NCBI GenBank assembly: GCA_963796275.1
Contig: CAWCKY010000003.1
Span: 672,001 to 736,000 of the forward strand
Direction: 5' to 3'
DNA from: an uncultured Acidobacteriota bacterium
Lineage (GTDB): Bacteria; Acidobacteriota; Blastocatellia; RBC074
DNA: 64,000 nt
Shown here: positions 1 through 64,000 of the stretch, one piece after another
Layout: each line of letters starts with the position of its first letter
Position numbering within the stretch: the first letter of the stretch is position 1
Notes under the pieces: generated by a model
Databases searched by the model: none
The model's input: only the letters and a program-made list of their open reading frames with translations
Told to the model about the DNA's origin: nothing
Program-made: the position numbers and the translations under genes

Positions 1-54
1 GCAGTCTCAAATGATCCCCGTTTTCCATTCAAATTAGAACCAGAGGAGGTTTTT

Positions 55-3000
55 GTGCGATTCCCGAAATGCATGAAACATGTTGTCATCGGGGTGTTGT
101 TATTGACCTGTGTTGTATGGTTTGACCGAGCAATGGGTCTCTCCTCAATGGCGCAATCGAATGATGCCGACCCCATTCGCTTGCTGGTCGGGAGACTCTT
201 CGAGTCATATCAGCAGAAAGATCTTGATAAATTGATCTCCCTCTGGAGCGAGGAATCAACTTACCTGGCTGAGAACAAAAAAAACTTGCAAGGGGAATTT
301 TTCGCATATGACAAACTAAAAGTGAAGAGCTTCGATATACGTCAGACGAAGATTGATGGTGACAAAGCCACTCTGCGGGTGGTGGCCGAGATGGCACTCA
401 CCAGGGCAAAGATGTTAAAGCCCACTGAAACGCTGGCGAAGAAGAATTGGACAATCGAGTTAGTCGGCGAGGGAGGAATCTGGAAAATATGGAAATTCAT
501 TGCCAGCGAGGAAAAATTGGCTGCTGAGATCATTGCCGCGAACACAGAGGAAGATAGAAAGGTCTTAATGGAGAAAGAGCCTGAGTTACTTACTTCCGAT
601 CTTGCCACTATCCTCGCTCGCCAGAATACTTCTAACATTGCCTATCAGAAGGGCTACCAACATGCACTCGCAATCAATCAGCTCGCATCCAAACTCGCTG
701 AGAAAATTGGCGATCAATTGGTTATGGGCAAGGTGCTGTACAATACCGGATACATCTACGGTTGGCTAGGGGGACCAGAAAAATCCCCCGAAATAGCACT
801 TGGATATTATAGAAAAAGTTTGAAGATCGGTGAAGAATTTGGATTTAAAGATCTCGCACTTCGATCTCAAATGAGTTCCGCAATAGTCTATCACAGCATA
901 GGCGATCATTCACATGCCATAGAATATTATCAGCAGAGTCTCAAATCATCTGAGGAATTGGGTGATGTCATCATAACGACCCAAGTGCTGAACAATTTAG
1001 GAAGTATATACCGATTGCAGAGTAAATTAGCCCAGGCTCTGGAAGTGATGTTGATAAGTCTGAAGTTGTCTGAAAACAGACCTGCCTCTGGAACGTATTG
1101 GGCAGACATATCGAGGATTATGGCCAATATTGGCGCTACTTTTAGGGCCCAGGGCAATGTTGAACAAGCCTTGGCCTACTTCCAAAAGGCATACGAAACA
1201 TCTCAAAAAGGCGGTAAGCTAGAATCTCCTGATGCCAAGTTAGGTGTAGCTCAAATAGTTGCAGAACTTGGTTCTAGCCACTTCCAACAGGGCAACTATC
1301 CTTTGGCAAACGAGTATTATCAGAAAAGTCAGAAGCTGATGGAAGAGGTTGGAGATAGGTTATTGAATCGTAAAGATAGCTTCATTTCTTGGATCAAATC
1401 GAACATGGGTGATATTTTAGTAGCAGAAAAAAAACCACTTGATGCGATGGCTAGCTATCAGGAATCGCTCATGTTGGCAGAAAAATCGAGAGATAAAACA
1501 AGGATGGCATATCCTTTAAGCAGCCTAGGCAAGATACACCTTTTGCAGGGAGATTATCGCGGGGCATTGACTCTCGCAGAGCGAGCTGTGAAAGCTGCCG
1601 AACAAGTCAGCCAACCCGATTATTTAACAGATGCCTTGGTGATAGTGTCTCAAGCCTATCAGAAACTGGGCCACTCCGAGGACGCTCGTCAGGCATTAGC
1701 TAAAGCTATTGATGTTACTGAGCAGTTGCGTGATCAGTCGGTCGGCAACGAACTCGACCGCCAGCGCGCTTTTGAATATACGCTGACTCCATATCAGGCA
1801 ATGATCGATTTCCAGGCTGATCAGAAACAATTTACAGAAGCCTTCTCTTACGCTCAGCGTGCAAAAGGACGCACCCTCTTGGAGTTATTGCAGAATGGCC
1901 GGGTTGACATTGATAAATCGGCGTCTCCTACAGAGCGCGAGCAAGAGCAACAACATAACCAAAAAATCGTTTCTCTCAATCGCCAGGTCACCGCTGAGAA
2001 GCTGAAACCTCAACCTGATGAAAAACGCCTGGCCGAGTTTGAGGAACAGTTGAAGAAAGCACGCTTGGAATTCGAGGCGTTCCAAACCACTCTGTATGCA
2101 TCCCACCCTGAACTCAAAGTCCAGCGCGGCGAGATTCGACCATTCTCCTTTGACGATGCGGCTGACCTCATTCCTGATTCGAAGACTGCACTCCTGGATT
2201 TCATCGTCACAGACGAGAATGTCCACCTCTTCGTCCTGACCAAAGACGATTCCGCCAAACCGACCTTGAATACCTATACCGTCAAGATCGATCGCAAATC
2301 TCTGGCTGAGGAGGTCGAGCGCTACCGTCGCCGAATGGAAAACCGAGACTACGACTTCCAGGCGATCTCCAAGTATCTCTATGTCTTGCTGCTCAAACCG
2401 GCTCAGAAGCAACTGCAAAACAAATCCTCCCTCATAATCTCTCCCGATAACGTCTTATGGGATTTGCCATTCCAGGCCTTGCTATCCCCGGAGTTACGCT
2501 ATCTGATCGAAGACGCCGCGATCTCATATACACCATCTCTTTCAGTGCTCAGAGAGATGCGGCTCGCGGGCAAGAAGAATCAAACGCCGGCCAAGCCATC
2601 CTTACTGGCTCTGGGCAATCCGGCGCTGGGAAACCGGAGTAAAGACTTGGTCAAGTTTGTGAAGATGGATACGGAACTACAGCCATTGCCGGAGGCGGCG
2701 GCTCAAGTCAGAGCCTTGGGGCGATTGTACGGACCGAGGTTCAGCCGAGTCTTCACCGGCCCGGCTGCGCGCGAAGAAGTGGTCAAGCGGCAATCGGCTG
2801 ACTATCGCATTCTGCACCTGGCAACGCACGGCATCCTCAACGACGTCAGTCCGATGTACTCACACGTCATGCTGTCTCAAACGCCAGGCAAGAGTGACGA
2901 GGACGGTTTGTTGGAAGCCTGGGAGATGATGAACCTGGATCTGGACGCCGACCTGGTGGTGCTGACAGCCTGCGATACGGCCCGTGGACGAGTGGGAGCA

Positions 3001-3267
3001 GGGGAAGGGATGATCGGGATGAGTTGGGCGCTATTCGTAGCTGGATGTCCGAGGACGGTGGTCAGTCAGTGGAAGGTGGAAGCATCGAGCACGGCAGACT
3101 TGATGGTGGAGTTCCATAAGAAGTTCAAGACGAAATACGGCAGAACGCAATCAATGGTTTCCACGGCGGAGGCGATGAGACAGGCCGCCTTGAAAGTCAT
3201 GAACAATCCGGAATACGTGCACCCATTCTATTGGGGGGGATTTGTAGTGGTCGGCGATGGTAATTGA
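55..3267 (+). CDS. Secreted TPR + CHAT (caspase-like) protease with N-terminal NTF2/SnoaL-like domain
   Basis: GAGGAGG RBS before GTG start; hydrophobic signal-like N-terminus; TPR-like repeats; CHAT dyad motifs HLATHG and VLTACDT; C-terminal [12 protein letters not shown]. Confidence 0.92.
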   Translation: MRFPKCMKHVVIGVLLLTCVVWFDRAMGLSSMAQSNDADPIRLLVGRLFESYQQKDLDKLISLWSEESTYLAENKKNLQGEFFAYDKLKVKSFDIRQTKIDGDKATLRVVAEMALTRAKMLKPTETLAKKNWTIELVGEGGIWKIWKFIASEEKLAAEIIAANTEEDRKVLMEKEPELLTSDLATILARQNTSNIAYQKGYQHALAINQLASKLAEKIGDQLVMGKVLYNTGYIYGWLGGPEKSPEIALGYYRKSLKIGEEFGFKDLALRSQMSSAIVYHSIGDHSHAIEYYQQSLKSSEELGDVIITTQVLNNLGSIYRLQSKLAQALEVMLISLKLSENRPASGTYWADISRIMANIGATFRAQGNVEQALAYFQKAYETSQKGGKLESPDAKLGVAQIVAELGSSHFQQGNYPLANEYYQKSQKLMEEVGDRLLNRKDSFISWIKSNMGDILVAEKKPLDAMASYQESLMLAEKSRDKTRMAYPLSSLGKIHLLQGDYRGALTLAERAVKAAEQVSQPDYLTDALVIVSQAYQKLGHSEDARQALAKAIDVTEQLRDQSVGNELDRQRAFEYTLTPYQAMIDFQADQKQFTEAFSYAQRAKGRTLLELLQNGRVDIDKSASPTEREQEQQHNQKIVSLNRQVTAEKLKPQPDEKRLAEFEEQLKKARLEFEAFQTTLYASHPELKVQRGEIRPFSFDDAADLIPDSKTALLDFIVTDENVHLFVLTKDDSAKPTLNTYTVKIDRKSLAEEVERYRRRMENRDYDFQAISKYLYVLLLKPAQKQLQNKSSLIISPDNVLWDLPFQALLSPELRYLIEDAAISYTPSLSVLREMRLAGKKNQTPAKPSLLALGNPALGNRSKDLVKFVKMDTELQPLPEAAAQVRALGRLYGPRFSRVFTGPAAREEVVKRQSADYRILHLATHGILNDVSPMYSHVMLSQTPGKSDEDGLLEAWEMMNLDLDADLVVLTACDTARGRVGAGEGMIGMSWALFVAGCPRTVVSQWKVEASSTADLMVEFHKKFKTKYGRTQSMVSTAEAMRQAALKVMNNPEYVHPFYWGGFVVVGDGN

Positions 3268-3291
3268 ACGGGTTCGACGCAGAGCCACATA

Positions 3292-3700
3292 GTGCAACCA
3301 TTCAGCTTTAAAGACCAGCGCTATTCAGCCGATAAAGTCCTAAAACATTATTATTCTATTAAATTGGTAGTAGTCGTGTTTTCTACGTCTTATACACATG
3401 ACGAGAGCAAGAATTATGTCTCCGCAACAGAGTTTGACAAAAGGTTCTCGATATTAAGGGTGCATATACACATCCACGAGTGAAAGAGAAAGGTTATTGC
3501 ATCTGGCTCCGCAATCCGTCTCGGCTCCATACAAGAGGGATAAAATAACCGTGATAGGCGATGAGGCGTATCTACTGAAAATCTACAAGGGAGAGAGTAT
3601 GGTTCTGTTTAGAAAGCCAAACGTAGTCATATATGTGGAAACATCTACGTCAGATGCGGAGACTTTTGCCAAACTGATGGATTCATTACTGCTGCCTTGA
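3292..3700 (+). pseudogene. Fragmented hypothetical gene (two short ORFs, 3292-3483 and 3497-3700)
   Basis: Distal ORF (IGDEAY...LFRKPNVVIYV...AETFAK) reads like the C-terminal part of a real small exported protein; no good start; AT-rich. Confidence 0.35.
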
Positions 3701-3843
3701 GTTCGGTGGGTTTCCGTTGCTGACTGTGGAATAGTCTCACAGACTGTGATTGATTCGCTCATTACCTCAGGGTTATAGCTGTTGGGACCTGTCAGACACC
3801 CTTAGTTACAATGTTGACAATAGGTCATTCAGGAGGATATCCC

Positions 3844-4395
3844 ATGCTTACATTGCTATATCGTCTGTTCGTTTGTCTCCTCTTCTGCTCACTTTTCATT
3901 GTTAGAGCTAATTCCCAAATCCTCCCACAAACAGAAGATCAAGAGACGATCAAACTCAAAACCGAGCTCGTCGTCGTCGACGCCCTGGTGAGAGATAAGA
4001 AGAGCCGCGAGATCATCACCGGCCTCAAACTTCAAGATTTTGAACTATTTGAAGACGGCGCGAAACAACAGGTCGAATTCTTCGGTCAGGACAAGTTGCC
4101 GATATCTTTAGTGTTACTTCTGGACATAAGCGGGAGCGTCAAACCGGTGATCGAAAAGATTCGTGAAGGGGCTTTGCAGACATTGCAGCGTCTGAAGCCA
4201 GAAGACGAGGTTGCGCTCATGGTCTTCTCCGGCATGACCGAGTTGATCCAGGACTTCACCAAAGACCGGGAGTTGGTTCAGAAGAAATTGGCTCAGGCGC
4301 TGGAGAAGCCCGGCGGCGGCACGCGCATCCACGAGGTGCCGCCGATACAGTATGATGCGCCGGATGCCGGTAATCCGGAAGCTGAACGGGAGTAG
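3844..4395 (+). pseudogene. Truncated acidobacterial VWA-domain protein
   Basis: AGGAGG at 3831, ATG at 3844; signal peptide; ELVVVDALVRDK...GL...DFELFEDG..Q; MIDAS DxSxS (LLDISGS); similarity stops after GGGTRIHE, before the rest of the VWA fold. Confidence 0.75.
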
Positions 4396-4397
4396 AA

Positions 4398-4758
4398 TGG
4401 CTGACTCAGTATGCCATCTCTGCGTACTCAATTGAGCTTGCCCCAATTTCCCTCACAGACTAGAGACAGAGGAGTTTTTGTGCGATTACCAAAATATCTG
4501 TCAGGTCTCATTGTGCTGTTGTTAATGACCGGTATCGTTTGCTTCGACCATCCCCTGAGCGACTTCTCTCTGGCGCAATCGAATGATGCGAATGGCGCTG
4601 ATGCCATTCGCGTTGTAGTCGGGAAACTCTTTGAGTTATATCAACAGAAAGACCTCGACAATTTGATCTCCTTCGGGAGCTGTTCTGCTAGGGTCCGGAT
4701 CATCACCTATTCGCCGTTTTATTTCTCCAGAGCTATTCATGCCAATAATCTCTTGTAG
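4398..4758 (+). pseudogene. 5' remnant of a TPR-CHAT gene (leader, signal peptide, start of NTF2-like domain)
   Basis: 4398-4680 aligns closely at DNA level with 11350-11631 (leader and first ~65 codons of the second CHAT gene), then diverges. Confidence 0.85.
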
Positions 4759-4974
4759 ATTATTATTCTATAAAATTGGTATTGGCCGTGTTTTTCCACG
4801 TCTTATATCCATGACAGCAACAGGCGCGTTATCACCACAACCTATGTTGCCATTAATAATCGTAAGGGGATTGAGGGAGATGGCTATAAGACTCTGATAG
4901 TTGGGTAAAAGGAGAAATATATGAGCCCAATGGGGATTCATCTGACACGAGGTTCGCATTTTTACCTGGTGGCG

Positions 4975-5085
4975 GCTTCTCTGTGGCGCAAACAAACGAA
5001 GTCGATGCCATTCGCATTCTCGTCGAGAGGCTCTTCAAGTCATATCAGCAAAAAGACCTCGAGCGATCGTTCTCACTTTTCGGCC
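4975..5085 (+). pseudogene. Second, more diverged 5' remnant of a TPR-CHAT gene
   Basis: AQTNEVDAIRILVERLFKSYQQKDLE matches [26 protein letters not shown] of the CHAT proteins. Confidence 0.8.
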
Positions 5086-5160
5086 CTGTCAGCTACTGTG
5101 TAGTCAATGTCGGTACACGGGCTGAGAATGTACAAAATGTTATTCGAATAGGAGCCAAAC

Positions 5161-8100
5161 ATGCCGATTAAGAGATCAGTTATTGCAACGTGTGTATTGT
5201 CAAAGTGGGCGGCCTTCTTATTTGTTATTTTGGCCGGGATTCTCATTTTTTCATGGGGGCAGCGTTCCTTCGCGGCGCGACAGGCAGCAGCGCAGGCTGG
5301 CGCTCTAGGATCCCAGTTCTCATCACGCGTGCCAGCGAGCCAATCCTCGGGCACAACCAGTCGCCAGATCCCTGCGACCCGCGAAAATTTCGATGCGCGA
5401 GCCGGCCATCAACGGACGCTCGTCATGCCGCCCGGTGCCGGTACTGCTGCGACCAATGCGGGAGCGGCGCCACGCGGCGCAGGGCAAACCGTTCAGGTCT
5501 CCCGCCTTAAGCAGTCGCGTCCCAGCGTCGGTATGCGATGGAGTTCGTTGACCGGTACGCCGAGCCGTCTATACAGCCACACCGATACCCTGAGTGATCC
5601 GACAACGGGTGACGCCGGGGCTGTGGCGCGCGGCTTCCTCAAGGGTAATGATGACCTCTTTCGGTTAAGCGTCGCCGAAGTGGATGGGCTGAAGGAAGAA
5701 CGCCGATACCGGACCGAGCACAATGGCGTGACCCACCTGACGCTCCAGCAGGAGATCGGCGGAATCGAAATCTTTCAATCTGCAATGACCATGCACCTCA
5801 ACCGCGAGGGCGCTATTATCTCGGCCAGCGGCGAATTGATGCCCGGCGCGGCGCGGTCGGTCAATCTCAGTCAACCGAAGATCCCGGCTGTCGAGGCTTT
5901 GCGCATTGCAGCGGAACAATCCGGTGCCGAACTCAAAGAGCAGCCCCGATGGACTCTGTCGCCCGGGGGCGCCGAGGCACGCCAGGAGTTTGCCGGCGGC
6001 GAGAGCTTCGAACGGGACGTCAAGGCGAGGCTCGTCTACTTCCCGGTTGCCCCCGAGCAGGTGCGTCTGGCGTGGGAATTCGTGATCTGGATGCGCGAGA
6101 CGCCTGATGTCTATTTGATTCTGATCGATGCGGAGCAGAACAGCATGCTCTTCCGTCAAAATCTGACCAGCTACGAGGAGAATCCGCTGCGACCACATGG
6201 ATTGGTCTACACTGGAGACAGCCCGCGTCCGGATGTGCCACACACCAGCGACTCACCGCCGACCGTCGAGCGCCAGGACGTACCGTTCAACGCGACGTCT
6301 TTCAACGGAGCGACGATCTTCCAGCCGAGCGATCCGCATTACGATTGGTGGGCGGGCAACCCGGCCAGCGGTTTGATCAGCAACAACGCGGATGCGCGGC
6401 TGGACCGCGATTCTATCCAGAACCAGCCGGACCTGCCGCGGTTGGAAGCTCCGGACGGCAATTTCTCATTCCCGGTCGATCTGGCGATCGAGCCGACGGC
6501 CGCGACCAATCCGCAGGCGGCGCAGGTCAATCTCTTCTACTGGATCAACCGCTATCACGATATTCTTTACTCATTCGGTTTCAATGAAGCGGCCGGTAAC
6601 TTTCAGACCGACAACTTCGGGCTTGGTGGAATGGTCAACGATGCAGTGATCGGTGACGCACAGGACGGCATCGGTATTAACAACGCCAACTTCTCGACGC
6701 CGCCGGATGGTCAGTCCGGTCGGGTTCAAATGTTTCTCTGGAATTTGGCCTCGCCTCAGCTCGATGGGTCCTTCGATCAGGGGGTCGTCATTCACGAACT
6801 GACTCATGGTTTGAGCAACCGGCTGGTCGGTAACGCGCTTGGGCTGGGCGCCTTCCAGAGTCGGAGTATGGGAGAGGGTTGGTCGGATTTCCTCAGTCTA
6901 GCATTGTTGCGGATCGAGCAAGACGACCCGCGTGGTGCGTACCCGGTCGGCGGGTATGTCACCAACGATTATGCCCGTGGAGTCCGCCGCTATCCCTACA
7001 GCACCGATCTGCAGGTCAATCCGCTGACCTTCAGAAACCTGGGTGAAGTTCTGGCAGTTCATGCGGGAGGAGAGATCTGGTGCAGTATGTTGTGGGAGAT
7101 GCGGGCACTCTTGATCGAGCGATACGGTTTTAGTGAAGGGCAGCGGCAGTCTATCCAACTGGTAGTCGACGGATTGAAGATGACCCCCACGGACCCGAGC
7201 TTTATCGATGCGCGGGATGCGATCATGCTCGCCGACCGCGTGAATAATCAGGGTGCGAATGGATGTCTGATCTGGAAAGCATTCGCTAAGCGGGGCATGG
7301 GAATTAACGCCAGCACACTGGGCGCCTCGGAGATTGCCACCGTCGAATCTTTCGAGGTCGCGCCTAATTGCAGCACTCTCGGCTCGCTGCTCCTGGATAA
7401 GATCAGTTATGTCGATAACGAGACGGTCCATATCACGCTGGGCGACAGTAATGCCAGGACTCCGGTGATGGTCGATGTAAGGAGTTCCAAAACCGGCGAC
7501 CGGGAGAGAATCAGGCTGGAGCCCGATGCCTCCATATCCGGTCTCTTCGTCGGTTCGATTCGCCTTGATGGCGGCCGTGCCAGGGAGGGTGATGGCATGC
7601 TTCAGGGATCGGATGAGGCCAGGGATCAGATCAGAGTTGTCTATCTGGACCGCGACACCGATCTTCGCAACTCCGCGCTCGTCTCGGCCACCGCTGAATG
7701 GGCGCGTGAACTGGTGATCCTGGACGACGATGTCGAGCGGGGAAACCAGACCTGGCTGACTAATATCAGCTGGGCAATCACCGGCGAGCTTTCCGGCTCT
7801 CCCACGCACTCCTGGCGCATCAGCGGCGCGTCCTTTGACCCGCTCCTGCTGAATGATCTCTCAATCACCTCGCCGTTGCTCGATCTGACAGGTCTTGGTG
7901 AAGTCACTCTTTCCTTCTCGCAAAGCCGCCAGCTTACCGGCGCCCGCAGCACGAGCTCCGGGCGGGTCGAGATATCCATCGACGATGGCGTAACGTGGAC
8001 CGCGGTCAAAACGTTCAACGATAACCAAACTGGCTTTGCCCCTTCGCAGGTGTTGTTGTCGGGATTGAATGGTCAGGCGAAGGCGCGTCTGCGATTCCGG

Positions 8101-10968
8101 TTGGTGGCTCCGCAGTTGAGCATAACCCCGGTTTTCTGGGCGGTTGACGATATACGTCTCACAGCGCGTTCTGCAGATCCGCGAGTCATCCCGCCGGGTG
8201 ATGCGCCGGCGCCGATCATTACTGCAACCAGTCCTGCTTTCGGACTGCCGGGCGGCGGCACGCAGGTGATTATCAGCGGTGCGAACTTCACCGAAAGCGA
8301 TGACACGAGTGTCACCTTTGATGGTCTTCCGGCCGCACAGGTGACAGTACTGGGCAGCTCAACTATTACGGCAGTCACCCCAGCGCATAGCGCCGGACCT
8401 GTCAACGTACGCGTCATCAATCGCCGGGGTACGGCCAGGCTGTCGAGGGGGTTCACCTACTACGAGCCGGGCAGCGCCACCAGGCAGCCGGTGCTCGGTA
8501 ACGTCTCTCCTGGTTCCGGCTCCGTGCTGGGTGGAACGTCCGTAACATTGACCGGGACGAACTTCACGCCTGAAACATCGGTCAGCTTCGGCTCGCAAGA
8601 GGCGCCGGTCACATTCATTAATGGCAACACTCTGCGGGTATTTGCGCCGGCGGCTTCAACGATAGGGGCTGTCGATGTCACAGTTCGGAATGGCAGCCGG
8701 CAGATGACACGCACCGGCGCCTACCGATATATTGCAGCCACACCGCCCGCGGTGCAGGTGCTCAGTCCGCAAGACGGCGAGAATTTTTACACGGGCAGTC
8801 TGCTTACTATTCGCTGGCAATCGTCTGGTAATCGCGAGCTCGTGACACAGCGCATCAGGCTCACGTACCTGCCGGCCATCGGATTACCCACAGAACGGAC
8901 TATCGATATCGTGCTCGAACTGGGCGGCGATTCGCGCTCATTCACCTGGGAAGTGCCGACTGCCCTCCCGCCCGCTACGCAGGCACGCATCTACGTTACG
9001 GCAATCGACGATGAGGGCGCTGAGACGGAGGCGGTTTCAGGCCAGTTTGCGATCTTGCGGCGCTGGGAGACGAATACGAATCTGTCGCAATTTCTCCCAA
9101 CTGGGCAGTATGTCGCCGATGACAAATACCTCTACGGCATCGGACAGGTGTTGCAATTGGGCTCACCGCCGGAAAATAAGATCGTTCGCTACGACCCGGA
9201 GACAAATGTCTGGACGGATCAGGGGCTTGCCTTGCCGCCGTCCATTCTTGGGAACGCTCGGGCTGTTTTCCTCAATGGCAAGATCTATATTCCGGGAGGA
9301 ACCATTCCCGGCCCCGCTATAACACCGCTTCACCTCGCTTACGATATAGCCGCGAATACGTGGTCGACTCAGGCCGAGGTGCCGAACCCGACGGCTCTTT
9401 ACGCGCTTACCGAGGATAATGCGCGGGGCGTCTACTATCATACCGGCGGGATCACTCTTACGGCCTACTCAGCGGCATTCAAGATGTATGATCCGTCGTC
9501 AAACGCTTGGACGGACCTGCCGCCGATGAATTCGGCCCGTGTCACCCACAATGCTGCGGTGATCGAAGGAAAACTTTATATAGCCGGGGGCATTGGTCCC
9601 TCCGGTGCTCTCCTGGGCGGCGAGGTCTACGATTTTGAGACCAGGCAGTGGTCGCCGATTGCGCCGCTCAGCCGTCCTCGGATGAACGCCCAGGCTGCTA
9701 TCGTCGAAGATGCGGCTGGAAATCCATTCTGGCTCTTCATTGGCGGGGCTGCTGCGAACGATGCGGAGGTCTACGATGTCCGTAACAACCGCTGGATCGA
9801 GCTCGATAATTCATTCGTGCTGACCCCTATTTCTCTCAATCCCGGTGGTCCTACGTTGTCGCGACCACTGACCGGGAGCGGGGTTATCGGCGGATTTTTC
9901 TATACCGTCTCGGCCCCTATCGATGTCTCCCGATTGTCTGTTGCCCCGCTGGAGATATCCGTCTCTGATCGACCTCCGATTCTCACCGTGCCCGTGACAC
10001 AGGTCGGAGCCGCGAATACAAAGATGGAGTTTAATATTTCGGCCAGCGATCTCGGCTCGGGAGTGCCTCTCTCGATCACTGCAGATGGGCTGCCTGCGCG
10101 TGCGCGTTTCACGACAGAGGTCATCACCAACAACAGGACGGAGGGTACATTCAAATGGATCCCGACCGCCGCCGATGTCGGAAGCAGTTTCAATCTCGCC
10201 TTCACCGCGAGCGATGGGCGGTCGAGCGATACGAGAGTGGTCAATGTGCGGGTGGTCGAATGCTCGGCATTGACACTGGCTAACGCCGCTGGGGCTAAAG
10301 AGGGACGGCTGACGGCCGACTCAATCGCTACGGCTTTCGGCGCCAATCTCGCCATCGGCGTCAAGACGGCCGAGTCGGAGCAGTTGCCGTTTGAGTTGGC
10401 GGGCACCACCGTCACTATCAACGGTATTCCAGCCCCGGTATTTTCCGTCTCACCTGACCGGGTCGACTTCCTCGTCCCGCCGACTGTCGAGCCGGGCGAG
10501 GCGACCGTTGTCATTCGCAATCCGGGAGGGAGTTACTCGATCGGGACCACCCAGATTGTGGATGTAGCGCCTGCGATCCTCGCCGGTGGCGCGGGGGGAA
10601 ACAGTGACACCGACACCGCACCATTCGCCCTCGGCAATGGGAGCAATGGAATCGGTTTAAGGCTGCCGAGATTGGAGAGGCTTACCGGTCGCAGGCCGGA
10701 TATTCTCACCCTATATGCCACCGGCATCCGCCGTGCACGGGCTGCCAATCCGAACGACGAGAACGGCGTTGCCGAATCGGTCGAGGTGATGATCGGCGGA
10801 TACACGGCACGTGTCCTCTACGCCGGCGCACATGCCAGGTTGAGGGGTCTGGATCAGATCATAGTCGAGATTCCTGCCGGCCTGGCCGGGACAGGGCAGC
10901 GACAGGTCGAAGTCGTGGTCTCGGTCGACGGTGTCTTTGCCGATCGTACGGTGATCTCACTTAAATGA
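5161..10968 (+). CDS. Large secreted M36 (fungalysin) metallopeptidase with FTP propeptide, two IPT/TIG domains, Kelch repeats and Solibacter-type C-terminal domain
   Basis: HELTHGLSNRL zinc motif, GEGWSDF, HAGGEIW; IPT repeats (GGT.V.I.G.NF); Kelch GG motifs; C-terminal SIATAFG.NLA...LPFELAGTTVTING...GLDQI. Confidence 0.9.
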   Translation: MPIKRSVIATCVLSKWAAFLFVILAGILIFSWGQRSFAARQAAAQAGALGSQFSSRVPASQSSGTTSRQIPATRENFDARAGHQRTLVMPPGAGTAATNAGAAPRGAGQTVQVSRLKQSRPSVGMRWSSLTGTPSRLYSHTDTLSDPTTGDAGAVARGFLKGNDDLFRLSVAEVDGLKEERRYRTEHNGVTHLTLQQEIGGIEIFQSAMTMHLNREGAIISASGELMPGAARSVNLSQPKIPAVEALRIAAEQSGAELKEQPRWTLSPGGAEARQEFAGGESFERDVKARLVYFPVAPEQVRLAWEFVIWMRETPDVYLILIDAEQNSMLFRQNLTSYEENPLRPHGLVYTGDSPRPDVPHTSDSPPTVERQDVPFNATSFNGATIFQPSDPHYDWWAGNPASGLISNNADARLDRDSIQNQPDLPRLEAPDGNFSFPVDLAIEPTAATNPQAAQVNLFYWINRYHDILYSFGFNEAAGNFQTDNFGLGGMVNDAVIGDAQDGIGINNANFSTPPDGQSGRVQMFLWNLASPQLDGSFDQGVVIHELTHGLSNRLVGNALGLGAFQSRSMGEGWSDFLSLALLRIEQDDPRGAYPVGGYVTNDYARGVRRYPYSTDLQVNPLTFRNLGEVLAVHAGGEIWCSMLWEMRALLIERYGFSEGQRQSIQLVVDGLKMTPTDPSFIDARDAIMLADRVNNQGANGCLIWKAFAKRGMGINASTLGASEIATVESFEVAPNCSTLGSLLLDKISYVDNETVHITLGDSNARTPVMVDVRSSKTGDRERIRLEPDASISGLFVGSIRLDGGRAREGDGMLQGSDEARDQIRVVYLDRDTDLRNSALVSATAEWARELVILDDDVERGNQTWLTNISWAITGELSGSPTHSWRISGASFDPLLLNDLSITSPLLDLTGLGEVTLSFSQSRQLTGARSTSSGRVEISIDDGVTWTAVKTFNDNQTGFAPSQVLLSGLNGQAKARLRFRLVAPQLSITPVFWAVDDIRLTARSADPRVIPPGDAPAPIITATSPAFGLPGGGTQVIISGANFTESDDTSVTFDGLPAAQVTVLGSSTITAVTPAHSAGPVNVRVINRRGTARLSRGFTYYEPGSATRQPVLGNVSPGSGSVLGGTSVTLTGTNFTPETSVSFGSQEAPVTFINGNTLRVFAPAASTIGAVDVTVRNGSRQMTRTGAYRYIAATPPAVQVLSPQDGENFYTGSLLTIRWQSSGNRELVTQRIRLTYLPAIGLPTERTIDIVLELGGDSRSFTWEVPTALPPATQARIYVTAIDDEGAETEAVSGQFAILRRWETNTNLSQFLPTGQYVADDKYLYGIGQVLQLGSPPENKIVRYDPETNVWTDQGLALPPSILGNARAVFLNGKIYIPGGTIPGPAITPLHLAYDIAANTWSTQAEVPNPTALYALTEDNARGVYYHTGGITLTAYSAAFKMYDPSSNAWTDLPPMNSARVTHNAAVIEGKLYIAGGIGPSGALLGGEVYDFETRQWSPIAPLSRPRMNAQAAIVEDAAGNPFWLFIGGAAANDAEVYDVRNNRWIELDNSFVLTPISLNPGGPTLSRPLTGSGVIGGFFYTVSAPIDVSRLSVAPLEISVSDRPPILTVPVTQVGAANTKMEFNISASDLGSGVPLSITADGLPARARFTTEVITNNRTEGTFKWIPTAADVGSSFNLAFTASDGRSSDTRVVNVRVVECSALTLANAAGAKEGRLTADSIATAFGANLAIGVKTAESEQLPFELAGTTVTINGIPAPVFSVSPDRVDFLVPPTVEPGEATVVIRNPGGSYSIGTTQIVDVAPAILAGGAGGNSDTDTAPFALGNGSNGIGLRLPRLERLTGRRPDILTLYATGIRRARAANPNDENGVAESVEVMIGGYTARVLYAGAHARLRGLDQIIVEIPAGLAGTGQRQVEVVVSVDGVFADRTVISLK

Positions 10969-10970
10969 AG

Positions 10971-11061
10971 AGAGAACGCGAAGCGCGCGAAAATAGTGAA
11001 ACACACGAGCTCTTTTCATACTGGTTGTGTGTTTCGTGGTTTTCGCGTGCTTCGCGCTCTA
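10971..11061. repeat. Long imperfect palindrome (REP-like or terminator)
   Basis: gcgaagcgcgcgaaaa..gaaacacac pairs with gtgtgtttcg..ttttcgcgtgcttcgc. Confidence 0.7.
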
Positions 11062-11087
11062 TTAAGGAGCTGAAAGGAATCAAGGCG

Positions 11088-11258
11088 ATGACCGGTTTTG
11101 CATTTATCCCAGGTGGCGGAGGCGTTGAAATCAACCATAACAAAAAACTCACATACAGGCTTTTTCAATTTGATCTTCTGTATACTAGTCTGGGTAACGG
11201 AGTCGGCCAATTGAATCCTAGAGTATCTACTGGTGTAGTTTTTAATATCAGGAAATAA
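11088..11258 (+). pseudogene. C-terminal remnant of an outer-membrane beta-barrel protein
   Basis: FAFIPGGGGVEIN...YRLFQFDLLYT...QLNPRVSTGVVF resembles the last strands of small OM beta-barrels; no N-terminus. Confidence 0.5.
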
Positions 11259-11430
11259 GAATAGCCAATACCTATTTCGTTTGTTAGATGAGAGGCAAAC
11301 TTCTCCAAGCTCTCCTATTTCGCCGAGATTGTCTCATCATCGATCCAAGTGGCTGACTCAGTATGCCATCTCTGCATGCTCGATGAGCTTGCCCCAATTT
11401 TCCCCACAGTCCAGAACCGGAGGAGGTTTT

Positions 11431-14400
11431 GTGCGATTACCAAAACAGCTGTCAGGTCTCATCGTGCTGTTGTCAATGACCGGTCTTGTTTGCTTCGACC
11501 ATCCCCTGAGCGACTTCTCTCTGGCGCAATCGAATGACGCGAATGACGCTGATGCCATTCGCGTTGTGGTCGGGAAACTCTTCGAGTCATATCAACAGAA
11601 AGACCTCGACAATTTGATCTCCTTCTGGAGCGAGAAATCTCCATTCCTTGCCAGGAACAAAAGTGCTTTCCATGCGGAATTCAATGCCTATATGAATATT
11701 GTCGTGAAAGGCTTTGACATCCGCCAGATGAAGATCGATGGCGATAAGGCGACGCTGCGTGTGTCGGCTGAATTGGCGCTCACGAGGGCCCGTATGGTAA
11801 AGCCCGCTGAAAGGATTGGGCAGAAGAACCGGACGATCCGGCTGTTCAATGAAGGCGGGGTCTGGAAGGTCTGGGAGTTTATCCATAGCGAGGAAGAGCT
11901 CGCCTCCGCGATCATGGCGGTGAAGACGGAGGAAGAACAGAACGCATTGATGGAGAAAGAACCGGAGCTGGTGAACTCCGATCTTGCCTCCGCCCTTATC
12001 CGTCTGGCACGTCCTGTACCTGGTGATCAAAGGAGCCACCAGCGCGCGTTAAAGTTCTGTCAGCTCGCCTACAAAATCGCCGAGGGGGCTGGCGATCAAT
12101 GGGTCATGGCAATCGCTCAAATGTCCATGGCATATGTCCAGCTTCGTATCGACTCACCAGAAAATTCTCTCGAGCTGGCACTTGAATATTACCGGAGAAG
12201 TTTGAAGATTGGAGAAGAGTACGGATTTAAGGAGATCATTGCCAAGTCCCTGAGAGGTGCTGCACAGATCTGTGCACATATGGGCGAGATATTGCAAGCC
12301 GAAGAATATTATCAGCGAGGCTTACCGCTGTTTAATGAATTGGGAGACCGCGATTTGATATACGACGCGATGAACGACCTGGGAGTCATATATCGCAGAA
12401 GAGGCAATTTCGCCAAGGCCCTGGAGCTTCTTTTTAAATCATTGAAGATGGCTGAAAGCAGGCTTGTATCCGGAAAAGATTGGCAGCACCTGGCACTGGC
12501 CCGGATGAATATGGGCATTGCCTTCTCCGTCCAGGGTAATTACGAACTGTCTGTGGTTTATCAGCGGCAGGCAGTCGAAGCTGCGGAAAAAGCGGTAATG
12601 TTGGGAGACCTTGCTTCTAAAGACACTAAGTCCGGAGCGTTATCACTGATCGGTTATGCCTATATGCAACTGGGCAACCTCTCTTTAGCGATGGAGTATA
12701 GTCAGAAAAGTTTGAAGGTGGCGGATGAGATCGAAAATATAGTGCCGTATTTTAAAGAAGACCTAATCTCGACGCTCAAATCGCAAGTTGGGTTCATTCT
12801 GGAAGCGGAAAATAAGACGCTTGAAGCAATCGCAATCTACCAGGAGGCGCTCGAACTGGCAGAAAAATCGAAAGATAAAACCAAGGTAGTGTATCCCCTA
12901 TTGTACCTGGGCAGAGCAAATAATCTGCGAGGCGATTATCGCCAGGCCCTGGTCTTTGCCGAACGAGCCGTCAAATCTGCCGAACGGGCCGACCAGAGGC
13001 TCAATACAGGTATGGCGCTGGTAGTAGTCGCCAAAGCCTATCAGAAGCTCGGCCAACCCGAAGAGGCTTATCAGGCATTGACAAGAGCCATCGATATTTA
13101 CGGGAAGTTGCGAGAGCATTTAGGTGGCACGGAACTCGATCGCCAGCGCTCTTTAGAAGAAGCAGTTACTCCATATCACGTCATGGTTGATCTCCAGATC
13201 GATCAAAAACGATTCATGGAAGCCTTCGCTTTTGCTCAACAGGCAAAAGGAGGCACCCTCCTGGAAATGTTGCAAAACGGCCGAGTCAATGTCGACCGTT
13301 CAGCGTCTCCGGAGGAGCGCGAAGAGGAACAACGACTGAACAAAAAGATCGTTTCCCTCAACCGCCAGATCACAGGCGAGAAGTTGAAATCTCAACCTGA
13401 TGTTAAACGCTTGTCTGAGTTTGAAGAACGGCTGAAAAACGCTCGTCTGGAGTTCGAAGCTTTCCAAACCACACTCTACGCAGCCCATCCCGAGCTCAAA
13501 GTGAAGCGCGGCGAGATTCGACCAGTCTCACTTGTGGATACGGCACCACTCTTTCCCGATTCGAAGACCGCCCTCTTGGATTTCATCGTCACAGACGAGA
13601 ATGTCCACCTCTTCGTCTTGACCAAGGAGGCTTCCGCCCAACCGGCCATGAACACCTACACTATCAAGGTCGACCGCAAAGCGCTGGCTGAGAAGGTGGA
13701 GCGCTTCCGTCGCCGAATGGAGAACAGAGACTACGATTTCCAGGAGCTCTCCAAGGAGCTCTACCTCTTGCTGATCAGACCGGCGGAGAAGCAGCTGCGG
13801 AACAAAACCAATCTCGTCATCTCTCCTGATAACGTGCTGTGGAACTTGCCATTCCAGGTATTGCTCTCGCCGGAGTTGCGGTATCTGATCGAGGATGCCG
13901 CGATCTCATATGCGCCATCTCTCTCAGTGCTGAGAGAGATGCAACTGTCGGGCAAGAAGAGGCAGTCGCCTGCCAAGGCGTCGTTAATCGCTCTGGGTAA
14001 CCCGGCGCTGGGAACGAGGAGTAAAGAATTGGCCAAGTTTGCGAAAATGGATGCGGAGCTGCAGCCCTTGCCTGAGGCGGCGGCTCAAGTCCGAGCTTTA
14101 GGGCGGTTGTATGGCCCAGAGCTCAGCCGAGTCTTTATTGGTCCAGGAGCGCGCGAAGAAGTGGTCAAGCAGCAATCAGCTCGATATCGTATTGTACACC
14201 TGGCGACCCACGGCATCCTCAACGACGTCAGCCCGATGTACTCGCACGTCCTGCTGTCTCAAACTCCCGGAAAGAGCGAGGAAGACGGGTTGCTGGAGGC
14301 CTGGGAGATGATGAATCTGGACTTGAATGCAGACTTGGTTGTACTCTCGGCCTGCGATACGGCGCGTGGACGAGTGGGAAAAGGAGAAGGGATGATCGGT

Positions 14401-14649
14401 ATGACATGGGCGTTATTCGTGGCTGACTGTCCGAGGACGGTGGTCAGTCAATGGAAGGTAGAGGCATCGAGCACGACGGCCCTCATGGTGGAGTTCCACA
14501 AGAAGTTCAAGACGAGATACGGCGGTCAGAAACCGGCGGTTTCTACGGCCGAGTCGATGAGGCAGGCGGCATTGAAAGTGATGAGCAATCCTGAATACGC
14601 GCACCCGTTCTACTGGGGCGGATTTGTCGTGGTCGGCGATGGAAACTGA
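11431..14649 (+). CDS. Secreted TPR + CHAT (caspase-like) protease, paralogue of 55-3267
   Basis: Start reassigned to GTG 11431 (GGAGGAGG RBS, same context as the gene at 55); HLATHG and VLSACDT motifs; TPRs. Confidence 0.92.
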
Positions 14650-14657
14650 TTTTTATT

Positions 14658-15737
14658 ATGCAAACATTTGATACTGCACCAGTCCGCACCGGTGAAGAGC
14701 TTGATTGGAAAGCGCTCGAAGCTTATCTGTCAGAGCACCTGCCGGCAAAACTCGACGATGGCGCGATCGATTCCGACGCCGGGTTAGAAGTCGATCAATT
14801 TCCGGGCGGACATTCGAATCTCACATATCGCATCCGCTTCGGCGGACGCGAGTTCGTCATGCGCCGTCCGCCGTTCGGCCCGGTCGCGCCGACGGCGCAC
14901 GATATGCCGCGCGAATACAGGTTGCTGGCCGCCATCAATCCGCACTTTCCGCTCGCGCCGAAACCCTATCTGCTGTGCGAAGACGCGAACGTCATCGGCG
15001 CGCCTTTCTATTTGATGGAACGCCGTCGCGGGATAGTCGTGCGCCAAACGATACCACCCGAGATAGGCGATAATCTCGAACTCCGTCGGAAGATCGGCGA
15101 AAATCTGGTGGATACACTCGCCGACATGCATAGAGTCGAGATAGAGGGCACGGGTCTCATCAAGATCGGCAAACCTCAGGGTTTCGTCAAGAGACAGGTC
15201 GAAGGTTGGGCGGGGCGATGGGAACGGGCGAAAACCCGCGAATTGGACGAGATGACCAGGACTGCGCAATGGCTCGTTGAACGGCTTCCGTCCGACCCCG
15301 AGCGGCCATCCCTCGTTCACAACGATTACAAACTGGACAACATAATGCTCGACCCGGCAGATCCTGCTCGAATTGCTGCAATACTCGATTGGGAGATGTG
15401 CACCGTCGGCGATCCGCTGGTTGATCTCGGCTTGTTGCTATGTTATTGGCCTCAGGCTGACGATCCGGACCTCTTCTCCGATTCTCTGAGAAGCGTGACG
15501 ATGTTACCCGGGTGGATGAAGCGGGCGGAGATTATTGAAAGATACGCCGCGCGCAGCGGGCGCGACCTGTCGAATATCGCTTACTATCATACCCTGGCAG
15601 TTTTCAAACTAACGGTCGTGATCCAGCAAATTTACTATCGCTATCACGTGGGTCAGACCAAAGACGCGCGGTTCGCCGATTTCGATAAACGCGTCGAAGC
15701 GTTGGCGAAGATGGCTCACTCTATGATCCGATCTTGA
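14658..15737 (+). CDS. Aminoglycoside-phosphotransferase-family protein (ACAD10/11 N-terminal-like)
   Basis: [46 protein letters not shown]. Confidence 0.9.
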
Positions 15738-16032
15738 GTCTGAGATAAGAAAAAATCCATAGTGTTGTAAAGCGCTCCCTGCTAAAACAGGAACAAAATG
15801 CCAGGCCATTGCATTTTGGCCACATTTGGCACTCTTGTTTCCATGTTTTAATAGATTGGTTGATCTAAACTGCCAATTCCAAACCAAATACCGACAACCC
15901 CCCCTTGAAGCCGTCACCTCGCGGTAGTAGCATAAGAATGGCTTTACCAAATAACATCAGCGCTCACGCGTGGGCGCCTATTTCGGTCAAAGGCAATGTA
16001 AAGATATATTCCAATTTGTTGCGAGGTATCCG

Positions 16033-18570
<2,538 letters not shown>

Positions 18571-18571
18571 A

Positions 18572-18690
18572 TCATTGTCATTTGTCATTTGTCATTCGTC
18601 ATTGAAGAGGATTGGTTCAGTCAGTCGTAAATGGTCAATGACAATTGGAAATGAAAAATGAAAAATAAAAAATGGAATGGAAAATGGAAA
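18572..18690. repeat. Heptamer tandem repeats (TTTGTCA)n with inverted (AATGAAA/AATGGAA)n arm
   Basis: ttgtcatttgtcatttgtcattcgtcattgaaga ... aatgacaattggaaatgaaaaatgaaaaa. Confidence 0.75.
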
Positions 18691-18708
18691 AAGAAGGGGG
18701 GTGAATGA

Positions 18709-20067
18709 GTGCACACGCTGGAAGACCTGCGGGAACGTATCAACCTTCGCCTCGATGACAGTTTTGTCGGGATCAGCGAGCAGGTGGCCGATCTAGCAGC
18801 CGAAGACCTGGTCGAACTGCTTAATCAATTGACGCTGATCGAGGCGGCATCGATCATGATGATGCTTCCGGTGGCGCGCGCCGTCGAGCTATTCGACCAG
18901 CCCACAATGTCACGCCGCGGGGCGATTCTGGAGAAACTCGAGCCGGGACGAGCCGCGCAGATCATCTCAGGCCTCGCCGCAGATGAGCGCACAGACATCA
19001 TTCAGCAAATAGGTCTGACCGAACGCCGCCGCATCCTCGCCCGCGTCGATAACGAGGTCAAAGCCGAACTCGAACACCTGCTGCAATACGAAGAACACAC
19101 TGCTGGCGGCATTATGACGACGGAGTTTGTGCGGCTCGATCCGGAGATGACAGTGGGCGATGCTCTCAAACATATCCGTTCGGTCGCGCGCGAGAAGGAG
19201 TCGATCTATGCCTGCTATGTGATGGAACCGGAGACCGACAGGCTACTGGGAGCGGTCTCGCTGCGCGATCTGGTTATGGCGGAGCTCGATCAGTCCGTGG
19301 CGCGCGTGATGCGCCGCCGGCCCATCACCGTTGAAGCCAGCGATGACCAGGAGACCGTGGCGCAAAAGATCGCCAAATATAACTTGCTCGCCGTCCCCGT
19401 GCTCGAGAAGGACGGCAGCCTCGTCGGTTTTGTTACGGTCGACGATGTCATCGACGTTTTGATTGAAGAGCAGACCGAAGATATTCTGCGAATGGCCGCA
19501 GTCGAACCAGGCGCGCTCGACCGGCCTTACTTCGACAACCCGATCTTTCGCGTCGTTCGCAAGCGGATCGGATGGCTGTTGCTTCTCTTCGTGGCGTCAA
19601 CGATGTCGAGCAAAGTTCTCAAGAGTTTTGGAGCGGAACTGGGGACCGTCGTCGCGCTTACTTTCTTTATTACGTTGTTGACCGGCACCGGGGGGAATGC
19701 GGGGGCGCAGACGGTGATGACAGTCATCCGCAGCCTCTCGCTAGGTGAGATCGGCGTGAAAAACGCCTGGCGCGTCGTACTTCGAGAGTCGCTGACGGGA
19801 TTGATGGTCGGAGGATTGATCGGCGTGGTCGCCTTTGCCCAGGCCTACTGGGTCACGCAGGATATCAAGTTGGCCTTGACAATTGCGGTCACCATCTGTG
19901 CAATCTGCGTCTGGTCGACTACGGTCGGAGCGATCGTTCCGATTGTGGCGCACCATTTCGGCGTCGACCCGGCTCTCCTCTCCGCACCGCTCATTACGAC
20001 TTTGGTTGACGCGACAGGTCTGCTAATTTATCTGTCGATTGCGAAGTTGATATTGGATCAAATTTAA
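18709..20067 (+). CDS. mgtE: Magnesium transporter MgtE
   Basis: [12 protein letters not shown] pair, [22 protein letters not shown]. Confidence 0.95.
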
Positions 20068-20069
20068 CC

Positions 20070-20152
20070 GGCCAAAGAGGCACAGAGACAGAGAGGAAAA
20101 AGTGATTTGCGATTAATCACTAATACCTCTTCTCTCCTATGTGCATCTGGCC
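20070..20152. repeat. Imperfect palindrome (REP-like)
   Basis: ggcca.agaggcacagagacagagagg pairs with cctcttctctcctatgtgcatctggcc. Confidence 0.5.
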
Positions 20153-20180
20153 AGTCCTTGGCATTCGGGAATTTGAAATT

Positions 20181-21293
20181 ATGCGGACTAGACGAAAACG
20201 GCTGCGAATTTCTCTGGTATTTGTCCTGGCGGCTTTCGTATCGATCGCTCCGAATTTCAGCGCGCAGCAGCGGGCACTTTTCGATGTGATCCCGCTCGGA
20301 CTGCCGGAGGACACCTGGAGGTTCTACGTCCCGAAAAGCAATCCGCTCACCGCAGCGAAGATCGAGCTCGGCCGCAAACTCTTCTTTGACGCCCGGCTTT
20401 CGGCTGACGGCAAAGTATCGTGTTCGTCATGCCACGACCCGAAGTTGGCGTTCACCGATGGCAAAACGATTGCCGAAGGGATAGCGGGCCGGCGCGGGAC
20501 GCGCAATGCCCCTACGCTGCTCAATGCGGTGTTCAACCCCGCGCAATTCTGGGATGGCCGCGCTGATACCCTGGAACAACAGGCAGCCGAGCCGCTCATC
20601 AACCCGCTTGAAATGGGCAATGAATCGCACGATCAAGTGATCAACCGGCTGCGCTCGATCTCCGAGTACCGCGCGGAATTTCAATCCGTTTTCGGGGGTG
20701 AGATTACAATCGAGCGGTACTCTCAGGCAGTAGCTGCATATGAGCGTTCGCTGCTCTCGGGCGATTCACCGCTCGATCGATTTCTCGCAGGAGATGAAGA
20801 CGCGCTCAGCCAGAGCGCCAAACGAGGTTTTGCGATCTTCCGCGGAAGAGGTCGCTGCGCTCGCTGCCACTCTTTCACCGATCAACGACCATTCTTCACT
20901 GATTTCGCTTATCACAACACCGGAGTCGCCGCTTTTCATCCGGAGTTCGACAGACTCGCGCGACAGGCCGCCGCAGCCACGGAAACCGAGCGGGCAAAAG
21001 CCGTCATCGATAAACTCGGCCGCGAGCAAGGCGGTCAGGAATTGGGACGAATTTTGATCTCTTATCAGCTTTTCGATGTCGGCGCCTATCGCACACCGAG
21101 CTTGCGCAATGTGGGCGTCACCGCGCCTTACTTCCACAACGGCAGCGCAAAGACGCTCGCCGATGTGGTCAAGTTTTATAACGGAGGCGGCCGGCATAAC
21201 CCAAATATCGATGAAGAGCTCCACTCGCTGGGGTTGACCGAAGACGAGCAGCGCGAACTGGTGATTTTTTTGGAGTGTTTGACCGGCAGGTGA
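20181..21293 (+). CDS. Di-heme cytochrome c peroxidase (CcpA/MauG family)
   Basis: Signal peptide; two CxxCH motifs (CSSCH, CARCH); QFWDGRA; TPSLRNV..TAPYFHNG. Confidence 0.92.
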   Translation: MRTRRKRLRISLVFVLAAFVSIAPNFSAQQRALFDVIPLGLPEDTWRFYVPKSNPLTAAKIELGRKLFFDARLSADGKVSCSSCHDPKLAFTDGKTIAEGIAGRRGTRNAPTLLNAVFNPAQFWDGRADTLEQQAAEPLINPLEMGNESHDQVINRLRSISEYRAEFQSVFGGEITIERYSQAVAAYERSLLSGDSPLDRFLAGDEDALSQSAKRGFAIFRGRGRCARCHSFTDQRPFFTDFAYHNTGVAAFHPEFDRLARQAAAATETERAKAVIDKLGREQGGQELGRILISYQLFDVGAYRTPSLRNVGVTAPYFHNGSAKTLADVVKFYNGGGRHNPNIDEELHSLGLTEDEQRELVIFLECLTGR

Positions 21294-21301
21294 AGGAAAA
21301 T

Positions 21302-21365
21302 TCACAAAAAGAGGACATAAAAACATATAAATTTTCCCGATAATGTTTTTGTGTCCTCTTTGTAT
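21302..21365. terminator. Hairpin (terminator or REP-like) after the peroxidase gene
   Basis: acaaaaagaggacataaaaacat pairs with atgtttttgtgtcctctttgt, followed by a T-run. Confidence 0.6.
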
Positions 21366-21431
21366 TTTTTCTGCTCGCCATGATAGGGTAAATAGGATTC
21401 AGGACTCTACCTTTAGGAGGGTACCACTAAT

Positions 21432-22298
21432 ATGCTAACGCAATCGCTAAACCACACTTCTTCTCTCTACTCAACGACACGCAATTCAGATTTATCGCAT
21501 CGATCGTTCCGCTCGATTGCGGATTTCCGCAAAGCGAAACTGGATGGGCGCAAGATATCGATGCTCAGCGTCTATGACGCGATCTTCGCTCGGCTTGCGG
21601 TTGAGGCTGGGGCCAACACTCTCCTCGTAGGCGACAGTGTGGCGATGGTTCTATATGGATACGAGAGCACAATTCATGCCACGGTTGAGATGATCGCCTC
21701 GCACGTAGCGGCTGTTCGCCGCGCGTGTCCAGGCGCATTTATAGTCGCTGATCTTCCCTTCGGCTCCTACCGTAGAGGTGTGAAAGCCGCTATGAAGGCT
21801 GTCGAGGCAATGGCGCGCGCCGGAGCTAGCGCAGTCAAACTCGAGGGAGTCGCGGGCAATGAAAAGATCATCTCGCATATCGTTGAATCGGGAATTCCCT
21901 TGATGGGCCACATCGGGCTGACGCCTCAATCTGTGCTTGCGCTCGGAGGGTATAAGGTGCAAGGAGCGACAGAGAAGGGAGCATCCAGGCTCATCGAAGA
22001 CGCCCGAACCCTGGAGGGGCTGGGCGCCTTTTCACTTGTTCTGGAATGTGTAAGCCGCGGCCTGGGTCCACGTATCTCTACTCATCTTTCCATACCGGTC
22101 ATCGGAATCGGAGCCGGCGCGGATGTCGACGGTCAAGTGCTCGTGGTCTCCGACGTCCTCGGACTCTCGCGGGGCCGCTCTCCGCGATTTGTCAGGAAAT
22201 ACATGGATGGTGAGGCTCTGGTGTCAAAAGCGTTCGAAGAATTCTTTCGGCAGATAGACGAGTCGGATTACCCGAACCAGGCCGAGAGCTACGATTGA
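21432..22298 (+). CDS. panB: 3-methyl-2-oxobutanoate hydroxymethyltransferase
   Basis: LLVGDS, ADLPFGSY, AVKLEG, GHIGLTPQS, IGIGAG...DGQVLV; AGGAGG RBS. Confidence 0.96.
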   Translation: MLTQSLNHTSSLYSTTRNSDLSHRSFRSIADFRKAKLDGRKISMLSVYDAIFARLAVEAGANTLLVGDSVAMVLYGYESTIHATVEMIASHVAAVRRACPGAFIVADLPFGSYRRGVKAAMKAVEAMARAGASAVKLEGVAGNEKIISHIVESGIPLMGHIGLTPQSVLALGGYKVQGATEKGASRLIEDARTLEGLGAFSLVLECVSRGLGPRISTHLSIPVIGIGAGADVDGQVLVVSDVLGLSRGRSPRFVRKYMDGEALVSKAFEEFFRQIDESDYPNQAESYD

Positions 22299-23050
22299 TC
22301 GGAATTGACATGACTTCACAGATTCCCGGCAATCATCCGAGAAGGGTTTCGCTCGAGACGAGGACGAGGCTTACGGATGGTGTGCGGCAAGGGATTACAT
22401 CTTTCGATGGACTGATCGCTCATGGAAGAGGCGAGGCGTTTGATTATCTGCTGGGAGAGCAAACGCATGATTTTGCTCTACGTGCGATCGATGCAAGTGC
22501 GGCTGCTCTCCTCCTTGCAGAACGCCCCGTGATTTCAGTGAACGGAAATGCGGCAGCCCTTGTTCCACGAGAAATGGGAATTCTCGCGGAGATTCTCGGT
22601 TCTCCGCTCGAAGTGAACCTCTTTCACGCGAGCCGTGAGCGCGAAATGAAAATTCGCGATCACCTTCTCTCACACGGCGCCCGCCAAGTCCTCTTAGCGG
22701 ATGAGGATTTTGTTATAGGTGGTCTTGATTCCAACCGGCGCCTCGTAAATGGCCAGGGAATATATCGAGCCGATGTGATCTTCGTTCCTCTCGAAGACGG
22801 CGACCGCTGTGAGGCGCTCATTAGGTCCGGACGAAAAGTCATCACGATCGATTTGAACCCGTTATCGAGAACCGCGCGTACCGCCTCGATCACGATTGTG
22901 GATAATATCGTCCGGGCGCTTCCGCTGTTGATAGAACGTGTAAAATCTATTGGTTCGAATTCCCCTTCGATTCTCGAAGATATTATGAAGAAATACGACA
23001 ACAGCCTCACCCTTCGAGAATCAGAAGCGGTTTTACGTGGTAACCGTTGA
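22295..23050 (+). CDS. Archaeal-type 4-phosphopantoate--beta-alanine ligase (phosphopantothenate synthetase, COG1701-like)
   Basis: IP..HPR..SL, GLIAHGRGEAFDYLLGE, PVISVNGN.AAL, EVNLF, VPLEDGDR.EAL, IDLNPLSRTA, ITIVDNIVRA; start is TTG 22295 (overlapping the panB stop) or ATG 22310. Confidence 0.9.
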   Translation: MIGIDMTSQIPGNHPRRVSLETRTRLTDGVRQGITSFDGLIAHGRGEAFDYLLGEQTHDFALRAIDASAAALLLAERPVISVNGNAAALVPREMGILAEILGSPLEVNLFHASREREMKIRDHLLSHGARQVLLADEDFVIGGLDSNRRLVNGQGIYRADVIFVPLEDGDRCEALIRSGRKVITIDLNPLSRTARTASITIVDNIVRALPLLIERVKSIGSNSPSILEDIMKKYDNSLTLRESEAVLRGNR

Positions 23051-23124
23051 GGCAGGGCGGTATTGGGAGTGGGAGATAACAGTCGGTGAAGTCCATGGAG
23101 CGAACGGAGTGTTGACTCAATGAA

Positions 23125-23190
23125 CGTTTAGAGCTCCGCGGTCAGAAATCAAGCAAAAAAAAGACCGCGTAAACGCGGAACTCCAAACGC
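23125..23190. repeat. REP-like palindrome (family also at 35228-35306)
   Basis: cgtttagagctccgcggtc ... gaccgcgtaaacgcggaactccaaacg. Confidence 0.7.
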
Positions 23191-23210
23191 ATTAGTTCGG
23201 GGAGGGTTCT

Positions 23211-23981
23211 ATGATTCTTTGCCTGGACGTAGGAAATACGCAGATTTACGGTGGAGTATTCAAAGACAATGCGCTCGCCAGCACATTTCGGAAGAGCTCG
23301 TTAAATGTCGCCTCCTCAGATGAGTTCGGTCTATTTCTCCGTACCGTTCTGCGTGAGAGCGGTTACGATCCACTGGATGTGCGGCAGGTGGCGATCTGCT
23401 CGGTTGTGCCGAACCTGGTCCATTCTCTCCGCGCAGCGTGTCTCAAATACTTCGCCGGCGAACCGTTTCTTCTCCAACCAGGGGTTAAAACAGGACTCAA
23501 GATCAATTATCGAAACCCGATCGAAGTCGGCGCAGACAGGATCGCAAACGCTGTCGGCGCCCTCGATCGATTCCCCGATGAAAATCTAATTATCCTCGAT
23601 CTGGGAACAGCTAGCACCTTTTGCGCAGTCTCTTCCGGGCGCCAATATCTCGGAGGGGCGATTACCGCCGGGCTTCGCATCTCGATGGAAGCGCTCGAAT
23701 CCAAGACGGCTCGCCTGCCCGCCGTCGAAATAATCAGACCGGGGACTGCCGTCGGGCGCTCGACTGTTGAGAGTATTCAATCAGGACTGTTTTATGGGGC
23801 CGCCGGAGCTATTCGTGAGATTACGGAGAGAATGAAAACCGAATGCTTTCAAGGGCAGAATGTGATCGTGATCGGAACGGGGGGGTTCAGCAGGTTATTT
23901 GAGGAAGAGGGACTATTCGATAAGCTGGTTCCGGATCTGGTGCTACACGGTCTTTATGTCATTTGGCGGATGAATTCTTAA
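23211..23981 (+). CDS. coaX: Type III pantothenate kinase
   Basis: LDVGNT, SVVP, GADRIAN, DLGTAST, YLGGAI..G, TGG. Confidence 0.95.
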
Positions 23982-24091
23982 ATGAGAAAACAATCCCGAT
24001 TTCCTCATATCCCTGGTGGGGGCAGGTAACATCCAAACATACCGATCCCCCACCGCGCATTTTGAAAATTGCTGAATTTAAGTGGCCAAGC

Positions 24092-24547
24092 TTAAGCGGC
24101 GAGTTGAGGTTCCGTCCCAGGCTCTAGCGATATCTGACTTACGATGTACTGAAACGAGACGTCTCTTAATCTATCATCGACTTTGAGTGGAAGAGGCAGT
24201 TCGATAGTCCCTTGGGGACCGACACTGTATCTCGGGGTATCATAATGGTTTTTGGTTGCTGCTGAGACATCGGGTGCATTCTGATCCAACCAGCGATTGA
24301 CCTCTGGGTGGAGCACATCCAGGCCGTATTGTTGCCACAGGAGTTCCATCACGACTATGCTCGGTGGGACAGCTTTGCGGTGATATACGGCAGGCACTCT
24401 CAGTTTGACAATTATTTCATCGGGCACTGGGTTGGTGAAACCTTGCTGCTTGTTACCGAAAATATTGAGGCACTGTAACATTGTAATCTTCCCTTTCGAC
24501 TTCGTTGCATCAGATTTCAACTTTTCCGATTCTAGAACAGGAATCAA
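24092..24547 (-). CDS. Hypothetical protein (possible later start ATG 24481)
   Basis: Only substantial ORF in the gap; no recognisable motif. Confidence 0.45.
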   Translation of the reverse strand: MIPVLESEKLKSDATKSKGKITMLQCLNIFGNKQQGFTNPVPDEIIVKLRVPAVYHRKAVPPSIVVMELLWQQYGLDVLHPEVNRWLDQNAPDVSAATKNHYDTPRYSVGPQGTIELPLPLKVDDRLRDVSFQYIVSQISLEPGTEPQLAA

Positions 24548-24838
24548 ACTGCGAAAGCATTGTTCTTCATCGAAGCGGGATTTCCGCGATTATCAAGAAA
24601 CCAAGCAACTTATCCGCTCTCTGATTTAGCTTACGCGGAGAGGGCGGCAACTGGATTGCTGTCGTCCGGTTAAAAAAGGAGAGCTCGAGTTGGGGGTCTA
24701 GATCAGAAATCGTATCGGTTTTAGTACGCACCGACTGCGGATTAAAAATAAATTCCGTATGACGGTTTAACTTTTCCCTTACAGTTTTTATAATTCTAAC
24801 GGCACCATCCCCCAGCGAATTGCAATGAGGTTTTCTGC

Positions 24839-26152
24839 ATGGCAGGCGTGATGGCCACAAATCAAAAGATTAGATCGAGTGATTATCGTTACCCTGGAGA
24901 ACACCTCTCGCTCGTACTGACCTTCAGCATTCTTATAACTCTCTATATTCTTGCGGCTATCTTTTTCATCGGGACCTGGTTGTCGACTTTGAATACGTTG
25001 ATGTTAACGTTTGCCGGCCTCACTGTTTACATCGTCACAGTCAAGCTCCAACAACGTTCAGCATTCGGCACCCTGGTTCGAGTCGGCCCACGTCAGTTCC
25101 CCGAACTCTATGATTTAGCCTCGGTTGCTGCCGAACGTTTGTCGACTGGGCCGGTCCCCGTCTATGTCAAACGCTCTTCGGAGATGAACATCTATACTCT
25201 AGGTTTTCGAAAGAAGCATTTGATAGTGCTCACATCGTCATTGGTCGATCAGATGGAGCCCGACAACCTGCAATTCTTCATCGGACGCGAGATTGGTCAC
25301 ATACAGGGAGGTCATACGTGGCTCCGAACCTTTCTCAAACCGCTCGGTTCTGAAGTTCCGGTCATCGGAAGGCTGCTAAATAGCGTTATCTTCGGCGATT
25401 GGGTCAACCGCGCTGAATTGACCGCAGACCGGGCCGGCTTCATCGCGTGCCGGTCATTGACTACATCGGTGAGCACCATGCTCAAGTTCGGCATAGGCAT
25501 CAGGTTGTATGAGAAACTCGATATCAAGGAGTTTCTCGGACAGATCGACGAGGTCCGTAATTTTAGCGGGCATCTGACGGAGATTGTCGCCGAGCAGCCA
25601 TATCTGACTCAGCGAGTGCGTGCACTCGTTCGATTCGCCCTGTCCGACCGTTTCTACGCGCTGGTGCCCGATAAACGGGGTTACACGCAGATACTTGAAG
25701 CGATACCTGCAGCTTTCGTATCAACCGGGTTCGATCTGGCCGAGTTCAAGCCGGGGATTGAAAGAACGATTCATTCTAGAGGGAATGTCCTGACGGTCGC
25801 CGATGAGATTGTAACTGCTGTCGAAGAACCCGATGACCTCGATCCAAGTGAAAATGCGCTTGATCCTCGTATGACGCTGGTTGCGGCGGAGGGCGATTCG
25901 ACATACATTCTTCGACGGCATTTCACGCGCATCGGTCGCAACCACGATAATGACATCGTTCTCAACAGCGACCGGGTGAGCAGGTACCACGCCGAGATCA
26001 TGCGTGAGGGTGACGAGATGAAGGTCGTCGATAAGAAATCGCGCAACGGAGTCTGGCTCAATGGTAGAAGGGTCAATGAATCGGCCGTCATCAAGTCGGG
26101 CGATGTGATACGCATCGGGCGAGAAAACCTCACATACACGGAGAAAGATTGA
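24839..26152 (+). CDS. Membrane-anchored M48-peptidase-like domain fused to a C-terminal FHA domain
   Basis: Two TM helices; QFPELY, GREIGH (HExxH variant), AELTADRAG; FHA motifs IGR...NDI...VSRYHA...SRNGVWLNG...GDVIRIG. Confidence 0.85.
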   Translation: MAGVMATNQKIRSSDYRYPGEHLSLVLTFSILITLYILAAIFFIGTWLSTLNTLMLTFAGLTVYIVTVKLQQRSAFGTLVRVGPRQFPELYDLASVAAERLSTGPVPVYVKRSSEMNIYTLGFRKKHLIVLTSSLVDQMEPDNLQFFIGREIGHIQGGHTWLRTFLKPLGSEVPVIGRLLNSVIFGDWVNRAELTADRAGFIACRSLTTSVSTMLKFGIGIRLYEKLDIKEFLGQIDEVRNFSGHLTEIVAEQPYLTQRVRALVRFALSDRFYALVPDKRGYTQILEAIPAAFVSTGFDLAEFKPGIERTIHSRGNVLTVADEIVTAVEEPDDLDPSENALDPRMTLVAAEGDSTYILRRHFTRIGRNHDNDIVLNSDRVSRYHAEIMREGDEMKVVDKKSRNGVWLNGRRVNESAVIKSGDVIRIGRENLTYTEKD

Positions 26153-26742
26153 AACTGGCACGATCGACTGATTTGGCAGAGAAAATCCGGGTCCTGGCTG
26201 AAGAATCTATTGAAGCCAAGCGGCTCTTTTTCCAAGAATCGGCAGCGGATGTCGCGTTCGCCGCTCAGATGATTATCGAAAAGATGCGCGCGGGCGGGAA
26301 ACTGCTGATATTCGGAAACGGGGGATCGGCCGCCGACGCACAGCACCTCGCAGCCGAGCTGGCGTTCAAGATGGGGCGGGAACGCGCGGCCCTTCCTGCA
26401 TTGGCCCTGACGACCGATACATCGCTCCTGACCGCGATCAGTAATGACCGTTCGTTCGATTTCGTATTCGCGCGGCAGATACAGGCCCTCGGACGCGAGG
26501 GTGATATCGTGCTTGCGATATCGACGAGCGGAAACTCGCCCAATGTTATCGAAGCCGTCAAAGAGGCGCGAGCTTTGGATATCGCGGTCATCGGGTTATT
26601 GGGCGCGGGGGGCGGGGAGGTCGCGAAACTGGTCGATCTCGCCCTGATCGTGCCCAACCGCGATACTCCGCGTATTCAAGAGGTTCATATCGCAATCGGC
26701 CATATCATTTGCCAGTTGATCGAGGATGAGCTTTGTAATTGA
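26149..26742 (+). CDS. gmhA: D-sedoheptulose 7-phosphate isomerase
   Basis: GNGGSAADAQH.AAEL, ISTSGNS.N, RIQEVHI..GH. Confidence 0.95.
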   Translation: MKLARSTDLAEKIRVLAEESIEAKRLFFQESAADVAFAAQMIIEKMRAGGKLLIFGNGGSAADAQHLAAELAFKMGRERAALPALALTTDTSLLTAISNDRSFDFVFARQIQALGREGDIVLAISTSGNSPNVIEAVKEARALDIAVIGLLGAGGGEVAKLVDLALIVPNRDTPRIQEVHIAIGHIICQLIEDELCN

Positions 26743-26822
26743 TAGTTGATAATTGATAGTTGATAGTTCGTATAAATTGTTGCCGTAGTCTATACGAACT
26801 ATCAACTATCAACTATCAACTG
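26737..26822. repeat. Palindromic element with (TTGATAG)n / (CTATCAA)n heptamer arms, copy 1
   Basis: Arms and core gtataaattgttgcc..ag...tacgaac shared with 33352-33458. Confidence 0.85.
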
Positions 26823-26831
26823 TTTTTTTCT

Positions 26832-27794
26832 ATGTCAAATTATCGCCAAAAACCGATCGATCTTTCGCGCATCTCTACTTATCCTCTGGCTTCGCGCCCG
26901 AGTAAAGTTACGGTGCGCGATTTCGCGAGCGCTTTGAGTGATGAGCAAGCGCGGGGCGCCGCCGCATTACTCGATTCGATGCCGCATATTCTCACGGCGG
27001 ATTCAATCCGTGCGGTTGCATCTGAAATCGCACAGGCAAGAGCGAAAAATCGCGCAATCATTTGGGGCATCGGCGGGCACGTGATCAAGACCGGCCTTGC
27101 GCCGATATTGATCGACCTCATGCGGCGAGGGTTTATTACTGCGATAGCTATGAACGGTTCGGGCGTGATTCACGATTTTGAGATCGCGATTGCGGGTTGG
27201 ACTTCTGAAGATGTCGAAAGTGGGCTGGCTACCGGAGAGTTCGGAATGGCAGATGAGACGGGGCGACTGATAAACGAAGCGATCAAACGCGGTTTCAAAG
27301 ATGACTGTGGGATCGGCGAATCGGTAGGATGCGCACTGGCCGACCTTAATCCCCAGTACCGACAATTTTCGCTTCTCCACGAAGCTTATAAGGCGCGAAT
27401 CCCGATCACGGCGCACATCACTATCGGTGCGGATATCGTTCACATCCATCCGGAGGCTGACGGCGCCGCCATCGGTGCGGCGTCATATCGCGATTTTCTC
27501 TTATTCACCTCGCTCGTTAAAGAGCTCGATGGCGGCGGGATATATCTCAACGTGGGCTCGGCGGTGACGATGCCGGAAGTCTTTTTGAAAGCCGTGACCG
27601 TCGTGCGAAACCTGGGCCATTCGCTAAAAGATTTCACGACGGCCAATTTCGATTTCATTCAGCATTACCGGCCATCGGCCAACGTAGTGCGAAGACCAGT
27701 GGCCAATGGCGCGGGGCGCGGATATAGCATCACAGGGCATCACGAGATTATGATCCCGCTTTTGTCGGCGGCGGTAATTAATTGTGCGAATTAA
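26832..27794 (+). CDS. Deoxyhypusine-synthase-like fold protein (GSU2086-like), function unknown
   Basis: R.SKV, GGHVIK.GL, HDFEIA..G.TSEDV, IG.DI.H.HP, N.GSAV..PEVFLKA, GHHEIM.PLL; start ATG 26832. Confidence 0.7.
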   Translation: MSNYRQKPIDLSRISTYPLASRPSKVTVRDFASALSDEQARGAAALLDSMPHILTADSIRAVASEIAQARAKNRAIIWGIGGHVIKTGLAPILIDLMRRGFITAIAMNGSGVIHDFEIAIAGWTSEDVESGLATGEFGMADETGRLINEAIKRGFKDDCGIGESVGCALADLNPQYRQFSLLHEAYKARIPITAHITIGADIVHIHPEADGAAIGAASYRDFLLFTSLVKELDGGGIYLNVGSAVTMPEVFLKAVTVVRNLGHSLKDFTTANFDFIQHYRPSANVVRRPVANGAGRGYSITGHHEIMIPLLSAAVINCAN

Positions 27795-27841
27795 AGTCCA
27801 ACACTTTGATCTGTAAGTTTTTGTGGTTCTGCCGCTCAAAG

Positions 27842-29431
27842 TCAGCGAAATATCTCAACGGCTTCATCCGCAGGCAAATAAGCGCCCTGCAATCTAACCG
27901 GCACACCCAAGTCCTTGAACAACAGTTCACCTCTGCCCGTCAGGTTTTCGGCTCCGGCAAAATTGAGAAGCATCTTCGATTCCGTCGCTTTCTGCATCTT
28001 CATCGCTATGCGTGCCGGGATGTTGAAATCGACCACGCCGCGTATGATTTCACGGCTGGGTTGGCTCGTGGCCACTATCAAATGGATCCCCACGGTGAAC
28101 GCCTTCTGGCCAAGTTTAACGATCTGCCGCTCTATCGCCTGACGGTTTTTGCGGTCGGACGCAATCAAATCCGCATACTCGTCACAGATGCAGAATATCC
28201 TCGGGATCGGCTTCTTCTTTAGATGAATATATCCGGTCAGTGAGTCCTGCCCGGTTTCCGCCAACATTTTATAGCGCCGTTCCATCACATCGACGAGTTT
28301 GGAAAGCGCCTTGGCGACTGGCTGTTCATCCGGGTAGATAATCGGGGAGAGAAGAAATGGTGAGTTGCGCAGGTCTTCAAAGGCGCTTCGCTTCGGATCG
28401 ATAATCAGTAGACGCATCGTTGCCGGAGTGTTTGTCACGATCAGCCCGGCGATCGCGGCACGCAGCCATTCGGTTTTGCCGCTGCCGGCCATTCCAGCTA
28501 TGAGAATGTGAGCATCTTCGGGCTGCGCGAAGTCAATCAACCGTAATTGGCCCGCGCGGTCGATGCCGAGCGGCGCCTTTGAACTACCGACCAGATTATC
28601 GGATTTTGGCAGTTGTGTCCGAATCGTCGAGAAGAGCAGCTGTTCTGAACGCGCTACTCCGGCCAATCTGCCGATCAGGCTCTTGAGGTATGGTTCGGCC
28701 AGTGCCATTTCAACCGCCGAGATCAGGCGTTCCTGGCGCTGCGGGCCGAAGGATACGAGGGAAAGCCCGCCGGATGAGCGCTCACCTGCGGCAGTAAGCA
28801 ACCGATGATAAAGACAGGCATATACGAGGTCAGACGGAGGGGCAGATTGCCCCGATTGTCCTGATTGCCCCGATTGCGCAGACTGCGCCTTATCTCCCGA
28901 TTGCTCCGTTTTGAGTTCTACCACACACCATCGGTTTGTGCCGGGGATTTGCAGGATCGCATCGGTGCCTCCGGTCAAATGCACGTCATCACGCCAATCG
29001 GGTTGGCCGAGCTCCCAGACGAACGGATGCCCGGCTCGCAGAATTTCAGCGAGCGCCAATTCCTCGTCGCCGAGCTCTTGCTGCCAGAGAAGGTCAGCCA
29101 GCCAATAACACATCTCCTGCGTTGCATCCCAGAGGTTCAGGACGTGATCGGTGTCGTGTTGAAGGACGACTTGGTGACGGAGTAAGCGGGGGGCGAATAG
29201 TTTCTGATAGGTATGCCTGACGAGCGCTCGCCGCCATTCATCGATATCCGGTTCAGCGTCTACGATCGCCGCGCGAAAATTGAGCGATGGGTCAGGGCCA
29301 ACGAGGGCCGCGAAGACCTCGTGAAATAAACGGTCGAGAAGAATAACTGCAGGTATGCCATCGCCATTCAAGCCCACCGAAGCACGTAAGATCGCAGCAT
29401 GCACATCGCAAACCTGCAAAGCGGTTGCCAA
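27842..29431 (-). CDS. PD-(D/E)xK nuclease-like domain fused to an FtsK/SpoIIIE ATPase domain
   Basis: GAGGAGGTG RBS; G.TD...VVELKT; HILIAGMAGSGKT, IIDPK, CDEYADL, GIHLIVAT, GAENL.GRG. Confidence 0.8.
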   Translation of the reverse strand: MATALQVCDVHAAILRASVGLNGDGIPAVILLDRLFHEVFAALVGPDPSLNFRAAIVDAEPDIDEWRRALVRHTYQKLFAPRLLRHQVVLQHDTDHVLNLWDATQEMCYWLADLLWQQELGDEELALAEILRAGHPFVWELGQPDWRDDVHLTGGTDAILQIPGTNRWCVVELKTEQSGDKAQSAQSGQSGQSGQSAPPSDLVYACLYHRLLTAAGERSSGGLSLVSFGPQRQERLISAVEMALAEPYLKSLIGRLAGVARSEQLLFSTIRTQLPKSDNLVGSSKAPLGIDRAGQLRLIDFAQPEDAHILIAGMAGSGKTEWLRAAIAGLIVTNTPATMRLLIIDPKRSAFEDLRNSPFLLSPIIYPDEQPVAKALSKLVDVMERRYKMLAETGQDSLTGYIHLKKKPIPRIFCICDEYADLIASDRKNRQAIERQIVKLGQKAFTVGIHLIVATSQPSREIIRGVVDFNIPARIAMKMQKATESKMLLNFAGAENLTGRGELLFKDLGVPVRLQGAYLPADEAVEIFR

Positions 29432-29452
29432 AAAAACACCTCCTCAGGAAAT

Positions 29453-29528
29453 AGTTTTCAGTTTTCAGTTTTCAGTTTTCAGTCGCCGATTGAGACTGCC
29501 CAACTGAAACCTAAAAACTAAAAACTAA
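29453..29528. repeat. Heptamer repeats (AGTTTTC)4 with inverted arm
   Basis: agttttcagttttcagttttcagttttcagt ... actgaaacctaaaaactaaaaactaa. Confidence 0.75.
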
Positions 29529-31540
29529 TCACTTCTCTCATCGTCGACCACTAGCATTGTGGGCTGAAATATCACGGCCGGCGGTCCGTTGAGCAGGCCG
29601 AAACGTTCGGGATAACGGCGCGCACAGTCCTTTAGTTCATCTTCATTCCGGTCGAGTTTGCAGGCTGCATCAGCAACCGATACGAGATGATGGTTATGCA
29701 GCAACTCGCCGATGTCTTCGCAGAGATTAAAATCATCATTTGCCGTTTTATCCTGTGAGGTTATCGTCTCGGGCAACAGGTTGTCTAATAGTTCACGCAA
29801 TGGGGGAAATTTCATATTGAGATGCGCTGCGAGCCACTCTTGAACCATAGCGGGAGATACCGTTTCGCCGCCATTGGATAGATCGCCCGCTTTGGCGTCC
29901 GACCATATCCCCCTGAGGGTATCGAGCGCGGCAAGCATTGCCGCAGAAGCGCTGATCCATCGGAAACCCTGGGCCACCAGTTGCTCCCGATGCTCTCTCG
30001 TCTTCTTCGCATTTGTCGCAATGGGCAACCGGGCGTCGCGTATGAGAATGAAATTCTCGTGGGTCGTCTCCTCGAGCACCTCCTCTTTGACCTGCTCGCG
30101 TAAACGCCGCAGGCGGCCCGCAAGATTCGTCATATTTCGCTGGTTGCAGAGGCAGATGCTGATGCGACCGCGCGGGTTTTCGAAGACGAGATCGGCGTCT
30201 CCTATCCGGGCGGTTGCTTTGAGCTCCCAATCCTGGTTGAGCAGGCGCAACAGGAGCGGTAATCCGTGCGTCAGTATCTGATCGGTATATTCCACCGATG
30301 CGGCTGCCGCAGTGCGATCGAGACGCATATCGATTGCGCCCGCCAGAAAATCTTCGAGCGGTGGCTTGGATTTGAATAGTTCGGGGCGCATTGCGGCTTC
30401 GAATTTTTCTGCGCAGAACGATAGCATTTCACGCGGCGTGTACTTGTTGCGACGCAACGCTTCACGGATATCCGTGCGGCGCAAAGGCCAGAATCGGCCA
30501 GGTTTGGATCGTCGCAGTTGGCTGATTTCCGGGGTGGAATTGAGCCGCGCTTCTACCAGGCGCTCGGCCTGATCAGGCAGCAATGGTGCCAGCAGGCGGG
30601 AGCCGGATTCGACCAATCGGTCGCGATCCGAACTGATGAGCAACTGCTCCAGTTTCAAATAGAACTGCGTCAGGATGCATGAAATGATCAGGATATTTTG
30701 AGTGCTGTCGTGCAGATAGCTGGCCATTTGGCCGAATTTCAGCAGACCCTCGAGGTCATCGGGGTGGGACTGCAGCGCTTCCACCTGATCGAAACAGAAT
30801 ACGAGCGGCATCTCCGGGCCGGTTAACCGGGTCAGGCTCAGGACGACGCGCCGCGCCCGGTCTTCAACCTCATCATCCTGTTCAATATTCACCTCGAGCC
30901 GGCTGAGCGCGGCCTCCGGCAATGACTCGCCCCTCAACCACGCGCGCGCATCGCGGCGATGGCGGCCCAGGAGCAGATGGCTCAAAACCGTCATGAGGTC
31001 GCGGTCATTGATGAGTAACTGTTGATCGAGACGGTCGAGCGCCTCCTCAATCTCTTCAGCGGCGCCAGGCGATGTCTTGACGCGGCTCCGCAACCCTTCG
31101 AGCCACGCCCACGGTTCGCCGATTTCAGGATAGACATCGAGGATGCGCGGCAGCAGTATCCGCTCGAGCTGCGAACGCCCGTCGGTAGTGAGCCGCAGAA
31201 GATCTTCACCGAAGCGGTTGCGCAGATGACGCCAAATCATCTGCGGGCTGGTCTGCAACCTAACGGAGACGAAGACGGCCGGCGGGGCGGGGCCGTATGC
31301 CGTCAACAGACCAGCCAGATAAGCCTGTAATCTGGCCAGCAGATGTGTTTTGCCGCTGCCGGCTTCACCATAGAAAAGGACCGAAGTCGAAAGTTTTTTC
31401 GAACGCACGTGTTCCAGCGCGCGGCAGCAGAGATCGAACGCATCCTGGTGGATCTCGGCTACATCGACGACATCCCAATTCCAGGGATCAGCGACGATAG
31501 CGCTGCGGAAAGGATTCGTTATGGAGACGCCAGAATTCAT
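29525..31540 (-). CDS. Large P-loop ATPase (AAA+/BrxD-like)
   Basis: N-terminal NPF; Walker A GEAGSGKT; AWLRGE; Walker B VFCFDQVE. Confidence 0.8.
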   Translation of the reverse strand: MNSGVSITNPFRSAIVADPWNWDVVDVAEIHQDAFDLCCRALEHVRSKKLSTSVLFYGEAGSGKTHLLARLQAYLAGLLTAYGPAPPAVFVSVRLQTSPQMIWRHLRNRFGEDLLRLTTDGRSQLERILLPRILDVYPEIGEPWAWLEGLRSRVKTSPGAAEEIEEALDRLDQQLLINDRDLMTVLSHLLLGRHRRDARAWLRGESLPEAALSRLEVNIEQDDEVEDRARRVVLSLTRLTGPEMPLVFCFDQVEALQSHPDDLEGLLKFGQMASYLHDSTQNILIISCILTQFYLKLEQLLISSDRDRLVESGSRLLAPLLPDQAERLVEARLNSTPEISQLRRSKPGRFWPLRRTDIREALRRNKYTPREMLSFCAEKFEAAMRPELFKSKPPLEDFLAGAIDMRLDRTAAAASVEYTDQILTHGLPLLLRLLNQDWELKATARIGDADLVFENPRGRISICLCNQRNMTNLAGRLRRLREQVKEEVLEETTHENFILIRDARLPIATNAKKTREHREQLVAQGFRWISASAAMLAALDTLRGIWSDAKAGDLSNGGETVSPAMVQEWLAAHLNMKFPPLRELLDNLLPETITSQDKTANDDFNLCEDIGELLHNHHLVSVADAACKLDRNEDELKDCARRYPERFGLLNGPPAVIFQPTMLVVDDERSD

Positions 31541-32397
31541 CTTAACGCGATACCTATATAATAATTATTCCATTCATCGGCGACCAATTGCGCCCGCTCC
31601 TGATCGCCGAGGCGAAAGGGGAAATTGTGCCTCTGGAGAGAGACGCGATTTTCCTCGGCCAGTCTGAGCACGGTGCGGTCAAAACTGGCTTTGTCCCATC
31701 CCTCATTCTGCAAGGAACGCCATAGCTGATCGAGCGGAACCAGTTCTCCCTGGGCGGCGGCGAGTTTGATTCGCATTATCTGCGCCAGCAGCTTCTCGCT
31801 CATATCTTTTTGCGAGAGAGGTTTTTTTAATTGCGTGACAGGCAGCGTGCGCGCTGCATAAAGGACCTCATCGGCCGGGAGTCCGAGTTTCTTCCCGATC
31901 TTTTTGATGGCGTCCTGAACGTAATCGCACGGATCGGGAGGTTGTCTGCCGAATCGTGTAGTACGTCCGCCGAGGAATGGGGGTAAAACTTTGACGAGTT
32001 TCTCCTGCCTGAGACGCTTGAGGAGCTCAATTTGCCGCCGCTCATCGTATCCCTTCAGTTTCGCCTTCAATCTTTTCAACAACTCGGCCTGCGTGCGCGG
32101 GCGCTGCTCGAGGAGATCGAGCATTGTCTCGCGGGCATAATCCTCGAAGCTGCGCGACCAATAGCGCGGTTGTTTGCTAGGAGCTTTAGGCGCGAAGCGA
32201 TAGATGGTGCCGCCAGAGACGAGCTCTTCGAGCAATAGAGCGAGCTTATCCGCAGGAAGTTTGAACGGGCCCGTCAGCCGGTCGCGAAGCTGCTGAACGG
32301 TAACGGGTTCGGCCGCCTCCGTGAGCGCTTTCGCGACCACTGCGATCTCAATCGATGGGTCTGCCAGGGGATGAGTGGTGGCGGATGACATTTTCAT
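31537..32397 (-). CDS. Basic hypothetical protein, probably tandem winged-helix domains
   Basis: K/R-rich helical repeats; stop overlaps the ATPase start (ATGA); start likely ATG 32397 or 32391. Confidence 0.65.
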   Translation of the reverse strand: MKMSSATTHPLADPSIEIAVVAKALTEAAEPVTVQQLRDRLTGPFKLPADKLALLLEELVSGGTIYRFAPKAPSKQPRYWSRSFEDYARETMLDLLEQRPRTQAELLKRLKAKLKGYDERRQIELLKRLRQEKLVKVLPPFLGGRTTRFGRQPPDPCDYVQDAIKKIGKKLGLPADEVLYAARTLPVTQLKKPLSQKDMSEKLLAQIMRIKLAAAQGELVPLDQLWRSLQNEGWDKASFDRTVLRLAEENRVSLQRHNFPFRLGDQERAQLVADEWNNYYIGIALR

Positions 32398-32525
32398 TAT
32401 CGTCTCGGGTCGCTTGCCTGCTAGGGGAGAGAACCGTGACCGTTCTTCCAAATGCAAGCGCGGCTGTTTACAGCGAGCAAGAGCATAGCATTGACGGGGA
32501 AGTCAGGCAAATTTATAGTTCACCC

Positions 32526-33344
<819 letters not shown>

Positions 33345-33351
33345 GGATGCG

Positions 33352-33458
33352 GTTAATAGTTGAAAGTTGATAGTTGAAAGTTGATAGTTTGTATAAATTG
33401 TTGCCACAGTGTTTACGAACTATCAACTATCAGCTTTCAATTATCAATTATCAACTAT
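33352..33458. repeat. Palindromic heptamer-armed element, copy 2
   Basis: Same arms and core as 26737-26822. Confidence 0.85.
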
Positions 33459-33479
33459 TGGTATCACCTGTAGCCTTTT

Positions 33480-34394
33480 ATGATCGCGAAAACGCGATCC
33501 GCAAATAAAGGGGTTTTGTCAGTGTCAACACTTGATCTCAAGACTGTAGGTGTATTCGTCGGGCCGCAAAAGCCGGAAGCCCTCGCCGTCGTGCGTGATT
33601 TGCAGAAATGGTGCGAGCGGCGCGGGATTGAATTGCGCACGGTCGGGACGAGCCTGCAGGAGATGGATTGCACCCCTCTCGCGCAGGAGAATGGGGAACT
33701 CGCCGAAGATGTCGATCTCTTCGTTGTGCTGGGAGGTGACGGAACGATACTTGGCGCGGCGCGCCTCGTCGGCGCGCGCCGTATTCCCGTGCTCGGAGTA
33801 AATTTCGGATGGCTCGGATATTTGACCGAGTTCACTCTTGATGAGTTGTTTCAGGCGCTCGACGGCGTCCGCAACGGAGATTTTTCGGTCGATTGCCGAA
33901 TGATGCTCGACGTGATTCTCGAGCGTGACGGGCGGGCCATCGCCACGTATCGCGCCTTGAACGATGCTGTTATTAATAAAGGCGCGCCGGTTCGTATGAT
34001 CGAACTAGACTGCTATATTGACGGGATGTTCGTCAGCAGTTTTAGGGCGGACGGCATGATCGTTGCTACGCCAACCGGTTCAACTGCCTACTCGCTCTCG
34101 GCCGGCGGCCCGATCGTTCACCCGAGCATGTCAGCCATCCTTCTCACTCCCATTTGTCCCCATATGCTCTCGAACAGGCCCGTCGTCGTTCCAGGCGAGA
34201 GCCTCATCGAGGTTGTCTTCAAGAGAGCGGGGGAAGGTCTGATGTTGACCGTAGACGGTCAGATCGCCATCAGCCTTCTTCCCGATGACAGGGTCTCGAT
34301 TGTCCAAAGCGAATCTAAGTTCGAGCTCGTGCGGCCGACAAATCGTAATTATTTCGAGGTGCTTAAAACTAAGTTGAAGTGGGGAAACATGTGA
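33480..34394 (+). CDS. nadK: NAD kinase
   Basis: LGGDGT, ALND, DG..VATPTGSTAYSLSAGGP. Confidence 0.96.
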   Translation: MIAKTRSANKGVLSVSTLDLKTVGVFVGPQKPEALAVVRDLQKWCERRGIELRTVGTSLQEMDCTPLAQENGELAEDVDLFVVLGGDGTILGAARLVGARRIPVLGVNFGWLGYLTEFTLDELFQALDGVRNGDFSVDCRMMLDVILERDGRAIATYRALNDAVINKGAPVRMIELDCYIDGMFVSSFRADGMIVATPTGSTAYSLSAGGPIVHPSMSAILLTPICPHMLSNRPVVVPGESLIEVVFKRAGEGLMLTVDGQIAISLLPDDRVSIVQSESKFELVRPTNRNYFEVLKTKLKWGNM

Positions 34395-34477
34395 TTTTTG
34401 ACGGCGGATTGCGGATTGGCATCGGATGAGGCCGTACGCATATGCGCAATCGGCATTCCGCATCGAAGGAGGGTTGT

Positions 34478-35179
34478 ATGCTGTTTCCGGTCGGCGATGA
34501 TAATACGGGGCGGGGGATTACACCCTTTGTCAATTATCTTTTAATAGCAATCAATCTGTTGGTATTTTTCTTTCTGCAATCGAGCGAGGCATTCACGCTT
34601 GGATACAGCGTGGTACCAGCGGAGATTACACATGGCGAAGACATAGTCCGCCTTGGAAACTCCAGGTTGAAACTCTACCCCGGACCATCGCCCATCTATT
34701 TGACCCTCTTCTCCGCGATGTTTATGCACGGTGGAATAGCCCATCTTCTGGGAAATATGCTCTATCTATGGATCTTCGGCGACAACGTCGAGGACCGGAT
34801 GGGTCATCTGAAATATCTGATCTTCTACGTTATCTGCGGACTGCTGGCGAGCGCGGCGCACATCTTTTTCGCGCCGAACTCGATCATTCCGTCTCTCGGC
34901 GCTTCCGGCGCTATTGCCGGGGTACTGGGTGCTTATCTTGTCCTCTTTCCAGCTCAGGGCGTGAGGGTCTTCTTTTTCGGCGGCATCGTCGTACTACCCG
35001 CGCTCATCGTCATTGGAATCTGGGGATTGATGCAATTCTACAGCGGATTCGGCTCGCTGGGGAGAATCGGGGAGAGCGGCGGGGTGGCCTATATGGCTCA
35101 TATCGGTGGCTTCGTCGCAGGGATATTATTGGTCTTCCTATTTCGTAGACCGCCCGCGAAGGTGCCTCGATATGAATAG
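34478..35179 (+). CDS. Rhomboid family intramembrane serine protease
   Basis: F.HGG..HLLGNM, GASGA, AY.AHIGGF; GGAGG before ATG 34478. Confidence 0.93.
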   Translation: MLFPVGDDNTGRGITPFVNYLLIAINLLVFFFLQSSEAFTLGYSVVPAEITHGEDIVRLGNSRLKLYPGPSPIYLTLFSAMFMHGGIAHLLGNMLYLWIFGDNVEDRMGHLKYLIFYVICGLLASAAHIFFAPNSIIPSLGASGAIAGVLGAYLVLFPAQGVRVFFFGGIVVLPALIVIGIWGLMQFYSGFGSLGRIGESGGVAYMAHIGGFVAGILLVFLFRRPPAKVPRYE

Positions 35180-35227
35180 TTTCGCTGAAATCCGTGGTTC
35201 ACTCATGCGCGAGTGTCACAGCAATTT

Positions 35228-35306
35228 GCGTATGGAGTTCCGCGTTTACGCGGTCTTTTTCTTTTCGCATGATTTCCCGGCCGCCTGAATGCGGAACTCC
35301 ATACGC
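35228..35306. repeat. REP-like palindrome (family also at 23125-23190)
   Basis: gcgtatggagttccgcgtttacgcgg ... ccgcctgaatgcggaactccatacgc. Confidence 0.75.
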
Positions 35307-35442
35307 GATTTTTACTATGCGGGCCCGGACTGTCTGCGGAGAAATTTTCTGCGCACACATACTATTCTCTGCGTATTCGCGTCTTGCGGCGAACCGGGAA
35401 TTTCATATTCAACACAGAGCAGCTCGACCGCAGGTCTGATTT

Positions 35443-37203
35443 ATGAATTTATCCGGTTACCAGCTGATCACAGAGACTGATGACATCCCACGAGTGGCCG
35501 AAGCGCTGATCGCCGAGCCTGCGATCGCCGTCGATACCGAGACCACGGGCCTTGACCCGCACACCTCGAAACTGCGACTGATTCAGCTCGCGACGCCCCG
35601 AGCGAGTTTCATCGTCGATCTATTTCGTCTGCCCACCGGCGCGCTATCGCCTATTCTCGATTGTCTGGCAGCGCCGCGACCGATCAAGGTCCTTCACAAT
35701 GCTAAGTTCGATGCCAAGTTTTTGCTCAGGCACTGCGGAATAAGGTTGAACGCCATCTTCGACACATACCTGGCCAGCATGCTCATCAGCGCCGGTAATG
35801 ATAATGACCGCCACGGGCTGGAGCCTGTTGCCAATCGCTATCTCAACCTGCAGATCGACAAGGAGCACCAATTGAGCGATTGGTCCAGGGAATTGAGCGG
35901 GCACCAGCTGGAGTATGCCGCTCGGGATGCCGCGGTTCTTCTGCCGCTGCGCGAGCGGCTCCTGTCGAAACTCGAAGAGATGGATTTGCTCGTCGCGGCC
36001 GATCTCGAATTCGGCTGTGTGCTGTCGATCGCCGCGTTGGAGCTGGCGGGCATCTATCTCGACGTCGACCGCTGGCGCGCATTGATAGAGCGGAACCGCA
36101 TCGAACACCATCGAATTGCGGAAACGCTGCAGGACGAACTGGGGATGGGTGCTGCGCAGTTGAGCCTTTTCGACGGCACTGCGGAGCGGATCAATCTTGA
36201 CAGCCCCGCTCAGGTGAAATATGCGCTGGCGCGCCTCGGCATCGATGTCGAGGACACTCGTGAATGGACGTTGCAGAAACTCTCACGTAATCACCCCGTC
36301 CTCGATAGACTACTCAAACACCGCAGCCTCAGCAAAAACCTTTCGTCTTATGGAGAAGGCGTCCTCGACTACATCAATTCCGCCACCGGGCGCATCCATG
36401 CGGATTTTCGCCAGATTGGAACTCCGACCGGGCGCATTACGACCTCATCGCCCAGCCTGCAACAAATCCCCCACACGATGGAATATCGCTCTTGCTTCCG
36501 CGCGCCTCTCGGAAGAAAGCTGATCGTCGCCGACTATTCGCAGGTGGAGATGCGGATACTTGCTGATTTTTCGGGAGACGATGCCTTATTGGCCGCTTTC
36601 GATTCCGGCGCCGATCTGCACCGGATAACGGCGTCGGAGATGTTCGGCATCCCGATCGACCAGGTCACTCCGCGGCAGCGGGAAAGCGCGAAAGGCTTGA
36701 ACTACGGGTTGGTTTACGGGATGGGGGCTGAAGGACTGGCGGGCAGGATCGAGACGAGCGTGAATGAAGCACAGGATTTGATCGATCGTTACTTCAACGC
36801 TTATGCAGGCGTCGCGCGCTGGTTGACTGAGGCCGCTGAGCGCGCGGTGCGACAGGGGGCGAGCCGCACGGCCTCGGGGAGAATATGGATTTACCGGTTA
36901 GACCCGGAAGACCGCCAGCAGTTCAATGCGCTCAAGCGAGTCGGTAAGAATGCTCCGATCCAGGGCACGGCATCCGATATTTTTAAACGCGCCATGACGC
37001 TTCTCGATGAGGCCCTCTTGAGAATAGATGCGCGAATAGTCAACAGCATCCACGATGAGCTCGTCGTCGAATGCGACGAGTCGATTGCCGAAGAGGTGAA
37101 AGAGATAGTCGTATGTAAGATGATCGAGGGGGCCAAGGAATTTTTGCCGCGCGTCGCCGTTACCGTCGAGGGGGTGATTTCGGATGCGTGGCTCAAGAAA
37201 TAA
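35443..37203 (+). CDS. Family A DNA polymerase with 3'-5' exonuclease and no 5'-3' nuclease domain
   Basis: Exo motifs DTET, HNAKFD, YAARD; polymerase motifs DYSQVEMR, R..AK..NYG..YG, HDE; 586 aa. Confidence 0.93.
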   Translation: MNLSGYQLITETDDIPRVAEALIAEPAIAVDTETTGLDPHTSKLRLIQLATPRASFIVDLFRLPTGALSPILDCLAAPRPIKVLHNAKFDAKFLLRHCGIRLNAIFDTYLASMLISAGNDNDRHGLEPVANRYLNLQIDKEHQLSDWSRELSGHQLEYAARDAAVLLPLRERLLSKLEEMDLLVAADLEFGCVLSIAALELAGIYLDVDRWRALIERNRIEHHRIAETLQDELGMGAAQLSLFDGTAERINLDSPAQVKYALARLGIDVEDTREWTLQKLSRNHPVLDRLLKHRSLSKNLSSYGEGVLDYINSATGRIHADFRQIGTPTGRITTSSPSLQQIPHTMEYRSCFRAPLGRKLIVADYSQVEMRILADFSGDDALLAAFDSGADLHRITASEMFGIPIDQVTPRQRESAKGLNYGLVYGMGAEGLAGRIETSVNEAQDLIDRYFNAYAGVARWLTEAAERAVRQGASRTASGRIWIYRLDPEDRQQFNALKRVGKNAPIQGTASDIFKRAMTLLDEALLRIDARIVNSIHDELVVECDESIAEEVKEIVVCKMIEGAKEFLPRVAVTVEGVISDAWLKK

Positions 37204-37302
37204 ATAGTCCGGAGTCCGCATTTGGCAAGTGAGACTGACCCCAGACTCCACATCTCGACTCCACATAGAGACTCCCGGCTATAACTCCCAGGATTAGCGG
37301 TT

Positions 37303-39099
37303 ATGAAATGGCTGGCAGTCGTCGCCGTTCTACTGATGCTTCTTTTGTCGCTCATTCCGCAGGCGGATCTCTGCCGGCGTGTCGGAGATGAATGGCATGG
37401 CGCTTACGCTTATGCGCATTACGACGAGGATATTTATGCCGCCTATCTCAACGGCCTGATACTCGGGCGAGGCAGGCGTAGCGACCCACTGGTCGAACCG
37501 CAAGACGTGCCGCCTGAGTCATTCTTCTCTATTCAGTTCGTAACTCCAGCCATTCTCACGGCAGTCGCGCGCACCACAGGGCTGAGCGCGGCACAGATTT
37601 TTATCGTATTCCCACCGCTATTGGCCTCGTTGGCCGCCTTCCTGCTCTTTCACCTGCTGGTTACTCTAACTTCTGATGAGCGACTTTCCTGCTGCGGAAC
37701 GCTCCTCGTCTTATGTTTCGGTGCGGCGGCAGGGCGGGACGGCAAAATTGCTGCGCTGCTGCACGGAGAGGTATATTACGCGGGATTTCCATTTCTGCGA
37801 CGTTACCAGCCCGGATTTTCATTTATTCTATTTTTTCTGTTTGTACTCTTCGTGTATCTGGCATTTACCCGGTGGGATCGACGGCGGGGGCTGCCGGCGG
37901 CGATCATCGCAGCTTTAACTTTTGCGTTAATGCTCTTTACTTATTTCTTTCTCTGGACAGCCGCACTGGCATGGCTCTTTATCGTCGTCGCGCTTTGGTT
38001 CATCGCTCGTCCATCGGAAAGAAGGCGGGTTGCCGGGAGACTGCTGCCACTGGCGATTATCGGGGGCGGGGCGCTTGCCGTGTATGGGTACGTGCTGGCT
38101 GGGATGGCTGAAAACACCAGTTCAGTTCAATTCCTGGAACATACGCGTGCGCCCGATCTATGGCGCGGTCCCGAACTCATCGGGGCAGTCGTGTTGGTTG
38201 TGGTGATAATGACAGTCAGACGGCAAAAGGCTTCCTGGGATGACCCGCTGATACTTCTGACATTGTCGTTTGCCATAGTTCCGTTCGGCGTTTTCAATCA
38301 GCAGCTCCTGACCGGGCTTTCGCTTCAGCCATTTCACTACGAAATTTTTATCTTGAATTACGTCGTGCTCCTGGCCGCCGTATTGACGTTTGCTATTCAG
38401 CGCCGCTTCACGCTGATTGCCAGCGGGTCGCTGTCGATGCCGGCCTTTATAGCGCTATGTTTCATAAGCGTCTATTGGGGGCTAACGGAGATGAGATATA
38501 ACGCGTTTCGTGAGCGCGATCGTAATCTGGCGCGCAATGGATTCGTTCCCGTGGCGAAGCGATTGAAAGAGCTGTCTTCCCACAACCAGGGAGAGCGAGA
38601 GGTCGTATATTCGCCCGATACATATGTGGTGGCCGATAACACGGCCGGCTATGCGCCTCAATCGCCTCTCTGGGCGACTCATATGATTGTTATCCCGTCG
38701 CTGGGCGAACAACAGCGGCAGAACAGATTTTTTCATTATCTCTATTACAGCGGTATCGCTCCCGTTCAATTGGAGCAACGGCTGAGGAATCAGGGGTTCA
38801 TTGAAACGAGCGCCCTCTTCGGTTACGAGCGATTTGCGCGGCATCTGGTATCGCAATTCAAACCTTCGACCAGTGATGAGGTTGGTAGAAAAGTCAGGGA
38901 GTACTCTGACTTTGTGAACGCCTTCGATGCTTCCCAGGCAGCGCGGCCCAGGCTCTCGTACGCCATCGTCAGATCTGATTCTCAGTTCGATTTTTCCCGT
39001 TTGGATCGCTGGTACGAAAGAGAACAGACAGAGGAAATCGGCGAATATCAACTGATTCGCCTGCGATTGCGGGCCCGTTCTACCGCGGGTTTCAAGTGA
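37303..39099 (+). CDS. Polytopic membrane protein, possibly a GT-C glycosyltransferase
   Basis: Many TM segments; DE motif in the first periplasmic loop (YDEDIY); soluble C-terminal domain. Confidence 0.55.
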   Translation: MKWLAVVAVLLMLLLSLIPQADLCRRVGDEWHGAYAYAHYDEDIYAAYLNGLILGRGRRSDPLVEPQDVPPESFFSIQFVTPAILTAVARTTGLSAAQIFIVFPPLLASLAAFLLFHLLVTLTSDERLSCCGTLLVLCFGAAAGRDGKIAALLHGEVYYAGFPFLRRYQPGFSFILFFLFVLFVYLAFTRWDRRRGLPAAIIAALTFALMLFTYFFLWTAALAWLFIVVALWFIARPSERRRVAGRLLPLAIIGGGALAVYGYVLAGMAENTSSVQFLEHTRAPDLWRGPELIGAVVLVVVIMTVRRQKASWDDPLILLTLSFAIVPFGVFNQQLLTGLSLQPFHYEIFILNYVVLLAAVLTFAIQRRFTLIASGSLSMPAFIALCFISVYWGLTEMRYNAFRERDRNLARNGFVPVAKRLKELSSHNQGEREVVYSPDTYVVADNTAGYAPQSPLWATHMIVIPSLGEQQRQNRFFHYLYYSGIAPVQLEQRLRNQGFIETSALFGYERFARHLVSQFKPSTSDEVGRKVREYSDFVNAFDASQAARPRLSYAIVRSDSQFDFSRLDRWYEREQTEEIGEYQLIRLRLRARSTAGFK

Positions 39100-39133
39100 T
39101 GATGGAAATTATTTTGGGGCGAGGTATCTTCCT

Positions 39134-40975
39134 TCATTTGCGTTGATAGGCCAGGATGAAGAAAGGCTTATCGCCCAGCCGCGCCCCGGCGCTATAGTCG
39201 GAATCGAACCTTTCGATCAATCGGTAGTTGTTCTCGATCCAGCGCATCAGTCCCGGGTTGTAATCAGTGCCGAATACGACGTCGCGGAATTCAGGTGTGA
39301 GTAGGTTGACCACCAGGATCATCGGCACTCGCTGCGCCTCGAGTCGGCGTATCCCCTCTTCGTCGGACAGAAACCCCGGATGAATTATCTCTTCACGGAA
39401 TGGCTGGCGCCGTCCCGTCAGAAAATTGATGGCCGTAGCCTGTGGCAGCGTCAGTAAGAAGTCATCAGGTCGTGTGCGTTCCTCAACAAATCGTAGCGCC
39501 GCGGCGATCGGTTGGCCGTATGGCGGTTCGGTGATGAAGCTGCCGCGAACCGTTCCCACTCCGTATGTATTACGAGTGCGGAGACGATAGATCGAATTGA
39601 TCCCGACGCCGATGATCATCAAGCCGATTAATGCCATCGCCGCAAGGCGCACATTTTCCCGGACCGGCTTCGATGGTACCAGCATGCGGGGGAATGTCCG
39701 GAAGAGCAGATAGAGGCAGGCGACGATGACTACGGGTAGGAAGAATGGCGCATAGGGTCCGTTTGCCGCTACATTCAGGATGACCCGCAGAGTTGAGATC
39801 AGCGCAAAGACGAAGACGACAAGCAGCATGCCCTCTTCAATCGGGATCTCCTGCTTCTTGCGCCACGCTCGCGCCAATCTCCAGCTTAAGATGATGATGG
39901 CAGCCGCGAGGACGATCGGCATCGATGTTAGCGGCGTAGCATCGATGTGGACGCGGAATATTTCGAGCACAACCTTCCACCAGGCCAGCCCAAGTATTAT
40001 CAGCAGCAATCCGCGACCGGTGGCGACGCGCCATCCGTCGTGCTTGCGGTATGAAATCAATCCGCCGATCAATGCGCTCAAGCCTATCCACACGGCAAAA
40101 ACTCCCAGCCCGGTTGCGGTGTACCAGAGAGATTTAGGCCACTCGGAGAGCCCGCTGATGAATCGGTTGAAATAGATCAACTGAGGGGGCATGTTTGAGA
40201 ACAGGATGTGGTTATCTTCTATCAGAGTACGCCAGGGCACGCGCGTCAGAATGAAACCATAGACGGCAGCGACGATCGCGATGACAGGCAGCGCAAAGAA
40301 TACCGCGTCTCGCCAGAGAATCCGGCGCTCCGAGATGCTGCGGATGGTAATCGCGATAGCGGCTGCCGCGAGCGCGGCCAGAGCGGTCTCGGGTTTGGTG
40401 ATTACCGCGAAACCTGCACACGCGCCCGCGCCGATCAGCCGGGACAGGCGTTTGTCGCGGAGATAGCTGGTTGTGCAGACTAGCGATGCGAGGGCGAACA
40501 AAAGCCCGTAGAGCGCGGCATAAGCGTAAGGCGAAATGTAATTCGCGGTGGACTTGATGGCACAGACGACCAGCACCAGTCCGGTTACCAGCATCGCCTG
40601 GTGAGCTTTCATCAATTGGCGCGATAGACGGTATATCATCAATAAAATCAGAACGCCCGAGATGGCTCCGGCTGTTTTCAAGACCGTCTGGTCGATTCCG
40701 AAAACGCGATAGAGAAAAGCGTTGAAATAAGGCGCAAAAGGGCCATAGAGAAATTGGACATCGACATATAGCTGCTCGCCCGCAAGTATGCGAGCGGGAA
40801 GGTTCATCTCTCGCCCGTGATCGACGATCGGTTGCGTCCAGCGCTGCCACGTGCCGATGAGCATGAATGCAAAGAGGGCAGCCAGCGCGAGCAACACCTG
40901 CGCGTCCCGGCGAGTCAGCCCAAGATAATAAACGGAGATGTGGCGGTTCGAGTTGATAGTTGTCGATGATTTCAT
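39134..40975 (-). CDS. GT-C (ArnT/PMT-like) membrane glycosyltransferase
   Basis: DHGRE...GEQLY.D....YGP loop; many TM helices; TKPE motif. Confidence 0.7.
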   Translation of the reverse strand: MKSSTTINSNRHISVYYLGLTRRDAQVLLALAALFAFMLIGTWQRWTQPIVDHGREMNLPARILAGEQLYVDVQFLYGPFAPYFNAFLYRVFGIDQTVLKTAGAISGVLILLMIYRLSRQLMKAHQAMLVTGLVLVVCAIKSTANYISPYAYAALYGLLFALASLVCTTSYLRDKRLSRLIGAGACAGFAVITKPETALAALAAAAIAITIRSISERRILWRDAVFFALPVIAIVAAVYGFILTRVPWRTLIEDNHILFSNMPPQLIYFNRFISGLSEWPKSLWYTATGLGVFAVWIGLSALIGGLISYRKHDGWRVATGRGLLLIILGLAWWKVVLEIFRVHIDATPLTSMPIVLAAAIIILSWRLARAWRKKQEIPIEEGMLLVVFVFALISTLRVILNVAANGPYAPFFLPVVIVACLYLLFRTFPRMLVPSKPVRENVRLAAMALIGLMIIGVGINSIYRLRTRNTYGVGTVRGSFITEPPYGQPIAAALRFVEERTRPDDFLLTLPQATAINFLTGRRQPFREEIIHPGFLSDEEGIRRLEAQRVPMILVVNLLTPEFRDVVFGTDYNPGLMRWIENNYRLIERFDSDYSAGARLGDKPFFILAYQRK

Positions 40976-41126
40976 GGAAAACTATGGAAATTATAACCGG
41001 AAAAGCCTGTAACTTTGCTATAGCTAAGCAGAAGATCGAAAGACCCGGTTGACATTCGAGCCCGCCCGCAGGCATTATCGCAGACTGACCACAGCAGCCA
41101 AAAATCGCTGCCAGGGCATTAAAGCT

Positions 41127-41831
41127 ATGATACAAGACAGTCTCACTTTGAGAGTGACTCTCAGTAAACTGGCGGAACTCGACCGCTACAATCACTGGGT
41201 TTATGAACAGATCGCCGAAGCTCTGGGCGATCGGATTCTCGAGGTAGGTTCCGGGACTGGAAACATCACTCAGTTCATCTGCGCCAATGGCGGTAATGTC
41301 ACGGCCACCGATGTCGTCCCCGGTTTTCGTAATATTCTGCAAAGTTCGTTTGGCGAAATGCCTAACGTTGATATCGGCAATTTTGACCTGACGGCGAAAG
41401 CGCCGGAAGAGTTCATCAACCGCGCATTCGATACCGTCGTCTGTCTCAACGTGCTGGAGCACATCGAAGACGACCACTTCGCCCTGCAGCAGATGCGGGA
41501 GGTGTTGATATACGGCGGCAGGCTCGCTCTGCTGGTGCCGGCGCATCGGGTTCTGTATGGTGACTTCGACCGGGCCGTCGGCCATTACCGGCGTTACGAG
41601 AAGACCGAGTTAATAGGAAAACTCAAACGGGCCGGGTTCAACGTACTCAATGTGAAATTTTTCAGTATCGCTGCCGTCTTGCCATGGCTGATCAACGGAC
41701 GGTTGCTCAAGCGAGACTACCTGCCGACAGGTCAGGCGAGCCTCGCGAATCGTCTGGTGCCGCTCTTGAAACTTGAGCGCATGATTGGCCCACCTTTCGG
41801 CTTATCACTGATTGCCATAGGAGAAAAATAA
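41127..41831 (+). CDS. Class I SAM-dependent methyltransferase
   Basis: [27 protein letters not shown]. Confidence 0.88.
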
Positions 41832-42018
41832 AACAGAGAGATAGGAAGTAAGAAGCAGGGGGGCGGGAGTATGAGATTCTTTGGGTTTATAACCGAACGA
41901 GCCTTATTATCTGGCGTTCCGTTTGGTTTTTAAGGCGAATATCTGGAAGCTTAGATTAGCCTTTACCCGGAGATTCTGACTCTTTAATCTTGGGCTTCTT
42001 ACTACGTCATTAAAGAAT

Positions 42019-43803
<1,785 letters not shown>

Positions 43804-43806
43804 TTG

Positions 43807-43834
43807 TTGACTAAAAGACTGAGTATGCTATTCT
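43807..43834 (+). promoter_or_regulatory. Putative sigma70 promoter
   Basis: TTGACT-N16-TATTCT with TG extension; conserved in the paralogous copy at 51871. Confidence 0.5.
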
Positions 43835-44479
43835 GAACGACTGGTTTTTGAGTCTTACAATCGTTATATTTTGAAATAATCATACATAATATTTATTTCT
43901 ATGATTTCTTTATAGATTTTTATAGATATAGATAAGCTCTTTTTCCAACTTATTTCAATTGTCATTTCCGTTTGTAACGACCGGAAAGTTTCGAAATATC
44001 TTGGTTGCCCAGATAGGTATATCTGGACTAAATCTTTTCATCCCCAATGATGGTCTGAAATAAACCCCGAATCGATCATCGCATAGCTGCAACCAGAGCG
44101 AGAGTCAGCACATAGCATACAAATTGCATCTGCGCAGTATATTTGCTTCCCAACCTAGCCCACACTTGGTTGCACCTGATGATAGATGATATGGGGTGTA
44201 GCACAAAATCAGTTCCAGTAAAAATAGCTTGATTAGTATCGACATTATTTAAATGGCGTTTACTTAATGCAATGTAGATTGTTTTTTGCGATTGCAGCAA
44301 CCTATTACTCATTTTAGTCGTTAGTTCGCCTCAGTCAGATTAAGTTAATTCAGCCTGATTACTTACATGTGATCTTGTACGCGAGGGTATGGGTTGTTGT
44401 AGAAAAAATGCGCACGATGTTAGAGCTGGAAGGCAAAATTAACCAGCATAGCAGCCCCACTAGTCGAAAGACCTGAATT

Positions 44480-44899
44480 ATGCGCGAGTTAATGATTGTA
44501 GTGGCAGTCTTTTGGTGGCTGTCTACTTCACAGCAACCCCTGGAGAAGCAGGCACTGGCGATTGCTCAGCGCGTTCCCGTAAACTACCTGGATAATGCGC
44601 TTCCAAGCTCACCTTTCTCATCCTGGTTCGAAAAGCTAGTCGGTCAGAGGTCTGGGGTCATCTGGCAACTCGGTGAATGCGGTCAACCCGTTATCGATCC
44701 GACCCTTGCTTCAACCCAGGACTCGGCAAACGACGCGGCTCGACTTGAGATGGGTGATATTCCCGCCTGCGTGGAGGCCAATGCGGTCTTGCGGGACAGC
44801 CGTAAAGTAGTCGTGATGCTACGTGTTGGGTATTTCAAAAGCGGTATTACAGAGAGCCCGGGTTTCAATTTCGCGATGATTGAGAGAAGGTTCAACTGA
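44480..44899 (+). pseudogene. Truncated copy of the N-terminal domain of the TonB-family protein at 52747
   Basis: Strong similarity (EKQALAIAQRV...WQLGECG...GDIPACVEANAVL...F..AMIE) ending where the MFS ORF begins. Confidence 0.8.
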
Positions 44900-46376
44900 A
44901 AGACGCCAGATCGCGAAGCTCTTCTATGGATGGGTGGTAATTATCCTTGCCGTGTTTGCGGTCGCCGTGACGAACGGGTTATCGATCGGAGGAATTCCTG
45001 TCTTTTATAGCTCTTTCATCAGTGAATTCGGGTGGAATCGAACAACCATAGCAACGGCAGGTGCGGTCCTCCTGTTGGCGCGCGGGATAGCGGGGCCGTT
45101 CACCGGGCCTTTGTGGGACCGATACGGGCCCAAGCGGTTTATGGTGACCGGTGCAGCGGTCATAGGGTTCGCACTGATAATCGGTTCGTCCATCAACGCG
45201 CCGCTGCATCTTTACGCGATGATCTTGTTAATGGCCATTGGGTTGACCTTTGCGGGATTGGGGCCGGGAGCATTTTTAGCTTCGAGCTGGTTCACCGGCA
45301 AGCGTGGAATCGCAATGGGCATCGTCGCCACGGGAACCAGTCTGGGTGGAATGATCTTTTCGCCGATCTCAACATGGCTGATCGCTAGCTACGGTTGGCG
45401 ACAGGCGATGGTTATCTATGCCGTCTTTTCATTCGCCGTCTTCGTCCCTTTGATGTTTTTCTTCATTAAGAACCGGCCGGCCGAGATTGATGCTCAGGCG
45501 GACCCTGATGAATCGGATTGGTTTTTGCGGAATCGAAACCTCATCAAAAGTGGGCTGGCTACCGCGGGCATCGTAGGGACGCTGATATATTCGCCCATCT
45601 CACAACATCTGGCCGTCGGGTTCGGCAAGCAGGGGGCGATCGTCATCTTCGCCGTCCTGGCCAGCATATGTCTGGCGGCTATGTTGAGATTTTTTGTAAA
45701 AAGAGGCGATAGCGCCGCGGTCGATGAAGTAGTGAGCGTGAAGGGTAAAGTTACAGGGGCAACATTGCGTGAAGCGATGGGCAGCGCATCTTATTGGCTG
45801 CTGTTAATCGGGTCCTCGCTCTGTTATTACGTCATCTTCGCCATCGTACAGCAATTCATCCTGCACTTGCAGTCGCCCGAGATCGGGTTCAGCCTGGCCG
45901 GCGCCGCCTGGGCGTATAGCACCTTGTTTTTCTTCAGTCTGGCCGGCAAATCGTTCTTCGGATTTCTGAGCGACCGCTTTTCCAAATGCGCAGTCAACCT
46001 TATCTGCTGCGTGATGATGTTTGCCGGCACGCTGATCCTGCTGAAGATCGATCAGGGTAATACGTGGTTCTTCTGTCTGTTTTTCGGATTGGGTTATGGT
46101 GGGATCACCGTGACTACGAAGCTGGTGCTCGCGGAGCTCTTCGGACTTCGATCATTGGGCAAGCTGCTCGGCATCATGATGGGCGCCGAGACGATCTTCG
46201 GGAGTGGAGGCAATCTGCTGGCAGGCCGGCTGTTCGATGCCACGAGCAGTTATCAAAGCGCGTTCAAGGTGATGGCGATCTGTTCGATCATCTCGGTCAT
46301 CTTGATGGCGCTGTTATATCGTAGTTCTAATGCTTGGTTGTTGAAATCAAGCGGCACGCTTCGCGCTTCATATTGA
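44880..46376 (+). CDS. MFS transporter (MCT/OFA-like)
   Basis: FYGWVV, G.L.DRYGPK, WF..KRG.AMG, G.LSDRF; start uncertain. Confidence 0.9.
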   Translation: MREGSTERRQIAKLFYGWVVIILAVFAVAVTNGLSIGGIPVFYSSFISEFGWNRTTIATAGAVLLLARGIAGPFTGPLWDRYGPKRFMVTGAAVIGFALIIGSSINAPLHLYAMILLMAIGLTFAGLGPGAFLASSWFTGKRGIAMGIVATGTSLGGMIFSPISTWLIASYGWRQAMVIYAVFSFAVFVPLMFFFIKNRPAEIDAQADPDESDWFLRNRNLIKSGLATAGIVGTLIYSPISQHLAVGFGKQGAIVIFAVLASICLAAMLRFFVKRGDSAAVDEVVSVKGKVTGATLREAMGSASYWLLLIGSSLCYYVIFAIVQQFILHLQSPEIGFSLAGAAWAYSTLFFFSLAGKSFFGFLSDRFSKCAVNLICCVMMFAGTLILLKIDQGNTWFFCLFFGLGYGGITVTTKLVLAELFGLRSLGKLLGIMMGAETIFGSGGNLLAGRLFDATSSYQSAFKVMAICSIISVILMALLYRSSNAWLLKSSGTLRASY

Positions 46377-46573
46377 AATTCGTTTTATAACAATAAATGT
46401 GGCTGCTCAGTGGAATCTGACTGAACGGTTACGAAGAAAATTTATATATTCTAGTTGCTGCGGATAAAAATTTACCTATCGGTTTGGCGTATCAATAGGA
46501 GGAGTATCAGTAAATCGGAGTGATGCCTTGATAGCCGATTTTAGGATCGGGGCTTGGAAATAGGAGTGAAATA

Positions 46574-49500
46574 ATGATAAGTAAAAACAAGCGAACATTT
46601 CTTGCGGCATTGGTAATCGCAATATCAGCGATCAGTTCCTCTGCGCAGACGACGACCGGCACGTTTCTCGGTTACGTGAGGGACATGACCGGTCAGGTTC
46701 TGAGAGGGGCTAAGGTCACTGCGACCAATGAAGCTACGGGGTTGACGCGAACCGTCACGACAAGCGTAACCGGCGAATATGTGATCGCCCTGCTTCCAGT
46801 GGGCAAATACACCCTGACGTTCGAAGCCGGGGACTTCAAGCAGCGTTCGATCAAGGGAGTGGTGCTCGAGCTGGATCAGAGAGCCAGAATCGACACGGTA
46901 CTGGAGATCGGTCCGGTAACCGAAATAATCACGATCGACGACAGTAGCGCGGGAGCTTCGTTGACGCGCACCGAGACGGCCGAGGCGGGCGAAGTGATCG
47001 AGAACAAGCGGATCGTCGAACTTCCACTCAATGGACGGCTCTTTCTTCAACTCGCGCAACTGACGCCCGGCGTCGTCGAAAATTCGCGCGGCGCCTTCGG
47101 TCAGCAGCTTTCCAGCATCTCCGGGCCGCGTATCACTGTGATGGGCGCGCGCGAGAGCGATAACTATTTCACCCTGGACGGCGTAAGCGTGACCGACCGC
47201 TTTTTCAACACGCTCTCCGCGCCACTGGGGGTGGACGCGATTCAGGAATTCAAAGTACAGTCGAACCTTTACACCGCAGAAACCGGCACGCTCGGCGGCG
47301 CCCAGATAAACATCGCCATCAAGAGCGGAACGAACGCCCTGCACGGTTCGGCTTTCGGATTCCTGCGCAACGACAACTTAGATGCGCGCAATTACTTCGA
47401 TTTCCAGGGAAAACCCGAGTTCCGCCAGAACCAGTTCGGGGGAACGGTGGGTGGACCGATGATCAAAAACAAGGCCTTCTTTTTCGGTAATTACGAAGGG
47501 CTGCGTTTAGCCAAGGCTCAGACTCGCACGTTCATGGTGCCGTCAGACAGCCTGAGGGCAGGACAATTCACCACGCTGATTCGCGACCCTTCCCTTGGTC
47601 CTACGTGCACCGCAGCCGACCAGAGTGCCTGTTTCCCCGGGAACGTGATTCCCGACGCGCGCATCTCCAGCACGGCGAAGGCGCTGCTTCAATATGTGCC
47701 GCAGGCAAACCTTACCGGCGGGCCCTTTGGCAACAACTACATCGCGTCGCCGCAGGAGATCAACGACAACAATCAGTTCACGATCAAAACCGATTATCGG
47801 ATAGGGGAAAAAGATACGGCATTTATACGCTACACGTTCTACGATGTGAATGCCTATCAGCCCTATGGATTCGTAGCCTTTGCGAGCAGCCCGATCTCGA
47901 TACCCGGATTTGGCCAATTCGTCACCCAGCGTTCACAGAACGTGGCGGTCAGCGAGACGCACATCTTCAATCCGATGCTCGTCGGCGAGTTGAAAGTCGG
48001 ATTCAACCGAACGGCTGGTGGCCAGTTTCAAGAGAACAGCGACATACCTTTCGTTGCGCAGAACAACATACAGGGTGCCAGCACTGCTACGGTGGATCAG
48101 GGCATCCCGCGCATTACCCTCGCGGGGTTCAATGCATTCGGCGATGTAGCTACGCCCATCTCTCGCCGCGACAACGACTACCAGGCTAATTACAGCCTAT
48201 CATGGTTCCGCGGCAGCCATAACTTCATATTTGGAGGCATGTACAAGAGACTCCAGTACAATCCATTCATCGTTTCCAATAAACGGGGCCAATTCTCCTT
48301 CAATCCCAGCACCAATTTCACGGGTAACCCATTTGCCGATTTCCTGCTCGGACTGCCGACCAGTGCAAATGGCGGGTTCGGAGATGTCAGCATCTATCTC
48401 CGCGGGAACGAATGGCACGGTTACGTGCAGGATAACTGGAAAGCGACGAGGCGGCTCACCGTCAATTTGGGGGTGCGGTACGAATACGCCTCGCCATTCA
48501 CTGAAAAGAACAATCGTTGGTCGACTCTCGACATCCAGAATCGCCGGGTGATAATCGCGAGCGAGGATGGGCAAACGTATCCACAGAACCTGTGGATTCC
48601 TGGCATCCAGCAACAACTCGCTCCGCTGCAGATCGTCACATCCGAAGACGCCGGGTTAGATCCGTCGCTGGTAAACAGGGATATGAACAACGTCGCGCCG
48701 CGCATCGGCCTGGCGTTCGATGTATTCGGAAATCAGAAAACGGTTATCAGGACCGGATACGGCATCTATTACAACGCCGCATCCTTCAATACGTTTACAC
48801 TGCAGAGCCAGTCGCCGCCTTTCTTCAAGAGAATCATGGCTAACAATTCGGCGGCGATTTCATCGTCGATCAATAACATTCTAGCCAACCCGCTACAGGG
48901 TCTCCCGGCCTTCCAAACCTACGACATCAACTTCCGGTCGCCCTACTTCCAGCAATGGAATTTCGGCATCCAGCAGTTGCTGACGCAGAACCTGTTGCTC
49001 GAAGCGCAGTATCTGGGATCGAAAGGCACGAAGCTTTACACCAACATCTGGTATAACACTCCGGATGCGTCACCGCTGCCGCCCGGGCCGCGTGCGCCGT
49101 TCCCGAACCTCGCCAACTTTGCCTTGCAGGCAAGCGCCGCCAATTCGAGCTACCACGCGATGGTGTTGAAGACTGAGAAGCGGTTGTCGTCAGGTTTGAT
49201 GGTAATGGGCAGCTACACGTTTTCGAAGAGCATCGATAACGATTCGCTCGGAAACACGACCAACTCATCGGGCCTCGATCAGAGTAATATCAAGGCGCTC
49301 GAGCGTGGGTTGTCGAGTTTCGATGCGCGTCACCGCTTCGTTGCCAGTTATACCTACGACCTGCCGTTCAAGTCGAATAATAAATACATATTCGGCCTGC
49401 TCGGCAATTGGCAGATGGGTGGAATCATCACTCATCAGTCGGGGAACCCGTTCACGGTGAACCTCGCCGGCGAACGCTCGGGTAACGGTCTGGGCTTTAT

Positions 49501-49897
49501 AGGATATGCGAGGCCGAACCTGGTCGGGGATCCGAACCTGCCCAACGACCAGCGGACGACAGATCGATGGTTCAACACCGACGCCTTCACCCTGCAACCG
49601 GCCGGCTTTCTCGGAACTGCCGGGCGTAACGTCGTCGAGGGACCGGGGACGAATTCTGTGGACTTATCGCTGCTCAAGAACATACCGATAACCGAGCGCC
49701 ATAAGTTGCAGTTCCGGACCGAGTTCTTCAATTCCTTCAATCATGTGAACTTTGATGTTCCCGAAAGGATATGCTCCGTTCCGACAACCAGCGCGCTTGG
49801 CGGCGCGTCCTGTACAGTAGTCGGACAACCATTCGGCCGCATCAGCGCAGCGCGTGACCCGCGCATTCTGCAGTTCGCGTTGAAGTATATGTTCTAG
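46574..49897 (+). CDS. TonB-dependent receptor (Oar-like, with carboxypeptidase-regulatory-like N-domain)
   Basis: Signal peptide; LPLNGR; IKSGTN..HG; DARNYF; QDNWK..RLT.NLGVRYE; C-terminal LQFALKYMF. Confidence 0.92.
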   Translation: MISKNKRTFLAALVIAISAISSSAQTTTGTFLGYVRDMTGQVLRGAKVTATNEATGLTRTVTTSVTGEYVIALLPVGKYTLTFEAGDFKQRSIKGVVLELDQRARIDTVLEIGPVTEIITIDDSSAGASLTRTETAEAGEVIENKRIVELPLNGRLFLQLAQLTPGVVENSRGAFGQQLSSISGPRITVMGARESDNYFTLDGVSVTDRFFNTLSAPLGVDAIQEFKVQSNLYTAETGTLGGAQINIAIKSGTNALHGSAFGFLRNDNLDARNYFDFQGKPEFRQNQFGGTVGGPMIKNKAFFFGNYEGLRLAKAQTRTFMVPSDSLRAGQFTTLIRDPSLGPTCTAADQSACFPGNVIPDARISSTAKALLQYVPQANLTGGPFGNNYIASPQEINDNNQFTIKTDYRIGEKDTAFIRYTFYDVNAYQPYGFVAFASSPISIPGFGQFVTQRSQNVAVSETHIFNPMLVGELKVGFNRTAGGQFQENSDIPFVAQNNIQGASTATVDQGIPRITLAGFNAFGDVATPISRRDNDYQANYSLSWFRGSHNFIFGGMYKRLQYNPFIVSNKRGQFSFNPSTNFTGNPFADFLLGLPTSANGGFGDVSIYLRGNEWHGYVQDNWKATRRLTVNLGVRYEYASPFTEKNNRWSTLDIQNRRVIIASEDGQTYPQNLWIPGIQQQLAPLQIVTSEDAGLDPSLVNRDMNNVAPRIGLAFDVFGNQKTVIRTGYGIYYNAASFNTFTLQSQSPPFFKRIMANNSAAISSSINNILANPLQGLPAFQTYDINFRSPYFQQWNFGIQQLLTQNLLLEAQYLGSKGTKLYTNIWYNTPDASPLPPGPRAPFPNLANFALQASAANSSYHAMVLKTEKRLSSGLMVMGSYTFSKSIDNDSLGNTTNSSGLDQSNIKALERGLSSFDARHRFVASYTYDLPFKSNNKYIFGLLGNWQMGGIITHQSGNPFTVNLAGERSGNGLGFIGYARPNLVGDPNLPNDQRTTDRWFNTDAFTLQPAGFLGTAGRNVVEGPGTNSVDLSLLKNIPITERHKLQFRTEFFNSFNHVNFDVPERICSVPTTSALGGASCTVVGQPFGRISAARDPRILQFALKYMF

Positions 49898-49900
49898 GTA

Positions 49901-49935
49901 ATTTCCTGGGAGCGGAGCGCACCAGCTCTCAGGAA
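49901..49935 (+). terminator. Hairpin downstream of the receptor gene
   Basis: tttcctgggagc pairs with gctctcaggaaa. Confidence 0.5.
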
Positions 49936-49982
49936 ATGAATATCCTTCAGGGCATCGCTCAGTTAGAAGCGGACTTGGTGAT

Positions 49983-50053
49983 AACCCACGAAGTAACAAA
50001 AGAAGACGATGATAAGGAAGATGTCTTCGACTTTCTCAGTTACTTCGTGGTTT
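49983..50053. repeat. Imperfect palindrome (REP-like)
   Basis: ccacgaagtaac..gaagac pairs with gtcttcg..gttacttcgtgg. Confidence 0.6.
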
Positions 50054-50067
50054 ATTTTATTGGGGAG

Positions 50068-50270
50068 TGTGCGAATTAGTTGGCTATTATCGACAGTTTG
50101 AACCCGATGCGTGGATTACTCAGGTCTCACAAGCTCCGGGGGGGAGCGACATATGAATGCCTGTATGTCGCTCCGGAGTTTGTGAGATGTGGGTAATCGA
50201 ATGCTATGTACATCGGGCTCCTCCGGAGCCAATCAAAAACTGTTGATAATGACTAACTTTAATTTGCACG
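50068..50270. repeat. About 200-nt nested palindrome (REP/MITE-like)
   Basis: Outer gtgcgaattagttggctattatcgacagttt with aaactgttgataatgactaactttaatttgcac; inner tctcacaagctccgg with ccggagtttgtgaga; core gagcgacata with tatgtcgctc. Confidence 0.75.
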
Positions 50271-50347
50271 TCTTCATTTTATTCAAATCCATTTTTGCTC
50301 GTTTCCACGAATGAGTGGTATTCGAGTTAAAACAACGTAATAGAGTA

Positions 50348-51427
50348 ATGTTAATCCAACACGATCGCACCAGCCGTGCGAGTTTCGATTATGTCGAAGG
50401 TTTGAAGCGATATGTCACCCAAAAGATAACTCCCAGCTTGCGGGACGCATATGAAGCGGGAGCTCAGCATTACGCCCAAACGCACGACGGTGAGAAACCG
50501 GCGACGATCGAGCAGGTGGCCGAAGTAATGCGGCCGATGACGATCTACCAATACCATCGCGCCATCCAGCGCGCGAGCCAGGAGTTGATGTGGGCGGTCA
50601 TCTATGAATCGCTGGAACCGCGCCGCGCGGAACTGATCGAAGAGCTGAAACGCACATCCAGTAGTAATGCGCTCGGAAGCATCGTGACGAACCCGAATCT
50701 GAAGCTGCCGGAATATTACACGTCCGTGGATTTCCATCTACAGCCGCGCAGTTATTACGGCGACGAACTGGCCGGCATCGTCTATGACATAGGCGTACCC
50801 ATCTACGTGATGCGCCGAAACGGCTCGGATAGCGGTGAGAGCGGGCGCGCGCTGGCTTCTGTGATACCACCTGGGCGGTACTACAATATACTCGATATGG
50901 GTTGCGGAATCGGTCAGAAGACGATCCCGATTGCTGACGCTTTCCCGGGCGCTGATATCCATGCCATCGACCTGGCGGCACCGATGATCAGATATGCGCA
51001 CAAACGCGCCGAGCGGATGAGGCGCAAGATTCATTTCAGTCAGCAGAACGCCGAGCGAACCAACTTTGCGGGCGAGACATTCGATCTGGTCGTCTCGACG
51101 ATCCTGCTGCACGAACTTCCGCCGAATGCGATCCGCAATATGATCGCCGAGTCTTATCGGTTGTTAAAGCCGGGCGGATTGGCGGCGCATCTAGATCTGC
51201 CGCCCTACAACCGACAGTCGCCCTACGGTGCATTCCTGATGAATTGGGAGACGCGCAACAACGGCGAGCCGTACTGGCAGGCATTCCACGAACTCGATCT
51301 GCCCGGGATCTATGGTGAAGCCGGATTCAGGAACATCCGTGAGATTACCGCCGAAAGCAAGTGGAGCAGCGGCACCGGATTCTATTCCGGTAAATTCCCG
51401 TACTGGGTGACAATTGGGGAGAAATGA
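50348..51427 (+). CDS. Class I SAM-dependent methyltransferase with long N-terminal extension
   Basis: P.YY..VDFHLQP; ILDMGCGIG; FDLV.STILLHELP; NGEPYW. Confidence 0.88.
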   Translation: MLIQHDRTSRASFDYVEGLKRYVTQKITPSLRDAYEAGAQHYAQTHDGEKPATIEQVAEVMRPMTIYQYHRAIQRASQELMWAVIYESLEPRRAELIEELKRTSSSNALGSIVTNPNLKLPEYYTSVDFHLQPRSYYGDELAGIVYDIGVPIYVMRRNGSDSGESGRALASVIPPGRYYNILDMGCGIGQKTIPIADAFPGADIHAIDLAAPMIRYAHKRAERMRRKIHFSQQNAERTNFAGETFDLVVSTILLHELPPNAIRNMIAESYRLLKPGGLAAHLDLPPYNRQSPYGAFLMNWETRNNGEPYWQAFHELDLPGIYGEAGFRNIREITAESKWSSGTGFYSGKFPYWVTIGEK

Positions 51428-51472
51428 TTCAGGATTTTGCGAGGTCAAAATGAACGCTTCTGGTGAAATACG

Positions 51473-51736
51473 ATGAGATTGATCAAGAAACCGAGCCAAT
51501 TCGACGATCCGGCAATCGATGCACTGCTGAGTATCGTCCTTTCTCTGGGCAATGAGGTCTATGTGCTGCGCGACCGGATGCGCATCATCGAGACGCTGCT
51601 AGAAGCCAAAGGTACGATCTCGCGCGCCGACATCGATAAATACCAGCAAGCGCCGGAGGAAGCGGAATCTATCCGCAAGGAGGCCGATGCCTTCGTCTCA
51701 CGACTGTTCCGTACCTTCGAAAGTAACCAGGAATGA
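51473..51736 (+). CDS. Small helical hypothetical protein
   Basis: FDDPAIDALL...L.NEV.VLRDR...E.LL..KG; directly follows the methyltransferase. Confidence 0.7.
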   Translation: MRLIKKPSQFDDPAIDALLSIVLSLGNEVYVLRDRMRIIETLLEAKGTISRADIDKYQQAPEEAESIRKEADAFVSRLFRTFESNQE

Positions 51737-51870
51737 TTGTCAAACAACGCCTCAGCCCTGTATCCGATCTGCGCTAACCAGTTAAGGCATTCTGTCAGGG
51801 ACTTGCGATAAATTAGCCACACCCAACACTTTTTTGAGTTTAAAAAGTATGGTAGCTAATGAAATGGTTG

Positions 51871-51899
51871 TTGACTAAAAATACAATTCTGTATAGTCT
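51871..51899 (+). promoter_or_regulatory. Putative sigma70 promoter
   Basis: TTGACT-N17-TAGTCT in the same context as 43807 (gttgttgactaaaa...actggttt). Confidence 0.5.
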
Positions 51900-52746
51900 G
51901 TCAAACTGGTTTACAGTTGATCCATTCTGAATATTACTTAAGCGATCGCTTTCTGTGATACGCGTAACCAGTTATGCTGGTTGTATTTTAACTTGATGTT
52001 CTTTAATTCCAACTCATTACTCTGACTAACCATAATAGCCGGAGTAAATGCGAGTTTGGTTGCGGTGATTGGCGCCTGGAATAATGAGATCTCCCTGATC
52101 GATTGTCCAATGAACGGCGCTAGCTACTCATCACTTTCCAGCAACTATAACAACCTAGACTTTATGGTTGACTTTGCGATAAATCGCCCCTGCATTTAGT
52201 GTATTACTTATTAATTTTTTAGCCCACACTGATTGCTCTTCTTGCAGAGGTTCGGAGGGGTGTGTCATTAAGTATATGATAAATAAGGAAAAGGAAGCGA
52301 CAGGGCTTCCCGTATTTGAAACAACCGGGACTTTTAGTAAACGAAGCCGGTGCAATTTAAAGTTATCGAGGTAGCCAGTTTCTATTCTTTGGTTGAGGAG
52401 GGAAAGCCTGTTCAACGCAGAGGGGAGCCTGTGATAACAAGGTAAACTTTAATTTGCGCAGCTTCTACTAATTGAAACACTTATGGATCTGTTACTCCAA
52501 TTTGCATCTCTCTTATTGCTGTAACAAGGAATGATGGTGAATAGCGGTAGTTGGAGAAGATAAGTTGGAGAGCGTAATGAGCTTCAGTCAGACAACTCAG
52601 CCGGATCATTTCCCACGTGTGATCTTATAGACATAAGTATTGGTTGTTACCAAAATTCGCGTCTGGGTGGACTAATGGGCTAAAGATGGATTACCTCTTG
52701 CACTGACTAAATAGGGTAGATCTGTTATTTCGAGAGACCCTGAAAT

Positions 52747-53712
52747 ATGCGCGTTTTGTTGTTTTTGGTGGCATTCTTTTGGTCTATGTCCAGCTTACAG
52801 CATCCCATGGAGAAACAGGCGCTCGCTATAGCCCAGCGTGTGCTCGCAAGCGATCTCGATAACGGATTGCCGGCCTCACCATTCTCCTCCTGGTTTGAAC
52901 AAGTTGTTGGCCCGGATTCGGGAGTCGTCTGGCAGCTCGGTGAATGTGGCAAATCGATTAGCGATCCACCCCGGGCTTCTACCCGACAGGTTGCCCATGA
53001 TTCGAAACGACTGGAGATTGGCGATATCCCTGCTTGTGTGGAGGCCAACGCTGTTTTGCCTGATGGACGGAAAGTAGTCGTGATGATAAAAGTTGGGTCC
53101 TTTAGGAAAGGTATCACCGAGAACCCGGATTTCAATCTAGCGATGATCGAGCAGGGGGATGAGTTATACCTCATTAAACGGTTGAGCGATTTGCCCAAGA
53201 GGCTAAGCACACATCCAGACTTGGCAGAAAAGCTTGATATATTGTCCTTGCCTGAAGCCGAAGCAACTTCCAGGTTTGGTTTTTTCAAGGACTTTCAGCA
53301 GGGATTGCTGGATGTAATTAATAACAATCTATTATCCAGCGCTTCGATCGAATCCAGCCCACCACCACTACCGTCACCCCCAGCACCAGAGCAACGACCG
53401 CGAAGGGTGAGCCCGTCTGCGAAGATAGAGAATGAGTCAAAAAGCATTTTGCAGGGTCAAGCGGTGACCAAAGTGCAACCAGCATATCCTGTCAGCGCGA
53501 GAAGATTTAACGTCGCAGGGCAAGTTCAAGTTCAGGTTGGTATATCTGAAACGGGACGTGTGACCGAAGCAAAAGCACTCAGTGGACACCCGCTACTACG
53601 CGACGCGGCAGCAGATGCAGCCCGCAAGTGGGTATTTAATCCGACTACGTTCGACGGTGTTCCGGTGACGACGCAAATTGTCCTGACTTTTGATTTCACC
53701 GTGCCTAACTAA
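52747..53712 (+). CDS. TonB-family protein (unknown N-domain, Pro-rich linker, TonB C-terminal domain)
   Basis: Pro-rich linker; P.YP..AR....G.V.V...I.E.G.V....SGHPLL..AA..AARKW.F.P. Confidence 0.85.
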   Translation: MRVLLFLVAFFWSMSSLQHPMEKQALAIAQRVLASDLDNGLPASPFSSWFEQVVGPDSGVVWQLGECGKSISDPPRASTRQVAHDSKRLEIGDIPACVEANAVLPDGRKVVVMIKVGSFRKGITENPDFNLAMIEQGDELYLIKRLSDLPKRLSTHPDLAEKLDILSLPEAEATSRFGFFKDFQQGLLDVINNNLLSSASIESSPPPLPSPPAPEQRPRRVSPSAKIENESKSILQGQAVTKVQPAYPVSARRFNVAGQVQVQVGISETGRVTEAKALSGHPLLRDAAADAARKWVFNPTTFDGVPVTTQIVLTFDFTVPN

Positions 53713-53787
53713 CGAGGGAGAAAACTAAAAGCCCGTGCTCCTAGCTTCAGCTTATCAGAAAAGGAAAACGGAGGAATAGAAAGAAAT

Positions 53788-56700
53788 ATGTCTATCTACA
53801 GGAGTAATAATTTCGCCGCCCGATTTGCTTTACTCATAACAATTGGTACCACCATTTCCTTGGGAAACATACCTAACTTAATCGCGCCTGTAGCTGGGCA
53901 AGCCACCAAGGCAACAGTATCGGGTACGGTAACCGATGAAAAAGGGGACTTAATTCTGGATGCAAAGATCACGGCCGCAAACCTCGATACAGGCATCACG
54001 CGGGAGACCGCCACGGATCGAGAAGGCCGTTACCGTATACCTGAACTGACGCTGGGGAGATATGAGATATCGGTGGAGCAAAAGGGCTTTCGGTTGTACA
54101 TACAGCGTGGCGTGGAATTGACCGTCGGCCGTATGGCAGTCGTCGATTTTAAACTTGATGTGGGCGACATTCAGGAGAAGGTGGTTCTCGAACAGGATGC
54201 ATCACTGGTCGAGACAACCTCATCCTCCCTCGGACATTTGGTTAATCGCAAGCAGATCGAGCGGCTTCCATTGAATGGTAGGGACGTTTTGCAGTTAGCG
54301 ACTTTGGAGAACGGTGTACTGAGCACCGCATCGATCTCCGCCGCCCAGTCCGATGTTGGGGCGGGAACCACGCGGCTGGCGATCAATGGCGGGAGGACTG
54401 ACTTCAACGCTTACTTCCTCGATGGGACGGAGACATCGGACGCATTCGGTTATTCTCCCGGGGGATTAGGCGGCGGCTTTCTCGGAGTTGAAGCGCTCCG
54501 GGAATTCGAAATTATGACTTCGAATTACACGGCAGAGTTCGGCCACGGAGGCGGCGCCATCATCAACGCCGTCACAAAATCGGGAACCAATCAGTTTCAC
54601 GGGTCCGCCTTTGAATTCCTGCGCAACAGTGCGATGGACGCCCGTAATTTCTTCGATCTCAATGCAAATAAGCTGCCATTCAAACGCAATCAGTTCGGCG
54701 CAAGTCTTGGAGGTCCGATCATCAAGGACCGCGCTTTTATTTTCGGAAGCTATGAGGGATTGCGACGGCGCGAAGGTGTGCCGACGCTATTCAATGTCCC
54801 GAGCCTTGATGCCCGCATGGGGAATCTGATGAGCGGACCGGTGACCGTCGCTCCATCGGTCGTGCCGTATCTGGCCCTCTATCCATTGCCGAATGGGCCC
54901 ATTCTAGGCGATACGGGAGTATATAGGCGAGACTTCAATGAGAGGACCGATGAAGACTTTCTTACTCTCAGGGGGGATTACAAACTCACAGAACAGCACT
55001 CACTGGCGGGCCGGTACACCGGTGACGATTCCGAACTTCTCAAGGTTGGCGGGGTGATCCAGAATCTCAAGTTGGATAACACAAACCAATACGCCGCCCT
55101 AGAAGAGCTAACGATCGTCAGTCCACACGGAGTCAACAGCATCAGGGGCACCTACAATCGCTCGAAATTCAGTAGCGCCTTTCCCTTCATTGTTCCCATC
55201 GATCCGAGTCTGTCGTTCCTTCCGGGTCAGTCGATGGGAGCCTATTCCCTCGCCGGAGTTTCGGCGTTGCGGGAGTCGTTGACCGACGGCCGCAGATTCG
55301 TACTCAATCAGTTCGAGCTGAATGATCAATTCATCTATAGTATGGGGGCGCACTCCGTCAAAGTAGGCGGGTCGATCCGGCGTTATCAGCTCAACACCGA
55401 TTCAGCCTTTTTGAAGGATGGACTCTTCATCTACCAACAGGGTGGCCTCGCGCAATTTTTGGCTGGGACTCCGGATATCCTCTATACCACCTTGCCGGGT
55501 ACCGATTACTATCGCGGCATTCGCCAATCGCTCTTCGGCTTATACGTACAGGATGATTGGAAGGTGATACCTCGCCTGACGCTCAACCTCGGCTTGAGGT
55601 ATGAGCCGAGCACTACGCCGACAGATGTCAACGGCAGAGTATCCAACCTGCGCAATTTCACGGATGCGACGCCGACTGTGGGAGATCCCTACATCAAGAA
55701 TCCATCTTTGAGGAACATCGGGCCGAGAGTCGGGTTCGCCTATGACGTGTTCGGCGATGGAACGACGGCGATCCGCGGCGCGGCAGGCGTCTTCTATTCG
55801 GCGATTCTGCCCATGCGTTACCGGTTTGAAATTTCGAACGCAGCGCCATTCACTCAATTGGTAGCCCTGTCTGGGCCCTTCCCGAACGCGTTCAACCTTC
55901 CCGGCAACAGCCCAACCCCAGGGGGGCTTATCTGGGCGACCGAGTTCAATGCCGAACAGCCGACCGTCTACCAGTGGAACCTCAACATTCAACGCGAGGT
56001 GGGTCGAAACATGGTCGTCAGCGGCGGTTATGTGGGTTCTCGTGGTGTTCACCTGGAGTCCACCTATACGGGAAATGTGCGCAGTGACTACCAGATGGTC
56101 AATGGGCAGAAGTTCTTCCCGGCCGGCGGTGGCCCTCGAATCAACCCGAACTATTTCGCCATTTCGTATCTCAACTTCAATAGCGATTCCTCTTATCAAG
56201 CGCTGCAGCTCAACCTCACCAAGCGCTATGCGGCGGGCCTGCAATTCCAGGTGGCCTACACGCTGTCGAAATCCATTGACACATCATCGGCGCTCGATTC
56301 GGTCTTCTTCAATGGAGCATTGGGTGGCGACCGTCAAGATCCACTGGATACGCGAGCAGAGCGGGCGCTATCCGACTTCGACGCGCGTCACAATCTGGTA
56401 GCCAACTTCTTGTGGGACCTGCCTCTTGGCAAAGGTCACAAGATGGGTGGTGGCCTTCAAGGTCCTCTCGGTGCGCTCGTCGGCAACTGGTCGCTCGGAG
56501 GAATCCTGACATCGAGGAGCGGATTCCCCTTCGGAGTGGCGCTCGGCTTCGACCGGGCCAACAATGGGATCGATAACGTGCAATCGCAACGGCCCAATGT
56601 TACTCCCAGCCTGAACCTCGCGAATGCGCTAACCGACGACCCGATGAGATTTGTGAATCCCACTTTTTTCTCGCTTCAGGCGAGCGGGTTCTACGGGAAT

Positions 56701-56982
56701 GCGCCGAGAAATGCACTGAAGGGCCCAGATCTGCATAGCGTCGACATGACGTTAGCTAAACGAACTACGATCAACGAACGCATTCAGACGGAGTTCAGGT
56801 TAGAAGCGTTCAACCTATTCAACCTTACTAATTTCGCCCCGCCGGAAGCCGCCAACCGGATCATATACACGGGTGTAGACCCATCGACTGACGCCCCGAT
56901 ACTATCTTCGACTTTCGGGCAACTTACGCGAACTGCTGCCAGCGCGCGTCAACTCCAATTAGGGTTGAAGTTCCTCTGGTAG
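53788..56982 (+). CDS. TonB-dependent receptor (Oar-like)
   Basis: LPLNGRD, TKSGTNQFHG, QDDWK, C-terminal RQLQLGLKFLW. Confidence 0.92.
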   Translation: MSIYRSNNFAARFALLITIGTTISLGNIPNLIAPVAGQATKATVSGTVTDEKGDLILDAKITAANLDTGITRETATDREGRYRIPELTLGRYEISVEQKGFRLYIQRGVELTVGRMAVVDFKLDVGDIQEKVVLEQDASLVETTSSSLGHLVNRKQIERLPLNGRDVLQLATLENGVLSTASISAAQSDVGAGTTRLAINGGRTDFNAYFLDGTETSDAFGYSPGGLGGGFLGVEALREFEIMTSNYTAEFGHGGGAIINAVTKSGTNQFHGSAFEFLRNSAMDARNFFDLNANKLPFKRNQFGASLGGPIIKDRAFIFGSYEGLRRREGVPTLFNVPSLDARMGNLMSGPVTVAPSVVPYLALYPLPNGPILGDTGVYRRDFNERTDEDFLTLRGDYKLTEQHSLAGRYTGDDSELLKVGGVIQNLKLDNTNQYAALEELTIVSPHGVNSIRGTYNRSKFSSAFPFIVPIDPSLSFLPGQSMGAYSLAGVSALRESLTDGRRFVLNQFELNDQFIYSMGAHSVKVGGSIRRYQLNTDSAFLKDGLFIYQQGGLAQFLAGTPDILYTTLPGTDYYRGIRQSLFGLYVQDDWKVIPRLTLNLGLRYEPSTTPTDVNGRVSNLRNFTDATPTVGDPYIKNPSLRNIGPRVGFAYDVFGDGTTAIRGAAGVFYSAILPMRYRFEISNAAPFTQLVALSGPFPNAFNLPGNSPTPGGLIWATEFNAEQPTVYQWNLNIQREVGRNMVVSGGYVGSRGVHLESTYTGNVRSDYQMVNGQKFFPAGGGPRINPNYFAISYLNFNSDSSYQALQLNLTKRYAAGLQFQVAYTLSKSIDTSSALDSVFFNGALGGDRQDPLDTRAERALSDFDARHNLVANFLWDLPLGKGHKMGGGLQGPLGALVGNWSLGGILTSRSGFPFGVALGFDRANNGIDNVQSQRPNVTPSLNLANALTDDPMRFVNPTFFSLQASGFYGNAPRNALKGPDLHSVDMTLAKRTTINERIQTEFRLEAFNLFNLTNFAPPEAANRIIYTGVDPSTDAPILSSTFGQLTRTAASARQLQLGLKFLW

Positions 56983-57017
56983 AAAGGTAGAGTAAGTTAC
57001 ACGGCGAATGACGAGAA

Positions 57018-57062
57018 GAAGCAGCAGGCTGGTAGTAGTCTGCTGCTTCCGTTTATTAATTT
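57018..57062 (+). terminator. Intrinsic terminator-like hairpin
   Basis: gaagcagcaggct pairs with agtctgctgcttc, followed by a T-rich tract. Confidence 0.6.
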
Positions 57063-57419
57063 CGACTCCAAACCAGGAATCCGGATGACACGGATGCAAT
57101 GATTGGTCACGTATCATATACGGTCTCCTCTTCCTCGCTAATCGGGTTTCAATTGGTGAATAGATGATTCTAAGACTAATAGTTCCGTAAAGAGAAAGCT
57201 GTACAGATTGCGCGGCATAGATGATTAACATCGCTCAACTCCGTGCAATGGAGGCTATTATTCACGAGGATCGCGTTAGTCTTCGGTTCATTTAGTAACT
57301 CATTCAATTGAAAACGCAGTACCAGGAAAAGCTTTAGAAAAAAATATTGTTGTCGAGCGCTCCACTGGGACTATTGTCGGTCCTCGCTTTAGATAACACA
57401 TCCAAGATGGGGGATATAC

Positions 57420-60400
57420 ATGTTTAGCTGCAAGAAGTTAATGCTCATGGCGCCGTTCGCTATGATCGCTGTTTTGAGTATCGTTGAGGTTGAATTTGGT
57501 ATCCTGGCGATAGCTCAAACTACCAGAGCCACGGTATTTGGCACAGTTACGGACGAGAAAGGAGCCGTGGTCGCCAATGTCAAAATCAGCGCCAAGAACC
57601 TCGATACTAACCTAAATCGCGAGACGGCATCGGACGAATTGGGGCGTTATCGCATTCCTGAATTGCCGGCTGGCCGATATGAGGTGACGGCGGAGGGGCA
57701 GGGTTTTCGGCCCAGAACACAGCGCGGTATCGAGCTGAGTGTCGGGCGCGATGTGATCGTTGACATCCTTCTCAGTGTGGGGAAGGTCGAAGATAGAGTT
57801 GTCATTGAGGGAGATGCGGCATTGGTAGAGACGAGCTCGTCGGCCGTGAAATACCTGGTAAATCGGAGGCAGGTCGAGGAGCTTCCCTTAAATGGCCGCG
57901 ACGTGCTTCAGCTTGCCACGCTGCAAAACGGGGTGGTGAGCACCACCTCGATCGGAGATACACAGGAGAATGTTGGACCCGGTAAGACGAGACTGATCGT
58001 CAATGGCGCGCGGTTGGATAGCAACATTTACTACCTGGACGGCACAGATACGGCGGACGCGTTCTCCAATTCACCCGGTGGATTGGGAGGCGGATTTCTC
58101 GGCGTGGATGCGTTGAGGGAGTTCCAGGTGTTGACTTCGAACTACTCGGCCGAGTTCGGAGTAGGCGGCGGAGCGATCGTCAACGCGATAACCAAGTCGG
58201 GCGGCAACCAGTTTCACGGTACTGCCTTCGAATTTCTACGTAATAGCGCACTCGATGCCCGCAATTTTTTTAACGCGCAGAAACTACCTTTTAAGCGCAA
58301 TCAGTTCGGCGGCAGTCTCGGTGGCCCGTTAATCAAGGATCGCACTTTCTTTTTCTTCAATTACGAAGGACTGCGCAACCGTGAAGGCAAGTCGAGCCTC
58401 TTCTCCGTGCCGAGTCCGGATGCCCGGCAGGGAAATCTGACGAGCGGGCAGGTGACTGTCGCCGACTCGGTCTCGCCCTACCTGTCGCTCTACCCATTGC
58501 CAAATGGGCCTATTACGGGCAACACGGGCGTCTACCGTCGTGACATGGACGAATCTATCAACGAAGACTTCATCACGGGCCGGCTGGATCACACATTGAC
58601 ATCCAAGCATTCGCTGTTCGGACGTTACACGCTCGATGATTCAAACCTGCGCAACGCCGCGGGAGTAATTGTCGATCGGATGCTCAAAAACCAGAATCAT
58701 TATGTGACTCTGGAAGGCCAGTCGGTATTATCCCCACGCGCGATCAACACCCTCCGCGCCAGCTATAGCCGAAACAGATTCGCCAGCAGTTTTCCATTTA
58801 CCGTGGGGGTGGGTCCCGAACTATCTTTCATACCCGGCCAACCGATGGGAGCATTTCAAGTACAGGAAATCGATGCTCTGCGGCCCGCGCTTGCTACACC
58901 GAGCAATTTCGCGCTCAACAACATCGAGATCAGCGAACAGTTCATCTATAGCCGCGATATTCACTCGTTCAAGTTCGGCGCGATGGTGCACCGCTATCAA
59001 CTCAACGCCGACTCGACGCTCGTGCCTGATGGCATATTTATCTATGGCGGCGGAGTCTCGGATTTTTTAACCGCTTCACCGCAGGTACTATTTGCGCCAG
59101 CCCCAGGTAAGAACTTCTATCGCGGCATTCGCCAAACGCTCTTCGGTTTCTATGCTCAGGACGACTGGAGGATCCGGCAGAATTTGACGATCAACCTGGG
59201 GCTGCGTTATGAGCCGATCACTGCCCCGACCGAAGTTAACGGCAAGGTCGCCAATTTACGTAATCTTACGGATGCAGCCACGAGTGTGGGAGACCCGTTC
59301 ATACAAAATCCATCAAGGCGCAGTTTCGCGCCGCGCTTCGGCTTTGCACTCGATCCGACCGGAAAGGGAGTATGGGCGGTACGCGGCGGCTTCGGCGTCT
59401 ACAACGCATCCTTACGGCCGATGCAATATCGGTTCGCCATATCCAACCAGCCGCCTTTCGGGCAACTCCTACTGTTACCGGGAGTCTTCCCGAATGCCTA
59501 CTCCATGTCTATCAACAGTCCAATTCCCGTGCCGGGGTTGTTGTGGCTGATGCAATCCGACTCGGAACAGCCTACCGTTTACCAATGGAACCTGACTGTG
59601 CAGAGAGAGCTGAGCAGGGACCTGGTCGTGTCGGCAGGTTACATCGGATCGCGCGGCGTGCATCTGTTGACCAATTCGAGCACTAACGCGCGGACTGATT
59701 TCCAGATCGTCAATGGCCAGAAGTTCTACCCGGAGACGGCAAACACGCAGGCGGTTCGTCTCAATCCGAATTTCGGCGCGATGCAGGTTACCGCTTTCAA
59801 CGGAGATTCTTATTACAACGGGCTGCAGTTATCGGCTACCAAACGGTATTCCGCCGGCGTGCAGCTCCAGCTTTCATATACCTACTCGAAATCGACCGAC
59901 ACGGCATCGGCGACCGAGTCCGTGTACACCAATGGGGTGCTGGGCGGCGATTTCCAGGATCCGCTGGCGCCCGCAAGCGATAAGGGGCTATCGGACTTCG
60001 ATATTCGCCATAACTTCGTGGCCAATTTCCTCTGGGAATTACCGTTCGGAAAAGGCCGGAGGTTCGCCAACAATATGAGCGGGGCAGCGGACAAATTAGT
60101 CACAGGATGGGGTGTTGGAGGCATTCTCAATTTACGGAGCGGATTCCCATTCACCGTTACTCTCGGAGGGCTCAACCGGGCACGCAATGGGATCGACGAC
60201 AACCTGCAAACTCAGAGGCCGAATCTGGCGCCCGGTCGCTCTTTTGAGAGCGCAATTAATGGCGATCCGGGCCGATACATCGATCCGTCGGCATTCGTGT
60301 TGCAACCTGCAGGTTTCTACGGCAATTTGGGAAGGAATACTCTGCAAGGCCCGAATCTGAGGTCATTCGATTTCTCGCTTCTTAAAAAGACTCGCATCAA

Positions 60401-60605
60401 CGAACGCATCACTACCGAGTTGCGCGGAGAGTTTTTCAATATATTCAACATTACAAATTTCTCTCCGCCGATTGGCGACCGAAGAATGGTCTTCAATAGT
60501 GTAGACCCGAGCGGTCTGGGAGTCGTTCCGGGCAACTTCGGGCAATTGACGCAAACATCAGTCAGCTCTCGCCAGATTCAGTTCGGTTTGAAGCTTCTTT
60601 GGTGA
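57420..60605 (+). CDS. TonB-dependent receptor (Oar-like), tandem paralogue of 53788-56982
   Basis: Shared blocks such as SPGGLGGGFLGV.ALREF and YRGIRQ.LFG.Y.QDDW; C-terminal RQIQFGLKLLW. Confidence 0.92.
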   Translation: MFSCKKLMLMAPFAMIAVLSIVEVEFGILAIAQTTRATVFGTVTDEKGAVVANVKISAKNLDTNLNRETASDELGRYRIPELPAGRYEVTAEGQGFRPRTQRGIELSVGRDVIVDILLSVGKVEDRVVIEGDAALVETSSSAVKYLVNRRQVEELPLNGRDVLQLATLQNGVVSTTSIGDTQENVGPGKTRLIVNGARLDSNIYYLDGTDTADAFSNSPGGLGGGFLGVDALREFQVLTSNYSAEFGVGGGAIVNAITKSGGNQFHGTAFEFLRNSALDARNFFNAQKLPFKRNQFGGSLGGPLIKDRTFFFFNYEGLRNREGKSSLFSVPSPDARQGNLTSGQVTVADSVSPYLSLYPLPNGPITGNTGVYRRDMDESINEDFITGRLDHTLTSKHSLFGRYTLDDSNLRNAAGVIVDRMLKNQNHYVTLEGQSVLSPRAINTLRASYSRNRFASSFPFTVGVGPELSFIPGQPMGAFQVQEIDALRPALATPSNFALNNIEISEQFIYSRDIHSFKFGAMVHRYQLNADSTLVPDGIFIYGGGVSDFLTASPQVLFAPAPGKNFYRGIRQTLFGFYAQDDWRIRQNLTINLGLRYEPITAPTEVNGKVANLRNLTDAATSVGDPFIQNPSRRSFAPRFGFALDPTGKGVWAVRGGFGVYNASLRPMQYRFAISNQPPFGQLLLLPGVFPNAYSMSINSPIPVPGLLWLMQSDSEQPTVYQWNLTVQRELSRDLVVSAGYIGSRGVHLLTNSSTNARTDFQIVNGQKFYPETANTQAVRLNPNFGAMQVTAFNGDSYYNGLQLSATKRYSAGVQLQLSYTYSKSTDTASATESVYTNGVLGGDFQDPLAPASDKGLSDFDIRHNFVANFLWELPFGKGRRFANNMSGAADKLVTGWGVGGILNLRSGFPFTVTLGGLNRARNGIDDNLQTQRPNLAPGRSFESAINGDPGRYIDPSAFVLQPAGFYGNLGRNTLQGPNLRSFDFSLLKKTRINERITTELRGEFFNIFNITNFSPPIGDRRMVFNSVDPSGLGVVPGNFGQLTQTSVSSRQIQFGLKLLW

Positions 60606-60634
60606 GATCGATACCAGCGCTATTTGCAACCAAA

Positions 60635-60695
60635 TTCACAAAAAGACAAAGGGCACGAGCGATTAAAAATCTGTGGCTTTGTCTTTTTGTGACAT
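60635..60695. terminator. Hairpin (terminator or REP-like)
   Basis: tcacaaaaagacaaag pairs with ctttgtctttttgtga. Confidence 0.6.
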
Positions 60696-60756
60696 TTTGT
60701 TGGAAATCTACATTTGGTCGAATTGAGAGGCACAGATCGATCAATGGGGATGAGAT

Positions 60757-61488
60757 ATGGTAGCAAAAGAACATGTGGACTATGGAATTGATGCTTCCGA
60801 TAACTTGCGGCGGTTTACCATCCTGGGATTGCTAACTCTCACTGCATCCGTCGTTATCTATGCCACAGGATTCGGTCTCTTCTCAATTGCTTTCGGGATT
60901 GTCGGTGCCTGGTGGAGTTTTTGCGCTGCTCTAATGGTCGTCTCCAGCAAGTTCGGAAAATTTCGCATCCGAGACTCTCTTATCTCTCGAATAGCGTGGC
61001 GCGGGGACGAACGAGTTTTAGATGTCGGTTGCGGGCACGGGTTGCTTCTCGTGGCGGCCGCGAAGAGGCTGACCACCGGCCGCGCAGTAGGTATCGATAT
61101 TTGGAGTCACGACCAGGGGGACAACCGGCCAGAGAACACCGCCAGGAACGCAAGGATCGAAGGGGTCGCCGACCGCGTAGAGATTCGCGACTGCGACGCC
61201 CGTCAACTCGCCTTTCCCGATGAGTCATTCGACGTAGTCATCTCCAGCCTGGCGCTCCACCATATCCCGGGGGACCGCGAGCGAGAGCAGGCCATTTGCG
61301 AAATCATGCGCGTACTGAGACCGGGTGGTCAGGTCGCGATCTACGACATCAAGCGGATCTCCCAATATCAACAAATCTTTCTCGCATCGGGAATGGAAGA
61401 GGTACGACTGTCCGGGCGGAGTTTCTGGTACCTGTTGCCGACCTTCATACTGACGGCCATAAAACCCGGAGCTCAGATACGGGATTAG
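60757..61488 (+). CDS. Membrane-anchored class I SAM-dependent methyltransferase
   Basis: DYGIDA start; two TM helices; VLDVGCGHG; FDVV.SSLALH; RVLRPGG. Confidence 0.88.
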   Translation: MVAKEHVDYGIDASDNLRRFTILGLLTLTASVVIYATGFGLFSIAFGIVGAWWSFCAALMVVSSKFGKFRIRDSLISRIAWRGDERVLDVGCGHGLLLVAAAKRLTTGRAVGIDIWSHDQGDNRPENTARNARIEGVADRVEIRDCDARQLAFPDESFDVVISSLALHHIPGDREREQAICEIMRVLRPGGQVAIYDIKRISQYQQIFLASGMEEVRLSGRSFWYLLPTFILTAIKPGAQIRD

Positions 61489-61602
61489 GCAATTGATTGT
61501 TGACTGGTGATCGCTCGGGAATATTCCTGCTACATGGCATAACGAATTTCCCCATCCCAGCTACCGATTCCCAACTACCAAAACTCCTGTTCACGATCGA
61601 AT

Positions 61603-63012
61603 ATGAAACAGACTGATCAGAAGGACAAGCTGCTCGGCGGCGGGCAGGTGCCGTCAGCCGCTACAATCTATTACGGATGGATAGTTGTGGCCGCCTGTTT
61701 TTTAGTAATCGCTTCGGTCGCGCCTATGGTCAGCTCTTTTTCGCTTTTCCAGGTACCGGTACTGGAGGAATTCAACTGGAGCCGTGGTAGTTTCGCTTTC
61801 GCTCTGTCCATCCATCTGATTTTCGCCGGTGTGGCCGCGCCTATCGCTGGCGGACTGATCGATCGATTCGGCCCTCGGCGCGTCATGCCGTTCGGAGCGC
61901 TGATTACTGCTATGGCCCTGATATTGATGAGCCGCAGCTCTTCGCTGTGGCATATTTATTTAGCCTTCGGAGTGTTAGGGGCGGTGGGCAGCTCGTTACT
62001 GCAACACACGCCTTTGATAGCACTCATCTCAAACTGGTTTGTGCACTATCGCGGCACTGCCATCGGCATTGTCAGCGCCGGTTCCGGAGCCGGCCAATTA
62101 GCTTTGTTGCCGCTGATGCAATACCTCATCAGTCACCTCGGCTGGCGCCAGACCTATCTCGTTTTCGGCCTTGCAATCCTGTCTATCCCAACGATACTGA
62201 TCCTGTTGTTTCTCCACACGCGGCCGGAAGCCCGAGGTCTTTCGATCGAGGACGAAATAAGACGGCGGACGACACACGACCAGGTGAGAAAAGGTGCGCG
62301 GACAGGAGGAAGAGAAGGGGAAGAACCCGATAAAAGAAGGCGATGGAATCGACGGAACGAAGAGGTGATTCTCGATAAGGAATGGGCTGAGACCGATTGG
62401 ACTGCGGGAAGAGCATCGCGCACATTTCGCTTCTGGTCGCTGACTCTCGTCATGGCGTTGTTCGCCGCCGGATTATTACTCATCTCGCTTCAGCTGGTTG
62501 CCTACCTGGGAGACAAAGGCTACGGCTCGATCCTCGTTGCCTCGGTCGTTGGATTGCAGGGTATGCTCAATATGGTTGGCGAATTCGTCGGAGGATTCTT
62601 GTGCGATCGAATCGGACGGGAGAAGACGCTGACTATAAGCTTGGCTATATTTGTCACCTCGATTGTTTTACTGAGCGTGGTCGGGATCGTCACCAGCCCG
62701 GCGCTCGTCTACGTTTTCACGCTTTTTTACGGAATGGGGTTCGGCATGGCGGTGCCGGCGTTGATGATCTCTGCTTCAGACCTGTTTCAAGGCAAACATT
62801 TCGGTTCGATTCTGGGATTTATCGTTCTCGGGGGATATTTTGGAGGTGCAATCGGCGCCTGGCTGAGCGGCCGCTTCTACGATTTAACGCAAACCTATGA
62901 GGCTAACTTCCTGCTTGCCGGAGCAGCGATGATGATTTCAGCAGGACTCATCTGGAAAACTAGACCGGGCAGCGTGCGGGTGGTTCGCCATATCATAGCG
63001 GGAGACCGGTGA
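61603..63012 (+). CDS. MFS transporter (MCT/OFA-like)
   Basis: YYGWIVV, G.LIDRFGPR, WF...RGTAIG, G.LCDRIGR. Confidence 0.92.
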   Translation: MKQTDQKDKLLGGGQVPSAATIYYGWIVVAACFLVIASVAPMVSSFSLFQVPVLEEFNWSRGSFAFALSIHLIFAGVAAPIAGGLIDRFGPRRVMPFGALITAMALILMSRSSSLWHIYLAFGVLGAVGSSLLQHTPLIALISNWFVHYRGTAIGIVSAGSGAGQLALLPLMQYLISHLGWRQTYLVFGLAILSIPTILILLFLHTRPEARGLSIEDEIRRRTTHDQVRKGARTGGREGEEPDKRRRWNRRNEEVILDKEWAETDWTAGRASRTFRFWSLTLVMALFAAGLLLISLQLVAYLGDKGYGSILVASVVGLQGMLNMVGEFVGGFLCDRIGREKTLTISLAIFVTSIVLLSVVGIVTSPALVYVFTLFYGMGFGMAVPALMISASDLFQGKHFGSILGFIVLGGYFGGAIGAWLSGRFYDLTQTYEANFLLAGAAMMISAGLIWKTRPGSVRVVRHIIAGDR

Positions 63013-63018
63013 ATTTTA

Positions 63019-63274
63019 CATTTGTCAGTTGTCATTTGTAATCTGTCATTGAAGAAATGCGGCCCCAATAACAAATGGCAAATGACAAATGATCAGCCTC
63101 TCGCCGCCTCTAAAACCTGTCCTTTAGCTATAGGGTGTAATGGTCCATCCGATCCGATAACCCGACCAGTCCGAGCGCGGTCTCTACGTGTTTGCGCCTT
63201 TTTGATGGAGCTGCATTTCTTAGCAGCATTCTTCAATGACAACTGACAAATGACAACTGACAAATGACAAATGA
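63019..63274. repeat. Heptamer-armed inverted-repeat element enclosing copied fragments of the neighbouring ABC gene
   Basis: 63019-63060 pairs with 63226-63266; interior copies 63273-63307 and 63539-63600. Confidence 0.8.
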
Positions 63275-63958
63275 TCAGCTTCTCACCGCCTCTAAAAACT
63301 GTCCTTTCTCCAGATGATAAATGAAAGAGGCGTGTTCCGCAGCGTTCGGATCATGCGTGACCATGATGATGGTCTTACCGAAATCGCGGTGAAGGCGCTC
63401 CAGCAGTTCGAGGACCTCTGAAGCGGATTTCGCATCCAAATCACCGGTTGGTTCATCGGCCAGTATGAGGTCCGGGTCGGTCACGAGTGCGCGCGCAATA
63501 GCGACGCGTTGTTCCTGGCCGCCGGAGAGCTGTCGAGGGTAATGGTCCATCCGATCCGATAACCCGACCAGTCCGAGCGCGGTCTCCACGTGTTTGCGCC
63601 GTTCCCGTCCGCTCAGGCGTGTCAGCAGCAGCGGCAATTCGACATTTTCATAGGCGTTCAATACCGGTATCAGGTTGAAGGTCTGAAACACGTAGCCGAT
63701 ATGCGCGCTCCGCCAGGCTGCCAGTTCATCCTCGCGAAGTTCGAGGATGTTCGTACCCAGCACACTGATTTCGCCGTTTGTCGGACGGTCGATCCCGGCG
63801 ATTATATTCAGCAGCGTGCTCTTGCCCGAGCCGGATGGCCCCATCAGTGCAACGAACTCGCCGGTATGAATGTCGAGCGTCGCGTCGCGGAAGGCTACGA
63901 CTTCGGTCGTATCGCGGTGATAGATTTTCGTAAGATTGCGAGCTTGAACGAGAATCAT
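63275..63958 (-). CDS. ABC transporter ATP-binding protein (LolD/MacB family)
   Basis: [29 protein letters not shown]. Confidence 0.95.
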
Positions 63959-63960
63959 TT

Positions 63961-64000
63961 TTATTTGCTCGTCACTGTTACGCCTTCCTTGATCTTTTCG
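63961..64000 (-). CDS. 3' end of an upstream gene (partial)
   Basis: [12 protein letters not shown]-stop ends 2 nt before the ABC ATPase start. Confidence 0.4.

What the first reader, a model, noticed from the sequence alone, without database searches (positions are those of the whole stretch)
21432..23981. Hybrid CoA-precursor cluster: archaeal phosphopantothenate synthetase between bacterial panB and type III pantothenate kinase
Seen: panB is directly followed by (stop/start overlap or 11-nt gap) a 251-aa ORF with the signature blocks of archaeal 4-phosphopantoate--beta-alanine ligase (GLIAHGRGEAFDYLLGE, VPLEDGDR, IDLNPLSRT), then coaX. No panC and no GHMP-family pantoate kinase occur in the window. 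Established: bacteria ligate first (PanC) and then phosphorylate (PanK); most archaea phosphorylate pantoate first (PoK) and then ligate (PPS), and PPS uses 4-phosphopantoate. Inference: PPS has replaced panC in place. Either this CoaX acts as a pantoate kinase, or this PPS accepts unphosphorylated pantoate. Either case would be a third, chimeric route to 4'-phosphopantothenate.
Basis: partly seen in the sequence, partly recalled or inferred. Interest (0 to 1): 0.88.

Follow-up and report, generated by a model that had tools for sequence, protein, structure and literature searches.

The report
Chimeric panB–PPS–coaX vitamin B5 operon
A soil acidobacterium carries an acquired three-gene operon in which an archaeal-type ligase for the coenzyme A precursor sits where the bacterial ligase gene normally lies, without the kinase that always accompanies it elsewhere, which points to an untested hybrid way of making this vitamin-derived precursor.

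Summary
panB (21432-22298), a PF02006 phosphopantothenate synthetase (PPS, 22295/22310-23050) and coaX (23211-23981) form one cluster.

The genome also holds an intact panC on contig C6 and a type I pantothenate kinase, coaA, on C1. PPS therefore did not replace panC in the genome.

It did replace panC in the operon. The island's PanB and CoaX both descend from panB-panC-(coaBC)-coaX operons. Its PPS descends from bacterial PPS lineages whose genomes carry pantoate kinase, PoK.

The trio occurs in 8 of 301 genomes of the class, all in two genera. It is foreign to the family, and all three genes are under purifying selection.

No PoK was found in 8 of 8 island genomes. It was found in 24 of 24 other PPS-bearing bacterial genomes, 23 of which lack both PanC and CoaX.

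Neither PPS nor CoaX shows specificity-changing substitutions. My favoured mechanism (0.40) is that CoaX also phosphorylates pantoate and so feeds PPS. The main rival (0.27) is that PPS ligates unphosphorylated pantoate.

Unchecked notes from this scan report similar PPS-coaX pairs on other DNA (e1-4477512, e1-1926020, e1-2748732). My literature searches found none in print.

The parts
21294..21431 (+). Leader between the upstream cytochrome c peroxidase gene and panB. It contains a 19-nt-arm inverted repeat at 21308-21361.
   Evidence: Inverted repeat I1, 95% complementary. The only Rfam match is sub-threshold (SpF43, 34 bits against a gathering score of 70). It is probably the terminator of the upstream gene. 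No function was tested.
21432..22298 (+). panB, ketopantoate hydroxymethyltransferase. It is the island copy and the only panB in the genome.
   Evidence: PF02548 311 bits, TIGR00222 275 bits. It is the single copy in G000. It is 42-47% identical to the family's native PanB. It nests with SH-aLRT 99 among PanBs of panB-panC-coaX operons. Omega is about 0.10-0.12.
22310..23050 (+). PF02006 phosphopantothenate synthetase homolog (PPS). It is 246 aa from the ATG at 22310, or 251 aa from the TTG at 22295 that overlaps the panB stop.
   Evidence: PF02006 227 bits, NF010324 329.8 bits (cut-off 227), NF041123 295.5 bits (cut-off 300). PDB 3wdk matches at E 4e-65. All 52 positions that are at least 97% conserved across 163 sequences are kept. 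Mean pairwise omega is 0.135. It is the single copy in G000.
23051..23210 (+). 160-nt spacer between PPS and coaX.
   Evidence: No + strand terminator-like site was found. In relatives, the end of the PPS match and the start of the coaX match lie about 9 to 155 nt apart (tblastn coordinates).
23211..23981 (+). coaX, type III pantothenate kinase. It is the island copy and the only PF03309 gene in the genome.
   Evidence: PF03309 223 bits, NF009855 320.7 bits (cut-off 233). PDB 3djc (type III PanK) matches at E 2e-96. It is the single copy. It is 39-41% identical to the family's native CoaX, against 59-67% to Bdellovibrionota-type CoaX proteins. Omega is about 0.06-0.07. Only four conservative clade-specific changes were found.

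Best explanation
The locus is a horizontally acquired, chimeric three-gene operon, panB-PPS-coaX. It was built from a bacterial panB-panC-coaX-type operon in which panC was replaced in place by a PF02006 ligase taken from a bacterial PoK/PPS lineage.

It sits in a Blastocatellia-like acidobacterial sublineage that natively has panC and a type I PanK (coaA) but no panB. The island supplies ketopantoate synthesis (PanB). I propose that it also supplies a second, PoK-independent route from pantoate to 4'-phosphopantothenate:
1. The type III kinase CoaX phosphorylates pantoate as well as pantothenate.
2. PPS condenses 4-phosphopantoate with beta-alanine.

Shown by the calls:
- the gene identities;
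- the foreign and chimeric origin of the operon;
- coexistence with intact panC and coaA;
- failure to find PoK;
- purifying selection on all five genes.

Inferred: that the operon works as a unit, that PPS still uses 4-phosphopantoate, and that CoaX is the kinase that makes it.
For: Distribution. PF02006 passes its cut-off in 1 of 201 phylum genomes (G000 itself). In the class it passes in 8 of 301, all in two genera of one family. All 7 relatives keep the order panB-PPS-coaX.

Family table (87 genomes).
- Type III PanK is in 35.
- Type I PanK is over its cut-off in 56.
- PanB is over its cut-off in 26.
- PanC is in 77.
- Nine genomes hit both kinase types. Eight of them are the PPS genomes. 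The ninth (G359) has only a 58-position PF03309 fragment at a contig edge.
- PPS-lacking members of the same two genera (G332, G344, G413) lack coaX and panB too.

Foreign origin. Island CoaX is 39-41% identical to native CoaX, and island PanB 42-47% to native PanB. PanC is 51-67% identical to the family's. Only the trio is shared within about 10 kb between G000, G371 and G441.

Chimeric origin.
- Of 62 metagenome loci with related CoaX, 25 show a panB match, 24 show a panC match, and none holds PPS.
- The layouts I checked are DUF2520-panB-panC-coaBC-coaX-panD, panB-panC-coaX and panB-coaX.
- Island PanB nests with SH-aLRT 99 in a 24-row set made only of those operons' PanBs plus the island copies.
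- The PPS clade (SH-aLRT 100) is sister, at 89, to a mostly bacterial PPS group whose sampled genomes carry PoK.

PoK. It was found in 0 of 8 island genomes. tblastn with three bacterial PoKs also found nothing in G000. Of the 25 bacterial genomes, one (G484) is an island genome. The other 24 all carry PoK at 122-165 bits.

Function kept.
- There are no internal stops in 9 of 9 copies. Omega is 0.12 for panB, 0.135 for PPS and 0.075 for coaX, with dS above 1.
- PPS keeps all 52 positions that are at least 97% conserved. Its clade-specific changes keep or add positive charge (K175R, Y12R), as expected if an anionic substrate is retained.
- Native panC and coaA are no more relaxed in island genomes: omega 0.112 against 0.128, and 0.089 against 0.095. 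This argues against PPS being a plain duplicate of PanC.
- CoaX has the active-type DVGNT and GTGG motifs, unlike the M. tuberculosis pseudokinase (PMC11626117, passages read).
Against: CoaX shows no sign of a new specificity. Against 91 relatives, only N50S, A116G, K144R and K168R are clade-specific, and every position that is at least 98% conserved is kept. It matches the solved Legionella type III PanK at E 2e-96.

There is no association of PPS with CoaX outside this clade in my samples.
- 0 of 79 other PPS loci have coaX within about 8 kb.
- 0 of 62 related coaX loci have PPS.
- 0 of 26 long PPS fusion proteins carry PF03309. Five carry a GHMP domain and 12 carry PanB.

No paper in the searched library reports a PanK acting on pantoate.

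The eight island genomes probably reflect one acquisition, so their co-occurrence counts as roughly one event.

The like-for-like position of PPS in panC's slot fits a ligase-first order at least as well.

The genomes are MAG-grade. G000 is 94.7% complete with 5.2% contamination, and the relatives are 80-96% complete. 'Not found' is therefore not proof of absence.
Confidence: 0.4

Rival explanations
1. Ligase first. In this clade the PF02006 enzyme accepts unphosphorylated pantoate and works as a pantothenate synthetase. CoaX then acts as an ordinary pantothenate kinase. The operon keeps the bacterial order of reactions with a non-homologous ligase.
For: PPS stands exactly where panC stands in the operons from which the island's panB and coaX descend. 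CoaX is unchanged at conserved positions. The PPS clade sits on a long stem of 0.37 changes per column, which allows for a shift. Pfam and NCBIfam name the family 'phosphopantothenate/pantothenate synthetase'. That name goes back to a report on a Methanosarcina mazei homolog, which I recall and did not see.
Against: PPS keeps every family-conserved residue, including all conserved Arg and His. Its few clade-specific changes do not remove positive charge. It descends from PPS lineages whose genomes carry PoK. Native panC is not relaxed in island genomes, and a true duplicate would be expected to relax one copy. I recall, but did not see, that the Thermococcus enzyme had no activity on pantoate (Yokooji et al. 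2009, not held).
Confidence: 0.27
2. PPS uses 4-phosphopantoate made by a kinase other than CoaX. That kinase could be the native type I PanK (CoaA) acting loosely on pantoate, or an unrecognised kinase. CoaX is only a CoA-insensitive pantothenate kinase that came along with the donor operon.
For: CoaA is present and constrained in all 8 island genomes. CoaX looks entirely canonical. PPS looks like a canonical phosphopantoate enzyme.
Against: coaX is the most constrained gene of the island (omega 0.075) although coaA is present, which suggests a role that CoaA does not cover. No kinase gene other than coaX travels with the island: only the trio is shared between genomes. The two unassigned GHMP kinases of G000 do not track PPS (1 of 87 and 54 of 87 family genomes).
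Confidence: 0.13
3. The PF02006 enzyme has another job here. It might join a different acid or amine, recycle 4-phosphopantoate released by breakdown of CoA precursors, or act together with CoaX in regulating PanB.
For: No source of 4-phosphopantoate can be named from the genome. A CoaX with a regulatory role towards PanB exists in M. tuberculosis (PMC11626117, passages read).
Against: PPS keeps all family-conserved residues. PPS is fused or adjacent to PanB, PoK and CoaBC in many lineages, which ties the family to this pathway. CoaX keeps kinase-type residues at the positions changed in the M. tuberculosis pseudokinase.
Confidence: 0.1
4. PPS is a non-functional passenger carried with a useful panB. 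The organism uses only PanB, PanC and a PanK.
For: PanC plus CoaA or CoaX would suffice once PanB supplies ketopantoate.
Against: PPS is intact in 9 of 9 copies, with omega 0.12-0.16 at dS above 1, similar to panB. All conserved residues are retained in 84 clade members.
Confidence: 0.05

Closest known systems
Archaeal PoK/PPS route (Thermococcus kodakarensis; PPS structures 3wdk and 4mb0), and its bacterial occurrence in sponge-associated Poribacteria (Thomes and Lescure 2020, PMC7883664)
   Same: The ligase belongs to the same family. It aligns at E 4e-65 with 3wdk over nearly its full length and keeps all family-conserved residues. Like the Poribacteria case, it is a PF02006 gene in a bacterium.
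   Different: No PoK was found in 8 of 8 island genomes, against 24 of 24 other PPS-bearing bacteria. The neighbouring kinase is a type III PanK. PanC and a type I PanK coexist with it, whereas 23 of the 24 other bacteria lack both PanC and CoaX. [quoted passage not shown] I read parts 1 and 2 of the 3 parts of its text, not part 3, and its supplements are closed.
Bacterial panB-panC-coaX and DUF2520-panB-panC-coaBC-coaX-panD operons (metagenome loci L149-L184). The related CoaX proteins carry Bdellovibrionota names.
   Same: The island's PanB and CoaX belong to these operons' lineages. CoaX is 54-62% identical in the loci that also carry panB. PanB lies in a shared set with SH-aLRT 99. The gene order is the same: panB, ligase, kinase.
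   Different: The ligase slot holds PF02006 instead of PanC (PF02569). coaBC and panD are not part of the island. The island sits in Acidobacteriota.
Bacteria with two pantothenate kinases (CoaA plus CoaX), such as M. tuberculosis, where CoaX is a pseudokinase that regulates PanB turnover (PMC11626117)
   Same: A type I and a type III PanK homolog coexist. coaX is linked to panB biology.
   Different: The window's CoaX keeps glycine at the positions that the paper says are R8 and H229 in the inactive M. tuberculosis protein (DVGNT and GTGG; paper passages). It is therefore probably an active kinase. I did not look for Pup-proteasome genes.

Membership tests
PF02006 / NF010324 phosphopantothenate/pantothenate synthetase (PPS) | Profile match above the curated cut-offs over the full length | tested here: met
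   PF02006 227.3 bits (cut-off 26.4), profile positions 1-173 of 176. NF010324 329.8 bits (cut-off 227).
NF041123 archaeal equivalog, 4-phosphopantoate--beta-alanine ligase | Score at or above the equivalog cut-off of 300 bits | tested here: not met
   295.5 bits, 4.5 bits under the cut-off. This is a marginal miss, as might be expected for a bacterial branch.
PF02006 PPS | Retention of the family's conserved residues | tested here: met
   All 52 positions at least 97% conserved across 84 clade and 79 other sequences are kept. The only strongly conserved position that changes is K175R. I could not map which residues bind the substrate phosphate, because the structure papers are not held.
PF02006 PPS | Substrate is 4-phosphopantoate and not pantoate | not testable with these tools
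   This needs an enzyme assay.
Archaeal-type PoK/PPS pathway (as a system) | A GHMP-family pantoate kinase in the same genome | tested here: not met
   NF040725 gave no match in 6 of 8 island genomes and only 17-19-bit hits in the other 2. None of G000's six GHMP kinases matches NF040725 or NF041122 at E 1e-5. tblastn with three bacterial PoKs found nothing. The positive comparison is 24 of 24 other PPS-bearing bacteria at 122-165 bits.
Archaeal-type PoK/PPS pathway (as a system) | It replaces PanC and PanK (mutual exclusion) | tested here: not met
   PanC, CoaA and CoaX are all present in G000. By contrast, 23 of 24 other PPS-bearing bacteria lack PanC and CoaX.
Type III pantothenate kinase (PF03309, NF009855) | Profile match above cut-offs, and kinase motifs intact | tested here: met
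   PF03309 222.6 bits. NF009855 320.7 bits (cut-off 233). DVGNT, GADR, DLGTAST and GTGG are present in the translation; the motif names are recalled. All positions at least 98% conserved across 119 sequences are kept.
Type III pantothenate kinase | Phosphorylates pantothenate (and whether it also accepts pantoate) | not testable with these tools
   This needs an enzyme assay.
PanB / KPHMT (PF02548, TIGR00222) | Profile match above cut-offs | tested here: met
   PF02548 311.4 bits. TIGR00222 275.3 bits (cut-off 207.55). NF001452 319.3 bits (cut-off 272).
Canonical bacterial PanC/PanK route | PanC and a PanK present and intact in the genome | tested here: met
   PanC 320.6 bits in a 296-aa open frame. 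CoaA TIGR00554 478.4 bits (cut-off 235). Both are under purifying selection in island genomes.

The most novel reading that the evidence does not exclude
A type III pantothenate kinase serves as the pantoate kinase for an archaeal-type PPS. This would give a third, chimeric route to 4'-phosphopantothenate (pantoate to 4-phosphopantoate by CoaX, then ligation by PPS). It arose by in-place replacement of panC inside a bacterial panB-panC-coaX operon, and it runs beside the canonical PanC/CoaA route in the same cell. If ordinary CoaX enzymes already have this latent activity, any bacterium with CoaX could adopt PPS without PoK.
Probability: 0.4. Interest if true: 0.85.

Novelty: new variant of a known kind. 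Interest (0 to 1): 0.72.

Why it matters
The order of the two steps from pantoate to 4'-phosphopantothenate has been treated as a marker that separates bacteria from archaea. The one paper on bacterial exceptions states that the two routes had never been seen together in one organism (PMC7883664).

Here both sets of genes are kept under selection in one lineage. The archaeal-type ligase lacks its usual kinase and stands in the bacterial ligase's operon slot.

This gives a clean, cheap test case for how a pathway step is swapped for a non-homologous enzyme: two proteins, three substrates and one E. coli mutant. It would also show whether type III pantothenate kinases or PF02006 ligases have wider substrate ranges than assumed. 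That matters for annotating CoA synthesis in uncultured bacteria.

Tried and rejected
GHMP kinases as hidden PoK. Six PF00288 genes were found in G000.
- Four were assigned: galK, a galK-like gene, ispE and thrB.
- Two were left unassigned.
- PDB searches gave only mevalonate or heptose kinases.
- Neither unassigned gene tracks PPS: 1 of 87 and 54 of 87 family genomes. Both were rejected.

Type II PanK. PF03630 was found in 0 of 87 genomes, but the controls also found nothing, so this result is uninformative.

Insertion site and mobility signs.
- The flanks are not conserved between island genomes.
- G413 synteny starts at about window position 24829.
- There are no tRNAs in 10000-35000 and no flanking repeats.
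- No mobility mechanism was identified.

Promoter and terminator scan: nothing above what the shuffled controls gave that bears on the claim.

Rfam: only a sub-threshold match.

Fusion evidence for PPS-CoaX coupling: none among 26 long proteins or among the 8 representatives I scanned.

Context of the nearest CoaX outgroup, P0300: its own contig was not retrieved. The best match was 60%.

Expression: no RNA holder is listed for the stretch.

Literature.
- Nothing was found for 'phosphopantothenate synthetase' with 'Acidobacteria'.
- Nothing was found for 'pantoate kinase' with 'CoaX'.
- 'Phosphopantoate' gave 6 papers, none on a bacterial PanK acting on pantoate, judged from the listing alone.
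- PF02006, COG1701 and 4-phosphopantoate gave 7 papers, none relevant beyond PMC7883664.
- MM2281 gave nothing relevant.
- The original enzymology papers (PMC2788864, PMC3457225, PMC2798250) are not held. What I say of them is recalled.
- Supplements are closed. The supplementary tables of PMC7883664 might list other bacteria.

The careful PPS tree did not finish. Both trees reported here are quick trees with SH-aLRT support only.

Unpublished genome G427 is one of the 87 family genomes. It carries none of the island genes, and no conclusion rests on it.
Full report

Three co-oriented ORFs lie at the stated coordinates.
- panB is 21432-22298.
- A PF02006 gene is 22295-23050. Its TTG start overlaps the panB stop. 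The ATG at 22310, 11 nt after the stop, matches the database product P0001.
- coaX is 23211-23981.

All three score far above the curated cut-offs in Pfam and NCBIfam. The PF02006 protein misses only the archaeal equivalog model, at 295.5 against 300 bits. It aligns over residues 9-242 with the solved Thermococcus PPS structures (E 4e-65). CoaX matches a solved type III PanK, 3djc, at E 2e-96.

The window is G000:C3:672001-736000. The assembly is 9.46 Mb in 7 contigs, 94.7% complete with 5.2% contamination.

- The assembly has one intact panC on C6 (320.6 bits, 296-aa open frame).
- It has one full-length type I PanK, coaA, on C1 (478 bits, cut-off 235).
- It has single copies of panB, PPS and coaX.
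- It has CoaBC.
- No pyruvoyl-type PanD was found.

The contigs have similar G+C, 0.534-0.550. The same gene combination recurs in seven other assemblies, so contamination does not explain it.

THERE IS NO PANTOATE KINASE

G000 has six GHMP kinases. None matches the NCBIfam PoK models NF040725 or NF041122 at E 1e-5.

Those models work. In 7 of the 8 proteins I scanned from other lineages, ORFs beside PPS score 123-155 bits. The eighth is CoaBC.

Six-frame searches of all 8 island-bearing genomes with NF040725 gave nothing above 19 bits. tblastn with three bacterial PoKs found nothing in G000. The two unassigned GHMP kinases do not track PPS.

THE TRIO IS AN ACCESSORY ISLAND

PF02006 passes its cut-off in 1 of 201 genomes sampled from the phylum. 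In the class it passes in 8 of 301: G000 and G441 (own genus), and 6 of 8 genomes of genus g148. All seven relatives keep the order panB-PPS-coaX.

Across the 87 genomes of the family:
- Genera carry either a type I PanK (56 genomes over cut-off) or a type III PanK (35 genomes).
- Nine genomes hit both. Eight of these are the PPS genomes. The ninth (G359) has only a short PF03309 fragment at a contig edge.
- PanB passes its cut-off in 26 genomes. Eighteen are a native type at 366-377 bits. Eight are a distinct type at 299-312 bits, found in exactly the PPS genomes.
- PanC is in 77, including all eight PPS genomes.
- PPS-lacking members of the same genera (G332, G344, G413) lack coaX and panB as well.

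Island CoaX and PanB are only 39-41% and 42-47% identical to the native versions. PanC is 51-67% identical to the family's.

The island's flanks differ between G000, G371 and G441.

All three island genes are intact in 9 of 9 copies. Their omega values are about 0.12, 0.135 and 0.075, at dS above 1. Native panC and coaA are as constrained in island genomes as in relatives without the island.

THE OPERON IS CHIMERIC, AND PPS SITS IN PANC'S SLOT

The closest CoaX relatives outside the clade carry Bdellovibrionota names and are 59-67% identical.

In 62 metagenome loci with related CoaX, 25 have a panB match, 24 have a panC match and none has PPS. The layouts I checked are DUF2520-panB-panC-coaBC-coaX-panD, panB-panC-coaX and panB-coaX.

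In a quick tree of 63 PanBs, the island PanBs (SH-aLRT 100) nest with support 99 in a 24-row set that otherwise holds only PanBs of those operons. They lie apart from the native family PanBs and from the archaeal PPS-neighbour and PPS-fusion PanBs.

In a quick tree of 90 PPS sequences, the clade (SH-aLRT 100, stem 0.37) is sister, at 89, to a mostly bacterial group: Poribacteria, Gammaproteobacteria, Verrucomicrobia, Gemmatimonadaceae, Methylomirabilia and a Planctomycetota-named protein.

So panB and coaX came from a panB-panC-coaX-type operon. PPS came from a PoK/PPS bacterium and took panC's place.

COMPARISON WITH OTHER PPS-BEARING BACTERIA

Of the 80 closest PPS loci in named genomes, 25 are bacterial. 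Only the Blastocatellia MAG L045 has coaX beside PPS. By size and contig coordinates, L045 is the same assembly as G445.

Genome-wide counts over those 25:
- 24 have PoK.
- 2 have CoaX.
- 2 have PanC.
- The island genome accounts for one of each of the CoaX and PanC pairs, and it is the one without PoK.
- The other exception is a Methylomirabilia MAG, which has PoK, PPS, CoaX and a panC that matches only in three short pieces.

This extends the published Poribacteria case (PMC7883664) to more phyla. It also shows that the island clade is the only one of these to hold PPS without PoK and beside PanC.

MECHANISM

Neither enzyme shows a specificity-changing signature.
- PPS keeps all 52 positions that are at least 97% conserved across 163 sequences. 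Its clade-specific changes are K175R and, at less conserved positions, Y12R, V22T, M173S and I242L.
- CoaX differs from 91 relatives only by N50S, A116G, K144R and K168R.

One of the two enzymes must nevertheless take a substrate that lacks a group it normally sees.

I favour kinase-first (0.40) for four reasons.
- The PPS ancestry is from PoK-carrying genomes.
- All conserved cationic residues are kept.
- Native panC is not relaxed.
- In other lineages PPS is usually operonic with its kinase.

Ligase-first (0.27) is favoured by the like-for-like operon slot and by the unchanged CoaX.

The other readings are a different kinase feeding PPS (0.13), another function (0.10) and a passenger gene (0.05).

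No fusion, adjacency or literature evidence outside this clade links PPS to CoaX in what I could test.

EARLIER NOTES OF THIS SCAN

These are unchecked notes. They report the same trio in another genome (e1-4477512) and PPS-coaX pairs in other bacteria (e1-1926020, e1-1231938, e1-2748732). I could not test the claim that the pair recurs in unrelated bacteria, and my own samples did not show it.

VERDICT

- The locus is a new variant of a known kind: known enzyme families in an undescribed combination and operon history.
- It carries a directly testable biochemical question.

Noticed in passing
L056 (PoK 6296-7129, PPS 7130-7867); L138 (coaX); L148 (panC remnants; G491:C84:3898-4564): A Methylomirabilia MAG has adjacent PoK-PPS, an intact CoaX (247 bits) and a panC that matches only in three short pieces, in two reading frames. 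It may be a genome caught part-way through the switch from PanC/PanK to PoK/PPS.
   Followed up: partly
L046-L123 (bacterial PPS loci) and their genomes G485-G508: PoK plus PPS, with neither PanC nor CoaX, occurs in 23 bacterial genomes. They are named Poribacteria, Gammaproteobacteria, Dehalococcoidia, Gemmatimonadaceae, Verrucomicrobia, Gottesmanbacteria and Celaenobacter, plus two unnamed bacteria. This is wider than the published Poribacteria case.
   Followed up: partly
Family f1 genomes: Most genera of the window's family that use a type I PanK have panC and coaA but no panB at the Pfam cut-off. This suggests pantoate or pantothenate auxotrophy, or an unknown source of ketopantoate.
   Followed up: no
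G000 whole genome: No pyruvoyl aspartate decarboxylase (PF02261) and no PanG-like DUF2520 protein were found. The sources of beta-alanine and of ketopantoate reductase activity were not identified.
   Followed up: partly
G000:C7:43275-44198 (L006:1198-2121): A mevalonate-kinase-like GHMP kinase (TIGR00549 133.7 bits, under the cut-off of 163) occurs in only 1 of 87 family genomes, although the genome has ispE of the MEP route.
   Followed up: partly
P0130, P0143, P0399-P0411, P0391-P0396, P0149, P0413-P0414: Natural fusion proteins of PPS exist with PanB (12), a GHMP or PoK domain (5), CoaBC-type domains (2), a GNAT acetyltransferase (1) and DUF1611 (2).
   Followed up: no
L016 / L147 (G441 island copy): The island copy in the 'same genus' genome G441 is more diverged from G000 (panB dS 2.8) than the copies in genus g148 (dS about 1.0-1.3). 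This hints at more than one transfer, or at a taxonomy mismatch.
   Followed up: no
window 21294-21369: A 19-nt-arm hairpin lies just after the cytochrome c peroxidase gene. It gives a sub-threshold Rfam match to SpF43 sRNA (34 bits against 70). It is probably a terminator.
   Followed up: partly
G445:C6:159-806 (L137): This island genome has a second, native-type coaX (250.8 bits) at a contig edge. The assembly is listed with 8% contamination, so the gene may not belong to the organism.
   Followed up: no

Follow-up and report, generated by a model that had tools for sequence, protein, structure and literature searches.

The window, a 64,000-nucleotide stretch of the genome of an uncultured Acidobacteriota bacterium (contig CAWCKY010000003.1), carries a three-gene cassette that is probably a member of the Orc/Cdc6-coupled HerA/FtsK capture class, present here as a motor-impaired copy at a polymorphic site. 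The three genes, g1, g2, and g3, are predicted to encode a triple winged helix-turn-helix (wHTH) protein, an ORC/Cdc6-clade ATPase, and a nuclease fused to an FtsK motor, respectively. The Orc/Cdc6-FtsK-nuclease class was already predicted in 2024; specific to this copy are the degraded motor, the polymorphic site, and a dispersed hairpin repeat between g2 and g3.

Organization of the locus

A sequence-only reading of this DNA had described a compact minus-strand operon running against plus-strand housekeeping genes, and the open reading frame (ORF) calls and Pfam matches to the flanking gmhA-like, suhB-like, and NAD kinase genes agree with that layout. The features of the locus are as follows.

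26149-26742, plus strand: SIS-domain (gmhA-like) gene, from Pfam
27842-29431, minus strand: g3, a 529-aa ORF with a TTG start
29429..29445, minus strand: TTG start of g3 (29429-29431) and its Shine-Dalgarno sequence GAGGAGG (29439-29445), from sequence reading
29452..29527, minus strand: hairpin between g2 and g3, from repeat search and RNA folding
29525-31540, minus strand: g2, a 671-aa ORF
31537-32397 from an ATG (286 aa) or 31537-32457 from a TTG, minus strand: g1, from ORF call
32398..32522, no strand assigned: divergent intergenic region between g1 and the suhB-like gene, from consensus-site scan
32523-33344, plus strand: Inositol_P (suhB-like) gene, from Pfam
33480-34394, plus strand: NAD kinase gene, from Pfam

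All three frames of the trio are open. The stop codon of g1 and the start codon of g2 share the ATGA at positions 31537-31540, the overlap that had been reported for them, and g2 and g3 are separated by 93 nt with no coupling between them. At the TTG assigned as the start of g3, alignments with homologues begin at residue 1. The hairpin in the g2-g3 spacer has 26-nt arms that are 88% complementary and contain tandem CTGAAAA heptamers; its predicted RNA fold has an energy of −37.8 kcal/mol (z = −4.3), which was equaled by 0 of 200 shuffled sequences. This element is a copy of a dispersed genome-wide repeat: at ≤2 mismatches its pattern matched the genome 195 times in forward and 180 times in reverse orientation, against 0 for a control pattern.

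The start of the suhB-like gene was placed by where homologues begin to align, at residues 31 to 58 of the long ORF. In the divergent region upstream of it, a simple scan found a sigma-70-like site at 32491-32519 on the plus strand, pointing toward the suhB-like gene, and no promoter-like site for the trio. Consensus scans for promoters and terminators, together with a repeat scan, also revealed nothing convincing that bounds the cassette, and the GC content of the trio (0.53 to 0.59) is not distinct from that of its flanks (0.52 to 0.57). The label "DHS-like" that had been given to the ORF at 26760-27794 was not confirmed, as Pfam returned no match for it at an E value of ≤1e-5.

Predicted structures of g1 and g2

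The predicted structure of g1 (pLDDT, 91.7) and its fold matches place three wHTH domains at residues 14 to 80, 84 to 150, and 196 to 285. This protein evolves fast, with 22 to 52% identity among 22 homologues, and its C-terminal wHTH is the best-conserved portion. No Pfam family covers g1; scanning the 22 homologues gave only scattered weak HTH matches, and DUF4007 was absent among the 25 of 60 families listed. In the ESM Atlas, g1 matched nothing but clusters labeled "hypothetical protein," which came from Acidobacteriota and Planctomycetota. The fold matches listed for g1 include no DndG, SspB, or FokI chains, a list that is not evidence of their absence.

The structure model and fold search identify g2 as an ORC/Cdc6-like AAA+ protein, with Orc1 (2qby_A) aligning to model residues 5 to 664. 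The model divides the protein into three parts.

nt 30371-31453, minus strand: AAA+ core and lid, about residues 30 to 390
nt 29891-30295, minus strand: alpha/beta middle domain with restriction endonuclease (REase)-like topology, about residues 416 to 550
nt 29567-29758, minus strand: C-terminal wHTH, about residues 595 to 658

The motifs that had been quoted for g2 are all present in its sequence: NPF at residues 9 to 11, the Walker A motif GEAGSGKT with K64, AWLRGE, and FDQVE with D251, Q252, and E254. The Walker B motif is of an unusual D251-Q252-x-E254 form that is invariant across 75 sequences. In the model, the elements of the C-terminal wHTH run helix-strand-helix-helix-strand-strand, and those of the middle domain run alpha-beta-beta-beta-alpha-beta-alpha-beta. 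No conserved D...(D/E)xK motif is found in the middle domain in the 75 sequences, and its modeled topology together with the missing catalytic motif fits an inactive REase.

Searches aimed at the middle domain gave nothing. When the whole model was searched for an REase fold, the matches were filled by the AAA+ domain; hhalign comparison of the middle-domain alignment with the g3 nuclease alignment gave a probability of 0.3%; and a PDB profile search with the middle domain returned only SNF7 at an E value of 0.35, which is noise. The PDB sequence-profile search with g2 likewise gave no meaningful match (best hit, myosin; E = 0.0087). Among 120 homologues listed of 400, the names were "ATP-binding protein," "AAA ATPase," or "hypothetical." Predictions of a complex between g1 and g2 scored 0.55, 0.60, and 0.65, values that are nondiscriminating, as one control reached 0.41.

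A nuclease with conserved catalytic residues and a degraded motor in g3

The description of g3 as a PD-(D/E)xK-like domain fused to a soluble FtsK ATPase was confirmed by Pfam matches to both parts and by the lack of a transmembrane anchor. Pfam and alignment to homologues define the following features.

28646..29431, minus strand: PD-(D/E)xK (RecB/Cas4-like) nuclease domain, residues 1 to 262
28832..28906, minus strand: low-complexity insert of SGQ repeats, residues 176 to 200, just past the nuclease ELK motif
28634..28642, minus strand: in-frame loss of a linker and a roughly 95-aa FtsK-alpha domain, between residues 264 and 265
27842..28633, minus strand: FtsK/SpoIIIE motor (beta) domain

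The match of g3 to PDDEXK_1 is weak (E = 4.2e-4, residues 34 to 252), and 15 of 23 members of the g3 family match this model, the best with an E value of 2.8e-11. A PDB profile search with the nuclease alignment returned nothing. The window protein keeps catalytic residues D157, E172, and K174 as well as the conserved Y208; across the family alignment D157 and Y208 are invariant, and E172 and K174 reach ≥90% conservation. The residues present thus predict an active-type PD-(D/E)xK nuclease. The SGQ insert arose from a 9-nt tandem (direct repeats at 28845-28880) and is lineage specific, being lacking in the 22 other aligned sequences.

The motor domain is matched by FtsK_SpoIIIE (E = 5.5e-29, residues 283 to 401 and beyond), as are all 23 family members, and the family profile matches FtsK (PDB 2iuu) with an E value of 3e-80. 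The motor of the window copy keeps the Walker A lysine (K319) and the Walker B residues D417 and E418. It has F445 in place of the arginine finger (nt 28097-28099) and S456 in place of the sensor-1 glutamine (nt 28064-28066), positions at which all 22 other aligned sequences have arginine and glutamine. Pseudomonas aeruginosa FtsK reads KARAAGIHLILATQRPS at the columns of F445 and S456, and R620 is given as the arginine finger of FtsK in excerpts of a published study (PMC7321959). The FtsK-alpha domain (alignment columns 415 to 499) is likewise present in 22 of 22 other sequences and in all five close relatives but absent from the window protein; the FtsK_alpha Pfam model matches 15 of 23 family members and not the window copy. 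With the alpha domain, arginine finger, and sensor-1 glutamine all lost, g3 is therefore probably unable to act as a hexameric translocase.

These losses raise the question of whether the window cassette is simply decaying and functionless, its intact frames being a matter of time. Such an account would also cover the nuclease's low-complexity insert, changes at further near-invariant residues (D502E, and Y204 where most homologues have glutamine), the repeat inserted between g2 and g3, and the accelerated g3 branch, the window g3 being about 12 points less identical to outgroups than its G002 orthologue is. However, all three frames have stayed open, the nuclease triad and both Walker motifs are kept, a strong Shine-Dalgarno sequence precedes g3, and a metagenome homologue of g2 is 96% identical. 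Compared to the G002 orthologues, the dN/dS ratio was 0.23 for g3, 0.078 for g2, and 0.167 for g1, all far below 1, although these values are rough because dS is saturated (1.1 to 1.8). We therefore regard plain decay as quite improbable. Rather than a dead pseudogene, the window copy is more likely a motor-impaired nuclease still steered by g1 and g2, or a cassette early in its reduction.

Comparison with known systems

The name "Orc/CDC6-coupled HerA/FtsK capture systems" comes from a comparative-genomics prediction (Nucleic Acids Res 2024;52:1005; PMC10853773). As excerpted, that article describes systems in mobile neighborhoods that are predicted to attack invading DNA. In them, an Orc/CDC6 ATPase that has an inactive REase insert and ends in a wHTH is combined with an active REase, a wHTH component, and an ATPase of the HerA/FtsK type; one HerA/FtsK set has an N-terminal FtsK-alpha domain, and a subset of the systems includes a fast-evolving protein with two to four wHTH domains. 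Set domain by domain against this description, the architecture of the trio fits the class. Both have an Orc/Cdc6 AAA+ protein with a middle domain and a C-terminal wHTH, an REase (predicted active), a cellular-type FtsK ATPase (with FtsK-alpha in the homologues of g3), a separate fast-evolving multi-wHTH protein, and a patchy spread across phyla. The window copy differs in lacking FtsK-alpha, the arginine finger, and sensor-1, whereas the trio family has these features.

The sequence-only reading had called the trio undescribed. This stands insofar as no model in PADLOC v2 or NCBIfam names the system, but the class itself is described in the excerpts of PMC10853773. Our literature search found no experimental test of, or name for, the Orc/Cdc6-FtsK-nuclease class, and turned up just two papers, both of comparative genomics.

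Other candidate relatives were rejected. Like DndH and SspH, g3 carries an REase and, C-terminal to it on the same chain, a HerA/FtsK-class ATPase, and PADLOC SspH models match g3 residues 294 to 529 with E values of 9e-36 and 3e-30. These matches cover only positions 1323 to 1559 of 1561 and 1534 to 1738 of 1766 in the profiles, and g3 lacks the N-terminal helicase-like, TRD, and inactive methylase domains. PADLOC analysis of the trio and a scan of the flanking ORFs found no equivalents of DndF/G or SspF/G, and g1 had no DndFGH or SspFGH match. Membership in DndFGH/SspFGH was rejected, as only the profile ends match g3 and the partners are missing.

The suggestion that g2 recalls BrxD of BREX was borne out as to clade, BrxD being an ORC/Cdc6 AAA+ protein according to excerpts of PMC12839542, but not as to family: no BrxC or BrxD PADLOC model matched g2 at an E value of ≤0.1. 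In addition, g2 differs from BrxC and BrxD in having its own N-terminal NPF...DPW motif and DQxE Walker B motif, its flanks are housekeeping genes, and BREX-type families (PglZ and the PglX/BrxX methylase) were unmatched among the ten flanking ORFs scanned. Cellular FtsK is the closest relative of the g3 family motor, and the homologues keep FtsK-alpha, but g3 has an N-terminal nuclease and lacks both the 4TM anchor and the gamma (KOPS-reading) domain. Pfam gave no FtsK_4TM match in g3, and its highest 19-residue Kyte-Doolittle mean (1.66) falls within a conserved nuclease helix. A role as the cellular FtsK was also rejected, with Pfam matching only the beta motor of g3 and a separate canonical FtsK encoded elsewhere in the genome (894-aa frame, E = 1.4e-68).

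Distribution of the trio and polymorphism of its site

We used tblastn to count gene order around 57 g2 loci, treating as informative those with at least 2,200 nt downstream or at least 900 nt upstream of g2. Both the N- and C-terminal parts of g3 follow g2 in 37 of 46 loci with sufficient downstream sequence, and g1 lies upstream of g2 in 44 of the 49 loci with sufficient sequence on that side. The family has 398 representatives at an E value of ≤1e-30. The same order is found in Acidobacteriota, Planctomycetota, Myxococcota, Verrucomicrobia, Heliobacteriaceae, and Thermodesulfobacteriota, and in Minicystis rosea g2 and g3 are naturally fused in a single 1,314-aa frame whose junction lacks a stop codon. 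The co-occurrence of the three genes as a unit, which had been proposed as a check, is thus upheld by conserved order across phyla.

Uniform vertical conservation, which would have spoken against a system of this kind, was not seen. The trio is present in 10 of 24 genomes of the family and in 0 of 16 from other families of the class. Within the family there are two lineages at different sites, with g2 identities of 64 to 77% at the suhB site versus 39 to 47% elsewhere. In 18 of 29 loci (19 of 30 including the unpublished genome G004), a 344-aa gene directly adjoins suhB, leaving an empty site; these genomes include G041 and G049, which belong to the same genus as trio-bearing G013. In three genomes of one genus, a g1 homologue stands alone between the same flanking genes. 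The trio is a real cassette that is horizontally scattered, and its site in the window, between two housekeeping genes, is insertion/deletion polymorphic. The empty-site comparison shows that the cassette is gained or lost within a single genus.

Genomic neighborhoods and alternative roles

We found defense-type genes near only 4 of 12 long loci: a type II methyltransferase with an HNH nuclease, a Dam-like methyltransferase directly upstream, SoFic, and a ZorD/DpdE-like SNF2 protein accompanied by Mu-transposase and integrase fragments. The other 8 of the 12 neighborhoods contain only housekeeping genes or genes of unknown function, which counts against a defense role, as do the phage and plasmid searches described below. 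The link to defense islands, which the initial proposal had named as a check, is therefore weak. A defense role for the trio is nonetheless plausible as a comparative-genomics prediction.

The trio could instead be the machinery or remnant of a mobile element, in which a TnsC/MuB-like target-selecting ATPase works with an FtsK/TraB-like pump for the element's own transfer or integration. We consider this very improbable. The conserved unit includes no transposase, integrase, or relaxase, and such genes are nearby at only one of the 12 neighborhoods (L073). Repeat and flanking-ORF scans found no integrase, transposase, terminal inverted or direct repeats, or target duplication flanking the window cassette. 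Searches with g2 found a single weak match among 72,556 plasmids and none among 50,697 phage records. A pump with a nuclease attached would break DNA down instead of delivering it.

A further alternative is that the conserved core is g1 and g2 alone, a chromosomal module of the RcaD/RcaG type that serves regulation or DNA surveillance, is not primarily immune, and carries g3 as an option. In excerpts of PMC2799420 (citing Noubir et al. 2002), RcaD of Calothrix (Tolypothrix) sp. PCC 7601 is a 285-aa protein with a conserved C terminus thought to bind DNA; it is reported to bind a phycocyanin promoter in chromatic adaptation, a role other than defense, and the ATPase gene rcaG lies downstream. 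The gene order and sizes resemble those of g1 and g2. In line with a two-gene core, g2, mostly with g1, occurs without g3 at 9 of 46 loci, at one of which the housekeeping gene tex follows g2; the solitary g1 homologues and the prevalence of housekeeping neighborhoods point the same way, and in the window g3 is the fastest evolving and most degraded of the three genes. Against it, a BLASTP comparison of g1 with the gene that opens a cyanobacterial plasmid trio showed no similarity (E = 0.29), the catalytic residues of the nuclease are conserved family-wide, and polymorphism within a genus together with a second lineage elsewhere is more in keeping with an accessory gene than with a core regulator. 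On balance we find this alternative unlikely.

Proposed mechanism and implications

Under the capture-class reading, we infer that in intact versions of the system g1, with its three wHTH domains, and g2, acting as an ORC/Cdc6-like ATP switch, would bind and mark DNA, with g2 contributing its own wHTH and, by predicted topology, a catalytically dead REase-like domain. The two proteins would then load or activate g3, whose FtsK alpha-beta ring may pump double-stranded DNA past the RecB/Cas4-like nuclease at the N terminus, where it would be cut. The Orc/Cdc6-FtsK-nuclease class occurs widely among soil and freshwater bacteria with large genomes. If this is an immune system, DNA would be destroyed by means of a captured chromosome-segregation pump.

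It is also conceivable, if rather doubtful, that a selected g1-g2 core acts on host DNA as RcaD and RcaG are reported to do, with g3 as a detachable effector and the window as a rare pump-disabled intermediate whose nuclease is under selection. On this reading, a translocase-nuclease would have been naturally converted into a nuclease that binds ATP and depends on a loader.

The window copy is not the best choice for a first functional test because its pump is degraded. A constrained g3 with a disabled pump, together with relatives that have only g1 and g2 or only g1, provides natural variants for asking what each part does. Against the capture-class reading, the loci without g3 (9/46) and the sites with g1 alone (3 genomes) are unexpected for a pure nuclease-effector system.

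Gene layout and flanking genes

The ORF call bore out the arrangement that the sequence-only reading had described, three co-directional minus-strand genes, with an ATGA overlap between the stop codon of g1 and the start codon of g2. The trio and the neighboring genes discussed here are the following.

24839-26152, plus strand, 437-aa protein with an M48 peptidase domain and a C-terminal FHA domain
26760-27794, plus strand, 344-aa protein
27842-29431, minus strand, g3, nuclease-FtsK fusion of 529 aa, start codon TTG
29525-31540, minus strand, g2, P-loop/AAA+ ATPase of 671 aa
31537-32397, minus strand, g1, multi-wHTH protein of 286 aa counted from ATG
35443-37203, plus strand, family-A DNA polymerase of 586 aa, with a 3'-5' exonuclease domain and no 5' nuclease domain, and so shorter than classical Pol I

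An alternative g1 start, TTG at 32457, adds 20 residues; the g2-g3 spacer is 93 nt, and the GC content of the trio (0.53 to 0.59) is not distinct from that of its flanks. The plus-strand genes on the left are, in order, those for the M48-peptidase/FHA protein, a gmhA-like SIS-domain protein, and the 344-aa protein, and those to the right of the trio encode a suhB-like inositol monophosphatase, NAD kinase, a rhomboid protein, and the family-A polymerase. The 344-aa protein, earlier labeled DHS-like, had no Pfam match at E ≤ 1e-5, and the label was not confirmed. Of 41 genomes of the family searched at E ≤ 1e-40, 40 have this protein, and suhB or gmhA almost always adjoins its gene.

The trio fits a predicted Orc/CDC6-FtsK-nuclease class

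The ATPase g2 matches Pfam AAA_16 and AAA_22, and its predicted structure (pLDDT 92.6, pTM 0.92), with ORC4, Cdc6, and Orc1 as top Foldseek matches, indicates an ORC/Cdc6-like fold. In the model, the lid is followed by a helical pair, an alpha/beta domain at residues 416 to 550 with the strand/helix order alpha-beta-beta-beta-alpha-beta, and a C-terminal wHTH domain. The homologue alignment revealed no acidic/lysine motif conserved across the family in the 416-550 domain, and the Walker B motif, D-Q-x-E, is invariant. Among 1.84 billion cluster representatives, 398 fall in the g2 family at E ≤ 1e-30, and the names of 120 of 400 close homologues listed go no further than "ATP-binding protein," "AAA ATPase," and "hypothetical."

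For g3, the proposed fusion of a nuclease to an FtsK ATPase lacking transmembrane segments was upheld. Its N terminus is a PD-(D/E)xK domain (15 of 23 homologues match PDDEXK_1, with a best E value of 2.8e-11), and the conserved nuclease residues D157, E172, K174, and Y208 are all kept in the window copy. FtsK_SpoIIIE was matched in all 23 family members, and the family profile matched FtsK in the PDB with an E value of 3e-80. Pfam and hydropathy analysis of the window g3 found neither the membrane anchor nor the gamma domain of FtsK; a canonical FtsK is encoded elsewhere in the same genome. The PADLOC matches of g3 to SspH and mad8 are accounted for by its FtsK domain.

The accessible text of a 2024 paper (PMC10853773, Nucleic Acids Res 2024) describes mobile neighborhoods that couple HerA/FtsK domains to an Orc/CDC6 ATPase whose AAA+ core and C-terminal wHTH have an inactive REase between them, together with an active REase and a wHTH; a subset has a fast-evolving protein of two to four wHTH domains akin to DndG, SspB, or the DNA-binding module of FokI, and in one set FtsK-alpha was "captured" from cellular FtsK. 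As far as that text gives it, the components of the trio agree one by one with this account, and the system is thus not undescribed, as it had been called. A 2026 paper from the same group repeats the pattern and assigns BrxC and BrxD to the ORC/Cdc6 clade (PMC12839542). The earlier comparison of g2 with BREX BrxD therefore stands at the level of this shared clade and fails as an identity, since the PADLOC BrxD models gave no match. The literature searched yielded no experimental test of the Orc/CDC6-FtsK-nuclease class and no name for it. The window trio is a newly found member, with a degraded pump, of this computationally predicted class.

The trio is conserved as a unit and is accessory

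A g2-profile scan of one genome per species gave 66 loci, 57 with a substantial g2 match, in Acidobacteriota, Planctomycetota, Myxococcota (including the complete genome of Minicystis rosea), Verrucomicrobia, Heliobacteriaceae, and Thermodesulfobacteriota. By tblastn, both halves of g3 directly follow g2 at 37 loci among the 46 that extend 2,200 nt or more downstream; of the 49 that extend 900 nt or more upstream, 44 have a detectable g1 directly before g2. M. rosea (CP016211, locus L053, 7986-11930) has g2 and g3 as a single stop-free frame of 1,314 aa. At the nine loci without g3, g2 is followed by an unrelated gene, such as tex or one for a pyridine-nucleotide oxidoreductase or aldo-keto reductase. 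The g3 position at a Polyangiaceae locus (L040, 9987-11672) is occupied by a 561-aa protein that matches no Pfam family and does not resemble g3 by tblastn; this protein is a possible alternative effector.

The search for g2 was positive in 10 of 24 other genomes of the family to which the window belongs and in none of 16 from the other families of the class. Three related genomes (G002, G013, and G005) share the window's arrangement, with the trio flanked by the 344-aa gene and suhB, and in G001 and G011 it adjoins suhB. This site has been rearranged in G001 (87% complete), where the window query did not find the 344-aa gene. On contig C755 of G001 (locus L012), g3 directly adjoins a gmhA-like gene.

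A survey anchored on the 344-aa gene covered 29 loci, or 30 with the unpublished genome G004. The site is empty, with the 344-aa gene directly beside suhB, at 18 of 29 loci (19 of 30 with G004) and holds the trio at 4. Three more, all from one genus, have between these genes a g1 homologue alone, 32 to 44% identical, with g2 and g3 absent (L113 1658-2488, G022; L115 1906-2775, G009; L116 1610-2458, G048); the other four loci run into contig ends or match neither suhB nor the trio within about 1.5 kb. One genus includes both the trio (G013) and empty sites (G041 and G049). A second trio, more distant (g2 39 to 47% identical), lies elsewhere in G007, G017, and G022; that of G022 is complete and is on a different contig from the g1-only site. 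G014 has only a g1-g2 pair. Because of this patchy presence, the empty and occupied sites within a genus, and the second trio elsewhere, we conclude that the cassette is accessory and has been repeatedly gained or lost, with two lineages within one family.

The borders of the window cassette showed no terminal repeats or target duplication, and neither an integrase nor a transposase was seen there. Searches with g2 gave no match among 50,697 phage records and a single weak one among 72,556 plasmids, on the 328-kb conjugative plasmid NC_019690 of Pseudanabaena sp. PCC 7367 (L118, 5051-10010). This distant trio has the same order (266-aa hypothetical protein, 680-aa P-loop NTPase, 688-aa "DNA translocase FtsK") and neighbors genes for a SWIM zinc-finger protein and a DEAD/DEAH helicase, and IS21.

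Neighborhoods and proposed function

Across 12 long loci (120 ORFs scanned), the genes around the trio are mostly housekeeping or of no known family. Four have defense-type genes nearby: L035 has a type II methylase together with an MTaX1-HNH protein, M. rosea has a Dam-like D12 methyltransferase gene directly upstream of g1, L067 has SoFic, and L073 has a ZorD/DpdE-like SNF2 protein accompanied by fragments of Mu transposase and integrase. PADLOC also matched three generic domains (kinase, ABC ATPase, and small-molecule methyltransferase), which were set aside.

We propose that g1 and g2 recognize DNA and load or activate g3, that in intact versions the FtsK ring would feed DNA to the nuclease, and that the target would be invading DNA. 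The main alternative is that g1 and g2 form a module directed at host DNA with an optional effector; the relatives without g3, those with g1 alone, and the mostly housekeeping neighborhoods favor it, and we give it a low but appreciable probability.

The window g3 has lost motor features

In an alignment of g3 with 22 homologues, the window copy lacks a variable linker and the FtsK-alpha domain of about 95 residues, which is kept in all 22 others and in five of five close relatives. It also has F in place of R in the KARAAGIHL motif and S in place of the first Q in ATQQPS, positions at which the 22 others all have R and Q, respectively. The same columns in Pseudomonas aeruginosa FtsK read KARAAGIHLILATQRPS. 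Counted along the alignment, the P. aeruginosa arginine is chain position 374, and with a construct that presumably begins at residue 247, it is R620. The arginine finger of FtsK is R620 in the available text of PMC7321959, and sensor-1 is described in that of PMC10853773 as the glutamine closing strand 4, with the arginine finger just upstream of that strand. Other changes in the window g3 are a 25-residue SGQ-rich insert after the ELK motif, derived from a 9-nt tandem repeat, E in place of D502, and Y204 where most homologues have Q; Walker A, Walker B, and the nuclease triad are intact.

Identity to outgroup orthologues is lower in the window than in its genus-mate G002 by about 12 points for g3, compared with about 7 and 5 for g2 and g1, respectively. 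Pairwise dN/dS values against G002, which are rough because dS is saturated, were 0.23 for g3, 0.078 for g2, and 0.167 for g1. From these sequence comparisons, we read the window g3 as a motor probably no longer able to act as a hexameric, arginine-finger-coupled translocase, and its gene as apparently still under constraint. Loader-dependent nuclease action would be the only activity that could remain.

A repeat element in the g2-g3 spacer

A hairpin (29452-29527) takes up the g2-g3 spacer; its 26-bp arms are built of tandem CTGAAAA heptamers, and its folding energy is -37.8 kcal/mol (z -4.3). The array occurs in 375 copies genome-wide (195 forward and 180 reverse, at most two mismatches), compared with 0 for the reversed control, and its dispersal marks the hairpin as a putative member of a REP/MITE-like element family. 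The g2-g3 junctions of genus-mates have different tandem-unit sequences, a hairpin with CAAAGGGT units in G002 and a short tandem run of TTTGAGA in G001.
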